From assembly GCA_020353515.1 (NCBI GenBank), contig CP070695.1, positions 3,823,908-3,887,907 of the forward strand: a stretch of 64,000 nucleotides of DNA, given 5' to 3'. The stretch is from Candidatus Heimdallarchaeota archaeon. Its GTDB lineage: Archaea; Asgardarchaeota; Heimdallarchaeia; Hodarchaeales; Hodarchaeaceae. Shown piece after piece: positions 1 to 64,000 of the stretch (within the stretch, counting starts at the first letter, position 1; each line of letters opens with the position of its first letter). The position numbers were made by a program, and so were the translations under genes. The notes under the pieces were generated by a model. The model was given only the letters and a program-made list of their open reading frames with translations. It searched no databases and was not told where the DNA came from.

Positions 1-552
1 CTTCTACCAGATATTCACAATAATCCATTAATGCTTCTGCTTCTTGGTTTTTCTGCGGGTTTAGGAGCATCAATTGGTGAACTTACAGCATGGATCCTGG
101 GTAGAGCAGGAGAAAAGACACTAAAGGAATCATCAAAATTAGAGAAAATGAATCAATGGGTAGAAAAAGGATATGCCCCTTTTCTGATTTTTCTCTTTGC
201 AGCAACACCGCTACCTGATGATGCCTTCATGGTGGTATTAGGTCTGGCAAATTATACGTTGTGGAAAGTATTATTATTCTGTTTCATAGGAAAAGTAACT
301 TTGACATGTACAACCGCTTTTATAGCTTCTACAGCCAGCGAAACAACTCTGGGCCAGTTCTTTTTCAAACTTTATGGCATCGATTTGAAGATGATAGAAA
401 CAGGCGTGATTCAACCAACTTCCTTCATCGAGATAGTGCTTAGCACTGTAACTTGGATTCTCACGACATTATTAATCGCTGGATTTATTCTTATAGATTG
501 GAATGAAACGTATAACAAAATAACAAAATTTCTGAAACGAGAACATGTTTAA
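1..552 (+). CDS. VTT/DedA (SNARE-associated Golgi protein) family membrane protein, 5'-partial
   Basis: Motifs GLGASIGELTAWILGR and FLFAATPLPDD; hydrophobic; the frame is open back to base 1, so the start lies outside the window. Confidence 0.8.
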   Translation, partial: LLPDIHNNPLMLLLLGFSAGLGASIGELTAWILGRAGEKTLKESSKLEKMNQWVEKGYAPFLIFLFAATPLPDDAFMVVLGLANYTLWKVLLFCFIGKVTLTCTTAFIASTASETTLGQFFFKLYGIDLKMIETGVIQPTSFIEIVLSTVTWILTTLLIAGFILIDWNETYNKITKFLKREHV

Positions 553-562
553 GTGTTAAAAA

Positions 563-1543
563 TTATTTTAATTCTGGAATAAGATTGGGAGGTTGGTCTC
601 CTCGTTCTATTGCTAGAATATTATCTGCTACCATTTTGGCCATTGCATTACGTGCTTGAGTCGTTGCAGACCCAATATGTGGAGTCAAAACAACGTTCTT
701 CAATTCTCTTAGCTCAGTAGGAATAGAGGGTTCGTCATAAAATACATCTAATGCCGCTCCTGCAATTACTTTGTTTTTTAAAGCATTAATGAGTACTTTT
801 TCATTAATCACTTTCCCACGAGCAGTGTTAATTAGATATGCAGAGGGTTTCATAATCTCGAATTCACGTTCAGAAATTAAGTGGTGAGTTTCTGATGTAT
901 AAGGAACATTTATACTTATTATATCTGCTTCCTTAAGAACATCTTTAAGGTTTTCCTTGAAGACTAAGTTATATTCAGCTTCAATACTATGTTTCCGAGT
1001 TCGGGAATGATAGAGAACTCTCATATCAAAACCATAAGCTCTTTTCGCCACCGCAGTTCCGATACGTCCGAGACCGATAATCCCAAGAGTTTTTCCAGTG
1101 ATTTCAAATCCAAGTAAATATTTGGGTAACCATCCTGGGAATTTGTTATCACGACAAATAGTATCTCCCTCAACAATCCTACGTGTTACTGTGAGGATCA
1201 ATCCCCAAACAAGATCAGCAGTCGCGTTTGTTAACACGTCAGGAGTATTAGTTACAAGAATGTTTCTTTTTTTTGCAGAATTAATATCAATATTATTATA
1301 TCCAACTGCATAGTTTGCAATTCCCCGAAGTGATGGAGCTAAATCCATCAAATCTTCAGTTATATCTACAGAGAGAAGTGGTATAAGAAAATCGGCAGTT
1401 GGGAGTAGCTCTTGCAATTGAGATTTAATCGAAATGGTTTCATCTAAAATCTTTATATCCATAGATTTCTTTAAGATATTTAGACCTGTTTCAGGGATTG
1501 AATGTGTGCATAGCACTAGTGGACGTGAATTCATCATAATCAC
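563..1543 (-). CDS. gyaR: D-2-hydroxyacid dehydrogenase (glyoxylate/hydroxypyruvate reductase, GyaR-like)
   Basis: AVGYNNID, GIIGLGRIG Rossmann motif, LINTARG, AALDVF, TPHIGSAT. Confidence 0.85.
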   Translation of the reverse strand: MIMMNSRPLVLCTHSIPETGLNILKKSMDIKILDETISIKSQLQELLPTADFLIPLLSVDITEDLMDLAPSLRGIANYAVGYNNIDINSAKKRNILVTNTPDVLTNATADLVWGLILTVTRRIVEGDTICRDNKFPGWLPKYLLGFEITGKTLGIIGLGRIGTAVAKRAYGFDMRVLYHSRTRKHSIEAEYNLVFKENLKDVLKEADIISINVPYTSETHHLISEREFEIMKPSAYLINTARGKVINEKVLINALKNKVIAGAALDVFYDEPSIPTELRELKNVVLTPHIGSATTQARNAMAKMVADNILAIERGDQPPNLIPELK

Positions 1544-2661
1544 TCATCATTCAGATATTTCTGTACTTCTCCAATATCATCAAATCTTAAAATCTCCATA
1601 TCACGGTTTTTACAGAATTCCTGCAACATAAAATTAAGTTTAGTAGCGTTTTTTTCAATTTTTTGGAAATCTTTTTTGGATATTCCCTCCATAAGATTAG
1701 GCAGCATTAATTTAAGGTAAAATGTTTTGATTTCCTCAAAGAAGTTGAAATTATCAACATCTACAATTTGGTTTCCTTCATAATGAGCAAGCTCCTCAGC
1801 AATCCATATTTGGAGTTCCGTTGCAGCATAACTAACTGCGAGTATATCTTTTTTATTACAAGCTGATAGGATCTTATTGACGTATGCTTTCATGCTGATA
1901 TAATTGTTACAGGTTTTATCTTCTGTAGTTTCATCTATAACAATATTCTGCTGTTTTTTCAATATCATTTCTCGCATTCCCATCATCAATTCCCGTCCTA
2001 AATCCACCATTTCAACAAAGTTATCCGTAGTGCTGAGAGCTGTGACTAGATTTTGATAATTATCGGGTAATGATGAGAAATGGAAAGCCTCATGTAGATT
2101 AGACCCCCAATTTTTCATCAAAAAGGAATTGTTAGCAAGAGAAAGGTTCCTAACCGTTTTATTTATGAGTTGCCATGCAGCCCAACGTGCGGAGAGTAGA
2201 TCAGAATTTTTTTGTGCAATCTTTATTTCTTCAAGGTGAGAATATCCTGAATTAAAATCTGCCATTATTTGTTTAAGATTATCTTCTTCCTTTCGTTGGG
2301 TTTCTATGATTAATAAGTTAAAACGAATTTTATCAGAATTAGATCTAGAATATAAAATCTTACCTTTAGTAAATAATGCAGCTGATACAGCCCATGGACT
2401 CCTATTCTCTTTTCCTAAAGCCATCGTTTCAGCTTGTTTCCAATCCATTTTCCAAAAATCTACTGTATGGCCTTGGAAGATAAATTCCCAAGGAAGATCA
2501 GTATCTTCATTATCATCAACAATTGCGTACATGTCGAGATCAGAGAATTTATTATCCTTTTCTCGAGCAGTTGAACCGTATAGAACAATTATAGCGATTT
2601 TATCAGGATTTCGTCTCACAGCTTGGTTTTTAAGACATTCAGATAATTCTAATAGTGTCAT
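1540..2661 (-). CDS. Nucleotidyltransferase of the kanamycin nucleotidyltransferase (KNTase)/DNA pol beta fold with helical C-terminal domain(s)
   Basis: LYGSTAR-x6-SDLD motif at the N-terminus; 4-nt overlap with the downstream gene. Confidence 0.7.
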   Translation of the reverse strand: MTLLELSECLKNQAVRRNPDKIAIIVLYGSTAREKDNKFSDLDMYAIVDDNEDTDLPWEFIFQGHTVDFWKMDWKQAETMALGKENRSPWAVSAALFTKGKILYSRSNSDKIRFNLLIIETQRKEEDNLKQIMADFNSGYSHLEEIKIAQKNSDLLSARWAAWQLINKTVRNLSLANNSFLMKNWGSNLHEAFHFSSLPDNYQNLVTALSTTDNFVEMVDLGRELMMGMREMILKKQQNIVIDETTEDKTCNNYISMKAYVNKILSACNKKDILAVSYAATELQIWIAEELAHYEGNQIVDVDNFNFFEEIKTFYLKLMLPNLMEGISKKDFQKIEKNATKLNFMLQEFCKNRDMEILRFDDIGEVQKYLNDE

Positions 2662-2679
2662 TTTACTTCCACGTAGACA

Positions 2680-4236
2680 TTACACTTTTGAATAGACCTC
2701 TTCTCCTCCAACAATTGTACTTTCTATCAAACTATCATTTAACTTTTCTGGATCTAAATTAAAGGGTGAATCTGATAAAATTACAAAATCTGCATATTTT
2801 CCAATAGCAATACTTCCGAGTTTGGATTCCATAAATAATGCTTGGGCATTACTGAGAGTATAAGCCTGAAGTGCTTCCTTGACTGAAATTTTTACATCGG
2901 TCTTAGGAAAAGTTATAGCTTTTTGGATTCCATAGAAAGGAGAGAGAGGCATATTATCTGAACCAAAATGAAGGGATAAACCATGTTGTAGAATGGTTGA
3001 GTATCGATTTAAGGTCATAAAACGTGCTTCTCCTAATCGTGTCTCGTAAAGTTCACCAGGGTACTCCCATTTGAGGAAATTAGGCTGCATTGAAAGAAGA
3101 ATCCCTAACTCTTTTGCCTTCTGAATTTGCACGTCAGTTATCATTTCAGCATGTTCAATCCGGTGTCTGCGAGACGATGAATTCTTCCCAGATTTCTTGA
3201 TTCCCTTTTCATAACAATTAAGAAGCTTCTCTATAGCAAGATCCCCAATTGCGTGGATACAGAGAGTATAATCATTTTCTTCTGCAAAGACAATCTGAGA
3301 AATAAGTTCATCTTCGTCCAAGAATTGGTCTCCTTTCCCTTCTGCATCTTGATACGAAAGACTGATCAAAGCCGTATGTGCCCCAAGAGCACCATCAAAA
3401 AAGCCTTTAAACCCTGAAAATCTCACTTTTGAGGAACCCCAATTTTGATTCATACCCAAAACTGAGAACTCATTCATTAATTCCCGTGTTGGATTAAGAA
3501 AGATTCGGATTGGTAACTTATCTTCCAAATCTAGTCTGAAATAAGCATGCATCAAATTTTGTTGTCCTGATGGCATAATTGTTAGATTATCAACTGCTGC
3601 TGTTATACCTTTTGTAGCTGCAATATAACAGGATTCATCTATGCTCTTAGGAATTTTTTCCTTATAATACGAGGATAAATCTAACCAAACATCTTTCAAA
3701 ATTCCTGTCAATTCTCCTGAAGGATCTTTTTCAAGACCAGGATGAGATTCAGGGATAGAAAGCTTTTCTAGAGCAAGAGAGTTTGCAACAACTAAATGAC
3801 CATCTTCTCTATGTGTGTATAAAGGATTTTGAGGACTAATTTCATCGAGTGCCCTTTTTGTGAGAAATTCTTGACGATCCTTCCATTTAGATTCATCCCA
3901 GTTTGAAGCAAAAATCCATTCCCCAGGTTTCTTGGTTTTTGCCTCCTTCTCTAGGCGCTTAATAACTTCTTCATATGTCTGATAAGAACCTAAATCAATC
4001 GAAATAATATGAGCTTCTTTCCAGAGATGTGTATGAAGATCGATAAATCCTGGAATAATTGTCTTTCCTTCAACATCAAGCACAGAAATCGCTTTATCAA
4101 TTATTTTTGATTTATCTTCACCTACATAGGTAAATTTATCAGCCTTAATCCCTATCATTTCTGCTGATTCTCTATTTGGATCCATTGTAACAATATTTGC
4201 ATTGTATAGTACCCAATCATAGGACTGATCAGTCAT
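2680..4236 (-). CDS. Amidohydrolase 3 family (YtcJ-like) metal-dependent hydrolase
   Basis: PGFIDLHTH, KGFFDGALG, HAIGD, RHRIEHAE, FGSD, GKYADFVIL. Confidence 0.9.
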   Translation of the reverse strand: MTDQSYDWVLYNANIVTMDPNRESAEMIGIKADKFTYVGEDKSKIIDKAISVLDVEGKTIIPGFIDLHTHLWKEAHIISIDLGSYQTYEEVIKRLEKEAKTKKPGEWIFASNWDESKWKDRQEFLTKRALDEISPQNPLYTHREDGHLVVANSLALEKLSIPESHPGLEKDPSGELTGILKDVWLDLSSYYKEKIPKSIDESCYIAATKGITAAVDNLTIMPSGQQNLMHAYFRLDLEDKLPIRIFLNPTRELMNEFSVLGMNQNWGSSKVRFSGFKGFFDGALGAHTALISLSYQDAEGKGDQFLDEDELISQIVFAEENDYTLCIHAIGDLAIEKLLNCYEKGIKKSGKNSSSRRHRIEHAEMITDVQIQKAKELGILLSMQPNFLKWEYPGELYETRLGEARFMTLNRYSTILQHGLSLHFGSDNMPLSPFYGIQKAITFPKTDVKISVKEALQAYTLSNAQALFMESKLGSIAIGKYADFVILSDSPFNLDPEKLNDSLIESTIVGGEEVYSKV

Positions 4237-4384
4237 TTGGTCTCACTTTCCTTTTTTTTTGACTTTAAGTGTTCTATTAAAAGTGGTTTTCTTTTTATCG
4301 AAGATTAGATGATTATACCTAAGTGGCTAAATGTAGAGAATTAATTCCTATTTCACCTCACAATCAATAGGCGTGAAGATAATC

Positions 4385-5431
4385 ATGGCTAAAAAAGAAA
4401 TTGATGACAGAATTGTTGAATTGGATATGGGACAGGGTGGGAAAAAAATGGATATTCTGTTAGATTTTATTACAGAACGAATAAAGATTAAAAAGATCTT
4501 AGAAGGTGTTGGGGTTGAATCTTACGATGATGGTGCAATCATTCCATTTGAGGTTTCATCGAAGGATCTAGTTGTAACCACAGATTCATACACAGTTTCT
4601 CCTCTCTTCTTTCGAGGAGGTAATATCGGAACATTGGCAGCGGCAGGCACAATAAATGATCTATTAATGATGGGAGCAAAACCCATTGCCATTACCTTAG
4701 CCTTAATCATTAAAGAGGGTTTTAAGTTTTCAGATTTAGGAACTATTATTGATACAATATCTGAAATTACAGCAGAACATAATATTGCTATCGTAGCGGG
4801 TGATACAAAAGTATTACCTCAAAGTACAATGGTTGAGGCTGGAATGTTCATTAATACAACTGGGGTTGGAATTATCCCTGCAGGAAAACGAATCATGGAT
4901 CGATTAATACACCCTGGTGACAAAATAATCGCTTCTGGCACGTTAGGAGATCATGGATTTGCTATGTTGGTAAGTCGGGAAGGAATTGAGCTTGAGACTA
5001 CTCTCGGATCCGATGTGGCAGCATTAAGCTCGTTGATACTACCAATCCTCAAATATCGTGTTCATGCTATGAAAGATCCAACAAGAGGAGGATTGACCGC
5101 GGTATTAGCAGAATGGGCTGTGAAATCATCAGTTTCTCTTTGGATTGAGGAGAGTGAAATACCGATTTCTGAAGAAGTCAGAGTTGTATCAGAAATCTTT
5201 GGTATTGATCCATTAAATGTTTCCTGTGAAGGAAAAGCAATAATTGCAATACATCCCGAGGATGCAGATGTTGTCCTTCAAATCCTTAAATCCTCCCCGT
5301 TAGGTCAAGATGCAGCAATTATTGGTGAAGCTCGAGAAGAAAGACCTGGGAAAGTCCTTATGAAAACCATCATTGGGGGTCATCGGATTCTAGATAAGCC
5401 AGTTGGGGAACCTATCCCCCGAGTCTGTTGA
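4385..5431 (+). CDS. hypE: [NiFe]-hydrogenase maturation carbamoyl dehydratase HypE
   Basis: TTDSYTVSPLFFRGG, GTINDL, MKDPTRGG, C-terminal PRVC; start moved to the ATG at 4385. Confidence 0.95.
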   Translation: MAKKEIDDRIVELDMGQGGKKMDILLDFITERIKIKKILEGVGVESYDDGAIIPFEVSSKDLVVTTDSYTVSPLFFRGGNIGTLAAAGTINDLLMMGAKPIAITLALIIKEGFKFSDLGTIIDTISEITAEHNIAIVAGDTKVLPQSTMVEAGMFINTTGVGIIPAGKRIMDRLIHPGDKIIASGTLGDHGFAMLVSREGIELETTLGSDVAALSSLILPILKYRVHAMKDPTRGGLTAVLAEWAVKSSVSLWIEESEIPISEEVRVVSEIFGIDPLNVSCEGKAIIAIHPEDADVVLQILKSSPLGQDAAIIGEAREERPGKVLMKTIIGGHRILDKPVGEPIPRVC

Positions 5432-5443
5432 TTAATTTCATCA

Positions 5444-5695
5444 TCAGCCTGTTGATGTTTTCTCCTCTTCTTGAAGTTTCCAAATTTCCTCCCACATCGC
5501 TAACGTTTCTTTAGCTTCTTCTGGCTCCATTTTAGAAACAGCATATCCTGTATGAATTAAAATCCAATCCCCAATTTTTATCTCTTCAGGCATCAAAGCT
5601 ATACTAACTTCACGAGTAACTCCTTTTCCAAAATCAGCAATGATGACATCGTCACTAATAAATTTCTTAACTTGCGCAGGAATTGCTAAACACAT
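5444..5695 (-). CDS. hypC: Hydrogenase maturation chaperone HypC
   Basis: MCLAIPA N-terminus (ATG at 5695), GDWILIHTGYA. Confidence 0.95.
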   Translation of the reverse strand: MCLAIPAQVKKFISDDVIIADFGKGVTREVSIALMPEEIKIGDWILIHTGYAVSKMEPEEAKETLAMWEEIWKLQEEEKTSTG

Positions 5696-5800
5696 CTTAA
5701 ACTTATACAACCCTTCATTTGATCATATTAATGTTCATCTTCTTGTGGTTTAAATTTTCTGTTTTTCTTTCATAAATCCAGTAAGAAGTATATAATTAAA

Positions 5801-6580
5801 TTACTCTTGAGGTGAGTCTAATTCGTTGAGAATTGTTGTCACATCAATCTGTTCAAAATTAATTCTTAAAGAACGAAGTAAAGCCCCAAGCAATATTCCT
5901 GCGTACATTGGTAAATTCAGATATGTTATCCAGTCTATCAATTCCCATGTTACTACATCTAAAGATAGATTATGTACTCCCTTGATCACAATCCATGAGA
6001 AACATGTTATAAATGTAAAGGCAGCACAACACGTTCCTAAGAGAAATATTAATTGCGTTAATTCTAGTAATTTGAGTTCTTCTCCTTCAAATTGATCAAG
6101 AACGGAATTTATTCGTATAATTGCCCTGATAAAAATGTATAGAAGAGAAATAATGGCCAGAAAGTATACTAATAGCTCTACGGTCAGAGAAATTTCTAAT
6201 AAATAAATATCTGGTTTGATAGCAACTAGTGCAGCTGATCCAATGGCCGCACCAAAAACAGGTAACAAATATCGTTCAATTTCTCGTGACCGATTGAGAA
6301 ATGCTGATAGATAAGAATTTCCTACTTCAAGAAAAAGAAGCCAAATGACTATATTTGTGATTAGAAAGAGCTGGAGTTGAAACGATTGTGGAAGAAGAAC
6401 TGCAATGAATAAAAGTACAAAAATCAATGTTCCCAGAAGAAAAGTAAAGGCAATATGAAGCATCGTTTTTTCTCCTTTCTGGCGATAATTTTTAAAAAAT
6501 ACCAGAAAATTCAGGAAAGCGAGTCCAGCTGTAAGGAGTAAAGGTAAAGCTAGGATTAATATTTCTAGTAAGCCACTCAT
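5801..6580 (-). CDS. Polytopic (~7 TM) membrane protein of unknown function
   Basis: Repeated long hydrophobic segments; ATGA overlap with the upstream RHH gene. Confidence 0.7.
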   Translation of the reverse strand: MSGLLEILILALPLLLTAGLAFLNFLVFFKNYRQKGEKTMLHIAFTFLLGTLIFVLLFIAVLLPQSFQLQLFLITNIVIWLLFLEVGNSYLSAFLNRSREIERYLLPVFGAAIGSAALVAIKPDIYLLEISLTVELLVYFLAIISLLYIFIRAIIRINSVLDQFEGEELKLLELTQLIFLLGTCCAAFTFITCFSWIVIKGVHNLSLDVVTWELIDWITYLNLPMYAGILLGALLRSLRINFEQIDVTTILNELDSPQE

Positions 6581-6786
6581 TGATAATACTCCTCATGATT
6601 ATTTTCATCAAGTCCTAATTCGTGGAATATCCTAGCAGCATAATCTTTTGCCCATAGTTCTGTTCTCTCCTCTAGAACCCTTGCGGCTAAAACACTAATT
6701 TTCAGATTCAAAATTTTGGCGTTTTTTTCAAGAATTTCTCTAGTTTTTTTATTGATTCTGATGGATAATACCGTAGTTCGTGACAT
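6577..6786 (-). CDS. Small ribbon-helix-helix (CopG-like) DNA-binding protein
   Basis: MSRTTVLSIRINKKTREILEKNAKILNLKISVLAARVLEE fits the RHH pattern; ATG at 6786 avoids overlap with menA. Confidence 0.65.
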   Translation of the reverse strand: MSRTTVLSIRINKKTREILEKNAKILNLKISVLAARVLEERTELWAKDYAARIFHELGLDENNHEEYYQ

Positions 6787-6908
6787 TTGAAAATCTCTCT
6801 TTATAAGTAAACTTTGTAAACGATGCAAACGGGGAGTTATCAAGTCATCTCTTAAATCTCTGCATGGAAATAATTTCTTCAATAATTGGACTAGGAGACT
6901 TTGTAAGA

Positions 6909-7868
6909 ATGAGTGACCTTACTCTCAATTTAGAACCCGCACAAACACAGTTAAATCATTCTCTTATAAGCCGAATTCTTATTTGGATTCAAGCTCTCCG
7001 AGCACCCTTTTTCACGGCTTCAATTGTTCCCCTTGTATTGGGAATGGCTATTGCTTGGTATGAAACTAGGATTTTTGATCCTCTTTTAGGATTTCTAACT
7101 CTCCTTGCGGGTGTCGCAATTCACGCAGGAACGAACTTAATTAACGATTATTTTGATCAACCCACAGATGATCTGAATCAAAATTTTTCCCCTTTCAATG
7201 GTGGCTCCCGAATGATTCAGAATAATGTTCTGGTACCACGTCAGATTCTAATTGCATCTGTAATCTGCTATCTCGTAGGGGTTGTTACAGCTCTCTTTAT
7301 TATCATATATACAGGCGGATTTTTATTGTTGCTCTTCTTAGCTATTGCAGTACTCTTAGGACTCTTCTATACAGCTCTTCCTGTTCAACTTAGTTATCGG
7401 GGATTAGGTGAGATTGCGGTATTCGTTGGTTTTGGACCTCTTGGAGTTTTAAGTGCATTTTTCATTCAATTAGGATATATTAATTGGGGATTATGTTTGA
7501 TGGCTTCAATCCCGATTGCTTTCTTAATTGCAATGGTTTTGTTTCTTAATGAATTTCAAGATAGGGAAGCAGATCAAGAAGCTGGTAAAAAAACTCTTGT
7601 TGTCGTTTTAGGGAAGAGTTCAGGAATTAAAATCTATTTAACAGGCATGATCATTGCATATATCTTCCTTCTCGTTGGTATATTCTTTACAATATTTCCC
7701 TTATCATTATTATTACCTTTTATCACTCTTCCATTGGCAATTAAAGCAATATTGACTGCAACAGAAAATTATCAACTGATCAAAGAGCTACAACCTGCCA
7801 ATGCTATGACAATTCTCACTCATTTTATTTTTGGTATCATGATGGCATTGGCGTTCTTACTAGCATAG
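6909..7868 (+). CDS. menA: 1,4-dihydroxy-2-naphthoate prenyltransferase (UbiA/MenA family)
   Basis: ALRAPFF, NLINDYFD, GGSR, NEFQDREADQEAGKKTL; GGAG upstream of ATG 6909. Confidence 0.9.
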   Translation: MSDLTLNLEPAQTQLNHSLISRILIWIQALRAPFFTASIVPLVLGMAIAWYETRIFDPLLGFLTLLAGVAIHAGTNLINDYFDQPTDDLNQNFSPFNGGSRMIQNNVLVPRQILIASVICYLVGVVTALFIIIYTGGFLLLLFLAIAVLLGLFYTALPVQLSYRGLGEIAVFVGFGPLGVLSAFFIQLGYINWGLCLMASIPIAFLIAMVLFLNEFQDREADQEAGKKTLVVVLGKSSGIKIYLTGMIIAYIFLLVGIFFTIFPLSLLLPFITLPLAIKAILTATENYQLIKELQPANAMTILTHFIFGIMMALAFLLA

Positions 7869-7876
7869 ATCTTTCT

Positions 7877-9799
7877 TCATTCGAATAAATATCTAATGGT
7901 TTTTTGCTTTATATGGTCAGGAAACTCAGGAACCTCCCAATTAAGAATTGTTACTTCATCAGCTCTCTCGATTGAAGCATTTTTTGCCAATCCACTTTGA
8001 GCAAAGGACTTGAGAAGGTGAATTGCTGCACGATTCCCCATAATTAACTCAGTTACGAAACGTGTAACACCTCGTTCAAGAGCTCTCTTTGTAAGGTACT
8101 CCAAAAAATATCTAGCTAGTCCCTTATTTCGGTATTTTTCATGAACTAGGAGAGAAATTTCGGCAGTTTGATTATCATAGAGGATGTAAAAATGGCCAGT
8201 TCCGATTATTTGTTCCGATGATATTGGCCCAAGAAAAGCTGCAATCCCCATATCACGAGAAAAATCAATATTTGCTTCTTTTTGTGCTTTTTCATGAGGT
8301 AGGGCTCTAATTGCGCTAAAATATCTGGAATATCTACTTTGATCGGATAGAGAATAAAAGAATGTTCGTAGTTTATCTTCATCGCTGGTTAAAATTGGTC
8401 TGATCCTAACCATGGGTCCATGTTTTAATGTAAAGTATTCTTGACAATCTAACGGGTACAACATGATATCTGGGGGATCATTGTAGATTTGATCTTGATA
8501 ACAATACCCATAATCCTTTGCTTTTTCCAATAGTTCTTTTCTAAATTTCGGATGTGCCAGTTCAATCATGGCAAGAACCCGCTCTCTAAGAGTGGCACCG
8601 TGAAGATAAGCAATTCCGTATTCAGAAACTACATATTCAATGTCAGCTCGTGTGATGGCAACACCTGCCCCTGGAGATAAATGCGAAACAATTCTGGATT
8701 TTCTTCCGTCTCTAGATGTTGAGGGAAGAGCAATAATAACTTTACCACCTTCAGATCTTAAAGCTCCCCTGTGGAGATCCACTGCTCCTCCTATACCACT
8801 ATAAAGGTAGTGACCTAAACTATCAGCTGCCACTTGACCTGTAAGATCGATTTCCAATGCAGAATTGACTGTTACCATTCTAGGGTTCTTTGAGACAACC
8901 GTTGGGTCTAAAACATAATCTGATGTATAAAATTTGAAATTTGGGTTGTCATTAATTGCACTATATAGTCGCTGAGTTCCCAAACAAAACGCAGAGATTG
9001 TAGCTCCTTTATGAATGACTTTTTCGGAATTTGTTACAATCCTTTTTTCAATCAAATCTAAAACAGAATCCGTAATCATCTCGGAATGGATACCCAAGTT
9101 TTCTCTATTTAGAAGATATTTTGGAACAGCATTTGGTACGTTACCAATACCAAAATGAAGAGTTGATCCATCCTCTATTAATGTGGCGACATTTTTAGCA
9201 ACACGTTCGATTTGCGGGGTTGTTAGCGGGGGAATCCACTCTTGTATTGGTGCTCGATTCTCTACCATGTAATCAATATCAGAGACATGAATTAGGCTAT
9301 CTCCATGTGTCACAGGCATTTCAGGATTAATTTCTGCGATTACCAATTTGGCATTTTCAACTGCAGACTTAGTAATATCAACACTGATTCCTAGACTAAT
9401 ATATCCTGAATCATCTGGCATAGAAGTTTGAATTAACGCAACATCAATAGGAAGTAGTTGTTTTCGAAATAACTCTGGGAGTTTTCTTGAGGAGACAGGA
9501 GTGTAATCCGCTCTTCCTGTTCTTACTGCATTTCTAATATTGTCAGTAATAAAGAAACTATTATAGCGGAATCGTTTTACATACTGTTCCTTGACGTAAG
9601 GAGCGGAACCAAAGGAGATTACATGATAAATCTCATTATCCTCGGTCCGAGTCTCCATGTTTGAGAGATGAAGTATCAGCAACCGAGGTTGGGCACATCC
9701 TGTTCCAACGAAGATTCGATCTCCAGGTTTTATATGGGATAGTGCTGAATCAGGTGTAGTTATTTTGGCTTCATCTGCTTCAACTGGTTGATACAGCAA
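7877..9799 (-). CDS. Acetyl-CoA hydrolase/4-hydroxybutyrate CoA-transferase fused to a C-terminal GNAT domain
   Basis: LGIHSEM, NSALEIDLTGQV, SGIGG in the N-terminal part; C-terminal RIRPI...AEISLLVHEKYRNKGLA (Pat-type GNAT). Confidence 0.85.
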   Translation of the reverse strand: MLYQPVEADEAKITTPDSALSHIKPGDRIFVGTGCAQPRLLILHLSNMETRTEDNEIYHVISFGSAPYVKEQYVKRFRYNSFFITDNIRNAVRTGRADYTPVSSRKLPELFRKQLLPIDVALIQTSMPDDSGYISLGISVDITKSAVENAKLVIAEINPEMPVTHGDSLIHVSDIDYMVENRAPIQEWIPPLTTPQIERVAKNVATLIEDGSTLHFGIGNVPNAVPKYLLNRENLGIHSEMITDSVLDLIEKRIVTNSEKVIHKGATISAFCLGTQRLYSAINDNPNFKFYTSDYVLDPTVVSKNPRMVTVNSALEIDLTGQVAADSLGHYLYSGIGGAVDLHRGALRSEGGKVIIALPSTSRDGRKSRIVSHLSPGAGVAITRADIEYVVSEYGIAYLHGATLRERVLAMIELAHPKFRKELLEKAKDYGYCYQDQIYNDPPDIMLYPLDCQEYFTLKHGPMVRIRPILTSDEDKLRTFFYSLSDQSRYSRYFSAIRALPHEKAQKEANIDFSRDMGIAAFLGPISSEQIIGTGHFYILYDNQTAEISLLVHEKYRNKGLARYFLEYLTKRALERGVTRFVTELIMGNRAAIHLLKSFAQSGLAKNASIERADEVTILNWEVPEFPDHIKQKTIRYLFE

Positions 9800-10080
9800 A
9801 AACCACCTTGATGGAATATTTCAACTCGGTTTATATCTTATAATGTTAGTTTGAACAAGAATTTATTTGGGCTTTCTTATTCTTTTTTCGGATATAATTC
9901 AATTATTTCATAACTACTTCTTTTTTCAATTGTCATTTTAGGATAAGGTATTTTTTAACAATAGTTAATGGCGAACTCCTTTATTCTGAGCGTTAGAGTT
10001 TTATACTTCGCATACCTATTTTTACAAAACCAATGATAAGATGTCTATGACTATTTCCAAAGGAAAGAAAGTGGTAAAGT

Positions 10081-13047
10081 ATGCTAAAGAGCGTTTTCGA
10101 TCCAAAATCTATTGAGAGGGATTTAAAACCTAGGATCCAAGGGGATATTGCCATTGATGACATCAGTCGTAATTTCTTCAGCACTGATGCAAGTGTATAT
10201 AGGATTGTGCCTTCCTGCGCCGTTTATCCCAAAAATAAAGAAGATGTGAAAACTGTAATAAAATACGCAAGTAGTAAGGGAATTCCTATCCATGCCAGAG
10301 GAGCTGGATCTGGATTAACGGGCTCAAGTCTAGGACCAGGAATTGTACTCGCTTTTAGAAGATATATGAACCAGATTATCGAGATAAACGAAGATGAGGC
10401 ATATACGATTGTGCAACCTGGAGTCATCTGTGGGAATTTGAACCACGAACTAGCTAAGATAGGAAAGATTGTCTACGTCGATAATTCATCTGAAAATTAT
10501 GCCTCTATTGGAGGAATGATAGGAACAAACTCATCAGGGGCACATGCAGCAAAGTACGGATATATGGCTGATTTTGTTGAAGAACTAACGGTTATTTTAA
10601 GTAATGGTGAAGAAATCAAGACTTATCCCATCGAAATTGATTCTGAAGAATATAATAGCAAAGTTACAGCGGATACATTAGAAGGAAATCTTTACAAATC
10701 AGTAGTAGACATGATTAACAATCCAGAGATTCAAGGTCTTATTTCAGAAAAATGGCCCAAGGTTAAAATGAATGTTAGTGGCTATAACATAAGAGATATG
10801 GTAAAAGACAATATGGTTGACTTATCAAAAGCATTTTTGGGGTCTGAAGCAACTTTAGGAGTTGTTGTAGAGGCTAAACTTAAATATATTGACAAACCAA
10901 TAGACAAAACCTTAGTAGTCATGGATTTCGACTCTCTTGCTAATTCAGGAAGAGCTGTAGACTTAATGGTAAATCAGATAGGAGTTGCTGCTATTGAAAT
11001 GCTTGGCAAGGGTGTTATTGAATTTGGTATCGAAATGAACCCCGATTTGAAACAATTTATCCCCAAAATTGTTGATAATATCCTTTACATTGAATTCGAC
11101 GAACAAGATCCGAAAATCCGATCTGAAAAAGTCGAAAAAACGAGAAAATTAATTATTGAGCAAGAAAAATTAGCCACAGATATGAGATTTTCTGATGATC
11201 CAGTTGAACAAACAAACCTTTGGAAAGTTAGAAAAGATGCAGTACCTTTACTTCAGAAAGTTCGTGAACCTCGTCGTATTATGGCATTCGTAGAAGATCA
11301 AACAGTTCCCTTAGAACATTTAGGGCATTATATGACAAAGTTAAGAGAGGAAGTATTTCCTAAACATGGAATACGAGCAGCAATCTATGGACATGCATCG
11401 AAAGGACTTGTTCACACACGACCATTTGTTAATACAAAGGATCCAAAGGACTTACAAATTATAAAGGATGTCGCGGATGAAATCAATTCCTATGTTATCA
11501 GTATAGGAGGAGCTGTCTCTGGTGAACACAATGATGGCCTTGATCGTGTAAATTTCATTATAGATATGTATGGGGAAGACCTGTACGAAGTATTCAGGAA
11601 ATTAAAAGCACAATTTGATCCAAATGGAATTTTAAATCCTGGGAAAAAGATTACAGATGAACAAGACCTAATAATAAAGAACTTACGCTTTGGTGCTGAG
11701 TATTCAACTTTAGATATGGACACAAATCTCGTTTGGGATGATAAGTGGGGATTTACAGACGTTATTGAATCCTGTCACGGTTGTGGAAAATGTACTGTAG
11801 AATTGATTCCCCAAAGAGATTGTCCAATTTATAGAGCAAAAAGAGCAAGTACAGGAGAACTAGCCTCACCAAGGGCTCGAGCAAATTTAATGCGTGGTAT
11901 TATCTCTGGACAGTTAGATTACAAGATATTCCACTCAAAAGAAGCCAGAGAGGTATTAGAAGACTGTGCAGGATGCATGATGTGCATTGTCGACTGTCCC
12001 TCTTCAGTAAACATACCCAAAGCAATGTTTGACGCAAAAATCATGCACTATAAAAAATCAAAGTGGCCTTTTATCGGAAAAATTCCGAGAGGGCATTATT
12101 TCGCAGGTAACTATGAACTTATCGCTCGATTAGGAAGTACATTCGCGCCTCTATCAAATATAGGGTTGTGGGGACCAAACAAGTACATGATGCAACTCTT
12201 TGGAGGGGTTCACCACAAGGCAAACTTCCCAAAGTTTCGTAGAAAAACTTTCCAAAAATGGTTCAAGAATTATCGTAAATCAAACCCACCTCCCAGTAAT
12301 CCTACAAAGAAAGTAGCAATTTTCCATGGTTGTTTTGCTAACTACACCGAAAATACAGATATTGCTATTGCAGAAGTCCAAGTTCTGGAAAAAAATAACA
12401 TCGAAGTAGTTGTTCCTGATAAACAATATTGCTGTGGAATTCCACTTCTCTCTAATGGTCTCGGTCATGTGGCGATTAAGAAAGGTGAGAAAAACGCAAA
12501 AATTTTTGCAGAATATGTAAAGCAAGGATACGATGTTGTAACCCAATGTAGTTCCTGTTTCGCCACACTTAAGGATGAATTACACGATACACTAGTTGGG
12601 AACGATGACTCGAAGGTAGTCAAAGATAAAACCTATTTCTTCTCTGATTATATCCTAAAACTTAAAGAAGAGGGAAATTTAAACACTGATTTCAATGGTT
12701 CAACAGGAAAGAAACTTCGTTTTGGCTACCACGAACCATGTCATCTTCTTAGTACTGGTAGTAAAGGAATATCTGTAAATTTACTAAAAAATGTAGATAG
12801 TATAGACCTAATCCCTCTTAAAACTGAATGTTGTGGTCAGCTAGGATCTTGGGCTTTTAAATCAAAGAATTACAAGTATGGGCAAATCATTGCTGAAAGA
12901 AGTTTATACCCAGAGGCAAAGAGAGAGGATATTGATGTTCTCGTCACTGATTGTCCTACATGTAAACTCCAGCTCCTAAATGTTGATAAAGAGATCTATC
13001 ACCCCACCCAAGTTCTTCGAGACGCTTATGGTTTAGAAAAACCTTAA
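10081..13047 (+). CDS. FAD-linked D-2-hydroxyacid oxidoreductase fused to 2x[4Fe-4S] and two CCG domains (GlcD-GlcF/YdiJ-like)
   Basis: ARGAGSGLTG, SGEHNDG, NPGK, CHGCGKC...CP, CAGCMMC-x3-CP, two CCG motifs, CPTC. Confidence 0.9.
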   Translation: MLKSVFDPKSIERDLKPRIQGDIAIDDISRNFFSTDASVYRIVPSCAVYPKNKEDVKTVIKYASSKGIPIHARGAGSGLTGSSLGPGIVLAFRRYMNQIIEINEDEAYTIVQPGVICGNLNHELAKIGKIVYVDNSSENYASIGGMIGTNSSGAHAAKYGYMADFVEELTVILSNGEEIKTYPIEIDSEEYNSKVTADTLEGNLYKSVVDMINNPEIQGLISEKWPKVKMNVSGYNIRDMVKDNMVDLSKAFLGSEATLGVVVEAKLKYIDKPIDKTLVVMDFDSLANSGRAVDLMVNQIGVAAIEMLGKGVIEFGIEMNPDLKQFIPKIVDNILYIEFDEQDPKIRSEKVEKTRKLIIEQEKLATDMRFSDDPVEQTNLWKVRKDAVPLLQKVREPRRIMAFVEDQTVPLEHLGHYMTKLREEVFPKHGIRAAIYGHASKGLVHTRPFVNTKDPKDLQIIKDVADEINSYVISIGGAVSGEHNDGLDRVNFIIDMYGEDLYEVFRKLKAQFDPNGILNPGKKITDEQDLIIKNLRFGAEYSTLDMDTNLVWDDKWGFTDVIESCHGCGKCTVELIPQRDCPIYRAKRASTGELASPRARANLMRGIISGQLDYKIFHSKEAREVLEDCAGCMMCIVDCPSSVNIPKAMFDAKIMHYKKSKWPFIGKIPRGHYFAGNYELIARLGSTFAPLSNIGLWGPNKYMMQLFGGVHHKANFPKFRRKTFQKWFKNYRKSNPPPSNPTKKVAIFHGCFANYTENTDIAIAEVQVLEKNNIEVVVPDKQYCCGIPLLSNGLGHVAIKKGEKNAKIFAEYVKQGYDVVTQCSSCFATLKDELHDTLVGNDDSKVVKDKTYFFSDYILKLKEEGNLNTDFNGSTGKKLRFGYHEPCHLLSTGSKGISVNLLKNVDSIDLIPLKTECCGQLGSWAFKSKNYKYGQIIAERSLYPEAKREDIDVLVTDCPTCKLQLLNVDKEIYHPTQVLRDAYGLEKP

Positions 13048-13070
13048 ATTCTTATTAAACCGTAAATGTA

Positions 13071-13110
13071 AGAGATTTGATTGACAATTCATCTCTCTTC
13101 CTTTTTTATT
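13071..13110 (+). terminator. Putative intrinsic terminator
   Basis: AGAGAT...ATCTCT stem followed by a pyrimidine tract ending CCTTTTTTATT just after the stop at 13047. Confidence 0.45.
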
Positions 13111-13135
13111 AATATCCCTGAATATATTACAGACA

Positions 13136-13565
13136 ATGTTTGATGAGAGACGGATTGATGCAGAAACCAGAAAAGGAAAGTTTAACAGTGTTTTTTGCCG
13201 AAAATTATATACAGATAAATCTGCGTTTGTTTTGATGAATTTTACTGGAAAGCTAATTGATTTATTTACCCTTTCACATGAGCTCGGACATGCTCTCCAT
13301 GCATACCTTGAAACAAGAAATTACGGATATTTCCTTTCAAATAAGTCTGCAATCTTTGCGTTAAATTTCGTGTACAAAATTGATGGAAACTAATCGTGAG
13401 GGAGGGACCCGAAAATTTAAGCATCTTATGGGAGCAGGAATGTCTTCTATGAAAGAAAAAGGTAGATTTCTGGGAATTGATTTTGATGATCCAACTTGCT
13501 GGGATAAAAGCCTTCAGGAATATAAGAAATATCTTGATGAATATGAAAAATTAATTAATTCATAA
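13136..13565 (+). pseudogene. pepF: Oligoendopeptidase F (M3B) remnant, truncated, internally deleted and frameshifted
   Basis: First piece has RIDAETRKGK...VLMNFTG...TLSHELGHALH (HExxH). The second frame has the PepF C-terminus (GAG...GIDFDDPTCWDKSL). Only ~140 aa remain of a ~600 aa family. Confidence 0.8.
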
Positions 13566-15317
13566 CAATCTCCCTAAAAAGTACCTTTCTGGATCGAAAG
13601 ATCTAAGAAAACATAACCAGTCAGCAGAAGGCGACTTAAATTGAGTTAGGGGTCTTTTTATTTGTAGATCCCAACTAATAGTATCTCTAATCTTTTTAAG
13701 AATTTGATCTTCATTTGAACCTTCTCCAATATATCCAGTTAATACAAATGTTCCATCCTCATTTTTTTCAAATAGCGCTTCTGTAGTCACACATGCAGCA
13801 ACTTTTACACCTGGTACTGTGATATAGGGTACTTTAGGAGGAAATCTTCCAGATTTAAGAGGAATGAGTACGATGATTTCATGGGCGTTTGATCCCACAT
13901 CATTGGCACCCCCAGACCCAAATAAGACAAATGAGTTAACCCTGGTTGAATTAATATTACCAAATTGATCGATTTGTCCTGCTCCAAGTATACCAAGACT
14001 CTTCGTCTTACGCAGCAATACTCCTAGGGAAGTGATAGAATCAAGAATAGCTGTTGAGGAACGAAGGTTATTAAATTCAAATATGTAAGGACTTGCTGGT
14101 TTAGGTTGATAACCATAAAAACCGACCTCTGCAAGAAGATTAATGTCTTGGCCAGCCTCACTGAGTGAATGTGCCGCTAACCATGCAGCAAGATTAGATG
14201 CTCCTTGACCAGCCAAAATCGTAGAATATTTTTCCCTTATAACACGATCCTTTATGAGCTCTGTAGCAACCCAAATCATATTCTCGACTGGTGTGGCTGG
14301 ATGGTCTGATTGAATGATGTATTTCTTCTCTGTTACAATCCATTTCCAGTATGATTCATCTAAATGTCCACAATTCGCAGCCAAGTGTTCTATTCCTATT
14401 TTTTTTAAATAAGATTCTGGATTTGTGTTATGAATCCATTCTTTTATCCAAGAAGACACGGTTTCAGGCTTTTTCGCTGCTTCACGAAAATTGATCAGAT
14501 GATCAAGATCGATATCATATCCAGTTCCCCTTGGTCCATAATGAGAACCAGGATGTCCTCCAAACGGTGACTCAATCACAAAATCTACAATTCCCCCTGG
14601 AAGTGTTTGACACTGATGAGTATTTGCTAATTTCCTAATCACATCTGTAGGTAATATTTTTTCTGTTGTTAGTATTACTTTTTCACTTGCAAAACAACCC
14701 CAGAGGTTTTCACTGTATGGTGGGAAGACAATTGCGTTTCCTAATTGATCAGCTGCCCAAACATGAATGAAGCTTATATCAGGACTAAGTTCCTCCACAA
14801 TGGTGACGTCTTGGCTAGGATTAAAAGGATTGGAAACAGTTTTAAAGAAAACTTGATTATCCAATGCCATTGTACTTCCACTGATGGATGTAGTTGGAAT
14901 GAATTGAAGACCAAGGGCACCAGCGTACAAGCGAAGGGAGATTACCATCAAAGACCACTGTTCGATCTCGAGACCATTGTCCACAGCATGTTGAAACACA
15001 GGAGAAATTCCTGGTCTTGGGTAAACATCCCCAACATAGCTTGTAATCAACTTTGATACTAAGCCTTCTGCAATTATCAATTGAATTTGACTTGCAGAGC
15101 CCAGTGAGATTACTTCAAATTGAGGATTTTTGCCGACAGATTGCCTAATAATCTCCCTAATGGATGAATAGGGTAATGCGCTAATACAAGCAAAATGAAG
15201 CTGCATCTGTTCTATTAAGGTCTCATTTAGTGCATTTGATAGGTCGGTACGTTTATCAGAATGTACTTTCTGATAAGTTTTGAGCTTAGATTCAAGATCT
15301 TGAGAAAAAGAATGCAA
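13560..15317 (-). CDS. Family I CoA-transferase, fused alpha+beta subunits (glutaconate CoA-transferase-like)
   Basis: LRLYAGALGLQFIP, HVWAADQLGN, LLAEVG, GAGQIDQFGNINST, GSGGAND; likely TTG start at 15317 after GGGTGA. Confidence 0.8.
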   Translation of the reverse strand: MHSFSQDLESKLKTYQKVHSDKRTDLSNALNETLIEQMQLHFACISALPYSSIREIIRQSVGKNPQFEVISLGSASQIQLIIAEGLVSKLITSYVGDVYPRPGISPVFQHAVDNGLEIEQWSLMVISLRLYAGALGLQFIPTTSISGSTMALDNQVFFKTVSNPFNPSQDVTIVEELSPDISFIHVWAADQLGNAIVFPPYSENLWGCFASEKVILTTEKILPTDVIRKLANTHQCQTLPGGIVDFVIESPFGGHPGSHYGPRGTGYDIDLDHLINFREAAKKPETVSSWIKEWIHNTNPESYLKKIGIEHLAANCGHLDESYWKWIVTEKKYIIQSDHPATPVENMIWVATELIKDRVIREKYSTILAGQGASNLAAWLAAHSLSEAGQDINLLAEVGFYGYQPKPASPYIFEFNNLRSSTAILDSITSLGVLLRKTKSLGILGAGQIDQFGNINSTRVNSFVLFGSGGANDVGSNAHEIIVLIPLKSGRFPPKVPYITVPGVKVAACVTTEALFEKNEDGTFVLTGYIGEGSNEDQILKKIRDTISWDLQIKRPLTQFKSPSADWLCFLRSFDPERYFLGRLL

Positions 15318-15453
15318 AAAAATCACCCAAAATTGTTTTGACTGGTGTCTTTCAACATGGTCTTTATAAATTGTGAGGAGTATTATCACGATATTTGGTA
15401 GAGATAAATAATCAGCTTTGAGGTTGAAACGTGGATTTGTCACCAGGTGGTGA

Positions 15454-15936
15454 ATGGTGAAGTATCAAGAAATTGTGGATCCGATCCTGTTTAGACAGCA
15501 TATTAAACTTAACTATGCTGATGTAGTTTGGAATGCCTACATTCACAAAGAAAAAGTCGAACAACTACTTAACAAGGAGCTCGTCGGATCCTTAAACTCA
15601 TTAGTCCAGCTTTTTCTGCAGTATGTTGTAAAAGAGTGGGCTTGTCCTAAATGTTTACAAGTCATACTTCCATTTATGAAGAATTGTTATCGGGAGCTCC
15701 CAGAACGGGGAGATATTGTCTATGTTTCCTCTTCTTCTCTTTTAAGTAACTTTCCTGTATTATCGTGTCCGCATTGTGAAACACAAATTGTTGTGATAGC
15801 CACAAGTGAGCATAGTGATATTTTTGAATTTCGTTATCAATTTATCAAGGGGGAATTTTTTGATCTAATTGAGCAACGAGCTCTAACAGATTCTGAAATA
15901 TCAGAACTTGGCTTAACAAAAAAAGATCAACAGTAG
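15454..15936 (+). CDS. Hypothetical protein with two CxxC pairs (possible Zn ribbon)
   Basis: CPKC and CPHC; GGTGGTGA upstream. Confidence 0.6.
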   Translation: MVKYQEIVDPILFRQHIKLNYADVVWNAYIHKEKVEQLLNKELVGSLNSLVQLFLQYVVKEWACPKCLQVILPFMKNCYRELPERGDIVYVSSSSLLSNFPVLSCPHCETQIVVIATSEHSDIFEFRYQFIKGEFFDLIEQRALTDSEISELGLTKKDQQ

Positions 15937-15964
15937 TGGATAGACAAAAATTAAGAACACTTAG

Positions 15965-16805
15965 AATAAAAATACCAACGCAAAATCAAAGGAGGAAGAG
16001 GAGAAAACGGTTCAAATTGTTATTTCTAATCCATTTTCCCTTACACCTTCTTTCAATTGGGTGAATCTTATTATTGCCCTTTTGTTTATAGGTCTAGCTC
16101 TAATTGCAGTAATAGGGTCAGTTATTTTTTGGAAAAAAGGATTTTTGTTCAAAAAACCTTCTGTAACCATAGAGACTTTCACTTCTCCCAGTCCCAGCAC
16201 AGATAGCAAGCAAGCAAGCAACACCTAGTGTACCTACTACTATACCAAGTGCATCAGTGACTATGGATTCAGAATCACTTCAAGATCTACTTAGGGGTCG
16301 AGCTATTGCGATTGATACTCTTACCTCTGAGTTCAGTTGTAGTCAGTTAGAACTCCCCCAGATGATAAAAAACGCGATTGGTGATTCTATAAGAGGACGT
16401 AATCTTGTGATGAAAACAGGTCTATTTCTCATGGAAAATTGTCCACCTAATAAAACAAACTGCCAAATCTGTATAAGAGAGTTCGAAGGAGAGACCTATT
16501 TCCAATGCGAAGACTGTCGGAGGCATGTATGCACCCCTCACTACGTTGATCTGAAAACTGTCGGTTCTACTAATTGTCCAAATTGTGGTGGAACCCTGAT
16601 GTCTTTCCCATTCAGCTGTGAAGGGTATGGTTTAGATTTTAGTAATGTGATTGAATTACCACAGGAAACTACTCGATGTCCTCTCTGTAGCTACTCTTTA
16701 CCCTCTCAAACTGATTTAATAGAAGGAAGAACAAGTGCAATTACTTTTTCTACTCGAATTGAACCATCAGGAGTGGATTTTGAGTCCGAGAAGAAAGGAA
16801 AATAA
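15965..16805 (+). pseudogene. Frameshifted gene: single TM helix + P/S/T linker + RING-like/Zn-ribbon cytoplasmic domain
   Basis: The frame 15965-16228 encodes WVNLIIALLFIGLALIAVIGSVIFWKKG. Deleting one AGCA unit of the repeat at 16205-16220 joins it in frame to ORF 16257-16805 (CQIC-x11-CEDC-x4-CTPH-x11-CPNC; CEGY...CPLC). Confidence 0.7.
16205..16220 (+). repeat. (AGCA)4 tetranucleotide microsatellite at the frameshift point
   Basis: agat-AGCA-AGCA-AGCA-AGCA-acacct read directly from the sequence. Confidence 0.9.
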
Positions 16806-16833
16806 ATATGGTCTCTATGGAGACCGAATTGAT

Positions 16834-17700
16834 CTAGAGGTAATTTTTGACTGCTTCAGGGATTTCCCAGGGCGTCTCGGTGACTTTAGCACCGACTGCC
16901 TCTAAAGCGTCAATTTTTCCTTGAGCAGTCCCGACATTTCCAGAGATGATGGCGCCAGCGTGACCCATACGTTTTCCTTCAGGTGCACTCTTACCTGCTA
17001 TGTAAGCGACAACAGGTTTGTCAACCTTTTGATCTTTGATATACTGTGCCACTTTCTCTTCGTCATCACCACCGATTTCCCCAATTAATACGATTACTCG
17101 TGTCCCAAGATCCTTAACATAATAATCAAAAGCTTCAGTTAATGTTTTTCCTCGAACTGGATCTCCACCAATTCCAATATATGCGGAAACTCCAACATCG
17201 GCATTACCAAGAGCTTTTGTGATTTCATATGACAAAGTACCACTTTTTGCGATAACAGCTACATCTCCAAAATGAGCCATATCACCAGGCATGATACCTA
17301 ATTTAATTTTATCTGGGATTAACATTCCTGGAGTATTCGGGCCAATTAGGTTTAATTTTCTTGTCTTCGCAATCTCCACAAGACGAACCATATCAAAAAC
17401 AGGGACTCCCTCAGTAATGATACATGTCATATTGACTCCTGCATCTAGACTTTCCATAACAGCGCCATAGGTGAAACGAGCTGGAACAAAAATGATGCTT
17501 GTATCCACTTCCTGTTCGTCGACTGCTTCTTGGACAGTATTGTACACAGGAACTCCAAGTACTTCTTGCCCACCCTTTTTAGGAGTTACTCCTGCAACAA
17601 CGTTGGTCCCATATTCAAGCATCAATTGGGAATGGAACCTTCCTTGATTACCAGTAATGCCTTGAACAACAACTTTCGAATCTTCACTAATGTACATCAT
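16834..17700 (-). CDS. sucD: Succinyl-CoA synthetase alpha subunit
   Basis: [41 protein letters not shown] (phospho-His). Confidence 0.95.
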
Positions 17701-17709
17701 ATCACCTTC

Positions 17710-18831
17710 TTATGTCATAACCTCTTTAAGCTTAGCAACGGCATCCATCATATCTTGATAGGCATTAACCCCAGCATTATTGAGTATGGCGATACCTTCA
17801 GCCTCTCGTGTTCCAGTTAATCGAATTACCATAGGTGGAGCATCTGGGAACTCTTCCATGGTCTGTAAGATAGCCTCTGCCACAACATCACACCGTGTAA
17901 TGCCACCATATATGTTAATTAAGACAGCTCTTGGATTCATCGTATAGATAAGTTTAAGGGCTTCATATACACGTTCCTTGCTGGCTCCTCCACCAACATC
18001 TAGGAAATTCATTCCTGCCAAACCATGTTGAGCTAGAACGTCAAGTAATGCCATCGTTAGCCCTGCTCCATTTGCTAAAATCCCAATTTCGCCGTCGAGT
18101 TCGACAAAAGAAAATCCCACTCTTTGGGCTGTTTTTTCTAACTCCGTAAGCTTATGTTTTCGCAATTCCACTATTAGCTCTTGACGAAACGCAGCGTTGT
18201 CATCTAGAGTCATTTTTCCATCAACAGCGACCACTCCTGAAGGAGTGAGTACCAAGGGATTGATTTCAACCAGCTGGGCTTCTCTCTCGATTGTAATTTG
18301 CCATAATTTCAGGAAAAGGTCTGTGGCGGAATCAAGAAATGCACCTGAAAAACCTAATCTTTCAGCAACACTTTTAGCTACTTCTTTGCCTAATCCTTTA
18401 GCTATAGATATATTTTCTTTGATTATTGCCTCTGGGCGAGTAGCAGCAACCTCCTCAATGTCAATTCCCCCTTCTGCACTCGCAATAAGGACAAAACGCC
18501 GCCCAGATGAATCTAGTGCAATGGAACAATAATATTCATGTTTAATATCAGCCAAGCCTTCTATAAGGATCGCTTCGACTCCATATTCACCAACTTTCCT
18601 GCTGAAAAACTCTTCACACATAGCAAGAGCTTCATCTCTTGTTTGAGCAATTTTGATGAGTCCCCTCTTCTTTCGGCTTCCAACAGCTATTTGACTTTTT
18701 ACTATGGCAGGAAAGGCAAATTGATCGATTTTTTCCTTAATATTCTCCCCTTTTGTGATTACAAGACGATCAGCAAGGGGTATATCAAACTCATTAAAAA
18801 TTTCTTTACTTTCATATTCGAGAAGACGAAT
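17710..18831 (-). CDS. sucC: Succinyl-CoA synthetase beta subunit (probable ATT start)
   Basis: RLLEYESKEIF, EGGIDIEE, EINPL, NGAGL, NFLDVGGG, GGITRCD; GGAGGT lies 7 nt upstream of ATT at 18831. Confidence 0.92.
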   Translation of the reverse strand: MRLLEYESKEIFNEFDIPLADRLVITKGENIKEKIDQFAFPAIVKSQIAVGSRKKRGLIKIAQTRDEALAMCEEFFSRKVGEYGVEAILIEGLADIKHEYYCSIALDSSGRRFVLIASAEGGIDIEEVAATRPEAIIKENISIAKGLGKEVAKSVAERLGFSGAFLDSATDLFLKLWQITIEREAQLVEINPLVLTPSGVVAVDGKMTLDDNAAFRQELIVELRKHKLTELEKTAQRVGFSFVELDGEIGILANGAGLTMALLDVLAQHGLAGMNFLDVGGGASKERVYEALKLIYTMNPRAVLINIYGGITRCDVVAEAILQTMEEFPDAPPMVIRLTGTREAEGIAILNNAGVNAYQDMMDAVAKLKEVMT

Positions 18832-18918
18832 TGTGTAAACCTCCAAATAAATTGTAATTTAAAAATAAAAGGGTTGATAGGGAATTTTTCGCACTCTAAT
18901 TTCCTATTTTGTGCTTAA

Positions 18919-19524
18919 TTAAAAGGTAATACCTAAAAATTCACCTATTTTACCTAATTTTCCTTGAGCTTTTAGAGCTACATCTTTAAACAGACTCTCA
19001 CCGTTAGAATCGATTCCTACGATCAAAGGTCCGAATTTATCTACTTCTAACACCCAAAGACATTCCGGAGTACCTAAATCTAACCAATGAACCTCTTTAA
19101 CACGTTTTATCCCTTTTGCAGCAACTACTGCGGCACCACCAACGAAGGCGGTATATATTGCTTTATATTCCTTCATAGCTTTCGCTGTTCTATCTCCCAT
19201 GCCACCCTTACCAATAACAACATTAACATTAAATGTTTTAATGAATTCATCTTCAAAAAGATCCATACGTGTTGAGGTTGTAGGTCCTGCGGCAACAATT
19301 TCCCATTCATCCCCTACTTGTCTAACTACTGGTCCACAATGATAAACAGCTAATCCCTCGAAATCAATAGGCATTTTTTCACCTTTTCCTGCAAGATGCA
19401 ATGCTCTCTCATGAGCTTCATCTCTAGCAGTGAAAATTGTTCCCGATACGTATATCACATCGCCTATCTTAACTTTTTGTACATCTTCTTTTGAAATTGG
19501 AGTTGTAAAATGAAATTCCGCCAT
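18919..19524 (-). CDS. Fe-S fumarate hydratase (class I), beta subunit
   Basis: TARDEAH, YHCGPV, GPTTSTRM, IGKGGM. Confidence 0.92.
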   Translation of the reverse strand: MAEFHFTTPISKEDVQKVKIGDVIYVSGTIFTARDEAHERALHLAGKGEKMPIDFEGLAVYHCGPVVRQVGDEWEIVAAGPTTSTRMDLFEDEFIKTFNVNVVIGKGGMGDRTAKAMKEYKAIYTAFVGGAAVVAAKGIKRVKEVHWLDLGTPECLWVLEVDKFGPLIVGIDSNGESLFKDVALKAQGKLGKIGEFLGITF

Positions 19525-19526
19525 AT

Positions 19527-20423
19527 TTATTCCTCCTTATGTGTGAGAAACTCAACTCGTTTGTCAGGATAAATACGAGCTGTTGCTCTTCTTGCAGCCC
19601 AGCACTGAATAGCTACTGCAGCAGGTAATGAGGCTGGATGACGATGAGCATATTCGATTTTTACGTCTAAAGCTGTAGAGAAATCTCCACCTAATCCCAT
19701 AGATCCAATGCCTGTCATATTTATTGCTTTTAGTAGATCCTCTTCAAGTTTAGCTATCTCTGGATCAGAATGTCTTTCTCCAAGTGGGCGTAGTAATTGT
19801 TTTTTCCCGAGTTTTAGTGCAATGTCTGCACCACCACCAATACCAACACCCACGACCACAGGTGGACAAGGTTGGCCCCCTGCATTCATAATGGTGTCAA
19901 TAACGAATTTTTTTACCCCATTAATACCTTGGCCTGGTTTAAGCATTCCCAAGGCACACATATTCTCTGATCCACCACCCTTGGGAAAAGCAGTAATTTC
20001 CAAGTAATCTGCTCCAGGAATGAAATCATAATTTATGAATGGAATATGATTTCCCGTATTATCTCCTGAATTACCGCCAACAATAGGATTAACAGCGTTT
20101 GGTCTTAAAGGAACCTCCTTGGTTGCTCGAGCTGAAGCTTTTCTAAGCATTCCTTCAATTCCAGCAACTTTGGGAAAATTCTCACCAATATTTACATAAT
20201 AGATATGGATCCCTGTATCTTGACACATTGGGGTAGATGTCTCATCTGCAATGGTAAAGTTATCCACAATTGTTTTTAACGCAGCTTTACTTGTTGGTTG
20301 TGTTTCCTGTTTATACATGGTTTTTAATCCTTCGGAAACATCATTAGGTAGCTGTGTCGCAGCAAACCTGAGTAATTTTACAGCTGTATCTTCAATTATT
20401 GTGTTATCAAACGTTTCTGCCAT
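19527..20423 (-). CDS. Fe-S fumarate hydratase (class I), alpha subunit
   Basis: PMCQDTG, PLRPNAV, KGGGSEN, PCPP, HPASLP, IQCWAAR; start moved to ATG 20423. Confidence 0.92.
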   Translation of the reverse strand: MAETFDNTIIEDTAVKLLRFAATQLPNDVSEGLKTMYKQETQPTSKAALKTIVDNFTIADETSTPMCQDTGIHIYYVNIGENFPKVAGIEGMLRKASARATKEVPLRPNAVNPIVGGNSGDNTGNHIPFINYDFIPGADYLEITAFPKGGGSENMCALGMLKPGQGINGVKKFVIDTIMNAGGQPCPPVVVGVGIGGGADIALKLGKKQLLRPLGERHSDPEIAKLEEDLLKAINMTGIGSMGLGGDFSTALDVKIEYAHRHPASLPAAVAIQCWAARRATARIYPDKRVEFLTHKEE

Positions 20424-20553
20424 ACTTATCACAATTCTCAAGTAATTAGTATATGAAAAACTGATAAAATGATTTTTTTTGTCATAATAAAAATTCTATC
20501 ACTTATAACTTATGAATACAATGTAGCCTTTAGAATCAACTAATTTTAATTTG

Positions 20554-20596
20554 AAATAAAAGGGAGAGTGGGATGATGGCAACCAATTTTGCCATC
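20554..20596 (-). terminator. Putative terminator after sdhB
   Basis: Perfect 8-bp stem GATGGCAA/TTGCCATC, then CCCTTTTATTT on the minus strand. Confidence 0.55.
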
Positions 20597-20615
20597 CTTG
20601 AAGCTAGGAACTAGG

Positions 20616-21347
20616 CTAACGTGACCAAAATTTAAGTGCCTGAATCGCTGCTTGCCGTTTCAAAGCCTGAATAGCCTCTGTCGGATTAAGCTCCTTTGGA
20701 CAAGCTTCCACACAATTAAAGGCGGTATGACAACGGAAAACACCATCTTCAGCAGAGACACGTTTAACACGATCTTTAGTGTTTTCATCTCTAGTATCCT
20801 TTGCAAAACGGAATGCTTTTAAAAGTGCTCCAGGGCCTAAATAATTCTTGTCTGTCCATACTGATACGCATGAACTATGGCAACAGCCGCATAGAATGCA
20901 CTTAGTCGCTTCTTCGATAATTTTGAAGTCTTCGGGACTTTGAATAAGCTCAGTTTCTGGATCTTTGCTATGATCGCGCATTAAGAAAGGATCGATAGCA
21001 AGCAGTTTCTCATAAAACGGATCCATATCAACTACCAAGTCTTTAATCACAGGGAAGAAGGGGATGGGTTCTAGTTTAATCTCATCTTTCTTAAGTTGAA
21101 GAACTAAGGTCTCGCATGCTAATTGATACTTTTTATTGACTAGAACGGCACAGGAGCCACACACACCAGCCCGACAGTTATATCTCATGGCTATCGAGCC
21201 ATCTTGTTTAGCAATTAGTTCTTGTATTGCGATTAAAACAGTTGTCCCTTTGTCACAGTCTAATTCAAAAGTATCCCAATAAGGTTCAATATCCTTTTTT
21301 GGATTGAAGCGTTTGATCTTGAAAATTATTTTTTTAGTTTCACTCAT
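20616..21347 (-). CDS. sdhB: Succinate dehydrogenase/fumarate reductase Fe-S subunit
   Basis: CRAGVCGSC [2Fe-2S], CILCGCC [4Fe-4S], CHTAFNCVEACP [3Fe-4S]; GAGGTGA before ATG 21347. Confidence 0.95.
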   Translation of the reverse strand: MSETKKIIFKIKRFNPKKDIEPYWDTFELDCDKGTTVLIAIQELIAKQDGSIAMRYNCRAGVCGSCAVLVNKKYQLACETLVLQLKKDEIKLEPIPFFPVIKDLVVDMDPFYEKLLAIDPFLMRDHSKDPETELIQSPEDFKIIEEATKCILCGCCHSSCVSVWTDKNYLGPGALLKAFRFAKDTRDENTKDRVKRVSAEDGVFRCHTAFNCVEACPKELNPTEAIQALKRQAAIQALKFWSR

Positions 21348-21357
21348 TGTTTTCACC

Positions 21358-23079
21358 TCAGTACTTTCGTTCCTCCGGTTGCCACTTCGTAATAATGACA
21401 TCTAGATAGCTCAGTTTGGCTTCACCATCCACATAATTTACCAACGTGTGCTTCAGGAAGTTATCATCGTCTCTTCCCATGTTATCTAGTCTCCAGTGGC
21501 TACCACGGCATTCCTTTCGCTCAAGAGCACCTAAACAAATCGCTTCGGAAAGTTCCAACATTCCCTCGAGAGCCAAGACCCACTCTAACTCCCTATTGTA
21601 CAATCTGTCCTTGGATTTAAGGTAAACACCTTCTTTGAATCGTTTCTTAAGTTCCCTGATCTTATTGAGCGCTTCCGCTAAAGGAGCTTCTTCTCGATAA
21701 ACAAACACCTTCAACTTCATTGTATCACGCATTTCTTGCATGATCTGGAATGGATCGTTCTTACCTTCACCACTGAACCAGAAATCATGTTTTTCTTGTT
21801 CCTTAACGAATTCTTCGAAGATTGCATACTTTGCATCAGGAGATGGAGACACTCCTTCTACAAATTTTGCTGCCTCTAAACCAGATACTTTCCCGAAAAC
21901 AGCACAACCTAATAATGAATTACCACCCAGACGATTTGCACCATGCACTGAAATGCATGCGCCTTCACCGCAGGCATAGAAACCTTCCACTTCTTTACTT
22001 GCACAGTTCCCATCAACATGAATACCTCCCATTGCGTAATGAAAACCTGGTTGAACTGGGATAGGATCTTTAATCATGTCCTGGCCACTGAACCGTAAAG
22101 CTAGCTCTCTGATTTGGGGAAGACGTTCTAGGATCTGTTCAGCTGGAAGATGTGTTAAGTCAAGATGAACATATCCATTCTCTTTTGTCCCATACCCTCT
22201 GCCTTCAAGTACTTCTTGGTAAATTGACCTCGATACAATATCTCTCGGAGCAAGCTCCATCTTTTCTGGAGCATATTTTTCCATGAAACGCTCACCTTTG
22301 TTATTTCGTAAGTAACCACCTTCTCCTCGTGCTGCTTCTGAAATTAGAACGTTATTCCCATATAAAGTGGTTGGGTGAAACTGAATGAACTCCATATCTT
22401 TCAAAGCAACGCCTCCCCAATATGCGACAGCCATACCAAAACCTGTACAGTTTAAGGCATTTGATGTAGCCCCATAGATCTGCCCAGCTCCCCCAATGGC
22501 AAATATTGTTGCATCACACTCCCACATCTCAAGTTCACCACTTTTGAAATTGTATACGATAAGTCCTTTCACTTTTTGGTCTCTTACTACGAGTCGAACA
22601 ACAAGACGATCTTCGTAAACAGGTACACCTAATTTTACTGATCTTTCCCAGGCAACATGGAGAATTGAATGCCCAGTACGATCTGCTGCAAAGCAGGTAC
22701 GTGGATATCCTGCACCACCAAAAGGCCTTTGACCAATCCTACCATCTTCAAATCTTGAAAAAGGGCAGCCCCAGTGTTCTAACTCATAAATAGTTTCCTT
22801 GGCTAGTTCAATCATCTTGATTACTGCTGGTTGGTCAGCTAAATAATCAGAACCTTTTACAGTGTCAAAAGCATGCCTTTCAACCGAATCATCTTTAGAC
22901 TCAGGATGATTTCCGAGGGGAGCATTAATTCCACCTTGAGCTGCAACAGAGTGACTTCTTACAGGCTGACAAATTGAAATGACAGCTACATCTGCCCCAT
23001 TTTCTCTAGCGGCTACTGCTGCACGCATACCAGCTAAGCCAGATCCTACAACTAAGATACTATGTCTCTTTATTTGCAT
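21358..23079 (-). CDS. sdhA: Succinate dehydrogenase/fumarate reductase flavoprotein
   Basis: [16 protein letters not shown] (covalent FAD His), [30 protein letters not shown]; GGAGGT before ATG 23079. Confidence 0.95.
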
Positions 23080-23083
23080 GACT

Positions 23084-23596
23084 CTAACCTCCAAGGGTTC
23101 CTCCTATTTCGACAATTCCAGGAAGAATAGCTATTAGGAATAAGCCTAAAGCCCATGTAATAACTCCAAGAACTAGAAATATCCAAAATATCATCTTTTG
23201 ATGACGGATTCCTATACCGAGGTCAAATAAAACCACTCTTACTCCATTAGCACCATGATATATTCCTAAAGCCATTACTCCAGCATCAATGAAGAATCCA
23301 ATAGACAACATGTGATTTAACAATTCAACTCCAGTGTCAAAGAGATTTTGATTCATTGCATGAACTACTGTATTATATAATTCTCCCGCTTGAAATCCTA
23401 GGAACGGATCGAGTAACATCAAACCGATGATTGACATATGAATAAAAACGTAGATTAGAAGGCATAATCCAGTTATCCTCTGGAAAAGCCATGCATACAT
23501 ACCCATTCCACGAGAAAATGGATTGAACCAAGAGAGGAAATTAGATGCTTTACTGCTTGTTTCAATTTGTGAATCTTCAACTGTGACTTTTGTCAT
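23084..23596 (-). CDS. sdhC: Succinate dehydrogenase cytochrome b subunit
   Basis: WLFQRITG...FIH; [13 protein letters not shown]; 3 TM. Confidence 0.85.
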
Positions 23597-23606
23597 TTAC
23601 TTCACC

Positions 23607-24032
23607 TTATGCAACCATCACCGTATAATTTAGGAAGAACGCATAAACTACCAATAAAAAGCCAATAAGTAGGAGTACTATTGCGAGTAACCTTTTACTC
23701 ACTCTTCCAGGGGCTAAATCAAGTGTGACCGTTCTAAATCCGTTTAACATGTGAAAAACAACTGTTAAAACGAATAATACCGATATCCAGAAGTAAAAAG
23801 GAAAATTAATCATCTTCCATCGAACAGCTTGGAATGATGCAATACCATATGTTTCGACTATATCTAGTGGAAGATGAGCACTTAAATAGTGGTTTACCAG
23901 CATATGAAATAGGATCAGGAAAAATAACATTACTCCTGTTATTCGCTGAAGAACCCACCAAAGAGCACTCTTCTTACTATGTTTTGGCAAAAATTTTGCA
24001 AATTTGCTTTCAGAAAAAAGTTCAGTTCCCAT
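23607..24032 (-). CDS. sdhD: Succinate dehydrogenase membrane anchor subunit
   Basis: WVLQRITG...LFH; FHMLNGFR; 3 TM. Confidence 0.85.
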   Translation of the reverse strand: MGTELFSESKFAKFLPKHSKKSALWWVLQRITGVMLFFLILFHMLVNHYLSAHLPLDIVETYGIASFQAVRWKMINFPFYFWISVLFVLTVVFHMLNGFRTVTLDLAPGRVSKRLLAIVLLLIGFLLVVYAFFLNYTVMVA

Positions 24033-24310
24033 ATTTTGCTCACATCACACATAAAACTATTAATTTCTACGATTATCGTAAGCTAATAACTCTGTGGAAT
24101 ATATGGACATGTCGAGAATAGTATCTTAAATTATTTGTTGGAAAAAAGTGGCTATTTTTCAAACACAAAGTAAAATTCATAATAATTCAGGCTGAGTATT
24201 CCTGAGGGAATAATAACTAAAAACAAAAAAATGGATTGAAATAGAGAAATAGTAACTCTATTAACCTAACTGGGACTACTAATCTTAATTCGTAGAATTC
24301 AGGTGATTTT

Positions 24311-24640
24311 ATGTTTATTCGCATTATTACAGTACCAGCACGAGAAATCGCTTTTGAAAATCTAGAATCAATCCGAAAAACTCTAGTTGAAGAGAATTAT
24401 CGAGCATTAAAGGAACAAAAGGGATGGAAAAAGACAGTAGTTATGTATAATCAAGAAAAGAAACAATTCAAAGTAATCACTTACTGGTCTTCCAAGGAAC
24501 AAGCTGGAGTCCTTGATGAAAGGGATCCTGAGTTGTCTAGCTCAGCTTATATACAAGTTGGAAAACATGCAGAATATTTTGAAAATGAAAACCTCACTGT
24601 TGAACATTATGATCATTTAGAAACTATAGAAAACACCTAA
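24311..24640 (+). CDS. Small dimeric alpha-beta barrel (ABM-like) protein
   Basis: MFIRII...QKGW...VITYWSSKE pattern; GGTGA RBS. Confidence 0.55.
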   Translation: MFIRIITVPAREIAFENLESIRKTLVEENYRALKEQKGWKKTVVMYNQEKKQFKVITYWSSKEQAGVLDERDPELSSSAYIQVGKHAEYFENENLTVEHYDHLETIENT

Positions 24641-24701
24641 TCCAAAACAATTGAAATTTCACTACTAGGAAAAAAAAGAAATTGTGAGTAAGAATCTCAT
24701 T

Positions 24702-26051
24702 TTACCGATTCTTCACATCAATATAATTTCCTGCATCTGGGAGTATGTAGACAAGGGGATCTTGATTCTTTTCTTCTCTGTACTTCTGAATCCATGCAAG
24801 AAGGCTTTCCTGAACATCACCTGTTCGTGGAACATATTTTATCTGGAAAATCTCTTCGAGCTCGTCTTTATCCATCTCAGTAATCATGTGACAAGTACAT
24901 CGTTGTAAGATGCGTATTAAATCGACTACTTTCTGATTACCAATCTTAAAATTATCAATACTACATTTAGTTTTAATCACATGATCCATCGCTTCATCAA
25001 GTTCCATACCTTTAATTTCTTCCATCGTATCTTTGTAATTCTGAGACCCATGACCTAGGGGGCAGTGAGCAAGTAACAACACGTCCCCACCTTCTTTTAC
25101 TGCATTCCAACCAGCATGAAATCCTTTTCCACCTTGATACAAATTGATACTCAATGCTCCAGTAGATACAATGACAAGGTCAGCACCTTCATCCACCTCT
25201 ACAATCCTTAGTGGCTTTAAAGTTTCTAGAACTAATTCATGTAAAGAGTTGATATCTCCTGCATTCAGAATAACTATGTCGTCTCCTTCCATCACCGCAT
25301 CAATATCAAAGACAGGTACCATCTTTTTAGTTTTTTTTGCCATCTCTATCATATCTTGGATGACAGGATTCCCTTCGGTATTTCCGAGTCTACATGCAGG
25401 TTTAAACCCGTGATCCTTATCAAACATTTGAGGATGATTCCTGGCAATGGTTTCTTTTCCTGCACATCCTGGAAAGAAAGATTTTACGGTTCCTGCTACT
25501 CCAGCGAAATAGTGGTATTCACTATCAGAGACTGCAATGACTAAACCAGATTCCAACACATCAATGTCTACTTCAATAGGTGTACCCAGCGATGATGTTC
25601 CAATATTCTTACAGTTTTCCGCTTGCTTGTGGATTAAGACATATTCTTTCCACGCATTATAAATTTCAGAACCAAGGATTTTATTTTCAAGTAAATCATC
25701 ACTTGGTGGACTATGGGATCCACTTGCAATCATAATACGAATGTCATCTTTATCTACTCCATAATCGAACAGTTTTTCTAAAAGCATTGGAAGTAAAATC
25801 TTCGTGTGCTTATTTGGCCTTGTTGCATCATCCACAAGAATCATTATTTTCGGTCTTTGCCGATTTTTCACCATTTCCTCTAAAGGGGGTGAATCAACTG
25901 GATTTTTGATGATTTCATCAAAACGAGCTTGGAGATCTGTGAAAGTTCGTTTTGCTTTCTCGGGCTCCAGAACTCGTACATTCAGATCAGCTGGGATAAA
26001 ATGGGAAATCATTTCATCCCCGTATGCTAACGCTATATCCTTGTAAGTCAT
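24702..26051 (-). CDS. larA: Nickel-pincer-dependent alpha-hydroxyacid racemase (LarA family)
   Basis: VDDATRP, IASGSH, HYFAG, K...PG, NH, NLYQ; likely ATG start at 26051 (MTYKDIALAYG). Confidence 0.85.
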   Translation of the reverse strand: MTYKDIALAYGDEMISHFIPADLNVRVLEPEKAKRTFTDLQARFDEIIKNPVDSPPLEEMVKNRQRPKIMILVDDATRPNKHTKILLPMLLEKLFDYGVDKDDIRIMIASGSHSPPSDDLLENKILGSEIYNAWKEYVLIHKQAENCKNIGTSSLGTPIEVDIDVLESGLVIAVSDSEYHYFAGVAGTVKSFFPGCAGKETIARNHPQMFDKDHGFKPACRLGNTEGNPVIQDMIEMAKKTKKMVPVFDIDAVMEGDDIVILNAGDINSLHELVLETLKPLRIVEVDEGADLVIVSTGALSINLYQGGKGFHAGWNAVKEGGDVLLLAHCPLGHGSQNYKDTMEEIKGMELDEAMDHVIKTKCSIDNFKIGNQKVVDLIRILQRCTCHMITEMDKDELEEIFQIKYVPRTGDVQESLLAWIQKYREEKNQDPLVYILPDAGNYIDVKNR

Positions 26052-26187
26052 AAGTATCATCCCTACTAAATCCGTAATTTCCATTATTTTATAATAATTT
26101 TTCCTCCAATGCTTTATGAGAAGCAAGAATAAGCAGGTTTCACTTAATATTCTATTTCTAACCACAATAAAACGTAAATGTAATTAG

Positions 26188-26286
26188 AATGTAGATTACA
26201 TTTTTTATAATAAAATTCTTATTGACTTGTCAATTTTTTATAACTAGACTCTAGAATTCCCTCGTAAGTAAATAAGAGGGAAATTC
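26188..26286. promoter_or_regulatory. Cluster of inverted repeats in the divergent larA/aclB promoter region
   Basis: AATGTA-GAT-TACATT (26188-26202), ATTGAC-TT-GTCAAT (26221-26234), GAATTCCCTC...GAGGGAAATTC (26254-26286). Confidence 0.5.
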
Positions 26287-26353
26287 AAAATGTACGTTAC
26301 TTCCTGCCTTTTTCTATATTATATTTCTTAAGTAGATTTAGAGAGGAAAGAAT

Positions 26354-27643
26354 ATGGCACAAAAGTCAATATATGAATTTTCAGCAAAGAAATTACTTAT
26401 GTTAGAGTTACCAAAATATTTCCCTGAATATAATTATCATGGGAAACTCGCGGTAATTACGCCTGATACTGATTGGAATAAATTAGTCACCGCCAATCCT
26501 TGGCTTAAAACTGATAAGCTTGTAGCAAAGCCTGATCAACTTTTTGGAAAGCGTGGTAAAGCAAAATTATTGCTATTAGACGCGGATTTTGATGGACTGA
26601 AATCTTTCTGTTCTGATAGGTTAAATAAAGGAGTGGAAATTGATGGTATTAAAGGTACTCTCAATAGATTTCTAGTTGAACCATTCATTCCACACGAGAA
26701 AGAATTTTATGTCTCAATAACTTCTGATATGGAAAATGATATTATTCACTTTTCTTTCGAAGGAGGTATTTTCGTTGAGGAAAACTGGGATAAAGTAATA
26801 CATATTCCTGTCCCAATTGGAACTGATATTTCAACTTTTGATCTAGCAAGTAAGCTTCCAGATTTAGGTAACTTGAGAAATGAACTTATACAATTTATCA
26901 AAGGAGTTTATCAAGTCTATGTCGACCAAGATTTCGCTTTTCTAGAGATAAATCCTTTCGCCATCACTGAAGACAAAAAGATAGTTCCTTTAGATTTAAA
27001 AGCCAAACTTGATGATACTGCTAGTTTTTTACATATAGATACTTGGGGAAATCCAGATAATCCTATTGAGTTTCCAAGGGCTTTTGGACAAAAATTATCT
27101 AAAGAGGAACAATTTATTTCTGACTTGGATGAAAAAACTGGAGCTTCCTTAAAATTTACCATCTTGAACAGAGACGCCCGAGTATGGACGATGGTAGCAG
27201 GGGGCGGTGGATCTGTCGTGTACACAGATACTATCGCTGATATGGGGTTTTCTAAAGAATTAGGCAATTATGGAGAATATTCAGGAAACCCTAATCGAGA
27301 GCATACAGAACTTTACGCCCAGACGATCATTGATGTTATCACGGAAAAACCTGATCCTCAAGGACGCCCCAAGATTTTACTTATAGGTGGTGGAATTGCG
27401 AATTTCACTGATGTGAAAGCAACCTTTATGGGTATTGTAGCAGCCTTACGTAAATCTGCAGAAAAGTTGCGTAATGCTAATGTTAAAATCTACGTCCGGC
27501 GAGGTGGGCCAAATGAAAAAGAAGGATTGAAATTGATGAAGGATGTTGGTCAAGAAATAGGGGTTCCTATTGAAGTCTTTGATAGATATACACATATGAC
27601 AAAGATTGTTCCATTATCCTTGGAGCTAGTTAAAGGAGATTAG
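26354..27643 (+). CDS. aclB: ATP-citrate lyase, ATP-grasp/citrate-binding subunit
   Basis: KPDQLFGKRGK, WTMVAGGG, NYGEYSG, IGGGIANFT, RRGGPN. Confidence 0.95.
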   Translation: MAQKSIYEFSAKKLLMLELPKYFPEYNYHGKLAVITPDTDWNKLVTANPWLKTDKLVAKPDQLFGKRGKAKLLLLDADFDGLKSFCSDRLNKGVEIDGIKGTLNRFLVEPFIPHEKEFYVSITSDMENDIIHFSFEGGIFVEENWDKVIHIPVPIGTDISTFDLASKLPDLGNLRNELIQFIKGVYQVYVDQDFAFLEINPFAITEDKKIVPLDLKAKLDDTASFLHIDTWGNPDNPIEFPRAFGQKLSKEEQFISDLDEKTGASLKFTILNRDARVWTMVAGGGGSVVYTDTIADMGFSKELGNYGEYSGNPNREHTELYAQTIIDVITEKPDPQGRPKILLIGGGIANFTDVKATFMGIVAALRKSAEKLRNANVKIYVRRGGPNEKEGLKLMKDVGQEIGVPIEVFDRYTHMTKIVPLSLELVKGD

Positions 27644-27646
27644 AAA

Positions 27647-29485
27647 ATGACAGTTGAACTATTTAATCGGAATACTAAGGCAATTATTTACGGTTTTCAA
27701 CGTAATGCCATTCAACGAATGCTTGATTTTGACTTTGTATGTAAAAGAGAAACTCCTTCGGTCGCTGCAGTAATCAGACCGAGTCAAGCAGGGGCAATCG
27801 GTTACCATAAAGTGTTTTGGGGTGGGAAAGAAATTGTTATACCAATTTATCGCAAACTTGCACTCGCAATCAAAAAACATCCTGATGCCGACGTTTTAAT
27901 CAACTTTTCATCATTTCGCTCTGCGTATCCAACAACAATGGAAGCGTTGAATGCTGATACCATCAAGACTGTAGCTGTTATTGCAGAGGGAATCCCTGAA
28001 CGCCAAAGCCGTGAAATGCATAAGTTAGCCCAGAGTAAAGGAAAAGTAATAATTGGTCCTGCGACTGTGGGCGGAATACAAGCAGGGGCATTCAAAATTG
28101 GTAATACAGCCGGAACAATAGAAAATGTTGTTCTTTCTAAACTCTATCGTCCAGGTAGTGTTGGATTCGTGTCAAAAAGCGGAGGTATGAGTAATGAAAT
28201 GAATTTTGCAATCTCTCAGAACTCCGATGGTGTCTATGAAGGAATAGCTATCGGTGGTGACCGCTATGCTGGATCGACCCTATTGGATCATCTGCTTCGG
28301 TACGAGGCTAATCCTAAGATAAAGATGATGGTTTGTCTTGGTGAAGTTGGTGGTACAGGAGAAATAGATATTGTCAATGCTGTTAAAGATGGTCGTATCA
28401 CTAAACCCCTAGTGATGTGGTGTATTGGTACAGCAGCTAGTATCCTCCCATCTGGATTACAATTCGGACATGCAGGTGCAATGGCTGGTAGTGAGATGGA
28501 AACAGCTAGCGCAAAGAATAAAGCTCTCGCGGAAGTCGGAGTAATCGTTCCTGATTCCTATGACGATTTCGGTGACAAGATCAAGGAAACCTTTGAAAAA
28601 CTGAAAGCTGAAGGAAAGATTGACCCCATCGATGAATTTGAACCTCCAAAATTACCTATGGACTATGCCCAAGCTTCTAGACAAGGTATTGTAAGAAGAC
28701 CAACCGATGTTGTATGTACAATCAGTGATGAGCGAGGAGACGTTCCAATGTTTGCAGGTGTTGGTCTTGATAGAATTATTAGGGAAAATAAATCGATTGG
28801 GTATACAATAGGTTTACTCTGGTTCAAAAGGGAGTTACCACAATATGCCCAAGACTACATCGAAATGGTTGTAAAATTAACTGCAGATCATGGACCAGCT
28901 GTTAGTGGTGCCCATAATGCAATAATAACTGCTCGCGCTGGTCGAGATCTTATGTCTTCGCTTTCGAGTGGAATCTTAACAATAGGTCCACGATTTGGTG
29001 GTGCCATCTCTGATGCAGCGAAATACATCAAGGAAGCTGTTGATAAAGGCTCGAAACCAGTAGATTTCGTTGACTACATGAAAAACGTTGTCGGAATAAA
29101 TATTCCTGGTATCGGCCATAGGATAAAATCTGTCCAGAATCCTGATGTTCGTGTAACACTCCTAAAGGAATTCGTTTTCAAACACTTTGAGACACATCCT
29201 CATCTTGATTTTTCCTTAGAAGTAGAAAAAATTACTACTGCAAAGCGAAATAACCTTATCCTCAATGTTGACGGATGTATTGGGATCTGTTTCTTGGATC
29301 TCCTCTTAAATCTTGGTTTAACTGATGATGAAATACAAGATGTTATCGATAGCGAGTTACTCAACGGATTATTCGTTCTTGGCCGATCTATTGGAATGAT
29401 GGGGCATATCTTTGATCAGAAAAGACAGAGAGCCGCTCTTTATAGACAACCGTGGGATGAGATCTTGTTTAGTACAGAAAACTAG
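27647..29485 (+). CDS. aclA: ATP-citrate lyase, CoA-binding/citryl-CoA lyase subunit
   Basis: IGPATVGG, QFGHAGA (phospho-His), ADHGPAVSGAHN, PGIGHRIKS, LILNVDG. Confidence 0.95.
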   Translation: MTVELFNRNTKAIIYGFQRNAIQRMLDFDFVCKRETPSVAAVIRPSQAGAIGYHKVFWGGKEIVIPIYRKLALAIKKHPDADVLINFSSFRSAYPTTMEALNADTIKTVAVIAEGIPERQSREMHKLAQSKGKVIIGPATVGGIQAGAFKIGNTAGTIENVVLSKLYRPGSVGFVSKSGGMSNEMNFAISQNSDGVYEGIAIGGDRYAGSTLLDHLLRYEANPKIKMMVCLGEVGGTGEIDIVNAVKDGRITKPLVMWCIGTAASILPSGLQFGHAGAMAGSEMETASAKNKALAEVGVIVPDSYDDFGDKIKETFEKLKAEGKIDPIDEFEPPKLPMDYAQASRQGIVRRPTDVVCTISDERGDVPMFAGVGLDRIIRENKSIGYTIGLLWFKRELPQYAQDYIEMVVKLTADHGPAVSGAHNAIITARAGRDLMSSLSSGILTIGPRFGGAISDAAKYIKEAVDKGSKPVDFVDYMKNVVGINIPGIGHRIKSVQNPDVRVTLLKEFVFKHFETHPHLDFSLEVEKITTAKRNNLILNVDGCIGICFLDLLLNLGLTDDEIQDVIDSELLNGLFVLGRSIGMMGHIFDQKRQRAALYRQPWDEILFSTEN

Positions 29486-29486
29486 G

Positions 29487-29510
29487 AGAAAAGTCCCCCC
29501 TTTTCTTTTT
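29487..29510 (+). terminator. Putative terminator after aclA
   Basis: AGAAAAG/CTTTTCT stem running into a T tract. Confidence 0.4.
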
Positions 29511-29571
29511 ACTAAGGTTTAAAGATAAATCAATTAAATTAAAATTATTAAAATCGTAAAGGTGATAAATA

Positions 29572-30771
29572 ATGTCTGAAGAATATGTGAAAAAAGCAAC
29601 AGAGCATTTTGAAAAATTGGTAAGGGAACAGTTAGAACGCGTAGAAAGGATGAAAAAAGAGCCTGATTGGACAGATTACAGCACATTAAAACCGATCATC
29701 ATTGGTGCTTGTGGTGGAGATGGTATCGGGCCTAAAATCACTGAGCACGCTGTGGCTGTTTTAAACTTCCTCTTAAAGGATGAAATCAAGTCAGGAAAAA
29801 TCGAAATCCGAAATATTGAAGGTTTAACCATCGAGAACAGAGCAAAAGTGATGAAAGCGATTCCTGATGATGTTTTGGAAGATTTAAAGAAATGCCACGT
29901 CATCCTCAAAGGTCCAACCACCACTCCGTGGAAAGGAAATAAGTATGGTTGGCCAAATATTGAGAGTGCTAATGTGGCAATGCGTCGAGAACTAGACCTC
30001 TTTGCCAACGTTCGTCCTGTTCGTGTTCCCGAAAAGAACATCGATTGGATGTTTTATCGTGAGAATACAGAAGGAGCATACGTTCTTGGTTCAAAAGGTG
30101 TTGATGTCTCCGATGACCTGGCCATAGACTTCAAAGTGATTACTAATCAGGGTTCTGACCGTATTATCAGAGCAGCGTTTGATTATGCAAAGAAAAACAA
30201 TATCAATAAAGTTACTGTAGTCACAAAGGCCAATGTTGTCAAGAAAACAGATGGTAAATTCCTTGCAATTGCTGAAGAAGTTGCTAAAGACTATCCAGAG
30301 GTTGAATGGGACGATTGGTATATTGACATCATGACCGCAAAACTCATCGATCCTGCTCGACAGAGCTCGTTCCGAGTGATTACTGCTCCAAACCTGTATG
30401 GTGACATTGTTACCGACGAAGCAGCTCAGATTCAAGGGGGTTTAGGAACTGCAGGGGCCGCTAATATTGGAAAACGATATTCGATGTTTGAAGCTGTCCA
30501 CGGTTCTGCTCTTCGAATGGTTGAAGATGGCAGGGTGGACTACGCAGACCCTACAAGTATCATTAAGGCAGCTTCGATGTTATTGAACCATATTGGATTC
30601 ACAGAGAAGGCAGACAGACTTGACAAAGCTATTGAGATCTGTTCTCAGTATGAAAAGAAGTTTGTCATAACAGGCAGAGATACAGGAGCAACTGGAGAAG
30701 AATATGCCAAATATATAATGGAAACGCTCCAAGATCCCAATATTGACCAGAAATGGCAAAGTTATCAGTGA
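29572..30771 (+). CDS. icd: Isocitrate dehydrogenase (isocitrate/isopropylmalate dehydrogenase family)
   Basis: GDGIG, LKGPTTTP, SANVAMRR, RENTEG, TKANV, NLYGDIVTD, FEAVHGSA; lies between acl and aconitase. Confidence 0.8.
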   Translation: MSEEYVKKATEHFEKLVREQLERVERMKKEPDWTDYSTLKPIIIGACGGDGIGPKITEHAVAVLNFLLKDEIKSGKIEIRNIEGLTIENRAKVMKAIPDDVLEDLKKCHVILKGPTTTPWKGNKYGWPNIESANVAMRRELDLFANVRPVRVPEKNIDWMFYRENTEGAYVLGSKGVDVSDDLAIDFKVITNQGSDRIIRAAFDYAKKNNINKVTVVTKANVVKKTDGKFLAIAEEVAKDYPEVEWDDWYIDIMTAKLIDPARQSSFRVITAPNLYGDIVTDEAAQIQGGLGTAGAANIGKRYSMFEAVHGSALRMVEDGRVDYADPTSIIKAASMLLNHIGFTEKADRLDKAIEICSQYEKKFVITGRDTGATGEEYAKYIMETLQDPNIDQKWQSYQ

Positions 30772-30855
30772 AATGCTTAATTTTCCATTTCTTTCCTTTT
30801 TTCTTTGTTGTCACATCAATATTTTTTTTTAAATAAAGAGGGAGATTGGAAGGAA

Positions 30856-32775
30856 TTATATATAACTTAATTTTCCACCGGCAAGGAGTATTTTGCGATC
30901 ACGCTCTGAAAGATCATATGAAGTTTCTATGTCAAATCTTTGGGTAACATCTCGGATGATAATGGTTTGATTTTCTTCTAAGGCTTTACGCACTCCTTTA
31001 ATCTCTAAAATATCATTTTCTTTAATTTTGTCATAATCCGCTGTGTTTGCGAAAGATAAAGGAAGAATTCCGAAGTTAATTAAGTTGTCCCGATGAATAC
31101 GGGCAAAGGACTTCGTAAGGACGGTCTTTATTCCTAGATACATTGGAGCAAGTGCTGCATGTTCCCTGCTTGAACCTTGACCGTAATTCTCACCGCCAAT
31201 TATGATTCCCCCGCCTTCCTCTTTACTTTCAAGAGCTCGCTCGGGGAATGTTGGATCGACCTGCTCGAACACATGCTTACTAATTTCAGGAAGATTAGAC
31301 CTTAGAGGTAGAATCTTTGCTCCTGCAGGCATGATATGATCCGTAGTGACGTTATCTTCTGTTTTAATGAGCACTTTGAATTGAAAATCGTCAGGAAGCG
31401 CTTGGAATTCTGGTAATGGGGCAATATTGGGGCCTCGGATTATCTCGACCTCTTCAGGTTTGTCAGATGGTTTAAGAATCATTGAGTCATCGATTTCAAT
31501 TGATTTGGGAATTTCAATTTTTGGAAAGTCTCCTAATTTTCGGGGATCTGTGAACTCTCCAAAAACAGCGGCAGCCACAGCAACTTCTGGACTGACCAAA
31601 TATGCATTTGCACTTTTTGTTCCACTTCTACCATAAAAATTCCTGTTGAAAGTACGGGCAATTGTTGCATCTGTCTTAGGAGCAAAACCCATGCCAATGC
31701 ATGGACCACAAGCAGTCTCAAGAATCCGAGCTCCTGCGGTAATCATATCAGCCAAACTACCATCTTTTGATAATTGCATTAACACTTGACGTGATCCAGG
31801 AGAAATACCTAAAACTGTGTCTGGATGGATTTTCCGTCCTTTTAGAAGAGCTGCAGCAGTTAACATGTCTTTTAATGAACTATTAGTGCAAGATCCGATT
31901 GCTACTTGGTCTACCTTCATTCCTTCAACTTCAGATAGAGGAATAACGTCACCTGGAGAATGGGGTTTAGCAACAAGGGGTTCCAGTTCAGAAAGATTGA
32001 TCTCTATTATCTCATCAAAATCATCATCGCTTCCAGCAGGAATTTCCATCCATTGATCTTCCCTTTCTTGCCATTTAAGAAACTCACGCGTGATTTCATC
32101 AGAGGGGAAAATTGATGTTGTTGCTCCAGTTTCAGCCCCCATGTTTGTAATAGTAGCTCGCTCGGGAACTGATAGTGTTTTCACTCCTGAACCAAAGTAT
32201 TCTAGGATTTTACCAACACCACCTTTTACTGATATCCTCCTGAGAACTTCTAAGATTACATCTTTGGCAGTAACATAATCTGGTAAAGATCCAGTTAGTT
32301 TGACTCCTACCATCTTCGGTGTTTTGAGATAAAATGGACCCGCACCCATTGCTACAGCAACATCAAGACCACCAGCACCGATTGCAATTGCACCCATTCC
32401 ACCAGCTGTTGGAGTATGCGAATCAGAACCAATCATTGTCTTTCCTGGTCTCGCAAAACGCTCGAGAAAAACTTGATGGCAGATACCATTACCAGGTCTA
32501 GAAAACATAATGCCATATTTTGCTGCGACTGATTGTAGATACCGATGGTCATCAGGGTTTTTAAAATCTGTTTGTAACGTATTATGATCTACAATTGACA
32601 CAGATAATTCTGTCTTGACCTTATCAAGACCCATTGCTTCAAATTGAAGGTATGCCATCGTTCCAGTGGCATCTTGAGTCAGAGTATGATCAATACGAAT
32701 ACCAATTTCTTCTCCGATCTCAAATTTTCCCTCAACAAGATGATCTTCTAATATTTTCTTTGCTATGGATACCAT
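30856..32775 (-). CDS. Aconitate hydratase (short, single-chain ~640 aa type)
   Basis: TQDATG, DHN, GSDSHT, GSCTN, ACGPCIG, NRNF, TTDHI, GSSREHAA. Confidence 0.9.
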   Translation of the reverse strand: MVSIAKKILEDHLVEGKFEIGEEIGIRIDHTLTQDATGTMAYLQFEAMGLDKVKTELSVSIVDHNTLQTDFKNPDDHRYLQSVAAKYGIMFSRPGNGICHQVFLERFARPGKTMIGSDSHTPTAGGMGAIAIGAGGLDVAVAMGAGPFYLKTPKMVGVKLTGSLPDYVTAKDVILEVLRRISVKGGVGKILEYFGSGVKTLSVPERATITNMGAETGATTSIFPSDEITREFLKWQEREDQWMEIPAGSDDDFDEIIEINLSELEPLVAKPHSPGDVIPLSEVEGMKVDQVAIGSCTNSSLKDMLTAAALLKGRKIHPDTVLGISPGSRQVLMQLSKDGSLADMITAGARILETACGPCIGMGFAPKTDATIARTFNRNFYGRSGTKSANAYLVSPEVAVAAAVFGEFTDPRKLGDFPKIEIPKSIEIDDSMILKPSDKPEEVEIIRGPNIAPLPEFQALPDDFQFKVLIKTEDNVTTDHIMPAGAKILPLRSNLPEISKHVFEQVDPTFPERALESKEEGGGIIIGGENYGQGSSREHAALAPMYLGIKTVLTKSFARIHRDNLINFGILPLSFANTADYDKIKENDILEIKGVRKALEENQTIIIRDVTQRFDIETSYDLSERDRKILLAGGKLSYI

Positions 32776-32927
32776 TCACCAAACATCCTATTCTTAAAAG
32801 GTATTAAGCTGTTTTTTCAGTATTTAGCTTGATTAAAAAAAGGCTTTTACAAATTTATAAATTCTTTTTACTAAATGATTTCCATGAACGAATTATTAGC
32901 TCTCCTCTTTCGCGTAGTTTCAATAAT

Positions 32928-36047
<3,120 letters not shown>

Positions 36048-36196
36048 TCATCAACTTTTCTCGAATATCTCATTCCCCTTTTAAAGGTTTGAATTATTAT
36101 AACTTGATATATCTCTAGTATCTACCTTTTTCTGCTAAACGTTTAAAAAAAAAATCTTGAAAAATGTCCACAATCAAGAAAGGTGGATTAAATACA

Positions 36197-36664
36197 ATGA
36201 GCAAACAGGAAAAAGTGGAATTCTACAAAGAACAAATCAACATAGAGAACACAATAGTTGAAAAGGCTGAAAAAGCAGTCCAAGGGATGGAAAATATTCT
36301 GATTCGGGAACTAATTCTTGGGATCGCTTTGGATTCAAAAAAGCATGCAGGCATGTTAAATGCATTAGTGAGTATATATACCAAACCAACTCCCTCTGTT
36401 GCCGAAGAATTCGGAGAAGATCTGAAAAAAGCTATTGCAGAGCACATTGAGCTAGAACAGCAAGCAATTGATGCTTATCAGGAACAATTAGACAACACCG
36501 ATAATGAAAGTGAAAAACTCATCATCAAGGCCATCCTCAATGATGAAAAAAAGCACCACACGCTCCTCCAAACAATCCAAAAAATGATTGTTGAAAAATT
36601 AACCCTATCAGAAAATGAGCTTTGGGAGATGGTAGAAGAAAGCTTTTTTGATTTCGGGGAATAG
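36197..36664 (+). CDS. Ferritin/rubrerythrin-like diiron four-helix protein
   Basis: Duplicated E...DSKKH and E...DEKKH motifs; ATG at 36197. Confidence 0.75.
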   Translation: MSKQEKVEFYKEQINIENTIVEKAEKAVQGMENILIRELILGIALDSKKHAGMLNALVSIYTKPTPSVAEEFGEDLKKAIAEHIELEQQAIDAYQEQLDNTDNESEKLIIKAILNDEKKHHTLLQTIQKMIVEKLTLSENELWEMVEESFFDFGE

Positions 36665-36684
36665 AAGCTTATTATACGGATTTT

Positions 36685-36720
36685 GGAGACCCTTTTTAGG
36701 GTTCTGATCTCCCTTTTTTT
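36685..36720 (+). terminator. Putative terminator between convergent ferritin-like and hdrA genes
   Basis: GGAGA-CCCT-TTTT-AGGG-...-TCTCC followed by T7. Confidence 0.55.
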
Positions 36721-36790
36721 GTACAGTTATCTTAGGAATAGAAGAAAAGAAAACTCCCAATCCTTTTAGTTAAATTTGAAAAATCTGTAT

Positions 36791-39181
36791 TTAGGCAGCA
36801 GCCTTTGCTTCTTTGTGAGCAACCTCATGATTTTTACGAGCAATTTTACTCATCTCTGTGACGACATCAGCAAATTTCTTGCCCTCAGCAGCTGACATCC
36901 ATTCAATGATAAAGCGCTCATCAGCGATACCTTGTTTCTTCATCCAGCGACGAATCTTTCTCTCACGCTTCAATGCCCAATCGTTTCCAGAGATATAATG
37001 ACAGTCTTGAGGATGACACCCAGTCAGCATTACAGCACCTGCACCTCGTTCAAAAGCCCGCTTGATGAAGTCAACATCGACACGTCCAGAACACATAGTC
37101 CTAACTATACGGGAATTGGTTGGATACTGAATTCGGCTTGTTCCAGCAAGATCAGCGCCTCCATACGAGCACCAATTGCAAGCGAAGATCATCACCTTCT
37201 CTGAAGCGTTATCTCTTAGGGCAATGTCTACTTGTCGAAGGATCATCGCGTCAGTAAAGTTAGTCATGGTAATGCAGTCTTTTGGACAATCTGCGGCACA
37301 GGTTCCGCATCCTTTACACAAGATGGGGTTGACATGAGCTGGAGTCTTTTTCTTCGTATCCACACTAATAGCATTGTATGGGCAACGTTTTGCACATGTT
37401 CCACAGGAATTGCACAGTTCGGTATCTACATAGGCAAACAGGGGTTCAACACTAAACTCTCCTTTAGTAAGTAATCGTGTAACTCTTCCTGCTGAAGCAC
37501 TAGCCTGAGTAACACACTCACGAATGTCTTTTGGAGCTTCTGCCCCGCCAGCAATGAATACACCATCAGTTGGAGTATCAACGGGTTTTAATTTGGGGTG
37601 AGCTTCAATATAGAACCCTTTAGGATCTCTTGAGACAGGAAATGGTATGGGATATGCAGAACCTTCCGCCCCAACAGAAAGTACAACTAGATCGAATTCT
37701 TTAGTAAGAAGTTTTCCTGACCGAGTATCTTCTACAGATACAAAGAGATTATTATCTCCAGGATTCTCTTCTATCAAACTTGGACGTCCACGGATATAAT
37801 GAACTCCTTCCTCTCTAGAACGAGTGTAAAGCTCCTCAAAACCTTTACCAAAGGCTCTAATGTCCATATAGAAAACAGAAATATCTACTTCAGGCCAGTG
37901 TTCTTTGATGAGTAGACTATCTTTTATAACTTCCATGCAGCAGAAATTACTACAGTATGGGTTGAATCGAACGTCTCGTGATCCGACACAATTGATAAAT
38001 GCGACACTTTTAGGAGGTTTAAGGTCACTGGGCCTAACAAGTTCTCCCGAGGTAGGACCAGCAGCATTAATCAAACGTTCAAATTCGAAAGTTGTTACAA
38101 CATTAGGATACTGTCCCCATCCGTATTCAGGGATCTTAGAGGCATCAAAAATCTCAAAACCCGTTGCTACAATTATTGAACCAACTTTATAGGTATATGT
38201 CTTTTCAGTATCCTCGTAATTAATAGCTTCTTTATCACATGTGCCAGCACACTTTCCACATGCTAAAGGGGAAAGTCCAAGGCAGTTATCGGTATCTATC
38301 AAGTAAGCTGCTGGGACAGACTGTGGATATGGAATATATATTGCTTTTCTCCAACCTAGATTACCAGAATACTCGTCAATGACGTTTACAGGACAGATAT
38401 CTATGCAATCATTACATGCTGTACAAAGATCCTCGTCAACATAGCGTGCTTGCTTCTTAATTGTAACCTCAAAATTCCCCACATATCCTTCAATATTTGT
38501 TACTTCTGCACTTGCAATTAAATCGATATTCTGGTGATTACCCACATCAGCCATTTTTGGACCAAGGATACAAATAGAACAATCCATTGTAGGAAATGTT
38601 TTGTCAATTAAAGCCATTTTTCCGCCAATCGTCGGACTTTTCTCAACCATGACGACTTGATAATCATCAGCTAAGTCTAACGCTGCCTGAATCCCAGCTA
38701 CTCCTCCACCGATGATCAATACCCTTTTCTCAACAGGAACTACGATTTCGTCAACAGCCTCGAGTAACTCGGCCTTGGCTATTGCCATTTCAGTTAATTC
38801 TTTTGCTTTTAAGGTCGCTTCTTCTTTCTCATGAAGATGTACCCAAGAGCAATGTTCTCTGATATTAGCAACCTCGACTACTTCTGGGTTCATTCCAACA
38901 CGTTTTAACAGGTTTTTCCATGTTGGAAGATGTAATCTTGGGGAACAGGCTGATACAACTATTTTTTCTATTCCTTGTTCTTTAATTGCTTCCTCAATTT
39001 CAACTTGTCCTGGATCTGAACAAGTATAGGTGTTTACCTGAACGAGTTTTACTCCTGGTAACTGCTCTGCTTCTTTAGCTATTTCATCGATATCAACGGT
39101 ACCACCAATATTCTTCCCACATTTACAGAGAAAAACACCAATTTTAGATTCTTCAGTTGGTTGATCTACACTTTCAGTCAT
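36791..39181 (-). CDS. hdrA: Heterodisulfide reductase subunit A fused to MvhD (HdrA-MvhD)
   Basis: CKCG, ACSP, GGGVAG, KTFPTMDC, CVGSRD...YCSNFCC, ferredoxin CxxCxxC motifs; C-terminal MvhD ACNWCSY...MCSGRV...GCHPQDCHY. Confidence 0.95.
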   Translation of the reverse strand: MTESVDQPTEESKIGVFLCKCGKNIGGTVDIDEIAKEAEQLPGVKLVQVNTYTCSDPGQVEIEEAIKEQGIEKIVVSACSPRLHLPTWKNLLKRVGMNPEVVEVANIREHCSWVHLHEKEEATLKAKELTEMAIAKAELLEAVDEIVVPVEKRVLIIGGGVAGIQAALDLADDYQVVMVEKSPTIGGKMALIDKTFPTMDCSICILGPKMADVGNHQNIDLIASAEVTNIEGYVGNFEVTIKKQARYVDEDLCTACNDCIDICPVNVIDEYSGNLGWRKAIYIPYPQSVPAAYLIDTDNCLGLSPLACGKCAGTCDKEAINYEDTEKTYTYKVGSIIVATGFEIFDASKIPEYGWGQYPNVVTTFEFERLINAAGPTSGELVRPSDLKPPKSVAFINCVGSRDVRFNPYCSNFCCMEVIKDSLLIKEHWPEVDISVFYMDIRAFGKGFEELYTRSREEGVHYIRGRPSLIEENPGDNNLFVSVEDTRSGKLLTKEFDLVVLSVGAEGSAYPIPFPVSRDPKGFYIEAHPKLKPVDTPTDGVFIAGGAEAPKDIRECVTQASASAGRVTRLLTKGEFSVEPLFAYVDTELCNSCGTCAKRCPYNAISVDTKKKTPAHVNPILCKGCGTCAADCPKDCITMTNFTDAMILRQVDIALRDNASEKVMIFACNWCSYGGADLAGTSRIQYPTNSRIVRTMCSGRVDVDFIKRAFERGAGAVMLTGCHPQDCHYISGNDWALKRERKIRRWMKKQGIADERFIIEWMSAAEGKKFADVVTEMSKIARKNHEVAHKEAKAAA

Positions 39182-39199
39182 TGTTATCACTTAATATCA

Positions 39200-40069
39200 T
39201 TATTTCTTCTTTTGAGCCACATCTCGAAGATGTTGAACCTTCTGACTAAAACCCTCCCTTGGCGCATCAACAAACTCCCCGCAGATTATCTTCCCCTGTT
39301 TGAAGTCAAATGTAGCTTCATGAGGTGGCCAATCAGTTTTTATCCTCACTTGATTTTTTATCCAGTCTAACATCTGGACAGCGTCACCGAGCTTGTTCTT
39401 GCGACCGTATTGGGTGAAACATGGAGCAAGCACTTCGATGAAGCTAAATCCTGGATTATCAAATGATTTTAAAATGCTGTTTCTTAATCTGATAGTGTCA
39501 TATCCAGGCCAACGGGCAACATAACTTGCCCCTGAAGCTGCTGCTAATGAAACTAAATTGAATGGAGGTTCAATATTCCCATAAGGAGTGGTTGTTGTGA
39601 AGTCACCTATCTGAGTGGTCGGAGCACATTGACCTCCAGTCATCCCATAGACATTGTTATTTATACACAGAACGGTTATTTCTACATTTCTTCTACAGGC
39701 ATGGATGAAATGATTCCCACCAATGGCAAAAAGATCTCCGTCTCCTGAAAGAACAACTACTTCAAGATTAGGATTTGCCAGTTTCAACCCTGTAGCAAAG
39801 GGAATAGCTCTCCCATGCGTTGTGTGAAAAGCAGGAGAATTAAAACATCCACTAGATCGGCCAGTGCAACCAATACCTGAAACCACTGCATAATCTTTAG
39901 ATGTGAGACCTCTTTCTGCAAAACAGCTAGTTATAGATGTTATTGCTGATCCGATCAGACAACCAGGACAAAAGATAAATCGATGTAAGTTTAACCTTTC
40001 ATGTAAGGGATGATCCTCAGGGATCTCGTCAGAACTTTTTGGAGCTGGAATTTTATCTGTTGTTGTCAT
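39200..40069 (-). CDS. korB: 2-oxoacid:ferredoxin oxidoreductase beta (TPP-binding) subunit
   Basis: FCPGC, SGIGC, HTTHGR, GDGD, YGMTGGQ. Confidence 0.9.
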   Translation of the reverse strand: MTTTDKIPAPKSSDEIPEDHPLHERLNLHRFIFCPGCLIGSAITSITSCFAERGLTSKDYAVVSGIGCTGRSSGCFNSPAFHTTHGRAIPFATGLKLANPNLEVVVLSGDGDLFAIGGNHFIHACRRNVEITVLCINNNVYGMTGGQCAPTTQIGDFTTTTPYGNIEPPFNLVSLAAASGASYVARWPGYDTIRLRNSILKSFDNPGFSFIEVLAPCFTQYGRKNKLGDAVQMLDWIKNQVRIKTDWPPHEATFDFKQGKIICGEFVDAPREGFSQKVQHLRDVAQKKK

Positions 40070-40071
40070 AT

Positions 40072-41226
40072 TTAAACCTCCTTTAGCAACTCCTCATAAA
40101 TAAACCGTGGACTGAAGGGAATGGTTGTTGGTACTAAACTACCAGTTACTTCAAATCCAAGATGTCGGAATCGTTCAACTTCTCGGATCACTTGACCATA
40201 ATTCATTTCGCTAACAATCACTTTTTTCAAGCCAAGCTGACCTAATTTTTCCATGAGTTTTTCGGGAAAAGGCCACAACGTTCTTAATCTCACTAAACCG
40301 ACCTTATGGCCTTCTTTGCGTGCACGTTCAACTGCCTCGGGAACGCCTCTTGAATTAATACCATAAGATAAAATAACCGTCTCGGCATCATCTAAATGTT
40401 GTTCCTCCCATGGGACGTATTCATTAATCGCAACGCTCGCGTTTCTAATCTTATCACAAAGACGTGTAATAAGCTTTATCGCTCTCTCTGGAGTCATATC
40501 TGGACTTCCAGTGTCATCATGAGTCAACCCTGTTACATAAAAGTTATATTCTGTTCCAGCTGTAGCCATACCTGGAACCAAGTCCTCATCGAGAACTTCA
40601 AATGGTTTGTATTCCTCTGGAGGAACTTGGGGAGGTTTTCGGTTGATAACTTCAAAATTTGAGTGATACCTTACAGGTTCCATCATTTGACCTACTATGC
40701 CATCTGATGCAATAATAACTGGTGTTCGATACTTCTCAGCTAAATTAAAACCATATATAGAGAAATCGTAACATTCTTGAACTGTACCTGGAGCAAGAAC
40801 GATCATCTCATAATCCCCATGTGAAAGGTATCGTGTTTGCATAACATCAGATTGTGAGGCTTTAGTAGGTTGTCCAGTGCTAGGTCCCCCTCGCATCACA
40901 GTGATAACTACCATAGGTGCTTCCAACATGAATCCTAAACCAATAGTTTCCGCCATTAAGGACAATCCAGGACCAGATGTCGCAGTCATTGCTTTAACAC
41001 CAGCGTAGGAAGCTCCTACTACCGAAACAATCGAAGCTAGTTCATCTTCCATTTGGATGAAGGTACCACCAACTTGAGGAAGACGTCTTGACATATAATG
41101 GGCAATTTCTGAGGATGGAGTAATGGGATACCCTCCAAAGTAGCGGCAGCCAACCGCAATAGCTCCTTCAGCACTCGCATAATTTCCAGTAGTAAGTACT
41201 AGCTTTCCATTATTATCACTACTCAT
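40072..41226 (-). CDS. korA: 2-oxoacid:ferredoxin oxidoreductase alpha subunit
   Basis: GYPITPSS, QMEDE, TATSGPG, RGGPSTG, EMNYGQ. Confidence 0.9.
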   Translation of the reverse strand: MSSDNNGKLVLTTGNYASAEGAIAVGCRYFGGYPITPSSEIAHYMSRRLPQVGGTFIQMEDELASIVSVVGASYAGVKAMTATSGPGLSLMAETIGLGFMLEAPMVVITVMRGGPSTGQPTKASQSDVMQTRYLSHGDYEMIVLAPGTVQECYDFSIYGFNLAEKYRTPVIIASDGIVGQMMEPVRYHSNFEVINRKPPQVPPEEYKPFEVLDEDLVPGMATAGTEYNFYVTGLTHDDTGSPDMTPERAIKLITRLCDKIRNASVAINEYVPWEEQHLDDAETVILSYGINSRGVPEAVERARKEGHKVGLVRLRTLWPFPEKLMEKLGQLGLKKVIVSEMNYGQVIREVERFRHLGFEVTGSLVPTTIPFSPRFIYEELLKEV

Positions 41227-41507
41227 GAACTCTCCTCCTGTAGTAATTGTATCTCAGTTACAAATATTGAGACAGAGGGGCAGATCCGCTCACACTGTTG
41301 ACACCCTACACATTCATCTGGCTTAACAGCAATCGCAGGGTGTAACATTCTTGAGTTGTATGCCTCCATATCGATCTCCAATACGTCTGTTGGACAGAAC
41401 TCCACACATAATTCACATCCATCACACTGTTCAGGTAGTATCGTCACGACATACTCCTTATCAGTAGTTGGAGGAGGTAATATGGGCTTCCGTTGGCTTC
41501 TTAACAT
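41223..41507 (-). CDS. korD: 2-oxoacid:ferredoxin oxidoreductase delta subunit (2x[4Fe-4S] ferredoxin)
   Basis: CDGCELCVEFCP and CVGCQQCERICP. Confidence 0.9.
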   Translation of the reverse strand: MLRSQRKPILPPPTTDKEYVVTILPEQCDGCELCVEFCPTDVLEIDMEAYNSRMLHPAIAVKPDECVGCQQCERICPSVSIFVTEIQLLQEESS

Positions 41508-42076
41508 TTTCTTTCCTCTTTGTGAAGTTTAGACTTCCAATCAATATTTTTCTTAGTTGTGCTTCAATTTAATGACTAGGCTTTTAACTTTGTTTTCTAT
41601 TTCGCTGATTCGTTTTCACTTTATAGTTACTTCTTAATCATAAGATCTGATAACTAAAATCACTAATTAGCGAACCTTGTGTAATTTTTCAATTGTTAAC
41701 TATTAAAGATGAGATATTTTCTAATAATAACAACAAAAGATTTATCTGACTTGTAAAGATTCTTAGTCAATCTTTTTAAGCAGATGCTAGCAATAAGACT
41801 GATTACTTAATCTAGTATCTTGACGATCTATTCAAGGATTCTTTGATTCAATAGGTAGAGTAATATCTCCAACTATTCCGATACATAATAGCTGATGATT
41901 ATTTATAATAATTATTCTACGCAGGTCAAAATTAAACAATTGTTATGTGTGAAAATAATACCATTCTATCTAATGGTAGATCCTGCTTCAAAATATAATA
42001 TAGATTGTAGCAAGTAAAAGTAATAATAATGAAATTATTCTTGATTCAAAAATTGAAAAAAAAAAAGGGAGTATCT

Positions 42077-42658
42077 CTATTTTAGGATTGGATATTTCTC
42101 TACGAAAGAAAGTTTTGACCATTTTTCGCCTAAGCCAAGGTAATTCCCAACTGGCACTATAATGAATAATAATAGTACTAGAATATAGATAATGTGTTCA
42201 TCGATTAAAGGATTAAATACCATAGTACCTTGAGCTGGAGCAATTATCCACTCCGAGAGGTATACTGAAGATAGAAAGATTATTGTAGAAATACTTGATA
42301 GTCTTACAAGTACACCAGACATGAGTCCAACACCAGCGAACAGCAACATTCCCATATAAGCAATATCTACTAGTTGATATGCATTCCCTAAGGTGTCGGA
42401 GAAGAGGAAGGCGAATGGGCTATTCTGGTTTACACCATAAAACTGCAAAAATCCTTGTGTAGGAGATGCACCAGCAAGCCACGAGTTTTCAGGTGCTGTA
42501 GCAAACCTTAAACCGAACATTTTATCTAAGAATGGCCAAAGGAACACAAAACCCATCGCTATTCTTATTATACCAAGAGTTTTTTGATCAAGATTATATT
42601 TTTCGAACTTAGAATTCAATTCTTTTCCCTCTATGATTAGTTTGATTCTAATTAACAA
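42077..42658 (-). CDS. DoxX-family membrane protein (start probably ~35 nt downstream of 42658)
   Basis: RIAMGFVFLWPFLDK, GASPTQGFL, NPLIDEHIIY, YLGLG. Confidence 0.8.
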   Translation of the reverse strand: MLIRIKLIIEGKELNSKFEKYNLDQKTLGIIRIAMGFVFLWPFLDKMFGLRFATAPENSWLAGASPTQGFLQFYGVNQNSPFAFLFSDTLGNAYQLVDIAYMGMLLFAGVGLMSGVLVRLSSISTIIFLSSVYLSEWIIAPAQGTMVFNPLIDEHIIYILVLLLFIIVPVGNYLGLGEKWSKLSFVEKYPILK

Positions 42659-42665
42659 TTGTTAA
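42652..42665. promoter_or_regulatory. Perfect 14-bp palindrome TTAACAATTGTTAA, candidate operator
   Basis: Lies between the divergent DoxX and M50-like genes; partial copies at 41690-41699 and 41935-41944. Confidence 0.45.
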
Positions 42666-42720
42666 ACTAGATATATTATCTTTAGGTTTTGTTTTTCGGA
42701 ACCCTTATTATTGAGATTAT

Positions 42721-43404
42721 TTGTTTAATTATTTGGATATAATGAAAAGAAAAGAACATGAATCGCTTTTAGTTGTAAAAAAAAGTAAATTTCTATTTTC
42801 AATTACATTCACTTTCGTACTTCCAATCTGTACCGTGTTCTCTCCACTTCCATTGTTAATTTTCAATATCCTTTATTTTCCTTTTACTCTAGCTCATGAA
42901 GTAGGACATTTCGTTGTAATAAAATTAGTTTTACCATCATTGGATCCTCATTTAAAGTTCTATATTTCCAATGGAGAATTTTGTTGTGCATGTTTAACTA
43001 CTAATGAATTTCCTCACTGTTGGCAATCTATTATTGCCATGTTTGCTGGATCTACTTCAGTAATCACTTTAGCAATTCTAGGTTCATTGTTTTGGATGAA
43101 ATCGGGGAGTTTAAATGATACAGGAAAGTATTATCTTACTTTTGGCGTATTAGCTGATCTTCCCAACCTTTTACCTATTTTACCCTCTACTTTAAGGTTT
43201 GTTAACGATGGTTTTGCAATAAATTCTTATCTCTGCCAGATGGGATATTCATTCTCCTTATCAAATAAGATATCATATCTTTTTTCAGTAATCTCGATTC
43301 TAATGGTTCTAACATCCTTCTTCTTCCTTGGGATGTTTCTTTACCGCTTAGGTGAACATCTAGTAACTAAATTCGAAAAAGGAGAAATGAATGAATCAAT
43401 TTGA
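42721..43404 (+). CDS. Membrane zinc metalloprotease-like protein (M50-like)
   Basis: TLAHEVGH inside a hydrophobic segment, FAG, NLLP...NDG. Confidence 0.65.
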   Translation: MFNYLDIMKRKEHESLLVVKKSKFLFSITFTFVLPICTVFSPLPLLIFNILYFPFTLAHEVGHFVVIKLVLPSLDPHLKFYISNGEFCCACLTTNEFPHCWQSIIAMFAGSTSVITLAILGSLFWMKSGSLNDTGKYYLTFGVLADLPNLLPILPSTLRFVNDGFAINSYLCQMGYSFSLSNKISYLFSVISILMVLTSFFFLGMFLYRLGEHLVTKFEKGEMNESI

Positions 43405-43419
43405 TTACTCATAACTATA

Positions 43420-44157
43420 TCAGTTTTTGCTAAGAATATCTATTTTCAAAAGGTTTTCAGGAGGTTCTTGCGCATTAATAGACCAATCATACTTTATATA
43501 TTTGATTCTCGCCTTTTTGTAGGTTTCAATGATTGACTTTTCAGCGTCCTGTAGATATTTCAATATGAATCCTTTCACTCCACCCTGAATCTCAAAATCT
43601 TTCGTATACCACTTGAATATAGGATTTAAATATAAAATATCCTTCTCTGTATCTAAGAAGACATGATCCTTATCATTAATGAAACTTAATGTAAGTGAAT
43701 CCAAAAATTTATCTAAAGTTTCTGGATCGAAAAGTCTCTTAGGTAAATTGGGACACGATTTTGAAGCACAATTGATTGCAAAGTGAATTCTGGGATCTTT
43801 GAAACGTTTCCGTAAGATTTTATTCTCTAGATTACGTAAATTGATTTTTTTTCCTGCCACATTGAATCTTCTTAAAAAGAAGAATCTTATTTTATTGAAG
43901 AGAGAAAGATTCCCTTTCCAGTTTGGATTTCGCTCTAATTCTATATATACTCCTTTAATCGTAAGTATATTGTAAGCATTTAACCAAAATGCGAACTCTT
44001 CGTTCTGATTCATGTTATGTAAGTCTGCTGTTTTCAGGTGTTGAACTTGATCAATTAACCATTCGTCTTTCTTTAACTTTTCATAGTTTACGAGACCATT
44101 ACTATCTATATATGGTTTAAGGGCACTTAAATGGTCAAAAGGAGTTGTAGAGGACAT
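43420..44157 (-). CDS. DUF547 domain protein
   Basis: AFWLNAYN, DPRIHFAINCASKSCP, IFKWY, YDWSIN. Confidence 0.9.
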   Translation of the reverse strand: MSSTTPFDHLSALKPYIDSNGLVNYEKLKKDEWLIDQVQHLKTADLHNMNQNEEFAFWLNAYNILTIKGVYIELERNPNWKGNLSLFNKIRFFFLRRFNVAGKKINLRNLENKILRKRFKDPRIHFAINCASKSCPNLPKRLFDPETLDKFLDSLTLSFINDKDHVFLDTEKDILYLNPIFKWYTKDFEIQGGVKGFILKYLQDAEKSIIETYKKARIKYIKYDWSINAQEPPENLLKIDILSKN

Positions 44158-44392
44158 TGATACTCAGATATTACTTGAGAAAATTCCAATTATAAGGAAT
44201 TCTAGAAAAAATTCAAAATCTTGGTTATTAAAAATAATAATGGGTTTGGATGTGGGTTTTTATGTTCGAAAAAAGAACAAACATACAAAATAAATAATCT
44301 TGAACCAATATAGAATGTTCAGAAATCAACAGTTTTGGACTATAAACAAAAATTTGATTCAATATCTGTAATAAAAGATAGAGTTGAAAGTT

Positions 44393-44896
44393 ATGGGAAA
44401 AACAGAAGAGAATTTAATGGCAGCATTTGCTGGTGAAAGTCAGGCAAATCGAAAATATCTTGCATATGCAAAAAAGGCAGAAAAGGATGGATTTCCTCAA
44501 GTAGGACGTCTTTTTCGTGCAGTTGCACATGCAGAAACCGTGCATGCACATAGTCATTTACATCTTTATGGTGGAATTAAAACGACTCTTGAAAATATTA
44601 AGGCAGCAATTGAAGGAGAACATTATGAATTTACTAAAATGTACCCTGAATTCTTGGAAGACGCCAAAGAGGAAACACAGAAGGCTGCAGAGCGAACTTT
44701 TGATTTCGCTAATCAAGTAGAGAAAATTCACCATGAATTATATTCACGAGCACTACAAGCGATTGAGGATGGAAAAGATCTCCCAGAAAAGACGATGTAT
44801 GTGTGTGAAGTCTGTGGCTATACCGTTGAGGATGGAATCCCAGACAAATGCCCTATTTGCAACACCTCCCACGAAAGATTTGTTAAGATAGAATAA
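44393..44896 (+). CDS. rbr: Rubrerythrin
   Basis: AFAGESQANRKY, AETVHA, EKIH, C-terminal CEVCG...CPIC rubredoxin site. Confidence 0.95.
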   Translation: MGKTEENLMAAFAGESQANRKYLAYAKKAEKDGFPQVGRLFRAVAHAETVHAHSHLHLYGGIKTTLENIKAAIEGEHYEFTKMYPEFLEDAKEETQKAAERTFDFANQVEKIHHELYSRALQAIEDGKDLPEKTMYVCEVCGYTVEDGIPDKCPICNTSHERFVKIE

Positions 44897-44948
44897 GAAT
44901 TTTCTATCCACTTCTATTCAATTTTTCATGAGATTAGGTGATAATGGA

Positions 44949-45512
44949 TTGACATTTGAGAATTTGGTTAAGAGAAGAAGAGCATATAGATCATTAGAAC
45001 CGGTCAAAATTACACAAGATCTAATTGAAGAAACAGCACGAGTAGCTCAATTAGCTCCTTCGTGCTTCAACAAACAACCATGGAGATATGTATTTGTTTA
45101 TGATAAAACAACTCTCACTAAATTGCAAACTGAAGGTCTTTCGAAAGGAAATCAGTGGGCAAAAGCTGCTAGTATGATCATTGCAGTATTTTCAAGAGTC
45201 GACATGGATTGTGTAATTGGTGATCGCCAGTATTATCTGTTTGATTCTGGTATGGCAACAGCAATAATGATTTTACACTTAACTGATCAAGGTTTAGTTG
45301 CGCATCCAATTGCAGGATTTGATCCAGTTAAAGTAAAGGAACTTTTGGAAATTCCTAATGAGATGCATCTGATAACCTTAATAATCGTTGGGAAAAAATC
45401 CAATACAATTCCAGACTTCTTCAAAGACTATCAAAAGAAAAGTGAAGTAACACGTCCTGAACGAAAATCACTAAATGAATTCATCTATTTAAATAAATAT
45501 ATTGAAAAATAA
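44949..45512 (+). CDS. Nitroreductase family protein
   Basis: RRAYRS, APSCFNKQPW, GLVAHPIAGFD; likely TTG start after GGTGA. Confidence 0.9.
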   Translation: MTFENLVKRRRAYRSLEPVKITQDLIEETARVAQLAPSCFNKQPWRYVFVYDKTTLTKLQTEGLSKGNQWAKAASMIIAVFSRVDMDCVIGDRQYYLFDSGMATAIMILHLTDQGLVAHPIAGFDPVKVKELLEIPNEMHLITLIIVGKKSNTIPDFFKDYQKKSEVTRPERKSLNEFIYLNKYIEK

Positions 45513-45885
45513 TTTTAATCATTCTTTCTTACTAATAATCAACAATATCGAAGTATTTTTTGGGGGCTCTACACCAAGGACAAACCCAATCATCGGGGAG
45601 CTCTTCAAAAGGAATACCTTGGGCTTCCTCGTCATAGGTATATCCACACATGCGACATTCCCAGATTGCCATTTTTTTACGCCTTAATATAAATTAGAAA
45701 TACTGTGATTAAAATTTTCGGATTGAAAATTTAGTTTTGAAAAAATTATCTACCTACCATCATTCTCATATAAGATGGATAGATAACGAAATTCATATTG
45801 AAAAAAATATATTGCTAAGAATTAATATCTAATCGGAGAGTACTTTGAATTTAATTAGAGAGACTCTGATATATGTGATGAGTAA

Positions 45886-46434
45886 ATGAAAATTACTACT
45901 TTATTAGACGTCTTTAAGAGAAAAAAACATCGCTTGATTAGTTTGGAATATGTCATTATCTGTCAAAATTCTGGACAACCAATCTATGCGAAATGTTGGG
46001 GAAATGTATGCGGGATGTTGGGAAAAAAAGATGAATTGATGACGGCATTTTTAGCTGCTTTGTCCACAATGCCAACGATGTTTGCAGAATCAGACAATCA
46101 ACTCCATAATATGAGTATTGGATCCTTAAAACTAATGTTTTGCCACACAGAATCACAAAATATTATATCTCTAGCATTTCCCGAAAATAATGTAAATGAG
46201 AACACAATGGAAATCATAGAAGCTCTTTTCGAAGATATTGAGCAATTTTTAAACAAAGATTATCAAGAAACTCCTTGGGATAGATTGAACGATCCAAAAG
46301 TCCAATTATTTGAAAAAGAACTGCTTAAGAAAGTCATACATCCTTGGTTTTATCGTATATTACCAAACACTAAAGAGAAACACGAAGTAAATTGTCCAAT
46401 ATGTATGCCAATGATTCTACAATCATGTTCCTAA
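45886..46434 (+). CDS. Longin-like domain protein with conserved Cys/His (paralog 1)
   Basis: YVII-x3-SGQPIY...DELMTAFLAAL...IGSLKLMF resembles the longin beta-beta-alpha-beta-beta pattern; C-terminal HEVNCPIC. Confidence 0.6.
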   Translation: MKITTLLDVFKRKKHRLISLEYVIICQNSGQPIYAKCWGNVCGMLGKKDELMTAFLAALSTMPTMFAESDNQLHNMSIGSLKLMFCHTESQNIISLAFPENNVNENTMEIIEALFEDIEQFLNKDYQETPWDRLNDPKVQLFEKELLKKVIHPWFYRILPNTKEKHEVNCPICMPMILQSCS

Positions 46435-46507
46435 ATATTTTCCCAAAAATGCTTTGAAGTAATCCTAACAACATTAATAAGATTGTATTAATTGACGTGA
46501 GGAATAT

Positions 46508-47605
46508 ATGAAACTCAAAACTGTTTTAAATATTTTTAAGAAAAAGAAAGAATCTAAGGGAGTTAATCTAGAGTACCTAATAATATATGAGGATTCTGGA
46601 CAGCCAATCTATTCCAGATGTTGGGGGACTGTGTGTGGATTGTTAGGAAAAAAAGATGAACTTTTAACCGCATTTTTAGCAGCTGTATCCACAATGCCAG
46701 GAATGTTTGCTGAATCAGACACTAAAGTTCATAGTATGGGAATTGGGTCTTTAAAATTGTTATTTTTCTATACAAAATCAGAAAATGTTATCTGTGCAGC
46801 GTTTAAAGAGGGAGAGATAAACAATGAAGCAATGGAAACTATTAATACCCTCTTCAATAGTATTTCCTATTTATTAGATGAGAAATACCAAGAAACACCC
46901 TGGGATCGATTAAATGATCCAAAAGTTCAAGCATTTGAAAAAGAACTCCTTTCAAAGATCATTTACCCTTGGTTTCATGTTGCCTCCCCAGCTGATGGCA
47001 GTTCACATGAAGATGATTGTCCTCTATGCCTGCCAACAATAACCACTAGTAATAAGGAGCTCCCTGTTTGGGGAAGAATCAAGAACAGTTATTCAACCAA
47101 GACACAAACATTGACAGAAGTTGAAACACAATATGGAACTCTAAAAATAGGTGATCCTGCTCCCAACTTCGTAGCGGAAACAGATGAGAATGAAACAATA
47201 ATACTTTCTGATTTTCAATACAGAAAGAATGTAGTACTCTTCTTTTACCCTAAAGCGAATACACCTGGATGTATAATTGAAGCACAAGGATTTCGTGATG
47301 CTTACAATGAGCTGAAAGATTTAGATGTAGAAGTCCTTGGGATTTCAGTTGATGATAAATCTGATCTAAAATCCTTTAGAAATGACCAACAATTAACATT
47401 CCCGCTAGTATCTGATCTAAAAAAGGAAATTACGACAAATTACGGTTGCTTAAACGATGAATGGGGAATGGCAAACCGATTAACCTTTTTAGTTGATAAA
47501 CAAGGAAAGATCAGGAATATTTGGAACTTGACAGGGAAGTATGCTCAAACAAAACTAGCACAGCACGCCCTTGCCATTAAACAATTCCTTTTAGAATTAG
47601 AATAA
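46508..47605 (+). CDS. Longin-like domain (paralog 2) fused to a C-terminal BCP/PrxQ peroxiredoxin
   Basis: The N-terminal ~180 aa are strongly similar to 45886-46434. From ~47141: LKIGDPAPNF, FFYPKANTPGCIIEA, VLGISVD, RLTFLVDKQG. Confidence 0.8.
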   Translation: MKLKTVLNIFKKKKESKGVNLEYLIIYEDSGQPIYSRCWGTVCGLLGKKDELLTAFLAAVSTMPGMFAESDTKVHSMGIGSLKLLFFYTKSENVICAAFKEGEINNEAMETINTLFNSISYLLDEKYQETPWDRLNDPKVQAFEKELLSKIIYPWFHVASPADGSSHEDDCPLCLPTITTSNKELPVWGRIKNSYSTKTQTLTEVETQYGTLKIGDPAPNFVAETDENETIILSDFQYRKNVVLFFYPKANTPGCIIEAQGFRDAYNELKDLDVEVLGISVDDKSDLKSFRNDQQLTFPLVSDLKKEITTNYGCLNDEWGMANRLTFLVDKQGKIRNIWNLTGKYAQTKLAQHALAIKQFLLELE

Positions 47606-47653
47606 ATAAGAATTTTTGAGGTTGTTTCTTCATAAACATCGGAGGTTTGAACT

Positions 47654-48637
47654 TTGGTAGGTTTAATTAGTGATTTTGATGTTATAGTTGTAGGAGGGGG
47701 TCCTGCTGGTCTTTCTGCAGGAATAATTTCCTCATTGAAGGGATTAGTCACAGCAGTTTTTGAAGGGGGAACATGGGGAGGATTATTAAGCACCATCTAC
47801 CCGAAAAAGAAAATCTATAATTATCCTGGGACGCCTCGTATACGTGCAGAACATCTCGTTTCAGAGTGGGTTCGTCAAGCTGCAGATCATGGAGTCCATC
47901 TCATAAAAGAGCGGGTAACTAGGATTTACAAGAACCTTCAGGTTGAAACTTCCGAAGATACAATCTATCAGGCAAAATCAGTTATCATTGCAACGGGAAT
48001 GAAACCTAATGAATTAGGGATCCCTGGTGAATCAAAACTCTCTAAAAAGGACAGAGGGGTATACCCTTACGTAACTGAACCTGAAATCTTTTATAACCGT
48101 CGTGTATTAGTTGTAGGTGGTGGAGACACCGCTATTGATGCGGTCATCGATCTAAACAAAATTGCTAAGAAAGTGTATCTAGCACACCGTCGAAGTGATT
48201 TCAGAGCTTCGGAATCAAACTTGGAACTGGTAAAAAAGGAAGAAATTGCCGAAATCCTAACAAATGTAACAATAAGAGAGATTCTTGGCCAACGTAAAGT
48301 AGAGGGAGTAATTCTAGAGAATGGTATCACCCATGAGAAAATAGAACTAAATGTTGAGAAAGTCATTCTCGCGGTAGGTTTAAAACCAAACACAGAGATT
48401 TTTGACAATCTAGGACTAGAATTTCAAGGAAAGTTCCTTAAAACTGATGAACTTCAGCGTACAAATATTGAAGGAGTCTTTGCAGCTGGAGATATTGTAA
48501 CTCCCTACCAGCTAGCTACATTGGCAGCTGCTCAAGGAGCCCTAGCAGCACATGGGGCTTATCTTTATATCCGTGATCCATACTGGAAACAGGAACACAT
48601 TAAAGCGAAATCTGATATTAAACGAGAGATTGTCTAA
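47654..48637 (+). CDS. TrxR-fold ferredoxin-NADP+ reductase (YumC-like; no CxxC)
   Basis: GGGPAG, IYPKKKIYNYPG, GGGDTA, HRR, AAGD; GVYPYV sits where TrxR has GVSYCATC. Confidence 0.75.
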   Translation: MVGLISDFDVIVVGGGPAGLSAGIISSLKGLVTAVFEGGTWGGLLSTIYPKKKIYNYPGTPRIRAEHLVSEWVRQAADHGVHLIKERVTRIYKNLQVETSEDTIYQAKSVIIATGMKPNELGIPGESKLSKKDRGVYPYVTEPEIFYNRRVLVVGGGDTAIDAVIDLNKIAKKVYLAHRRSDFRASESNLELVKKEEIAEILTNVTIREILGQRKVEGVILENGITHEKIELNVEKVILAVGLKPNTEIFDNLGLEFQGKFLKTDELQRTNIEGVFAAGDIVTPYQLATLAAAQGALAAHGAYLYIRDPYWKQEHIKAKSDIKREIV

Positions 48638-48679
48638 AGTATCTTTAAAGAAGTGAATTATCTGCGTCGAGGAAGAAAA

Positions 48680-50035
48680 ATGAAGGTTGTAGTTATTGGT
48701 GGTAACCCTGCAGGGTTAAGTGCTGCAAGTGCAATCCGTAGGATCCATTCTGATTGGGAAATTGATGTATACGAAAAAGACCAATATGTCTCCTATGGTG
48801 CATGCGGAATACCCTATTATGTCGCAGATGAGGTCAAGAATTTAGATCAATTAATTACACTTACAAAAGAAAAACTTGAAGAACATAGAAATATTCCAGT
48901 CCATTTATTTCATGAGGTTATTAAAGTCGACTTTGAAGCCAAAATGGTTTTAGTAAGGGATCTTAAGAGTCCTAAAGAGTTTAATAAACCATATGATCAT
49001 TTGATTATTGCTACTGGTGCTAAAGCTAAATCTGATCCGTGTTTAGACATTGATCACCCTCGAATTTTCAAAGTTCACACTTTAAATCACGCAGAGCATT
49101 TGAAATCATTTTTAGAGAATAATACAATTGATTCTGCAGTAATTATTGGGAGTGGTTATATAGGATTGGAGATGTTAGAATCTTACATAGCTCAAGGGAT
49201 AAAAGGAGAGCAAATCAGTGTTATCGGACCACGATTAATCTTTCGATCCCAAACCCAGAAATATGTGGAAGCAGAACTAAAAAATTATGGAGTGAATCTA
49301 ATTCTTCAAAAACGAGTTAAGAGAGTTGAACCTATTTCTGATACTCATTTGAAGGTAATTTTAGACGACGGACAAATTATTACAACAGATCTAATCCAAA
49401 TTTCGATAGGTGTGGTTCCAGCAACAGATATGTTCAAAAATACAAATCTTGAACTACTCCCCAATGGTGCCATTATTACAAATCAATTTATGCAAACTAA
49501 TATCCCAGATGTTTATGCAGCTGGCGATTGTGCCTCTTCTTATCATCAAATTCTAAAGAAAAATGTGTATATCCCTCTAGCTCCAGCAGCTAACAAGCAA
49601 GGCCGTATAGCAGGATCTTACATTGCTGGAAAGAAAGATTCCCCCTTTCCAGGTGTTGTAGGTACAGCTATCTATAAGGTACTTGATTTGTATTGTGCTA
49701 CAACAGGAATAACTCAAAAAGAAGCAAAACAACTAGGATATGATGCTCAGTTCATTAATATTGAAAGTATGGAAATTGCACATTATTATCCTGGAGCTAA
49801 AAAAATGTCCGTCTCACTTATTTTTGACGCAGAAAGTCATCTACTTTTAGGAGCGGAAATAACTGCTCCAAGTACATTAGGGGCAAAGAAAATTGATGTG
49901 TTTGCAACTGCACTTGCAGCAAAGATGCGTATAGACGACATTCAAAAGCTTGATCTTTCTTATGCTCCACCATTTGCTCCAGTATGGGATCCAATTTTAA
50001 TAGCTGCAAATGTTGCAAGGAAAAAATGTAGATAG
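48680..50035 (+). CDS. CoA-disulfide reductase / NADH oxidase family flavoprotein
   Basis: SYGACGIPY single-Cys active site, GSGYIGLE, YAAGDC, LSYAPPF. Confidence 0.9.
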   Translation: MKVVVIGGNPAGLSAASAIRRIHSDWEIDVYEKDQYVSYGACGIPYYVADEVKNLDQLITLTKEKLEEHRNIPVHLFHEVIKVDFEAKMVLVRDLKSPKEFNKPYDHLIIATGAKAKSDPCLDIDHPRIFKVHTLNHAEHLKSFLENNTIDSAVIIGSGYIGLEMLESYIAQGIKGEQISVIGPRLIFRSQTQKYVEAELKNYGVNLILQKRVKRVEPISDTHLKVILDDGQIITTDLIQISIGVVPATDMFKNTNLELLPNGAIITNQFMQTNIPDVYAAGDCASSYHQILKKNVYIPLAPAANKQGRIAGSYIAGKKDSPFPGVVGTAIYKVLDLYCATTGITQKEAKQLGYDAQFINIESMEIAHYYPGAKKMSVSLIFDAESHLLLGAEITAPSTLGAKKIDVFATALAAKMRIDDIQKLDLSYAPPFAPVWDPILIAANVARKKCR

Positions 50036-50059
50036 ATTCAATTTATTTGAGCCAGAACA

Positions 50060-50902
50060 TTAATCATTCGGCAAAAAATAATCTTTTTCTTCCTCAAATA
50101 ACTTAACTAATTTTCCTAGGACAGCTGACTCATCAGGGGAGATATGTTCATCTTGTTTTGATATTTCCTTAACAGCTGGGAGAAAATTATTCAGGAAATT
50201 TTCCCTTGTTATTCTTTCAGTTTCCCCTAATTTCCCAGAGTTACGAGCCACTGTGAAAGCTCTGTAAAAAAGCTCCTTGTTTTTCCCAAGGTTTTTGATT
50301 ATCTCTCTTTCTTCTTCAGATAATGTCCTTTTTTTGAGAACAGCCTCTTTAAACCCGTTTAAAACCTTATCAAAACCCCCAAGGCTTGGATGTAATTCAA
50401 CTATATAATGTAATATATTTCGAATATTGATTACCCGAATCGGATCATCCTCGATAATCGCATAAGAATAACCTTGAACTTCCATCATATGAAGAGCATA
50501 CGCCACTGTGTCAGTCTTTTTGAGAACAACAGGCGATTTTAACATTACTTCTCGAATTGGTTTTTCTAAATTTATAGGGATTTCATTGCATACTCTTCGA
50601 AGTAGAGATCGTTCAGTAAATATCCCTTCTATCGATTTTTCTGAACCTACAACAACTACTGAGCATTTCTGTTGATCAATCATCAACCTAACTACTTCTT
50701 TTACAGGCATATTATGGGGAACTTCGAGCGCTAGTGATTCGATTCCACCAACTTCTTCAAGAGAATCCTCTAATATCGCTTTTTCGATTCTAGAATCCGT
50801 TAGTGGTTTTCTCTTTCCAACCACTATATCGCTGTTACAATTGGAACAATAAAGGGATCCAGGTAGGTTCTCATGCCCACAAACAGTACATTTTATCATC
50901 AA
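50060..50902 (-). CDS. Zinc ribbon + CBS pair + helical (TerB-like) domain protein
   Basis: CTVCG...CSNC; GIFTERSLL CBS motif; C-terminal QDEHISPDE. Confidence 0.7.
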   Translation of the reverse strand: MMIKCTVCGHENLPGSLYCSNCNSDIVVGKRKPLTDSRIEKAILEDSLEEVGGIESLALEVPHNMPVKEVVRLMIDQQKCSVVVVGSEKSIEGIFTERSLLRRVCNEIPINLEKPIREVMLKSPVVLKKTDTVAYALHMMEVQGYSYAIIEDDPIRVINIRNILHYIVELHPSLGGFDKVLNGFKEAVLKKRTLSEEEREIIKNLGKNKELFYRAFTVARNSGKLGETERITRENFLNNFLPAVKEISKQDEHISPDESAVLGKLVKLFEEEKDYFLPND

Positions 50903-50931
50903 AGTTTCCTCTTAATGATTAGTTCTTTAAA

Positions 50932-51948
50932 CTAGGTAACAGTCCAAGTTTCTCCTTCATTTAGTAATTCTTGGATTGATTTGGTGCGATTCTTTTTAGC
51001 TTCTCTCATTGATTGGTCTAACATATCATCGTAGGTCTCTTTTTGTATTGCTCTAAATACACCAACCGGTTCAGGAAATTGAGGGTGACACATTCGTGAT
51101 AAAAAGAAGGCTAAAGTAGATTCTGTAGCGTATTCATCATGATGAAGTAAATCTTTTTCATTAAATCCTGCATCTTTAAATTTAATAACTTTTGGAGTTA
51201 AACCATGAAGAAAGATACCTTTTTCACGATCCCGACCGAAAACCATAGGTTCACCATGTTTAAGCTCCAAGATATTATCGTACCTCAATTCTTTATCTGT
51301 GGCATATTTAAACGTTCCATCGTTAAAAATCAGACAGTTTTGGTAGATTTCGATAAATGCAGTTCCCTTATGATCAGCAGCTCGTCGAAGAATCTCTCGC
51401 ATATGATCACCGTAGGAATAAACTGTTCTAGCAATGAATGTAGCCTCAGCACCAAGGGCCCATGAAATAGGATTTACTGCATAATCAAGAGATCCCGTTG
51501 GGGAAGATTTAGTTCGTTTTCCAAAAATTGAGGTGGGAGAGTATTGTCCTTTCGTTAAACCATAAATTTGATTGTTAAATAAGAGAATTTTAATGTTGAC
51601 ATTTCTCCTCATTGCATGCATCAAATGGTTTCCTCCAATACTTAATCCATCACCATCTCCCGTTATCACCCAGACAGAAAGATCAGGACGACTACATTTG
51701 AGTCCTGTAGCAATTGCTGGAGCCCTTCCATGAATAGTATTCATCCCATAGGTGTTCATATAATAGGGGAATCGTGAACTACAACCAATACCACTAATGA
51801 ATACAATATTCTCCTTAGGAATGTTTAACGTTGGTAAAGTTTTCTTAATATTGGCTAAAATACTGTAATCTCCACAACCAGGACACCAACGAACATCTAG
51901 ATCAGTCGCAAAGTCTTTTGGTGCCAAAACATGTTCAGACGTTTTCAT
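50932..51948 (-). CDS. 2-oxoacid:ferredoxin oxidoreductase beta subunit (two-subunit type)
   Basis: WCPGCGDY, SGIGCSSRFPYY, IHGR, GDGD, YGLTKGQYSPT. Confidence 0.92.
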   Translation of the reverse strand: MKTSEHVLAPKDFATDLDVRWCPGCGDYSILANIKKTLPTLNIPKENIVFISGIGCSSRFPYYMNTYGMNTIHGRAPAIATGLKCSRPDLSVWVITGDGDGLSIGGNHLMHAMRRNVNIKILLFNNQIYGLTKGQYSPTSIFGKRTKSSPTGSLDYAVNPISWALGAEATFIARTVYSYGDHMREILRRAADHKGTAFIEIYQNCLIFNDGTFKYATDKELRYDNILELKHGEPMVFGRDREKGIFLHGLTPKVIKFKDAGFNEKDLLHHDEYATESTLAFFLSRMCHPQFPEPVGVFRAIQKETYDDMLDQSMREAKKNRTKSIQELLNEGETWTVT

Positions 51949-51952
51949 AAAT

Positions 51953-53836
51953 TTATTCCACTCCTATAATAGTTGAAATTTTATTCTCGATCTCTCTTAC
52001 TTGGATTGGCCTTCCCTGCACCTTTGATAATCCAATAGTTGCAATTGAATAACGTGCTTGAACTAAAAATTGTAATTGTCCTAAGTTCATTTCAGGAATC
52101 AAGATCTTCTCATAAGACTGAATAATTTCCTCTAAATTCCGAGGGAATGGATTCAGGTACTTTAAATTCGCATTTGCAACACTAAAACCCTGTTTTCTCA
52201 TATTTTCTGCTGCTGTACGAGCTGTTCCATATGTAGAACCCCAACTCAGAACTAGCAACTTCCCATTTTTGGGACCCTCAACCTTTTGCCTTGGAATGTC
52301 GTTTGTGATTCTCTTAATCTTTTCAGCTCTTATTTTGACCATTTTCTCATGGTTCAAAGGATCATAACTAACATTACCCGTTTCATCCTCGTTCTCGAGT
52401 CCCCCAGTACGATACTCTAATCCTTTAGTGCCTGGGATCGCCCATGGCCTAACTAAATCCTCATTACGACTATAAGGTAAGAATTCCTCAGAATCTTTAA
52501 GGCCCTCGTTTGTAGGATGTTGCACTTCTATTTGTTGATATTGTGAGAGATTAGGAATTCTCCAAGGATCAATGTTATTTGCTACAAAACCATCACTAAG
52601 TATAATGACTGGAGTCATAAATTTGGTAGCAAGTCTCACGGCTTCGATCGCAGTCTCAAAACAGTCTCCAGGCGTTTGTGGAGCTATCACTGGTAAAGGA
52701 GACTCTCCATTTCGACTGAATAATGCTTGTAATAAATCTGCTTGTTCTGGTTTCGTTGGCATACCTGTACTAGGGCCTGCTCGCTGTACATTAATAACTA
52801 CAAGAGGAAGTTCAGTAATAACTGCAAGCCCTAATGCCTCAGTCATTAATGCAAATCCTGGCCCTGAGGTTCCTGCAACTCCAATAACTCCTCCAAATGA
52901 GGCGCCAATTGCTGAACCAATGGCGGCTATCTCATCCTCGGCTTGAAAAACTCGTATTCCAAATTCTTTGTGTTTAACTAACTCATGTAAGAGATCACTA
53001 GCTGGAGTAATTGGATAAGCGCCATAAAATAGTTCCTTTTTGGCGAGATTAGCTGCTGCAACTAATCCTAAACTCAGAGCTTCATTTCCTGAAATGTATT
53101 TGTAGAGTCCTGGCTCCATTTTTGCTGGAGGAACATGATATTGGATAGGAAAGAGTTCAGTGGTTTCTCCGAAATTATACCCTGCTTTTAATGTCTTAAT
53201 ATTCGCTTTTACAATAACAGGACGATGTTTGAATTTTTCTTTAATCCACTCAACAGTAGGGGTAAGGGGGCGATCAAAAAGCCAAGAAATCAACCCAAGT
53301 GCAAAAAAGTTTTTTGTCAAATTTACCTGTTTGAAAGTTAATCCCTCAGATTCCACCGCAGTCTGATTTAGTGTAGTAATGCTGACTGGATAGACACGAT
53401 AATTTCGTAAGGAATCATCCTCCAAAGGATTTTTTGTGTAACCAGCCTTTATTAGATTTTTATCAATGAAAGTATCTTGATTTACTATCAGGATTCCGTT
53501 TAGTTTTAAATCTAATAGATTGACTTTTAATGCAGCAGGATTCATCACAACAAGAGCATCAAGATCATCCCCAGGTGTTGAAATAATTTTTGACGAAAAA
53601 TGAATCTGAAAACCTGAAACACCAGCAAGTGTACCTGCGGGCGCTCGAATTTCTCCTGGAAAATCAGGAAAAGTTGAAATGTCATTGCCAAATATAACTG
53701 ATGCCGTGGTGAATTTTAAACCAGCTAATTGCATTCCATCTCCACTATCTCCTGCAAGTCGAATCACGACATGATCTAAAGTAGATACCTCTTTACTAGG
53801 AATGGTTTTCCTCTCCTCAGGGAGCATTTCTTCCAT
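51953..53836 (-). CDS. 2-oxoacid:ferredoxin oxidoreductase alpha subunit (gamma-alpha fused)
   Basis: AGDSGDGMQLAG, EIRAPAGT, YPITPAS, QAEDE, QRAGPSTG, EMNLGQ; GGTGA before ATG 53836. Confidence 0.92.
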   Translation of the reverse strand: MEEMLPEERKTIPSKEVSTLDHVVIRLAGDSGDGMQLAGLKFTTASVIFGNDISTFPDFPGEIRAPAGTLAGVSGFQIHFSSKIISTPGDDLDALVVMNPAALKVNLLDLKLNGILIVNQDTFIDKNLIKAGYTKNPLEDDSLRNYRVYPVSITTLNQTAVESEGLTFKQVNLTKNFFALGLISWLFDRPLTPTVEWIKEKFKHRPVIVKANIKTLKAGYNFGETTELFPIQYHVPPAKMEPGLYKYISGNEALSLGLVAAANLAKKELFYGAYPITPASDLLHELVKHKEFGIRVFQAEDEIAAIGSAIGASFGGVIGVAGTSGPGFALMTEALGLAVITELPLVVINVQRAGPSTGMPTKPEQADLLQALFSRNGESPLPVIAPQTPGDCFETAIEAVRLATKFMTPVIILSDGFVANNIDPWRIPNLSQYQQIEVQHPTNEGLKDSEEFLPYSRNEDLVRPWAIPGTKGLEYRTGGLENEDETGNVSYDPLNHEKMVKIRAEKIKRITNDIPRQKVEGPKNGKLLVLSWGSTYGTARTAAENMRKQGFSVANANLKYLNPFPRNLEEIIQSYEKILIPEMNLGQLQFLVQARYSIATIGLSKVQGRPIQVREIENKISTIIGVE

Positions 53837-53866
53837 AAAAGTCACCAATTTTCAATAATTCGCTGT

Positions 53867-54346
53867 TTAAGCTCCTTCTCTCTTTTTCTGGTCTGGTTGA
53901 TCTGGTATTAAAGTATAAATACTCTCAGCAAAGTAATCTACTAAATAAGACACAAAATCTCTAACTGAGACAACACCTTTCACTTTTCCATGGTCAGTGA
54001 TGGGCATATGCATGAAATTATTCTTACTCATTGTCATCACAAGTTTGGATATTGGTTCATTTCGTTCCATGCAACACTCTAATTCCGTTGTCATTATTGA
54101 AGCTACTGGAGCTTCCTCATCTAGGGTACTATTACTTACCCATCGCACAATACATTGTTCTGTTAGAATACCCTTGAATCTCCCTTGATCGTCCAAAATG
54201 CAAACGTAATCAATTTCTTTCTCCAGCATTGATATAATAGCATCTCGAATAGTTGCTGTTTCGGGCAAGACATTAAGCTGTTTTCGAATCAATCGTTCAC
54301 AACGATCCTTTCGGAACAGATTAAGAATTGAATCTCCATACTCCAA
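53867..54346 (-). CDS. CBS-pair protein
   Basis: GILTEQ, HMPI, GVVSVRD. Confidence 0.85.
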   Translation of the reverse strand: MEYGDSILNLFRKDRCERLIRKQLNVLPETATIRDAIISMLEKEIDYVCILDDQGRFKGILTEQCIVRWVSNSTLDEEAPVASIMTTELECCMERNEPISKLVMTMSKNNFMHMPITDHGKVKGVVSVRDFVSYLVDYFAESIYTLIPDQPDQKKREGA

Positions 54347-54408
54347 TATTTAATCACCTTCTAATTTAGTTCAAACTAAAACACTTATAGTCGTACTATT
54401 GATACCAA

Positions 54409-57102
54409 TTAACTTATGGTTGAAACCAAGTATTGTAGGATGCCACCACTCTTATAGTATTCAATTTCAATATCCGAATCTAAACGCATAGTAACAGAGA
54501 ATTCGACTGTTGAACCATCTGATTTTTGTGCAATTACTTTTAGCTTCTTTTTTGGAGTTAAACCTTCGTTCAAACCAATGATGTCAAATTTTTCGGTTCC
54601 ATCAAATCCAAGTTCTTGCCATCCCTGATTCGATTCAAATTCTAATGGAAGAACACCCATACCAATAAGATTACTCCTGTGGATCCTCTCGAAAGATCTT
54701 GCTATTACTGCTTTTGTTCCAAGTAGAGCTGGCCCTTTTGCTGCCCAATCTCGTGAACTTCCCACACCATAGAGATTTGAGCCTAAGACAATCGTAGGGA
54801 TATTCTTTTGGTCATACTTCATTGCTGCATCATATACGCTAGTAATTTCATTAGTAGGATGATATCTGGTCCACCATCCTTCCTTATCGGGAGTTAGCTG
54901 GTTTTTGACCCGTACATTTGCGAAAGTTCCCCTCATCATAACTTCGTGATTCCCTCTTCGACTACCATATGTATTAAATTCTAGTTCAGATATTCCTTTG
55001 TCTATCAAATATTTCCCTGCTGGACTTTCTGTAGCTATGGCCCCTGCGGGAGAAATATGATCTGTCGATACTTTATCTTCAAGCAGGATTAATACGTTAG
55101 CTTCCTTGATATCCTCGGGTTCCTTAGGTTCTGGGGAAAAGAATTTCTTACTGAAAAACGGAGGTTTTTTAATATATGTAGAAGAAGGATCCCATTCAAA
55201 AAGAGTTGTTGTAGGAGCTTCTAATTTTTGCCAATAAGGATCTCCTTCTGTTATCTTAGCATATTCTTTCTTATAAATTTCAGCTGAAATACAACGATTG
55301 ATAGCATCTTGTATCTCTTCCTGACTAGGCCAGATATCTTTCAGAAATACAGGTTTTCCATTTGGTGTATAGCCAATCGGTTCAGTCGTTATATCAATGT
55401 CAATGGTTCCTGCCAAGGCATATGTTACAACTAGCATTGGAGATGCAAGGAAATTTCCACGAGTTAATTGGTGAATTCGCCCACCATAATTCCGATTTCC
55501 ACTTAGAATGGACGTAACGTACAAATCATTTTCTCTGATGACATCTTCAATTTCTGTTCTTAGTGGACCACTATTTCCAATACACGTTGTACAACCATAT
55601 CCAACAAGATGGAAACCTAAAGCTTCTAGATATGGGGAGAGACCAAGATCATCAAGATAATCAGTCACAACTTTGGAGCCTGGGGCTAAGCTAGTCTTAA
55701 TGTTAGATTTCACTCTCAATCCTAATTCAACAGCTTTCTTTGCTAATAAGCCTGCACCCACCATAACTGATGGATTCGAAGTATTTGTACAAGATGTGAT
55801 TGCAGCAATAACTAGATCTCCCTCTTTGATGGGCCAAGACATCCCATCTAAATCAACGTTAGTAACTAACCGTTCTCTTCCCCGGGCTCTTGTATGTTCA
55901 TCTAAAAACTTGTTTAACCTAGGTTTAACTTCAGAAATAACAACCTGTTCTTCAGGATTTAATGGACCAGATATAGATGATTTGATTTTACTCAAGTCTA
56001 CCTCAATAACCTCAGTAAATGTTGGATCAGGCGTATCAGGATTCCGAAAGAGTTTATTCTTCTTTGCATAATTTTCAACGAATTTGATATGCTCAGGATC
56101 TCTACCACTTAATTTCAAATATGAAATAGTCTGATCATCAATTGGGAAGAATCCAATAGTGATTGCTTGCTCTGGAGACATGTTTGAGAGGGATGCTCGA
56201 TCTGGAACGGTCAAACTCGCAACTCCTGGCCCAAAATATTCTACAAATCGTCCAACTAGACTTCTCTTTCGGAGGATTTCAGTTATAGTTAATACAAGGT
56301 CGGTCGCTGTAGTCCCCTCAGGGAGTGTTCCAGTTAATTTGATTCCTATAACTTCAGGAAGAGGTATATAATATGGTTGGCCCAACATTACCGCTTCTGC
56401 TTCTATTCCCCCAACTCCCCAGCCAATCACAGCAACACCATTCACCATTGGAGTATGTGAATCTGTACCAACACACGTATCTGGAACAGCAGTTTTTTCT
56501 CCTTTAAAGTCTCGAATATCAACAACTGATGCTAAATATTCTAAATTTACTTGATGGCAAATCCCCGAACCAGTGGGTACAATTCTTGTGTTATCAAAAG
56601 AATTTTGTGCCCATTTAATCAACTTATAACGCTCACTATTCCTTTCATATTCTTTCTCCAAATTTAGCGGATAAGCATCATGAACCCCAAAAAAATCCAC
56701 TTGAACACTATGATCAATAACTAAATCTGTTGGGATTAATGGATTAATTTTAGTAGGGTCTCCACCCAGTTCATGGACAGCATCTCGAATAGCAGCCATA
56801 TCCACAATCAATGGCACACCTGTTAAATCTTGTAAAAGGACACGAGAAGGCATGTATGGGATTGTTTGCCCAGTAGACTGAGGCCAATTCGCAACAGTAT
56901 TCACATGTTCAAGAGTGACAAGTTTACCATCAAAATTTCGGATATTATTTTCAAGAAGTACGCGAATCGAAAAAGGTAGTTGATCAAGATCTAAATCCGC
57001 AAGTTTGGCTAATATTGGTAGGCTATAAACTGTACATTCGCCTAAACTTAAATCTTGTTTCATTTTAGTTTGTTTGATAATATCCTCATTTATTTCGCTC
57101 AT
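54409..57102 (-). CDS. acnA: Aconitate hydratase A (AcnA/IRP family)
   Basis: RVLLQDLTG, DHSVQ, GTDSHT, ITSCTNTSNP, GCTTCIGNSG, TDHISPAG, GSSRDWAAKG. Confidence 0.95.
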   Translation of the reverse strand: MSEINEDIIKQTKMKQDLSLGECTVYSLPILAKLADLDLDQLPFSIRVLLENNIRNFDGKLVTLEHVNTVANWPQSTGQTIPYMPSRVLLQDLTGVPLIVDMAAIRDAVHELGGDPTKINPLIPTDLVIDHSVQVDFFGVHDAYPLNLEKEYERNSERYKLIKWAQNSFDNTRIVPTGSGICHQVNLEYLASVVDIRDFKGEKTAVPDTCVGTDSHTPMVNGVAVIGWGVGGIEAEAVMLGQPYYIPLPEVIGIKLTGTLPEGTTATDLVLTITEILRKRSLVGRFVEYFGPGVASLTVPDRASLSNMSPEQAITIGFFPIDDQTISYLKLSGRDPEHIKFVENYAKKNKLFRNPDTPDPTFTEVIEVDLSKIKSSISGPLNPEEQVVISEVKPRLNKFLDEHTRARGRERLVTNVDLDGMSWPIKEGDLVIAAITSCTNTSNPSVMVGAGLLAKKAVELGLRVKSNIKTSLAPGSKVVTDYLDDLGLSPYLEALGFHLVGYGCTTCIGNSGPLRTEIEDVIRENDLYVTSILSGNRNYGGRIHQLTRGNFLASPMLVVTYALAGTIDIDITTEPIGYTPNGKPVFLKDIWPSQEEIQDAINRCISAEIYKKEYAKITEGDPYWQKLEAPTTTLFEWDPSSTYIKKPPFFSKKFFSPEPKEPEDIKEANVLILLEDKVSTDHISPAGAIATESPAGKYLIDKGISELEFNTYGSRRGNHEVMMRGTFANVRVKNQLTPDKEGWWTRYHPTNEITSVYDAAMKYDQKNIPTIVLGSNLYGVGSSRDWAAKGPALLGTKAVIARSFERIHRSNLIGMGVLPLEFESNQGWQELGFDGTEKFDIIGLNEGLTPKKKLKVIAQKSDGSTVEFSVTMRLDSDIEIEYYKSGGILQYLVSTIS

Positions 57103-57159
57103 GTTCTAAAGATTGGAAATAATAAATTTAAGATTTAGGATGGTTTTTTTCGTAATATT

Positions 57160-57909
57160 TTATTTCGGTTTTTTTGTTTTTACCCTTGTTTTCGGGATCT
57201 TAGTTTTAATATCATTAAAAATAGGTGGGGGAATAACTTTTTTCTTTACAGGGGATTTTATATGAATTTTTGGTGGGGGTGGTTGGTTTACCACGTTTTT
57301 CTGTTTCTTTTTACCTCCCTTAGTAGAATATTGGATTGAGGGTGTTTTTGGGATTTTATCTTTAAGTATTGGTGGGAGTTGGTTAATAACATTTTTTTGT
57401 CCTTTTTTTGCACCCATAGTAGGAGATTGGATTATGGTGTCTTGGGGCATTTTTTTGTGATTTTTCGGGGGCGGAGGCTTGTTTATTGTATCAGATAATT
57501 CTTTTTTTGAATGAACTACTCCTGTTGAACGAGGAATCGTACCGATTTTATAAACTTGTTTAGGGGTAGGAGTTTTCTTATTAAATTGTGACTTTTTTTG
57601 AACATTTTTTGGAATTAATCCTATATTCGTGGGAGATTTGGTTTCGTAAGGAAGAGAATTATTTATTGGAGGAGAAACATTTGAGTCAATAGACTCTTTT
57701 TTAGTTTGGTCAGAACTACCATATTTTGAGGGTAGTTTTATTCCATCCTTTGGAATTCTTCCTCTCGCCTTTGGGGGAGGGAGTTCAAATGATTTACCAT
57801 TAAAACTGGTTGGTGTCTTTTGTTTGATCTCTTGCACTCTTAAACTCACTGGAATTTTACTTTTGATATTATCTCTAGGCTTTTTCTTACGAATCTTATG
57901 TCTGGCCAA
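57160..57909 (-). CDS. Lys/Pro-rich, basic, probably disordered protein
   Basis: 249 aa dominated by K/P/S/T/Q/N with several PPP tracts; TTG start. Confidence 0.65.
   Translation of the reverse strand: MARHKIRKKKPRDNIKSKIPVSLRVQEIKQKTPTSFNGKSFELPPPKARGRIPKDGIKLPSKYGSSDQTKKESIDSNVSPPINNSLPYETKSPTNIGLIPKNVQKKSQFNKKTPTPKQVYKIGTIPRSTGVVHSKKELSDTINKPPPPKNHKKMPQDTIIQSPTMGAKKGQKNVINQLPPILKDKIPKTPSIQYSTKGGKKKQKNVVNQPPPPKIHIKSPVKKKVIPPPIFNDIKTKIPKTRVKTKKPK
57274..57432 (-). repeat. Intragenic imperfect repeat, 32-aa period
   Basis: IQSPTMGAKKGQKNVINQLPP (57370-57432) vs IQYSTKGGKKKQKNVVNQPPP (57274-57336). Confidence 0.7.
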
Positions 57910-58012
57910 TGTTTTCTCAGAATCCTGGTCGGTATTAGAAATAGTTTCAATGTATTTTGTAATATTAGGATAACAGGATCTTATAATACTAACGAAACAA
58001 ATGAGAACATCC

Positions 58013-58597
58013 TTACCTACTAAGTGAAAATCCTATTCCTGAAAAGAGAAAGAATAAACCATAGAGAACTCCAATTAGATCAGTAGCAAATAATCCAGTT
58101 AATAAGAATAAAATACCAAACACAAAAAAAGTGAATAGTGCCGTCCATTCGGCAGACGGCCCTCTCTCAGACTGGGAGGTTAATCTAATAAATTTGTATC
58201 GTGTGAAACTTCGGATTAAAAGGGCTATCGATACAGCAAGATAAGGAAATGCCAAGATTGAGGCAAGGGTTATTTGTAGCTGAATAAAATTCTCTGATGG
58301 TATAATCTCAATATTAAATGTTAACAATGCTGCTTGTCCAGGAGGAAAAAACGGACTAGCCAGTAAAACGCATAACGGAATGATATTTGCCAATGAAAAG
58401 AAGTATATTTCATTTAAAGTAGCTTTTACGTCTATATAGTATAATAGTCTTAAGAAATAGAAAATTGTGATCGTAGTATAGAATGTTAAAAATATCAGAC
58501 TTAATGCAATATTATCCTCATCTCTAATGAAAAAAAAGATACTTGCTGCAAGACCCATGAGGAAAACAAAATAGGCAATTGAATGTCGTGAAACGAT
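58013..58597 (-). CDS. Polytopic membrane protein, apparent paralog of the TM domain of the upstream RING protein (possible ATC start at 58597; first ATG at 58558)
   Basis: GGAGGT lies 7 nt before an in-frame ATC; colinear motif matches to 58603-59760 (see findings). Confidence 0.7.
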   Translation of the reverse strand: MVSRHSIAYFVFLMGLAASIFFFIRDEDNIALSLIFLTFYTTITIFYFLRLLYYIDVKATLNEIYFFSLANIIPLCVLLASPFFPPGQAALLTFNIEIIPSENFIQLQITLASILAFPYLAVSIALLIRSFTRYKFIRLTSQSERGPSAEWTALFTFFVFGILFLLTGLFATDLIGVLYGLFFLFSGIGFSLSR

Positions 58598-58602
58598 CCT
58601 GA

Positions 58603-59760
58603 TTACCTCCAGCGGCTATTTAAATGATTATTTTGATACATTTTAATTAATTTCTGATAACTTTTCCCAGAAAGCCGATACATTTTCTCTGTTGAAATTT
58701 CTTTATTACAACGGGAGCAGATATTCGCTACACTCAACCATTTCTCTAGTTCATGGGAATGTGCTGGATGTCCGCAATGGGGGCATATAACAACTCGCTT
58801 ATTAGCCTCTGTAGGAAATTCATAGCAGAAAATGCAGCGAAAATCATCATCTGTTAAGTGTTGACCTATAGGTATGAGTTTTGAAAGAATAGCTGGAGGT
58901 ATTTTCTCTATACGGGTTATATTTACCCCTGTGTCTATTCCTGGAACAATATTCATTGTTGATTGAGATGAGGCTCGTTCCCTGTTCAATATTTCACGTG
59001 AACTTGGTCGTACTGCAGTTGGTAACGAATTGAAAGAGGATTGTGGCTGTCTACTTGATTGTGAAGATGTTTGAGGTGCTCTAGTTCGATTTAACTGCCT
59101 AGGCAATGATCTTTGCGTTGCCCCACGAATGGGTATTCGACGGATTGGTACTAATATGACCTTTAATACATAATGCTGTACAAATAGAATAGAACTAATA
59201 GAAATAAACCCTAATCCACTTAGTTCTATGGATCCTGTCTGGATCCAGTAGAAACTTAAACTTAAAAACATCCCAACGTTATATAGAATAATTAATTCAT
59301 TCTGATACTTCTTTCTAGAGATGAATATTAATGGATAAAGACCAGAATAATATCTTCGGATGAGTAATAAAAGAAAAATGAAGGGTGGTAAAACAAAAAC
59401 TACGCTAAATAGATTTAGAAACAAAAAAAATCTATCTATATTGAGAAAATTAATATCAAGTGTCATTTCAAGAATATATGCTTGAAGAATTCCATCTTCT
59501 CCTAGTGATGCATATTGAGCGAGGAATGTTCCTCCTAAAGCAATCAACGAAGGAATTAAGATGAATACTGCAGATGCAATTGGTGCATTAAAACGTTGAA
59601 AGTATTGCCACTCTTCAATAAATTTGATTGATAGTACGATTACTGAAGTGATATAAAGGATGGTTAGAGCGACTTCTGTCTGTTGTTCTGTAATTAATGT
59701 GAGTACTGCAAAAACGAATCCTACAGCACAAATGGAAAGATATACATTCCGCCTAACCAA
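58603..59760 (-). CDS. Membrane-anchored RING-type E3 ligase candidate
   Basis: ~6-7 N-terminal TM helices, S/Q/R-rich linker, CIFC-x13-CPHC-GHPA-HSHE-LEKW-x6-CSRC. Confidence 0.8.
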   Translation of the reverse strand: MVRRNVYLSICAVGFVFAVLTLITEQQTEVALTILYITSVIVLSIKFIEEWQYFQRFNAPIASAVFILIPSLIALGGTFLAQYASLGEDGILQAYILEMTLDINFLNIDRFFLFLNLFSVVFVLPPFIFLLLLIRRYYSGLYPLIFISRKKYQNELIILYNVGMFLSLSFYWIQTGSIELSGLGFISISSILFVQHYVLKVILVPIRRIPIRGATQRSLPRQLNRTRAPQTSSQSSRQPQSSFNSLPTAVRPSSREILNRERASSQSTMNIVPGIDTGVNITRIEKIPPAILSKLIPIGQHLTDDDFRCIFCYEFPTEANKRVVICPHCGHPAHSHELEKWLSVANICSRCNKEISTEKMYRLSGKSYQKLIKMYQNNHLNSRWR

Positions 59761-59778
59761 CTAGATTTCAACCTCATA

Positions 59779-60687
59779 CTACTTTTCATGATCATATTCT
59801 AAAAACATACGGCCTTTCTCCTCTGTAAGAGGAAGGAGCGTATTTATCAATTCAGGAAGACTTCCTAAGGGACAATTCAATACCATATACTGGGGCTCTT
59901 CCCAAGTTTTCATATCTTCCTTTAATCGAAAGATTTTGAAACCATAAGAACCACTTGAAATCTTTGTAGGGTCAATAACTAAAGCAATGGGGGCAGTAAT
60001 TTGTGAATTACGTGCTCCAAGCCGTTGATACCGAACTTGAGTCTCATAATCCGTTTGACTCATGAATGCTCCGTATGAAGGATGAGAGTGATACCATCCA
60101 AGAATAAGTTGATTTTTATTATGAGATTTAATCTCATTATAAACTCTAACCATAGATTGTGGGTCATTAATTTGGGTATTCACATTTGTGCCGTGGCCAA
60201 TCGGGAAAGCATCTTCAATAACTAAACAGGCTAATGGTGTATCATTACTTTCTATATGACCTGTAAGGAGACCTATTACCTCTATCCAATTATTTTGGGG
60301 TACATCTGGATTCGCATATTTTAATGCGTGCAATGCTAATTTTATATAGGCTTTAAGATGAATTTTCACTCGTGAAGGCTCTGATTCGGGATTTAAGTTG
60401 TTCAAACTTAACTCAACACTTTTTGTGGCATCTAGGGCTTTAATTTGTTCCTTTTTTTTGATAAAATCAGATTTAGGAATATTTTTTTCATCTGAATTTG
60501 AAGAAATTAAATAAGAGGGATTTATTTGTATTTCTTTGCCTGTAAAACTTTCAAAATCTGCATTAGGTTTATATTTGAATGCAGGAAATTTTAAAGTAAA
60601 AGAGAAAGTCTCTGGATCAAAGGTTAGAGCAAGATCTCTAAGCAGCAATTCAAAAATATTTTGTAGATCCTTTTTCTCTTTTGACAT
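59779..60687 (-). CDS. JAMM/MPN+ metalloprotease (Rpn11/CSN5-like deconjugase)
   Basis: EVIGLL...GWYHSHPSYGAFMSQTD (E...HxH-x7-S-x2-D), ALVIDP. Confidence 0.92.
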   Translation of the reverse strand: MSKEKKDLQNIFELLLRDLALTFDPETFSFTLKFPAFKYKPNADFESFTGKEIQINPSYLISSNSDEKNIPKSDFIKKKEQIKALDATKSVELSLNNLNPESEPSRVKIHLKAYIKLALHALKYANPDVPQNNWIEVIGLLTGHIESNDTPLACLVIEDAFPIGHGTNVNTQINDPQSMVRVYNEIKSHNKNQLILGWYHSHPSYGAFMSQTDYETQVRYQRLGARNSQITAPIALVIDPTKISSGSYGFKIFRLKEDMKTWEEPQYMVLNCPLGSLPELINTLLPLTEEKGRMFLEYDHEK

Positions 60688-60718
60688 TTTCTAACCCATC
60701 GCTCATTAATCTTAATTC

Positions 60719-61246
60719 TCACCACTTCTTATTCGCATATTTTTTTGTAATCTTGCGAGCTTTTGTCATGAAATTCTTTCTATTGCTCAAATATTCTTGA
60801 GCTGCCTTTCTATTGAATACATCATGCGGATTAGTGTAAGCAGTATCAATATTGAACATCGCAAGGATTGAATAAATTATTGTTCCAATATTCTTTGATG
60901 GTGACCAACCATCTGGTCTACCAATTAGGTCAGGATCAACCAGTGCTAAACAAATGTTCCGTTTTCCCTTATACTCATCAGGTTTCGGCCAGAAGTTCGG
61001 ATGCCAGATTGGTGTATGCAAACGAACGAATGGGGGAGAATAGGGATAATTTGGGCCAAATTTGATTTCTAGCTTAAATTTTCCTTTCTCATATGGAGTC
61101 CCTTTAGGCCCCTCTAGAAGGACTGCAAGGTGTTCGACCGATTTTTTCCCACCTGGAAATGCTTTAACTTGTTTTATGGTTTTTTGTTTGTATAACTTCT
61201 TTAATTGATTATAATCATCAGCAATCCTCTTAATACGTATGGACAT
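60719..61246 (-). CDS. Ubiquitin-conjugating enzyme E2
   Basis: GPKGTPYEKGKF, YPYSPP, IWHPN...ICL, WSP. Confidence 0.95.
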   Translation of the reverse strand: MSIRIKRIADDYNQLKKLYKQKTIKQVKAFPGGKKSVEHLAVLLEGPKGTPYEKGKFKLEIKFGPNYPYSPPFVRLHTPIWHPNFWPKPDEYKGKRNICLALVDPDLIGRPDGWSPSKNIGTIIYSILAMFNIDTAYTNPHDVFNRKAAQEYLSNRKNFMTKARKITKKYANKKW

Positions 61247-61263
61247 GTAATTTTACCTCCTGT

Positions 61264-62508
61264 TTATATGAATTTCAAGCTTAAATAGATCTGAGTGCCA
61301 TCTTCAAATCCTGTGACTAAGATAGTCTCATAATTACGAAGTTTAGCCTCAGAGAGGTTTAATTTCCAATCGATCTCATTGACCTCAGAAGTGTCAATTC
61401 GAAAGATGCTTGGGGGGAAATCTGGGTCGATTAGGTATTTTTTTTCTTGTGCCAATTTTGTTACAATTTTCTTCAATAGAAAGTTTGGCTTGACTTTTAT
61501 TCTATAGAGAGGAGCACGAGTATTTCCACACATGGTGCAATTTGAATTCCTCGGTTTTTCCATCTCATAGAATTTCCCAGTCAGTCCATTATAGATCACA
61601 TAATTTAATTGAAGAGAACCTAACTTCTTTTCATTTTTGGGGGTGTGTATATGGTGAAGGATTTTCACTGCTTCTTGAGATTGTAATGAGGCCATTACAC
61701 AATTAATCGTGATTACTGTGGCTTCATGATTATCAACTATTTGAATAACCTGATCTGTTGAGAATGGTTGAGACTCTGGAAAATAGGCTTTGAGTAAGGT
61801 ATTTGCATATTCCCTAACTGCACTGATTTCTTTTGGTTTCAATATATCAACAGGCCGTCCATGATCCTGTTCAAATTGTAATTGCCCTTTTAAGATACAA
61901 TGTGCTGGTTTTCGTGGCACACCAACTAACGTACAAGCACCTAACTGATCCTGTTCACGTTCAGTTAATGGATCACATTCTAAACAAGCGTTACTGAAGG
62001 GAAACATGCAATAGACATGACCATTGTAAGCTGCTGTTCCTGCATCAATTAAGGGTTTATGATTGTGAACAGCTCTTCGATTTAGTTCGGATCGGGCCTC
62101 AATTGAGTCTAAACCCGCGATAAAAAGATCTGCTTCTTGATAAAGACGGGGAGGAAGGTTTTGCAAAGCACAATTATATGCTTCAATTGAAATAAAAGGA
62201 TTCATTTCTCGAAGTCGTTTAGCAGCAAATTCTGCCTTAGACACTCCTTCTGGTGCTCCAATAAATAATACTTGTCGATTAAGGTTAGAATATTCAACTG
62301 TATCAAGATCAACAAGAATTAATTTTCCAACACTGACCATTGCCAAGTTTTTTGCAACTTCAACCCCTAATCCACCAATTCCGACAATTAAAACAGTACT
62401 TCGCTTTAAAGTTTCTTGTTTCCATCCTGGAAGGCGAAATTGACGATCAAAACGTCTTTTTTCTTCATCAGTGAATTCTTCACTTGTGAAATCTGATACA
62501 TTTGACAT
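61264..62508 (-). CDS. Ubl-activating enzyme E1 (UBA3/UBA2-like, with catalytic Cys domain and C-terminal ubiquitin-fold-like domain)
   Basis: RFDRQ, GIGGLG, DLDTVEYSNLNRQ, GLDSIEAR, CLEC, ACTLVGVPRKPAHC, CTMC. Confidence 0.93.
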   Translation of the reverse strand: MSNVSDFTSEEFTDEEKRRFDRQFRLPGWKQETLKRSTVLIVGIGGLGVEVAKNLAMVSVGKLILVDLDTVEYSNLNRQVLFIGAPEGVSKAEFAAKRLREMNPFISIEAYNCALQNLPPRLYQEADLFIAGLDSIEARSELNRRAVHNHKPLIDAGTAAYNGHVYCMFPFSNACLECDPLTEREQDQLGACTLVGVPRKPAHCILKGQLQFEQDHGRPVDILKPKEISAVREYANTLLKAYFPESQPFSTDQVIQIVDNHEATVITINCVMASLQSQEAVKILHHIHTPKNEKKLGSLQLNYVIYNGLTGKFYEMEKPRNSNCTMCGNTRAPLYRIKVKPNFLLKKIVTKLAQEKKYLIDPDFPPSIFRIDTSEVNEIDWKLNLSEAKLRNYETILVTGFEDGTQIYLSLKFI

Positions 62509-62520
62509 TCTTACTCAACT

Positions 62521-62868
62521 TCAGTAGTAGATTCCTGCTGTTGAAACAGGGATAATCAAGCATTCTAAACCATTTTCAATATCATAATTAGATAGCACAT
62601 CATCACTATCTAGAGTACGGCCACCGATAGAAATATGAAAATCCTGTGGATAAAGACCAAATATTCCTCCAAGTGTTTCTTTTAATTCCGAAACACCCAT
62701 TTCAGGATTGACAGAGAGTTTTTCAATTTTTTCACCTGGTCCTATTGTAGATCTAAAGAATAGGGTTATTTGAGTCCCACTTGGTACTTTTGTTCTCATT
62801 TGAGTTTCTAGAATCTCTTCTTCCTCTTCTTCGATTTCCAATTCATCAAAATCCTCATTTTCAGACAT
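62521..62868 (-). CDS. Ubiquitin-like protein 2 (acidic N-tail; ends STAG-IYY, pro-form)
   Basis: GRTLD-x4-LSNY beta-grasp motif; GGAG upstream of ATG 62868 gives 115 aa, the same length as its paralog. Confidence 0.88.
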   Translation of the reverse strand: MSENEDFDELEIEEEEEEILETQMRTKVPSGTQITLFFRSTIGPGEKIEKLSVNPEMGVSELKETLGGIFGLYPQDFHISIGGRTLDSDDVLSNYDIENGLECLIIPVSTAGIYY

Positions 62869-63044
62869 TGAATAATACTCCATTTCCATTCTTTTTGTTG
62901 GAAGCATTTTACAATATTTTATCTGGTAAAAGAGCTTTATAGACTGACTCTTTACTGGTGAATAATTATCCGTTTCAATCATTTTAATTATTCCCAATTA
63001 CTGTTTGAGTACTTTTTCGAGGAATTTTAATAATGAATATTGGG

Positions 63045-63239
63045 TCAGATACAAATTTCGTTTGATTGAATTACTCCAAGAGACTGAAGAATCCAAAGAT
63101 TTGCTCGGATATAATAATCGGTTGCTGAGATTATGATATCTAAATCATTACTAGACCCATGATGGATTCGCATCTTTTTCTTCGCATTTTCACGTTCATA
63201 CATTGCTTCAACTATAGATTTGACTAAACTTTCAATCAT
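63045..63239 (-). CDS. Small hypothetical protein between the two Ubl genes
   Basis: 64-aa ORF on the operon strand filling the gap; no recognisable motif. Confidence 0.4.
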   Translation of the reverse strand: MIESLVKSIVEAMYERENAKKKMRIHHGSSNDLDIIISATDYYIRANLWILQSLGVIQSNEICI

Positions 63240-63326
63240 AACCGTTATTCCATAGCTTTTCTGAGGGGATGAGAAAGAGAGGATGATTACTTTCTCTCAA
63301 TTTACGAAAGTAAGAAAGAAAAGCGT

Positions 63327-63674
63327 TCATCCTGCTGTACTATGGGGAATCAATAGAATTTCGTCACCATTATCAACGCCATAGTCGCCGATAGGAGCAG
63401 ATTCATCTAAGGTGCGACCAGCATGACTTAAGTGAAAATCATTGGGATTCAAGCCAAATATGTTAGCTAAGGTGTCTCTGACATCTCTAACTGGTGTATT
63501 TTCACCTACACTAAGTTTTTCGGTTCGTTCAGGCCCAACGGTAGATTTAAAAAATACATTCTTTTTTGGTCCTGCGGTAATATTTGTTATAGGAGTCTTA
63601 GATTGTGTAGGGGTTTTAGATTGAATTGTTGTCTGTTCTTCTACATCAAAGTCTAAATCTTCAAAATCACTCAT
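63327..63674 (-). CDS. Ubiquitin-like protein 1 (acidic N-tail; ends STAG-stop, mature form)
   Basis: HAGRTLDESAPIGDYGV aligns with ubiquitin FAGKQLEDGRTLSDYNI; exposed terminal Gly. Confidence 0.9.
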   Translation of the reverse strand: MSDFEDLDFDVEEQTTIQSKTPTQSKTPITNITAGPKKNVFFKSTVGPERTEKLSVGENTPVRDVRDTLANIFGLNPNDFHLSHAGRTLDESAPIGDYGVDNGDEILLIPHSTAG

Positions 63675-63775
63675 TTTTTATCACTTTTTTACATTTTTCG
63701 TGAGTTTTTCTTTACAGGAAACTCATGTAATATACGTACCACATGTACTATTTAAATCTTACGAAATACCCGTAA

Positions 63776-63798
63776 CACCCGAAACCTATATAAGGGTG
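63776..63798 (+). promoter_or_regulatory. Candidate BRE/TATA element flanked by a CACCC/GGGTG inverted repeat
   Basis: CACCC-GAAACC-TATATAA-GGGTG in the divergent intergenic region, ~55 nt upstream of the RHH start. Confidence 0.45.
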
Positions 63799-63850
63799 AA
63801 TGTTTTTCCATTCATTGAAAATGTAAGTAACTGCTTTTGAGGTTAATATT

Positions 63851-64000
63851 TTGCCACAAAATGCTCAAAATATTAAAATATCAAATCGTGCGTGGGAACT
63901 TCTACGATGGGCAAAATTTGAGCTTGATGCAAAGTCTTACAGTGATGTTATCATCTTAATGAATAGTAGAATAAAAAATCGGTCAAAAAGTCTTGAAAAA
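63851..64000 (+). CDS. 3'-partial ribbon-helix-helix-like protein divergent from the Ubl operon (not in the ORF track)
   Basis: GAGGT RBS, then TTG: MPQNAQNIKISNRAWELLRWAKFELDAKSYSDVIILM..., open to the window end. Confidence 0.65.
   Translation, partial: MPQNAQNIKISNRAWELLRWAKFELDAKSYSDVIILMNSRIKNRSKSLEK

Follow-up and report, generated by a model that had tools for sequence, protein, structure and literature searches.

Why does an archaeal ubiquitin-like operon whose RING finger already sits on a six-helix membrane protein carry, directly behind that gene, a second gene for a small membrane protein that has no finger at all? The question is posed by a 64,000-nucleotide stretch of DNA (the window) from a Candidatus Heimdallarchaeota genome that is assembled as one 4.94-Mb contig. 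The Heimdall-group (Hodarchaeales-type) Asgard lineage is considered one of the archaeal lineages closest to eukaryotes. An original prediction, made by reading the sequence, held that the second gene encodes a RING-less duplicate of its neighbor's transmembrane domain and that the two products form a heterodimeric membrane complex in which one subunit is catalytic and the other is not. Here we consider the reading frame, ancestry, predicted fold and genomic distribution of the two genes, and what these suggest about how their products might work.

A ubiquitin-like operon with a membrane-tethered RING

On the minus strand, a single operon runs from two ubiquitin-like (Ubl) genes through E1, E2 and JAB/MPN genes to the membrane RING gene, the small membrane gene and a Lys/Pro-rich gene; Pfam identifies the Ubl, ThiF E1, UBC E2 and JAB/MPN genes as one cluster here. 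The features of the locus are as follows.

63851-64000, plus strand: RHH-like protein, running off the window (Pfam VAPB_antitox, E 0.018 only)
63327-63674, minus strand: ubiquitin-like gene 1 in operon order (Pfam ubiquitin, 20 bits)
63045-63239, minus strand: 64-residue ORF between the two Ubl genes, without a Pfam match
62521-62997, minus strand: ubiquitin-like gene 2 (Pfam ubiquitin, 31.2 bits, above the cut-off)
61264-62508, minus strand: E1-like ThiF-family activating enzyme (Pfam ThiF, E 2.8e-53)
60719-61246, minus strand: E2-like UBC enzyme (Pfam UQ_con, E 5.6e-27)
59779-60687, minus strand: JAB/MPN metalloprotease (Pfam JAB, E 1.5e-15)
58603-59760, minus strand: membrane RING protein, 385 residues, TTG start (ORF; stop TAA at 58603-58605)
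59143-59760, minus strand: its six-helix membrane domain, residues 1-206, the duplicated part (AF2 model and hhalign to the small family)
58897-59142, minus strand: its Ser/Thr/Arg/Pro/Gln-rich disordered linker, residues ~207-288 (pLDDT <50, alignment gaps)
58606-58896, minus strand: its RING-like zinc finger domain, residues ~289-385 (invariant residues; RING/U-box fold matches)
58606-58610, minus strand: GGAGG ribosome-binding-like site in the last codons of the RING gene (read from the sequence)
58013-58597, minus strand: RING-less paralog, a 194-residue six-helix membrane protein (ATC start at 58597-58595; stop at 58013-58015)
57160-57909, minus strand: Lys/Pro-rich low-complexity protein with a FELPPP-type motif and I/V/L-P-K/R repeats (ORF)

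The operon's only RING forms the C-terminal end of a six-helix membrane protein, whose family comprises 56 database proteins and whose gene begins with TTG in the host where relatives have a methionine. The linker between membrane domain and finger varies in length among relatives and is gap-rich and unconserved in the family alignment. The finger, by the same alignment, has nine invariant residues (C309, C312, C326, C329, H334, E337, W341, C348 and C351) in the pattern C-x2-C-x13-C-x2-C-x4-H-x2-E-x3-W-x6-C-x2-C. Seven of them are Cys or His, the invariant Glu337 occupies the position of the sixth ligand, and the conserved Trp follows it. Reading from this spacing, the finger appears to be RING-H2-like with a Glu at the sixth-ligand position, which would be an unusual ligand set. 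Pfam RING models score 14-15.5 bits on the finger against cut-offs of ~27, i.e. below their thresholds, and a Foldseek search of the PDB with the model of the whole protein returned RING/U-box domains only, with no match to the membrane part. As modeled, the C-terminal domain has the RING/U-box cross-brace fold.

A probable ATC start for the small gene

With standard ORF calling, the small gene begins at ATG 58558 and encodes 181 residues, which leaves approximately ten hydrophobic residues ahead of a charged stretch, whereas an in-frame reading from the ATC at 58597 yields 194 residues. We infer that ATC 58597 is the start codon of the small gene in the host, as the original prediction had proposed. 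The extension is right, we argue, because the lengths of homologs, the start codons of congeners, the pattern of substitution and the sequence just upstream all agree with it. Specifically, most of 71 database homologs are 194-197 residues long, match the query along its full length and share the N-terminal motif of the longer version. Of the congeneric genomes, 11 have ATG as the equivalent codon, and only the host and its closest relative (G253) have ATC; across the 13 added codons these two differ by two synonymous changes and no replacements. A GGAGG that belongs to the 3' end of the RING gene lies 8 nt upstream of the ATC, and the RING stop codon is separated from the ATC by a 5-nt gap. 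The segment 58595-58610 (minus strand) may be a non-AUG start or a site of termination-reinitiation, and the small and RING genes look translationally coupled. Truncated 181-residue versions made by gene callers are found as the database entries P0003 and P0004.

The small family matches no Pfam family, and a narrow family HMM recovered no second copy in the host genome. A profile search of 1.84 billion representatives gave 23 matches, all of at most 239 residues, with no fused, longer or tandem form and with no RING proteins at a library-wide E <= 0.001.

The small protein is a distant paralog of the RING protein's membrane domain

The 194-residue protein is an ancient and very distant RING-less paralog of residues 1-206 of the RING protein. 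BLASTP gives no significant alignment between the two (E 1.6), so the manual alignment behind the original prediction would not by itself have reached significance; the duplication it proposed is borne out by profile comparison, by controls and by the topology of the models. When 44 small proteins were compared with 38 RING proteins by hhalign, columns 2-132 aligned with columns 3-140 at a probability of 83.7% (E 8e-6), in an alignment that begins at residue 1 of both proteins. We then diversified the profiles with members from other families of the class, six small and five RING proteins (loci L014-L019), which raised the probability to 96% (score 63, E 3.8e-9), and a global alignment over all six helices (195 columns) gave 97% (E 1.6e-10). 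Against a 42-row alignment of the membrane domain the probability was 94.3%. Identity in the profile alignments is 17-18%. This growth of the score with diversification of the profiles is the behavior expected of true homology.

Controls score far lower. Reversed profiles reached 13-16, and shuffling columns within windows of 5, 8 or 15, which keeps helix positions, gave means of 15-19 (SD 3-4.5) and a maximum of 30.6, as compared with the real score of 63. As a genome-wide null, the small-family profile was compared with the 553 host ORFs that contain at least four hydrophobic segments. The RING protein, entered as a single sequence, was the top non-self match (34.0 over 107 colinear columns), and the other 551 ORFs had a mean of 14.5, an SD of 2.5 and a maximum of 23.1. 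Across the shuffled, reversed and whole-genome nulls, the real score stands 8-14 SD above expectation. HMM-to-sequence searches agree weakly, in both directions and colinearly: the small-family HMM finds the RING protein of one genome (G235) at E 3.4e-4 per genome, RING proteins at several further loci and, as the best non-self match among 3777 host ORFs, the host RING protein at E 0.02; the HMM of the RING membrane domain finds the small proteins of two genomes (G280 and G102) at E ~2e-5 over positions 2-187.

The conserved positions also correspond. A59 and F66 are the only invariant columns of the RING membrane domain, and they align with A59 and F66 in the small family, which are invariant as well. 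Four further columns coincide (P118 with P125, L126 with L133, Y134 with Y142 and I137 with I145), and both families retain an acidic residue at the turn between helices 5 and 6 (D173/E179). Of the five colinear blocks matched by eye in the original prediction, three agree in register with the profile alignment, namely block 1 (residues 2-7), block 2 (28-36) and block 4 (from around P118/P125 to F131/Y138). The two 'IP' stretches paired as block 3 lie four residues apart in that alignment, and block 5 is off by three residues in a region that is reached only by the low-confidence global alignment.

It could be argued that two hydrophobic six-helix proteins simply resemble one another by chance, given the BLASTP result, the low identity and the two out of five blocks that fall out of register. 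The helix-preserving shuffles, the reversed profiles and the 551 other multi-helix ORFs all score far below the real comparison, the score rises as the profiles diversify, the invariant columns of the two families coincide, and both models share a topology that contains a hairpin (see below). We therefore regard chance likeness as already largely refuted, with a probability close to nil, and proceed from paralogy.

A shared predicted topology

AF2 models of the two proteins have the same plan: three helices, a β-hairpin and three more helices, with order and lengths in agreement when compared element by element. In the model of the small protein (pLDDT 82.8, pTM 0.77), helices span residues 2-24, 28-57, 63-83, 111-133, 147-170 and 174-192, and the hairpin is formed by strands 90-98 and 103-110. 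In that of the RING membrane domain, helices span residues 2-23, 28-57, 64-80, 117-138, 150-175 and 180-202, and the strands are 95-101 and 111-116. The full-length RING protein is modeled at a pLDDT of 72, with residues 203-280 below 50 and a folded finger after them. In both proteins the hairpin precedes helix 4 and falls in a predicted outside loop (residues 90-110 in the small protein, 95-116 in the RING protein). Such a hairpin is atypical of a plain helical bundle, and the modeled element may be an extracellular contact site.

Foldseek with the small-protein model found nothing in the PDB at E <= 0.001. A search of the ESM Atlas by shape gave TM values of at most 0.36, and a search by features gave nothing informative past what is likely the protein's own cluster. 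Profile searches of the PDB with the small family returned nothing, and those with the RING membrane domain returned only a chance match to DppC (E 1.8). As modeled, the pair represents a six-helix membrane fold that has no detectable relative in the PDB or among ESM Atlas representatives.

Inheritance, loss and linkage in one Asgard class

Within one Asgard class, the small and RING genes are inherited together, lost together and, in most cases, predicted to be co-transcribed. Of the 301 Asgard genomes sampled, 50 contain the small family, all within four families of that class, and the RING membrane domain gives strong matches in 48 genomes of the same four families. Both genes are present in 46 genomes, the small gene alone in four, the RING gene alone in two and neither in ~249. 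Each of the four small-only genomes either is incomplete (68-88%) or carries the gene at the end of a contig, and the two RING-only genomes have completeness values of 70% and 89%. The small gene is also missing from three genomes of the class that are single contigs (70-93% complete); two of these (G026 and G074) lack both genes, and the third (G244, 70% complete) retains a truncated match to the RING membrane domain over positions 1-104. In ~40 of the 46 genomes that have both, the two genes are direct neighbors with the same orientation.

The exceptions to linkage belong to one family. Three genomes (G036, G163 and G169) carry the two genes on different contigs, and in G235 they lie two genes apart on opposite strands and converge. 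In G235 and G036 the small gene sits away from the RING gene, beside a gene for a Lys/Pro-rich protein and a gene for an RHH-like protein of 123-127 residues.

The RING membrane domain also gives four weak matches in another Asgard class, which the full model identifies as membrane RING proteins of full length (E 4.7e-43). They belong to an operon of Ubl, E1, E2, JAB and membrane RING genes that has no twin nearby; in G077 (L022:2706-6965) the next gene is unrelated and on the other strand. No match to the small family was found in 68 genomes of that class. The existence of such a twin-less operon implies that the RING protein can work alone and that the membrane RING is older or more widespread than its twin.

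A proposed two-subunit membrane ligase

The retention of the twin beside the RING protein across a whole class suggests a two-subunit membrane ubiquitin ligase. Our preferred reading is that the two proteins pair directly into a hetero-oligomeric membrane ubiquitin-like ligase, to which we assign a probability of about 0.5. We favor it because of the linkage of the genes, their co-occurrence and co-absence in four families, the 5-nt gap with its ribosome-binding-like site and the strong purifying selection on the RING-less copy. The small protein is in fact more conserved than the domain it resembles, with at least 80% conservation in 79 of 194 columns as compared with 41 of 215 columns in the RING membrane domain, which indicates a function of its own and not a decaying duplicate. 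A heterodimer prediction from the RING membrane domain and the small protein, with alignments for both, scored 0.00 in a run made without controls, a value that speaks on neither side of the question. Unlinked genes in some genera and a RING protein without a twin in another class complicate a simple obligate heterodimer. The Glu at the sixth-ligand position, the sub-threshold Pfam scores of the finger and the lack of fused or tandem forms among the 1.84 billion representatives also weigh against the reading. The pairing of a catalytic with a non-catalytic subunit put forward in the original prediction is a reasonable, partly supported proposal in view of linkage, shared occurrence and absence, coupling and conservation.

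We propose that both proteins would assemble in the cytoplasmic membrane. Because there are six helices and the RING is cytoplasmic, the N- and C-termini of both proteins, together with the loops between helices 2 and 3 and between helices 4 and 5, are likely to lie inside the cell; the Arg and Lys residues of the small protein sit in the termini and in the stretches of the 2-3 and 4-5 loops that this topology places inside. The RING subunit, acting on a flexible tether of ~80 residues, would recruit the operon's charged E2. Two invariant stretches of the small protein, YYxxxKATLNE after helix 2 and RSFTRYxFIRLTSQSxxGPSAE between helices 4 and 5, hold most of its invariant residues and would by this topology both be on the cytoplasmic face, where a substrate or cofactor could dock on them. 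The adjoining Lys/Pro-rich protein would be the obvious candidate to dock there. Processing or removal of the tag would fall to the JAB protease.

The chief competing view keeps the small protein in this pathway but gives it a separate task: it would serve in the membrane as receptor or anchor for the Lys/Pro-rich protein, or for a different product of the operon, with no pairing of membrane domains. Where the RING gene is unlinked, the Lys/Pro-rich and RHH-like genes are still neighbors of the small gene, a Lys/Pro-rich ORF adjoins it in ~18 of 21 loci, and the small family has invariant loops of its own that are absent from the RING membrane domain. Paralogous membrane domains often pair, however, and a separate receptor does not readily explain why the two genes adjoin with a 5-nt gap in ~40 of 46 genomes or why their loss is nearly perfectly shared. 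We consider this alternative possible but doubtful. If the RING protein instead forms a homo-oligomer, the RING-less copy might enter it as a regulatory decoy that dampens or redirects ligase activity. Such a role would suit a twin that shares the membrane domain and has no catalytic module, and the membrane RING without a twin in another class would make the twin an add-on. Tight translational coupling, on the other hand, predicts approximately equal amounts of the two proteins, which fits a subunit better than a regulator; furthermore, conservation is higher in the small protein than in the domain that it is supposed to imitate, and its invariant loops are novel, not copied. A decoy is therefore unlikely in our judgment, and we retain direct pairing as the preferred reading.

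Relation to known ubiquitin ligases

The operon of Caldiarchaeum subterraneum encodes ubiquitin, an E1-like and an E2-like enzyme, a small RING finger protein and an Rpn11-like JAB protease (PMC5654768; PMC6043591). That ubiquitylation system has been reconstituted (PMC5654768), its Rpn11 is treated separately (PMC6043591), and Asgard cascades of E1, E2 and RING have been reconstituted as well (bioRxiv 10.1101/2023.07.25.550441). The present locus has the same gene set in one operon: Ubl, ThiF-type E1, UBC-type E2, JAB/MPN and a RING-type finger. Whereas the RING proteins in these three reports are small and soluble, here the RING is carried by a six-helix membrane protein that is accompanied by a RING-less copy. 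Archaeal ubiquitin operons are thus known, but our search of the literature on archaeal and Asgard ubiquitylation found no description of a six-helix membrane RING with a RING-less twin, which is what this locus appears to encode in the form of a membrane-embedded RING and a conserved copy of its membrane domain.

Pairs of active and inactive paralogs are familiar from eukaryotes. In BRCA1-BARD1 and RING1B-BMI1 both partners keep a RING and dimerize through it. The present pair is similar in idea, a catalytic subunit with a non-catalytic paralog, and different in construction: the partner here either lost the linker and RING or never possessed them, and any pairing would have to occur through the membrane domains. 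Eukaryotes also have multi-pass RING ligases with non-catalytic multi-pass partners, such as Hrd1 with Der1 and the Dsc and Asi complexes. In outline our pair is like these, with a polytopic protein that ends in a cytoplasmic RING-H2-like finger and a polytopic RING-less partner. The likeness to Hrd1-Der1 drawn in the original prediction holds for this layout, but it does not extend to sequence, for which the PDB profiles gave no relation, and no derlin or rhomboid chain is among the Foldseek, VIA and Atlas matches listed for the small-protein model.

A stronger version of the comparison would have the two proteins form a protein-conducting or lipid-thinning groove in the manner of Hrd1-Der1, a half-channel that extracts membrane or exported proteins for tagging. 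A match to HRD1 has the same Z as the designed and soluble helical bundles ranked around it, with scores in the noise range, Hrd1 is not paralogous to Der1, and these archaea are not known to have an endoplasmic reticulum. We consider it improbable. A bolder reading, to which we likewise give little credence, makes the pair a prokaryotic forerunner of ERAD-type ligases, in which a pseudo-symmetric heterodimer of paralogs would form a membrane groove or gate and present membrane or exported proteins to the tethered RING, E2 and Ubl. Should the two proteins form one enzyme, as we propose, they would provide a simple, expressible prokaryotic model of membrane-bound ubiquitylation and would bear on the origin of eukaryotic membrane protein quality control and sorting.

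Neighboring genes

The Lys/Pro-rich ORF with its FELPPP-type motif adjoins the small gene at ~18 of 21 loci, some of them in lineages in which the RING gene is elsewhere, and equivalents (L014:3699-4643; L020:6317-6994) are conserved neighbors of the small gene. Its product consists of 31-37% Lys plus Pro with a repeated I/V/L-P-K/R motif, has no Pfam family and is a candidate partner or substrate. The RHH-like protein of 123-127 residues, named for an N-terminal antitoxin/RHH-like stretch, recurs beside the cluster in distant lineages (equivalents at L014:3308-3691 and L020:6963-7334). In the window its gene is divergent from the first Ubl gene, and the protein is possibly a regulator of the operon.

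Follow-up and report, generated by a model that had tools for sequence, protein, structure and literature searches.

The ubiquitin operon of Caldiarchaeum subterraneum (PMC5654768, PMC6043591) brings together a ubiquitin-like protein (Ubl), CsUb, with a canonical E1, an HPN-type E2, an Rpn11-like JAMM protease and a small RING protein. Its cascade has been reconstituted (PMC5654768), and its JAMM protease, CsRpn11, removes the tail of pro-CsUb. This enzyme is blocked by Glu at the first tail position, cleaves a Gly77Ala variant of CsUb, which ends in Ala-Gly, far more slowly, and changes its cleavage rate with distal residues (PMC6043591). In the bacterial Bil/Bub systems (10.1101/2024.11.21.623953), a JAMM protease likewise frees the C-terminal Gly of a pre-protein, and the Ubls comprise one to three beta-grasp domains; these operons have no RING E3. 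Ubiquitin alone is encoded as head-to-tail repeats, a feature called 'enigmatic' in a review that also describes the extra residues on the last unit of yeast Ubi4 (PMC8122580).

We analysed an operon with the Caldiarchaeum-like set of enzymes in a Hodarchaeales genome, within a stretch of 64,000 nucleotides that we refer to as the window. Hodarchaeales are a Heimdall-group lineage of the Asgard archaea and are often placed near the eukaryotes. In what we regard as the probable explanation, two paralogous modifiers with an Ala-Gly end, Ubl1 and Ubl2, would be served by their own cascade of E1, E2, JAMM protease and membrane-bound RING protein, and would carry disposable tails. The type of cascade is already known; for the Ala-Gly family and for archaeal polyubiquitin-type genes, our literature search, which was of incomplete coverage, found no paper. 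The operon contains the following features:

63327..63674, minus strand: Ubl1, 115 aa; core beta-grasp after an N-extension of ~37 aa (acidic, then Lys/Thr/Pro-rich), ending in STAG-stop
62878..62881, minus strand: GGAG, Shine-Dalgarno-like, 9 nt 5' of the Ubl2 ATG
62521..62868, minus strand: Ubl2, 115 aa; architecture like that of Ubl1, with Gly112 followed by IYY
62524..62532, minus strand: IYY pro-tail of Ubl2, three codons; hypervariable and unconserved
61264..62508, minus strand: E1, 414 aa; GxGGxG at 43, Cys192 in a UBA3-like CT..G.PR.P.HC motif, two CxxC
60719..61246, minus strand: E2, 175 aa; HPN at 82, Cys99
59779..60687, minus strand: Rpn11/CSN5-like JAMM protease, 302 aa; Glu136, His200, His202, Ser210 and Asp213 intact
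58603..59760, minus strand: candidate E3, a membrane protein whose C-terminus has a RING-like finger; only weak RING matches in Pfam
58013..58558, minus strand: membrane protein, 181 aa; syntenic, follows the RING gene

The operon and its modifier family

The preliminary description of this DNA read Ubl1 and Ubl2 as two 115-aa paralogues, one stopping at its Gly and the other running on as IYY, and the sequence bears out both points (IPHSTAG-stop and IPVSTAG-IYY-stop) as well as all shared motifs that were named. The spacing of FF[KR]ST[VI]GP..EKLSV alone needs amending: the motif is present, with three residues (Ubl1) or four (Ubl2), not two, between GP and EKLSV. Between the two cores, identity reaches 48% across 87 aa (tblastn E 7e-22); with PF00240, Ubl1 scores 31.2 bits and passes the cut-off of 25.4, and Ubl2 stays under it at 20.6 bits. 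Ubl1 is born mature in this genome. Ubl2 forms a clade of its own (100/95) in the Ubl tree and is the faster-evolving of the two, with a mean identity in relatives of 80% over the last 60 aa, as against 92% for Ubl1.

The ORF finder had extended Ubl2 to 158 aa from an upstream TTG; we rejected this start, since the GGAG site and the variable upstream frame favour the 115-aa version. Similar purine-rich sites also precede the Ubl2 orthologues, and the open frame 5' of the start varies from 0 to 77 codons among them and carries no strong codon signature. Substitutions are strongly biased to third positions in the coding part of Ubl2 (19/2/1) and weakly upstream of the 115-aa start (10/5/5). A contig from a public run, which may come from the source sample, is identical across the IYY region. 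A search of viral contigs for relatives found none, and a scan for bacterial promoters and terminators, whose coverage excludes archaeal promoters, stayed at chance level. The spacer of 458 nt between the two Ubl genes (62869-63326) is of constant length among close relatives and contains a 43-codon open frame before the Ubl2 start; it could possibly hold a regulatory element or a short leader.

E1, E2 and JAMM protein retain their key residues. The E1, which begins 12 nt past the Ubl2 stop, has its Cys motif in 28/28 near-complete homologues and finds its best matches in UBA1 and UBA3 (104-123 bits; UBA5, 57 bits), and the E2 motif (HPN, Cys) is present in 27/27 homologues. The E2 matches PF00179 with 94.5 bits, its HPN included, and does not match the UFC1 profile PF08694; a canonical UBA3-like E1 paired with an HPN-type E2 rather than with UBA5/UFC1 types, as originally proposed, is thus upheld. 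The JAMM residues are intact in all 23 full copies; this protein is a candidate for both maturase and deconjugase. The RING-like finger shows RING-type spacing and a Trp, and its sixth ligand is Glu, not the usual Cys, in all 20 complete homologues seen; this missing Cys speaks against our explanation. Wherever a congeneric locus is long enough to judge, its genes run Ubl1-Ubl2-E1-E2-JAMM-RING, and of the relatives with a name, Hodarchaeales MAGs come closest, Ca. Hodarchaeum mangrovi among them. Beyond the operon, at 57160-57909 of the window, a Lys/Pro-rich ORF of 249 aa is syntenic in many congeneric loci and diverges fast (29-73%); its product is a possible substrate.

By analogy with Caldiarchaeum biochemistry, the JAMM protease would cut after the Gly, and the E1 would adenylate this Gly and take it over as a thioester at Cys192, from which the E2 would accept the Ubl at Cys99. 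The RING protein would then direct the Ubl onto target lysines, probably at the membrane, and the JAMM protease would also take it off again.

The Ala-Gly end is common to a large family. Its profile found matches in 127 of 301 Asgard genomes, strong ones in almost every case, across several classes including Lokiarchaeia and often with 2-5 copies per genome. Penultimate Ala and terminal Gly occur in 238/238 distinct units, and 223 of these end in PxSTAG, the others in close variants. The predicted structure of Ubl1 (pLDDT 92) has CsUb as its top Foldseek match (TM 0.88, 27% identity), and VIA structure matches to ISG15, ubiquitin and NEDD8 reach Z 13.5-15. We conclude, from sequence and predicted fold, that Ubl1 and Ubl2 are putative modifiers of an Asgard-wide branch of the ubiquitin family with an Ala-Gly mature end. 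The family is also related to a Gly-Gly Ubl at 1.383 Mb of the same genome (profile probability 94%). Few deep forks are resolved in the Ubl tree, which is based on 79 columns.

Despite their overall likeness to the Caldiarchaeum operon, the genes described here differ in several respects: two paralogues end in Ala-Gly instead of Gly-Gly and carry an acidic/KTP N-extension of ~35 aa, the RING protein is membrane-bound with Glu as sixth ligand instead of small, and the tail, whose function as a pro-tail is suggested by the Caldiarchaeum counterpart, is optional and hypervariable, with poly-unit genes in relatives. With eukaryotic ubiquitin, NEDD8 and ISG15 the Ubls share the fold, and the E1 resembles UBA1/UBA3; in contrast to eukaryotic ubiquitin, they show only ~20% identity, no Gly-Gly, and no lysine past residue 53 (Ubl1) or 63 (Ubl2). 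The disordered N-extension recalls SUMO, as do weak Rad60-SLD matches (21.8 and 13.6 bits, under the cut-off of 23.8); however, the TGG end is absent, and ubiquitin-type matches rank higher. The N-extensions (63570-63674 and 62773-62868) start with an acidic F-x-D-L and continue with SKTP-like repeats, which are common to the family and to each poly-unit. The operon E2 is very basic (34 K/R vs 14 D/E), and charge pairing with the acidic extension is possible. Many Asgard proteins carry a STAG-ending Ubl at the C-terminus behind another domain (P0125, P0135-P0155, P0144, P0148; L051:9694-11454), among them Roadblock-labelled proteins, forms of ~263 aa and a 591-aa HerA/FtsK-type ATPase; one such fusion (L049:2947-3792) has lost the Gly end.

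The genome as a whole encodes four ubiquitin-family Ubls of three kinds at three separate E1/E2 loci, which suggests that parallel modifier pathways predate eukaryotes. The second system (L100:2853-8700; G000 1379849-1386172) consists of a 106-aa Ubl ending in KGG, an E1, an E2 and a JAMM protein, and adjoins a PCI protein of 582 aa that matches UFL1 weakly (E 0.0085). Its Ubl aligns weakly with UFM1 over the full length (E 0.5-1.5), yet is profile-related to the STAG family. The third (L101:3646-4981 and G000 3982056-3982511) comprises an 81-aa canonical Ubl, which ends in TGG and is capped by FPN, and its E1; an E2 gene and a small RING-like gene lie close by. The two other JAMM proteins and two other E1/E2 sets could act on Ubl1 and Ubl2, which weighs against our explanation.

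Tails, cap and processing

The preliminary description went on to propose a two-modifier code, with Ubl1 available constitutively and Ubl2 withheld by IYY until its release by the JAMM protease. As a selected switch, this is improbable. Conservation of IYY had been named beforehand as a point on which the proposal would turn, and IYY is not conserved: it occurs once across 221 terminal units, of which 92 are tailless and 129 tailed. Behind the Gly there is either nothing, a tail of 1-22 residues or a whole further unit. Even where the E1s are 87-91% identical, the tail sequence is not retained, and the five closest E1 relatives (99*) have five different Ubl2 ends, namely IYY, I, FDF, SSNRS and none. 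A single base, TAA vs TAC, separates I from IYY in a close relative, and a change of TGA to TGG yields tails of the WN/WR kind.

Both genes are complete in 17 Hodarchaeum pairs. Exactly one paralogue is capped in 13 of them and both in none, Ubl2 is maintained as a separate clade, and rates of CsRpn11 can be tuned by distal residues. However, in 8 of these pairs the cap sits on the other paralogue or on neither: Ubl2 alone is capped in nine, neither copy in four, and Ubl1 alone in four, the last being one clade in the E1 tree. As independence would lead us to expect ~2 double-capped pairs, 0/17 in related genomes lends the code weak support. In four genomes (G026, G051, G057 and G230; completeness 81-92%) only capped copies were among those detected, and in G026 both are capped. 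From these sequence comparisons, IYY appears to be a fast-changing, disposable tail and not a code or switch, although in this single species it could still make Ubl2 mature more slowly.

We also give little credence to the idea that Ubl1 is the sole working modifier, with Ubl2 either a spare copy in decay or an adaptor that is not conjugated and binds the JAMM protease or E1. The faster evolution of Ubl2 (80% vs 92%), its score under the Pfam cut-off and the single copy found in many lineages would fit such a role. Against it stand the strong third-position bias described above, the STAG in every Ubl2, the birth of Ubl2 in mature form in 8 of the 17 genomes, and its retention on the opposite strand in two other loci (L059 and L061). 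Judged by its coding sequence, Ubl2 is a real, maintained paralogue, evidently under purifying selection.

If tails are disposable, anything past the Gly would be a pro-tail that drifts with shifts of the stop codon and is limited only by its cleavability, with IYY as one example, and whatever distinguishes Ubl1 from Ubl2 in function would reside in their diverged cores and not in the cap. That cleavage after the Gly is needed follows from the genomes with only capped copies and from the head-to-tail genes. Ubl2 as encoded bears IYY past its Gly and would need trimming, as the preliminary description had recognized, and the intact JAMM protein of the operon is the likely protease, by analogy and in line with a structural model. 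The model of the JAMM protein with Zn and Ubl2-IYY scores 0.90 (best control, 0.46; the mark for such complexes is reached by 58/80 solved pairs and 2/110 mismatched pairs). At least 94% of contacts recur between runs, the partner pLDDT is at least 91, and among the interface residues listed are the Ubl2 tail (104-114) and the catalytic Glu136, His200, Ser210 and Asp213. Since the CsRpn11:CsUb complex has already been solved, the model shows likeness rather than binding and may reflect memory.

The composition of the tails is compatible with this role. The first residue (n=129) is never Asp or Pro and only once Glu, which fits the block of CsRpn11 by Glu, and hydrophobic residues occupy the first position in 102/129 tails and later positions in 120/260 cases, although kin are not independent and the nominal P values therefore overstate the contrast. 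The main weak point of our explanation is the slow action of CsRpn11 on Ala-Gly, which implies that the JAMM protein and E1 of the operon must differ from the Caldiarchaeum enzyme or have adapted. With the invariant Ala-Gly, on which CsRpn11 performs poorly, one can test directly how the penultimate residue is read by E1 and JAMM enzymes and how pathways are kept apart.

UFM1 and sulphur carriers

A likeness to UFM1 had been suggested for both Ubls. The single terminal Gly, the Pro that ends the last strand and the short pro-tail do recall UFM1, and Asgard homologues of Ufm1 exist in the literature (PMC12962969). That Ubl1 and Ubl2 are such homologues, or forms that bridge ubiquitin and UFM1, is nevertheless very unlikely. 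With the Ufm1 profile (PF03671), this locus yielded nothing even at E 10, none of the 45 aligned family members matched, and no protein from 201 Asgard genomes exceeded the cut-off; however, most true Asgard UFM1-like proteins escape this profile as well. The comparison of sequence and fold that had been proposed sides with ubiquitin, CsUb, NEDD8 and ISG15: the best 50 rows in each of Foldseek, VIA and VIA-wide are ubiquitin-type and do not include UFM1, nor is UFM1 among the best 60 PDB sequence matches.

As the absence of UFM1 from lists of top matches excludes nothing by itself, we sought a positive control, and found it in a different Asgard family that was reached via a weak match to Pfam Ufm1 and ends mostly in K/R-D-L/V-L-G. 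UFM1 accounts for the top 13 PDB sequence matches of its profile and for the top 13 Foldseek matches of its model. The methods used thus do recognise Asgard UFM1. Among the neighbours of this family, the short E1 tested has UBA5 as its best match, and one gene exceeds the Pfam cut-off for UFC1, a protein that has been described as restricted to eukaryotes (PMC10183829). The control family probably corresponds to the published Asgard Ufm1 homologues (PMC12962969). Its profile scores Ubl1 at -1.0 bits and Ubl2 at 0.5 bits, with an hhalign probability of 8%; at this level the control family and the Ubls of the window are unrelated.

The operon itself points the same way. Despite the single terminal Gly and the short pro-tail that it shares with the cascade of UFM1, UBA5 and UFC1, it has a Ubl of another family, which ends in PxSTAG and not in the UFM1-type R/K-D-x-x-G, an E1 of 414 aa of the Cys-domain type and not of the short UBA5 type, and an E2 of another class; E1 and E2 are both canonical. 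That the Ala-Gly Ubl family is not the ancestor of UFM1 is a negative result worth having. The UFM1-like family was not found in this genome, which is 96% complete; its profile matches 42 of 301 Asgard genomes, in some cases within frames of 206-302 aa, which may be fusions. Cassettes of UFM1-like, UFC1-like and UBA5-like genes occur in other Asgard families (L115-L124; L123:1369-2259, L117:65-1764).

That the Ubls are sulphur carriers of the ThiS/MoaD/SAMP/URM1 kind is hardly credible: beyond the ThiF family of the E1 and the automatic annotation of a few poly-units as 'molybdopterin converting factor', it has to contend with a ubiquitin family matched by 45/45 members and ThiS weakly by 2/45, with ubiquitin-type folds, with an operon that includes an E2, a RING protein and a Cys-domain E1, and with the lack of a Gly-Gly end. 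The same evidence sustains the earlier reading of Ubl1 and Ubl2 as Ubls of the conjugable type with a single terminal Gly, distinct from ThiS/MoaD.

Head-to-tail modifier genes in relatives

In 12 sequence clusters from relatives, 2-3 Ala-Gly Ubl units follow each other head-to-tail and in-frame, and every internal unit retains its Ala-Gly end. Located examples are:

L061:8001-8690, L063:2960-3697, L067:8001-8753, L129:1620-2360 and L127:59-1177: poly-Ubl genes of 2-3 units (proteins P0082-P0093) from Hodarchaeales-type assemblies

In six of the 12 clusters (where located), the E1 gene of the same operon follows immediately downstream of the poly-Ubl gene, and one of the clusters contains proteins whose annotation traces them to Hodarchaeales MAGs. 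The 24 genomes of this order that we examined all lack such a gene; the poly-Ubl genes come from other assemblies, and a metagenome pattern scan with the di-Ubl returned one weak locus. We rejected assembly artefacts as their source in most cases, since the units are not identical to each other and were seen again in separate assemblies. Less weight falls on L061, whose units are 95% identical in DNA, on L059, where unit 1 is interrupted by an N gap, and on L060, whose unit 1 contains an in-frame stop.

In the E1 tree, the operons with poly-Ubl genes stand in two separate places, one within the Hodarchaeum clade and one beside it, and in the Ubl tree the poly-units group with Ubl1 (weak support). 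The simplest reading is a repeated origin of these genes by tandem duplication. The conserved internal Ala-Gly suggests that they encode precursors that are cut into monomers. The likeness to the polyubiquitin genes UBI4, UBB and UBC extends from the head-to-tail arrangement to the last unit, which usually carries a few extra residues. In contrast to polyubiquitin, the N-extension remains in each unit as a spacer, the units have often diverged from each other (63-95% identity in DNA), and a JAMM protein, not a cysteine DUB, would make the cut. Compared with the multi-domain Ubls of the Bil/Bub systems, every repeat has its own Ala-Gly end.

A wider reading, to which we give about an even chance, would see here a parallel Ala-Gly pathway of the Asgard archaea. 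Its JAMM protein and E1 would have adapted to Ala at -2, its modifiers would in Hodarchaeales be encoded either as tandem paralogues or as polyubiquitin-style precursors of at least two origins, cut into monomers by the operon JAMM protein, and Ubl1 and Ubl2 would mark different targets via their cores. The poly-Ubl genes of the relatives provide a testable prokaryotic case of head-to-tail modifier repeats. If this reading is true, they would be the first prokaryotic poly-modifier precursor genes that we could find, and they would concern a modifier other than ubiquitin.

Two of the loci show a further peculiarity: L059 and L061 have a Ubl2 orthologue upstream on the opposite strand and, between the di-Ubl gene and the E1, related ORFs of 69-70 aa (L059:8497-8709, L061:8773-8982).
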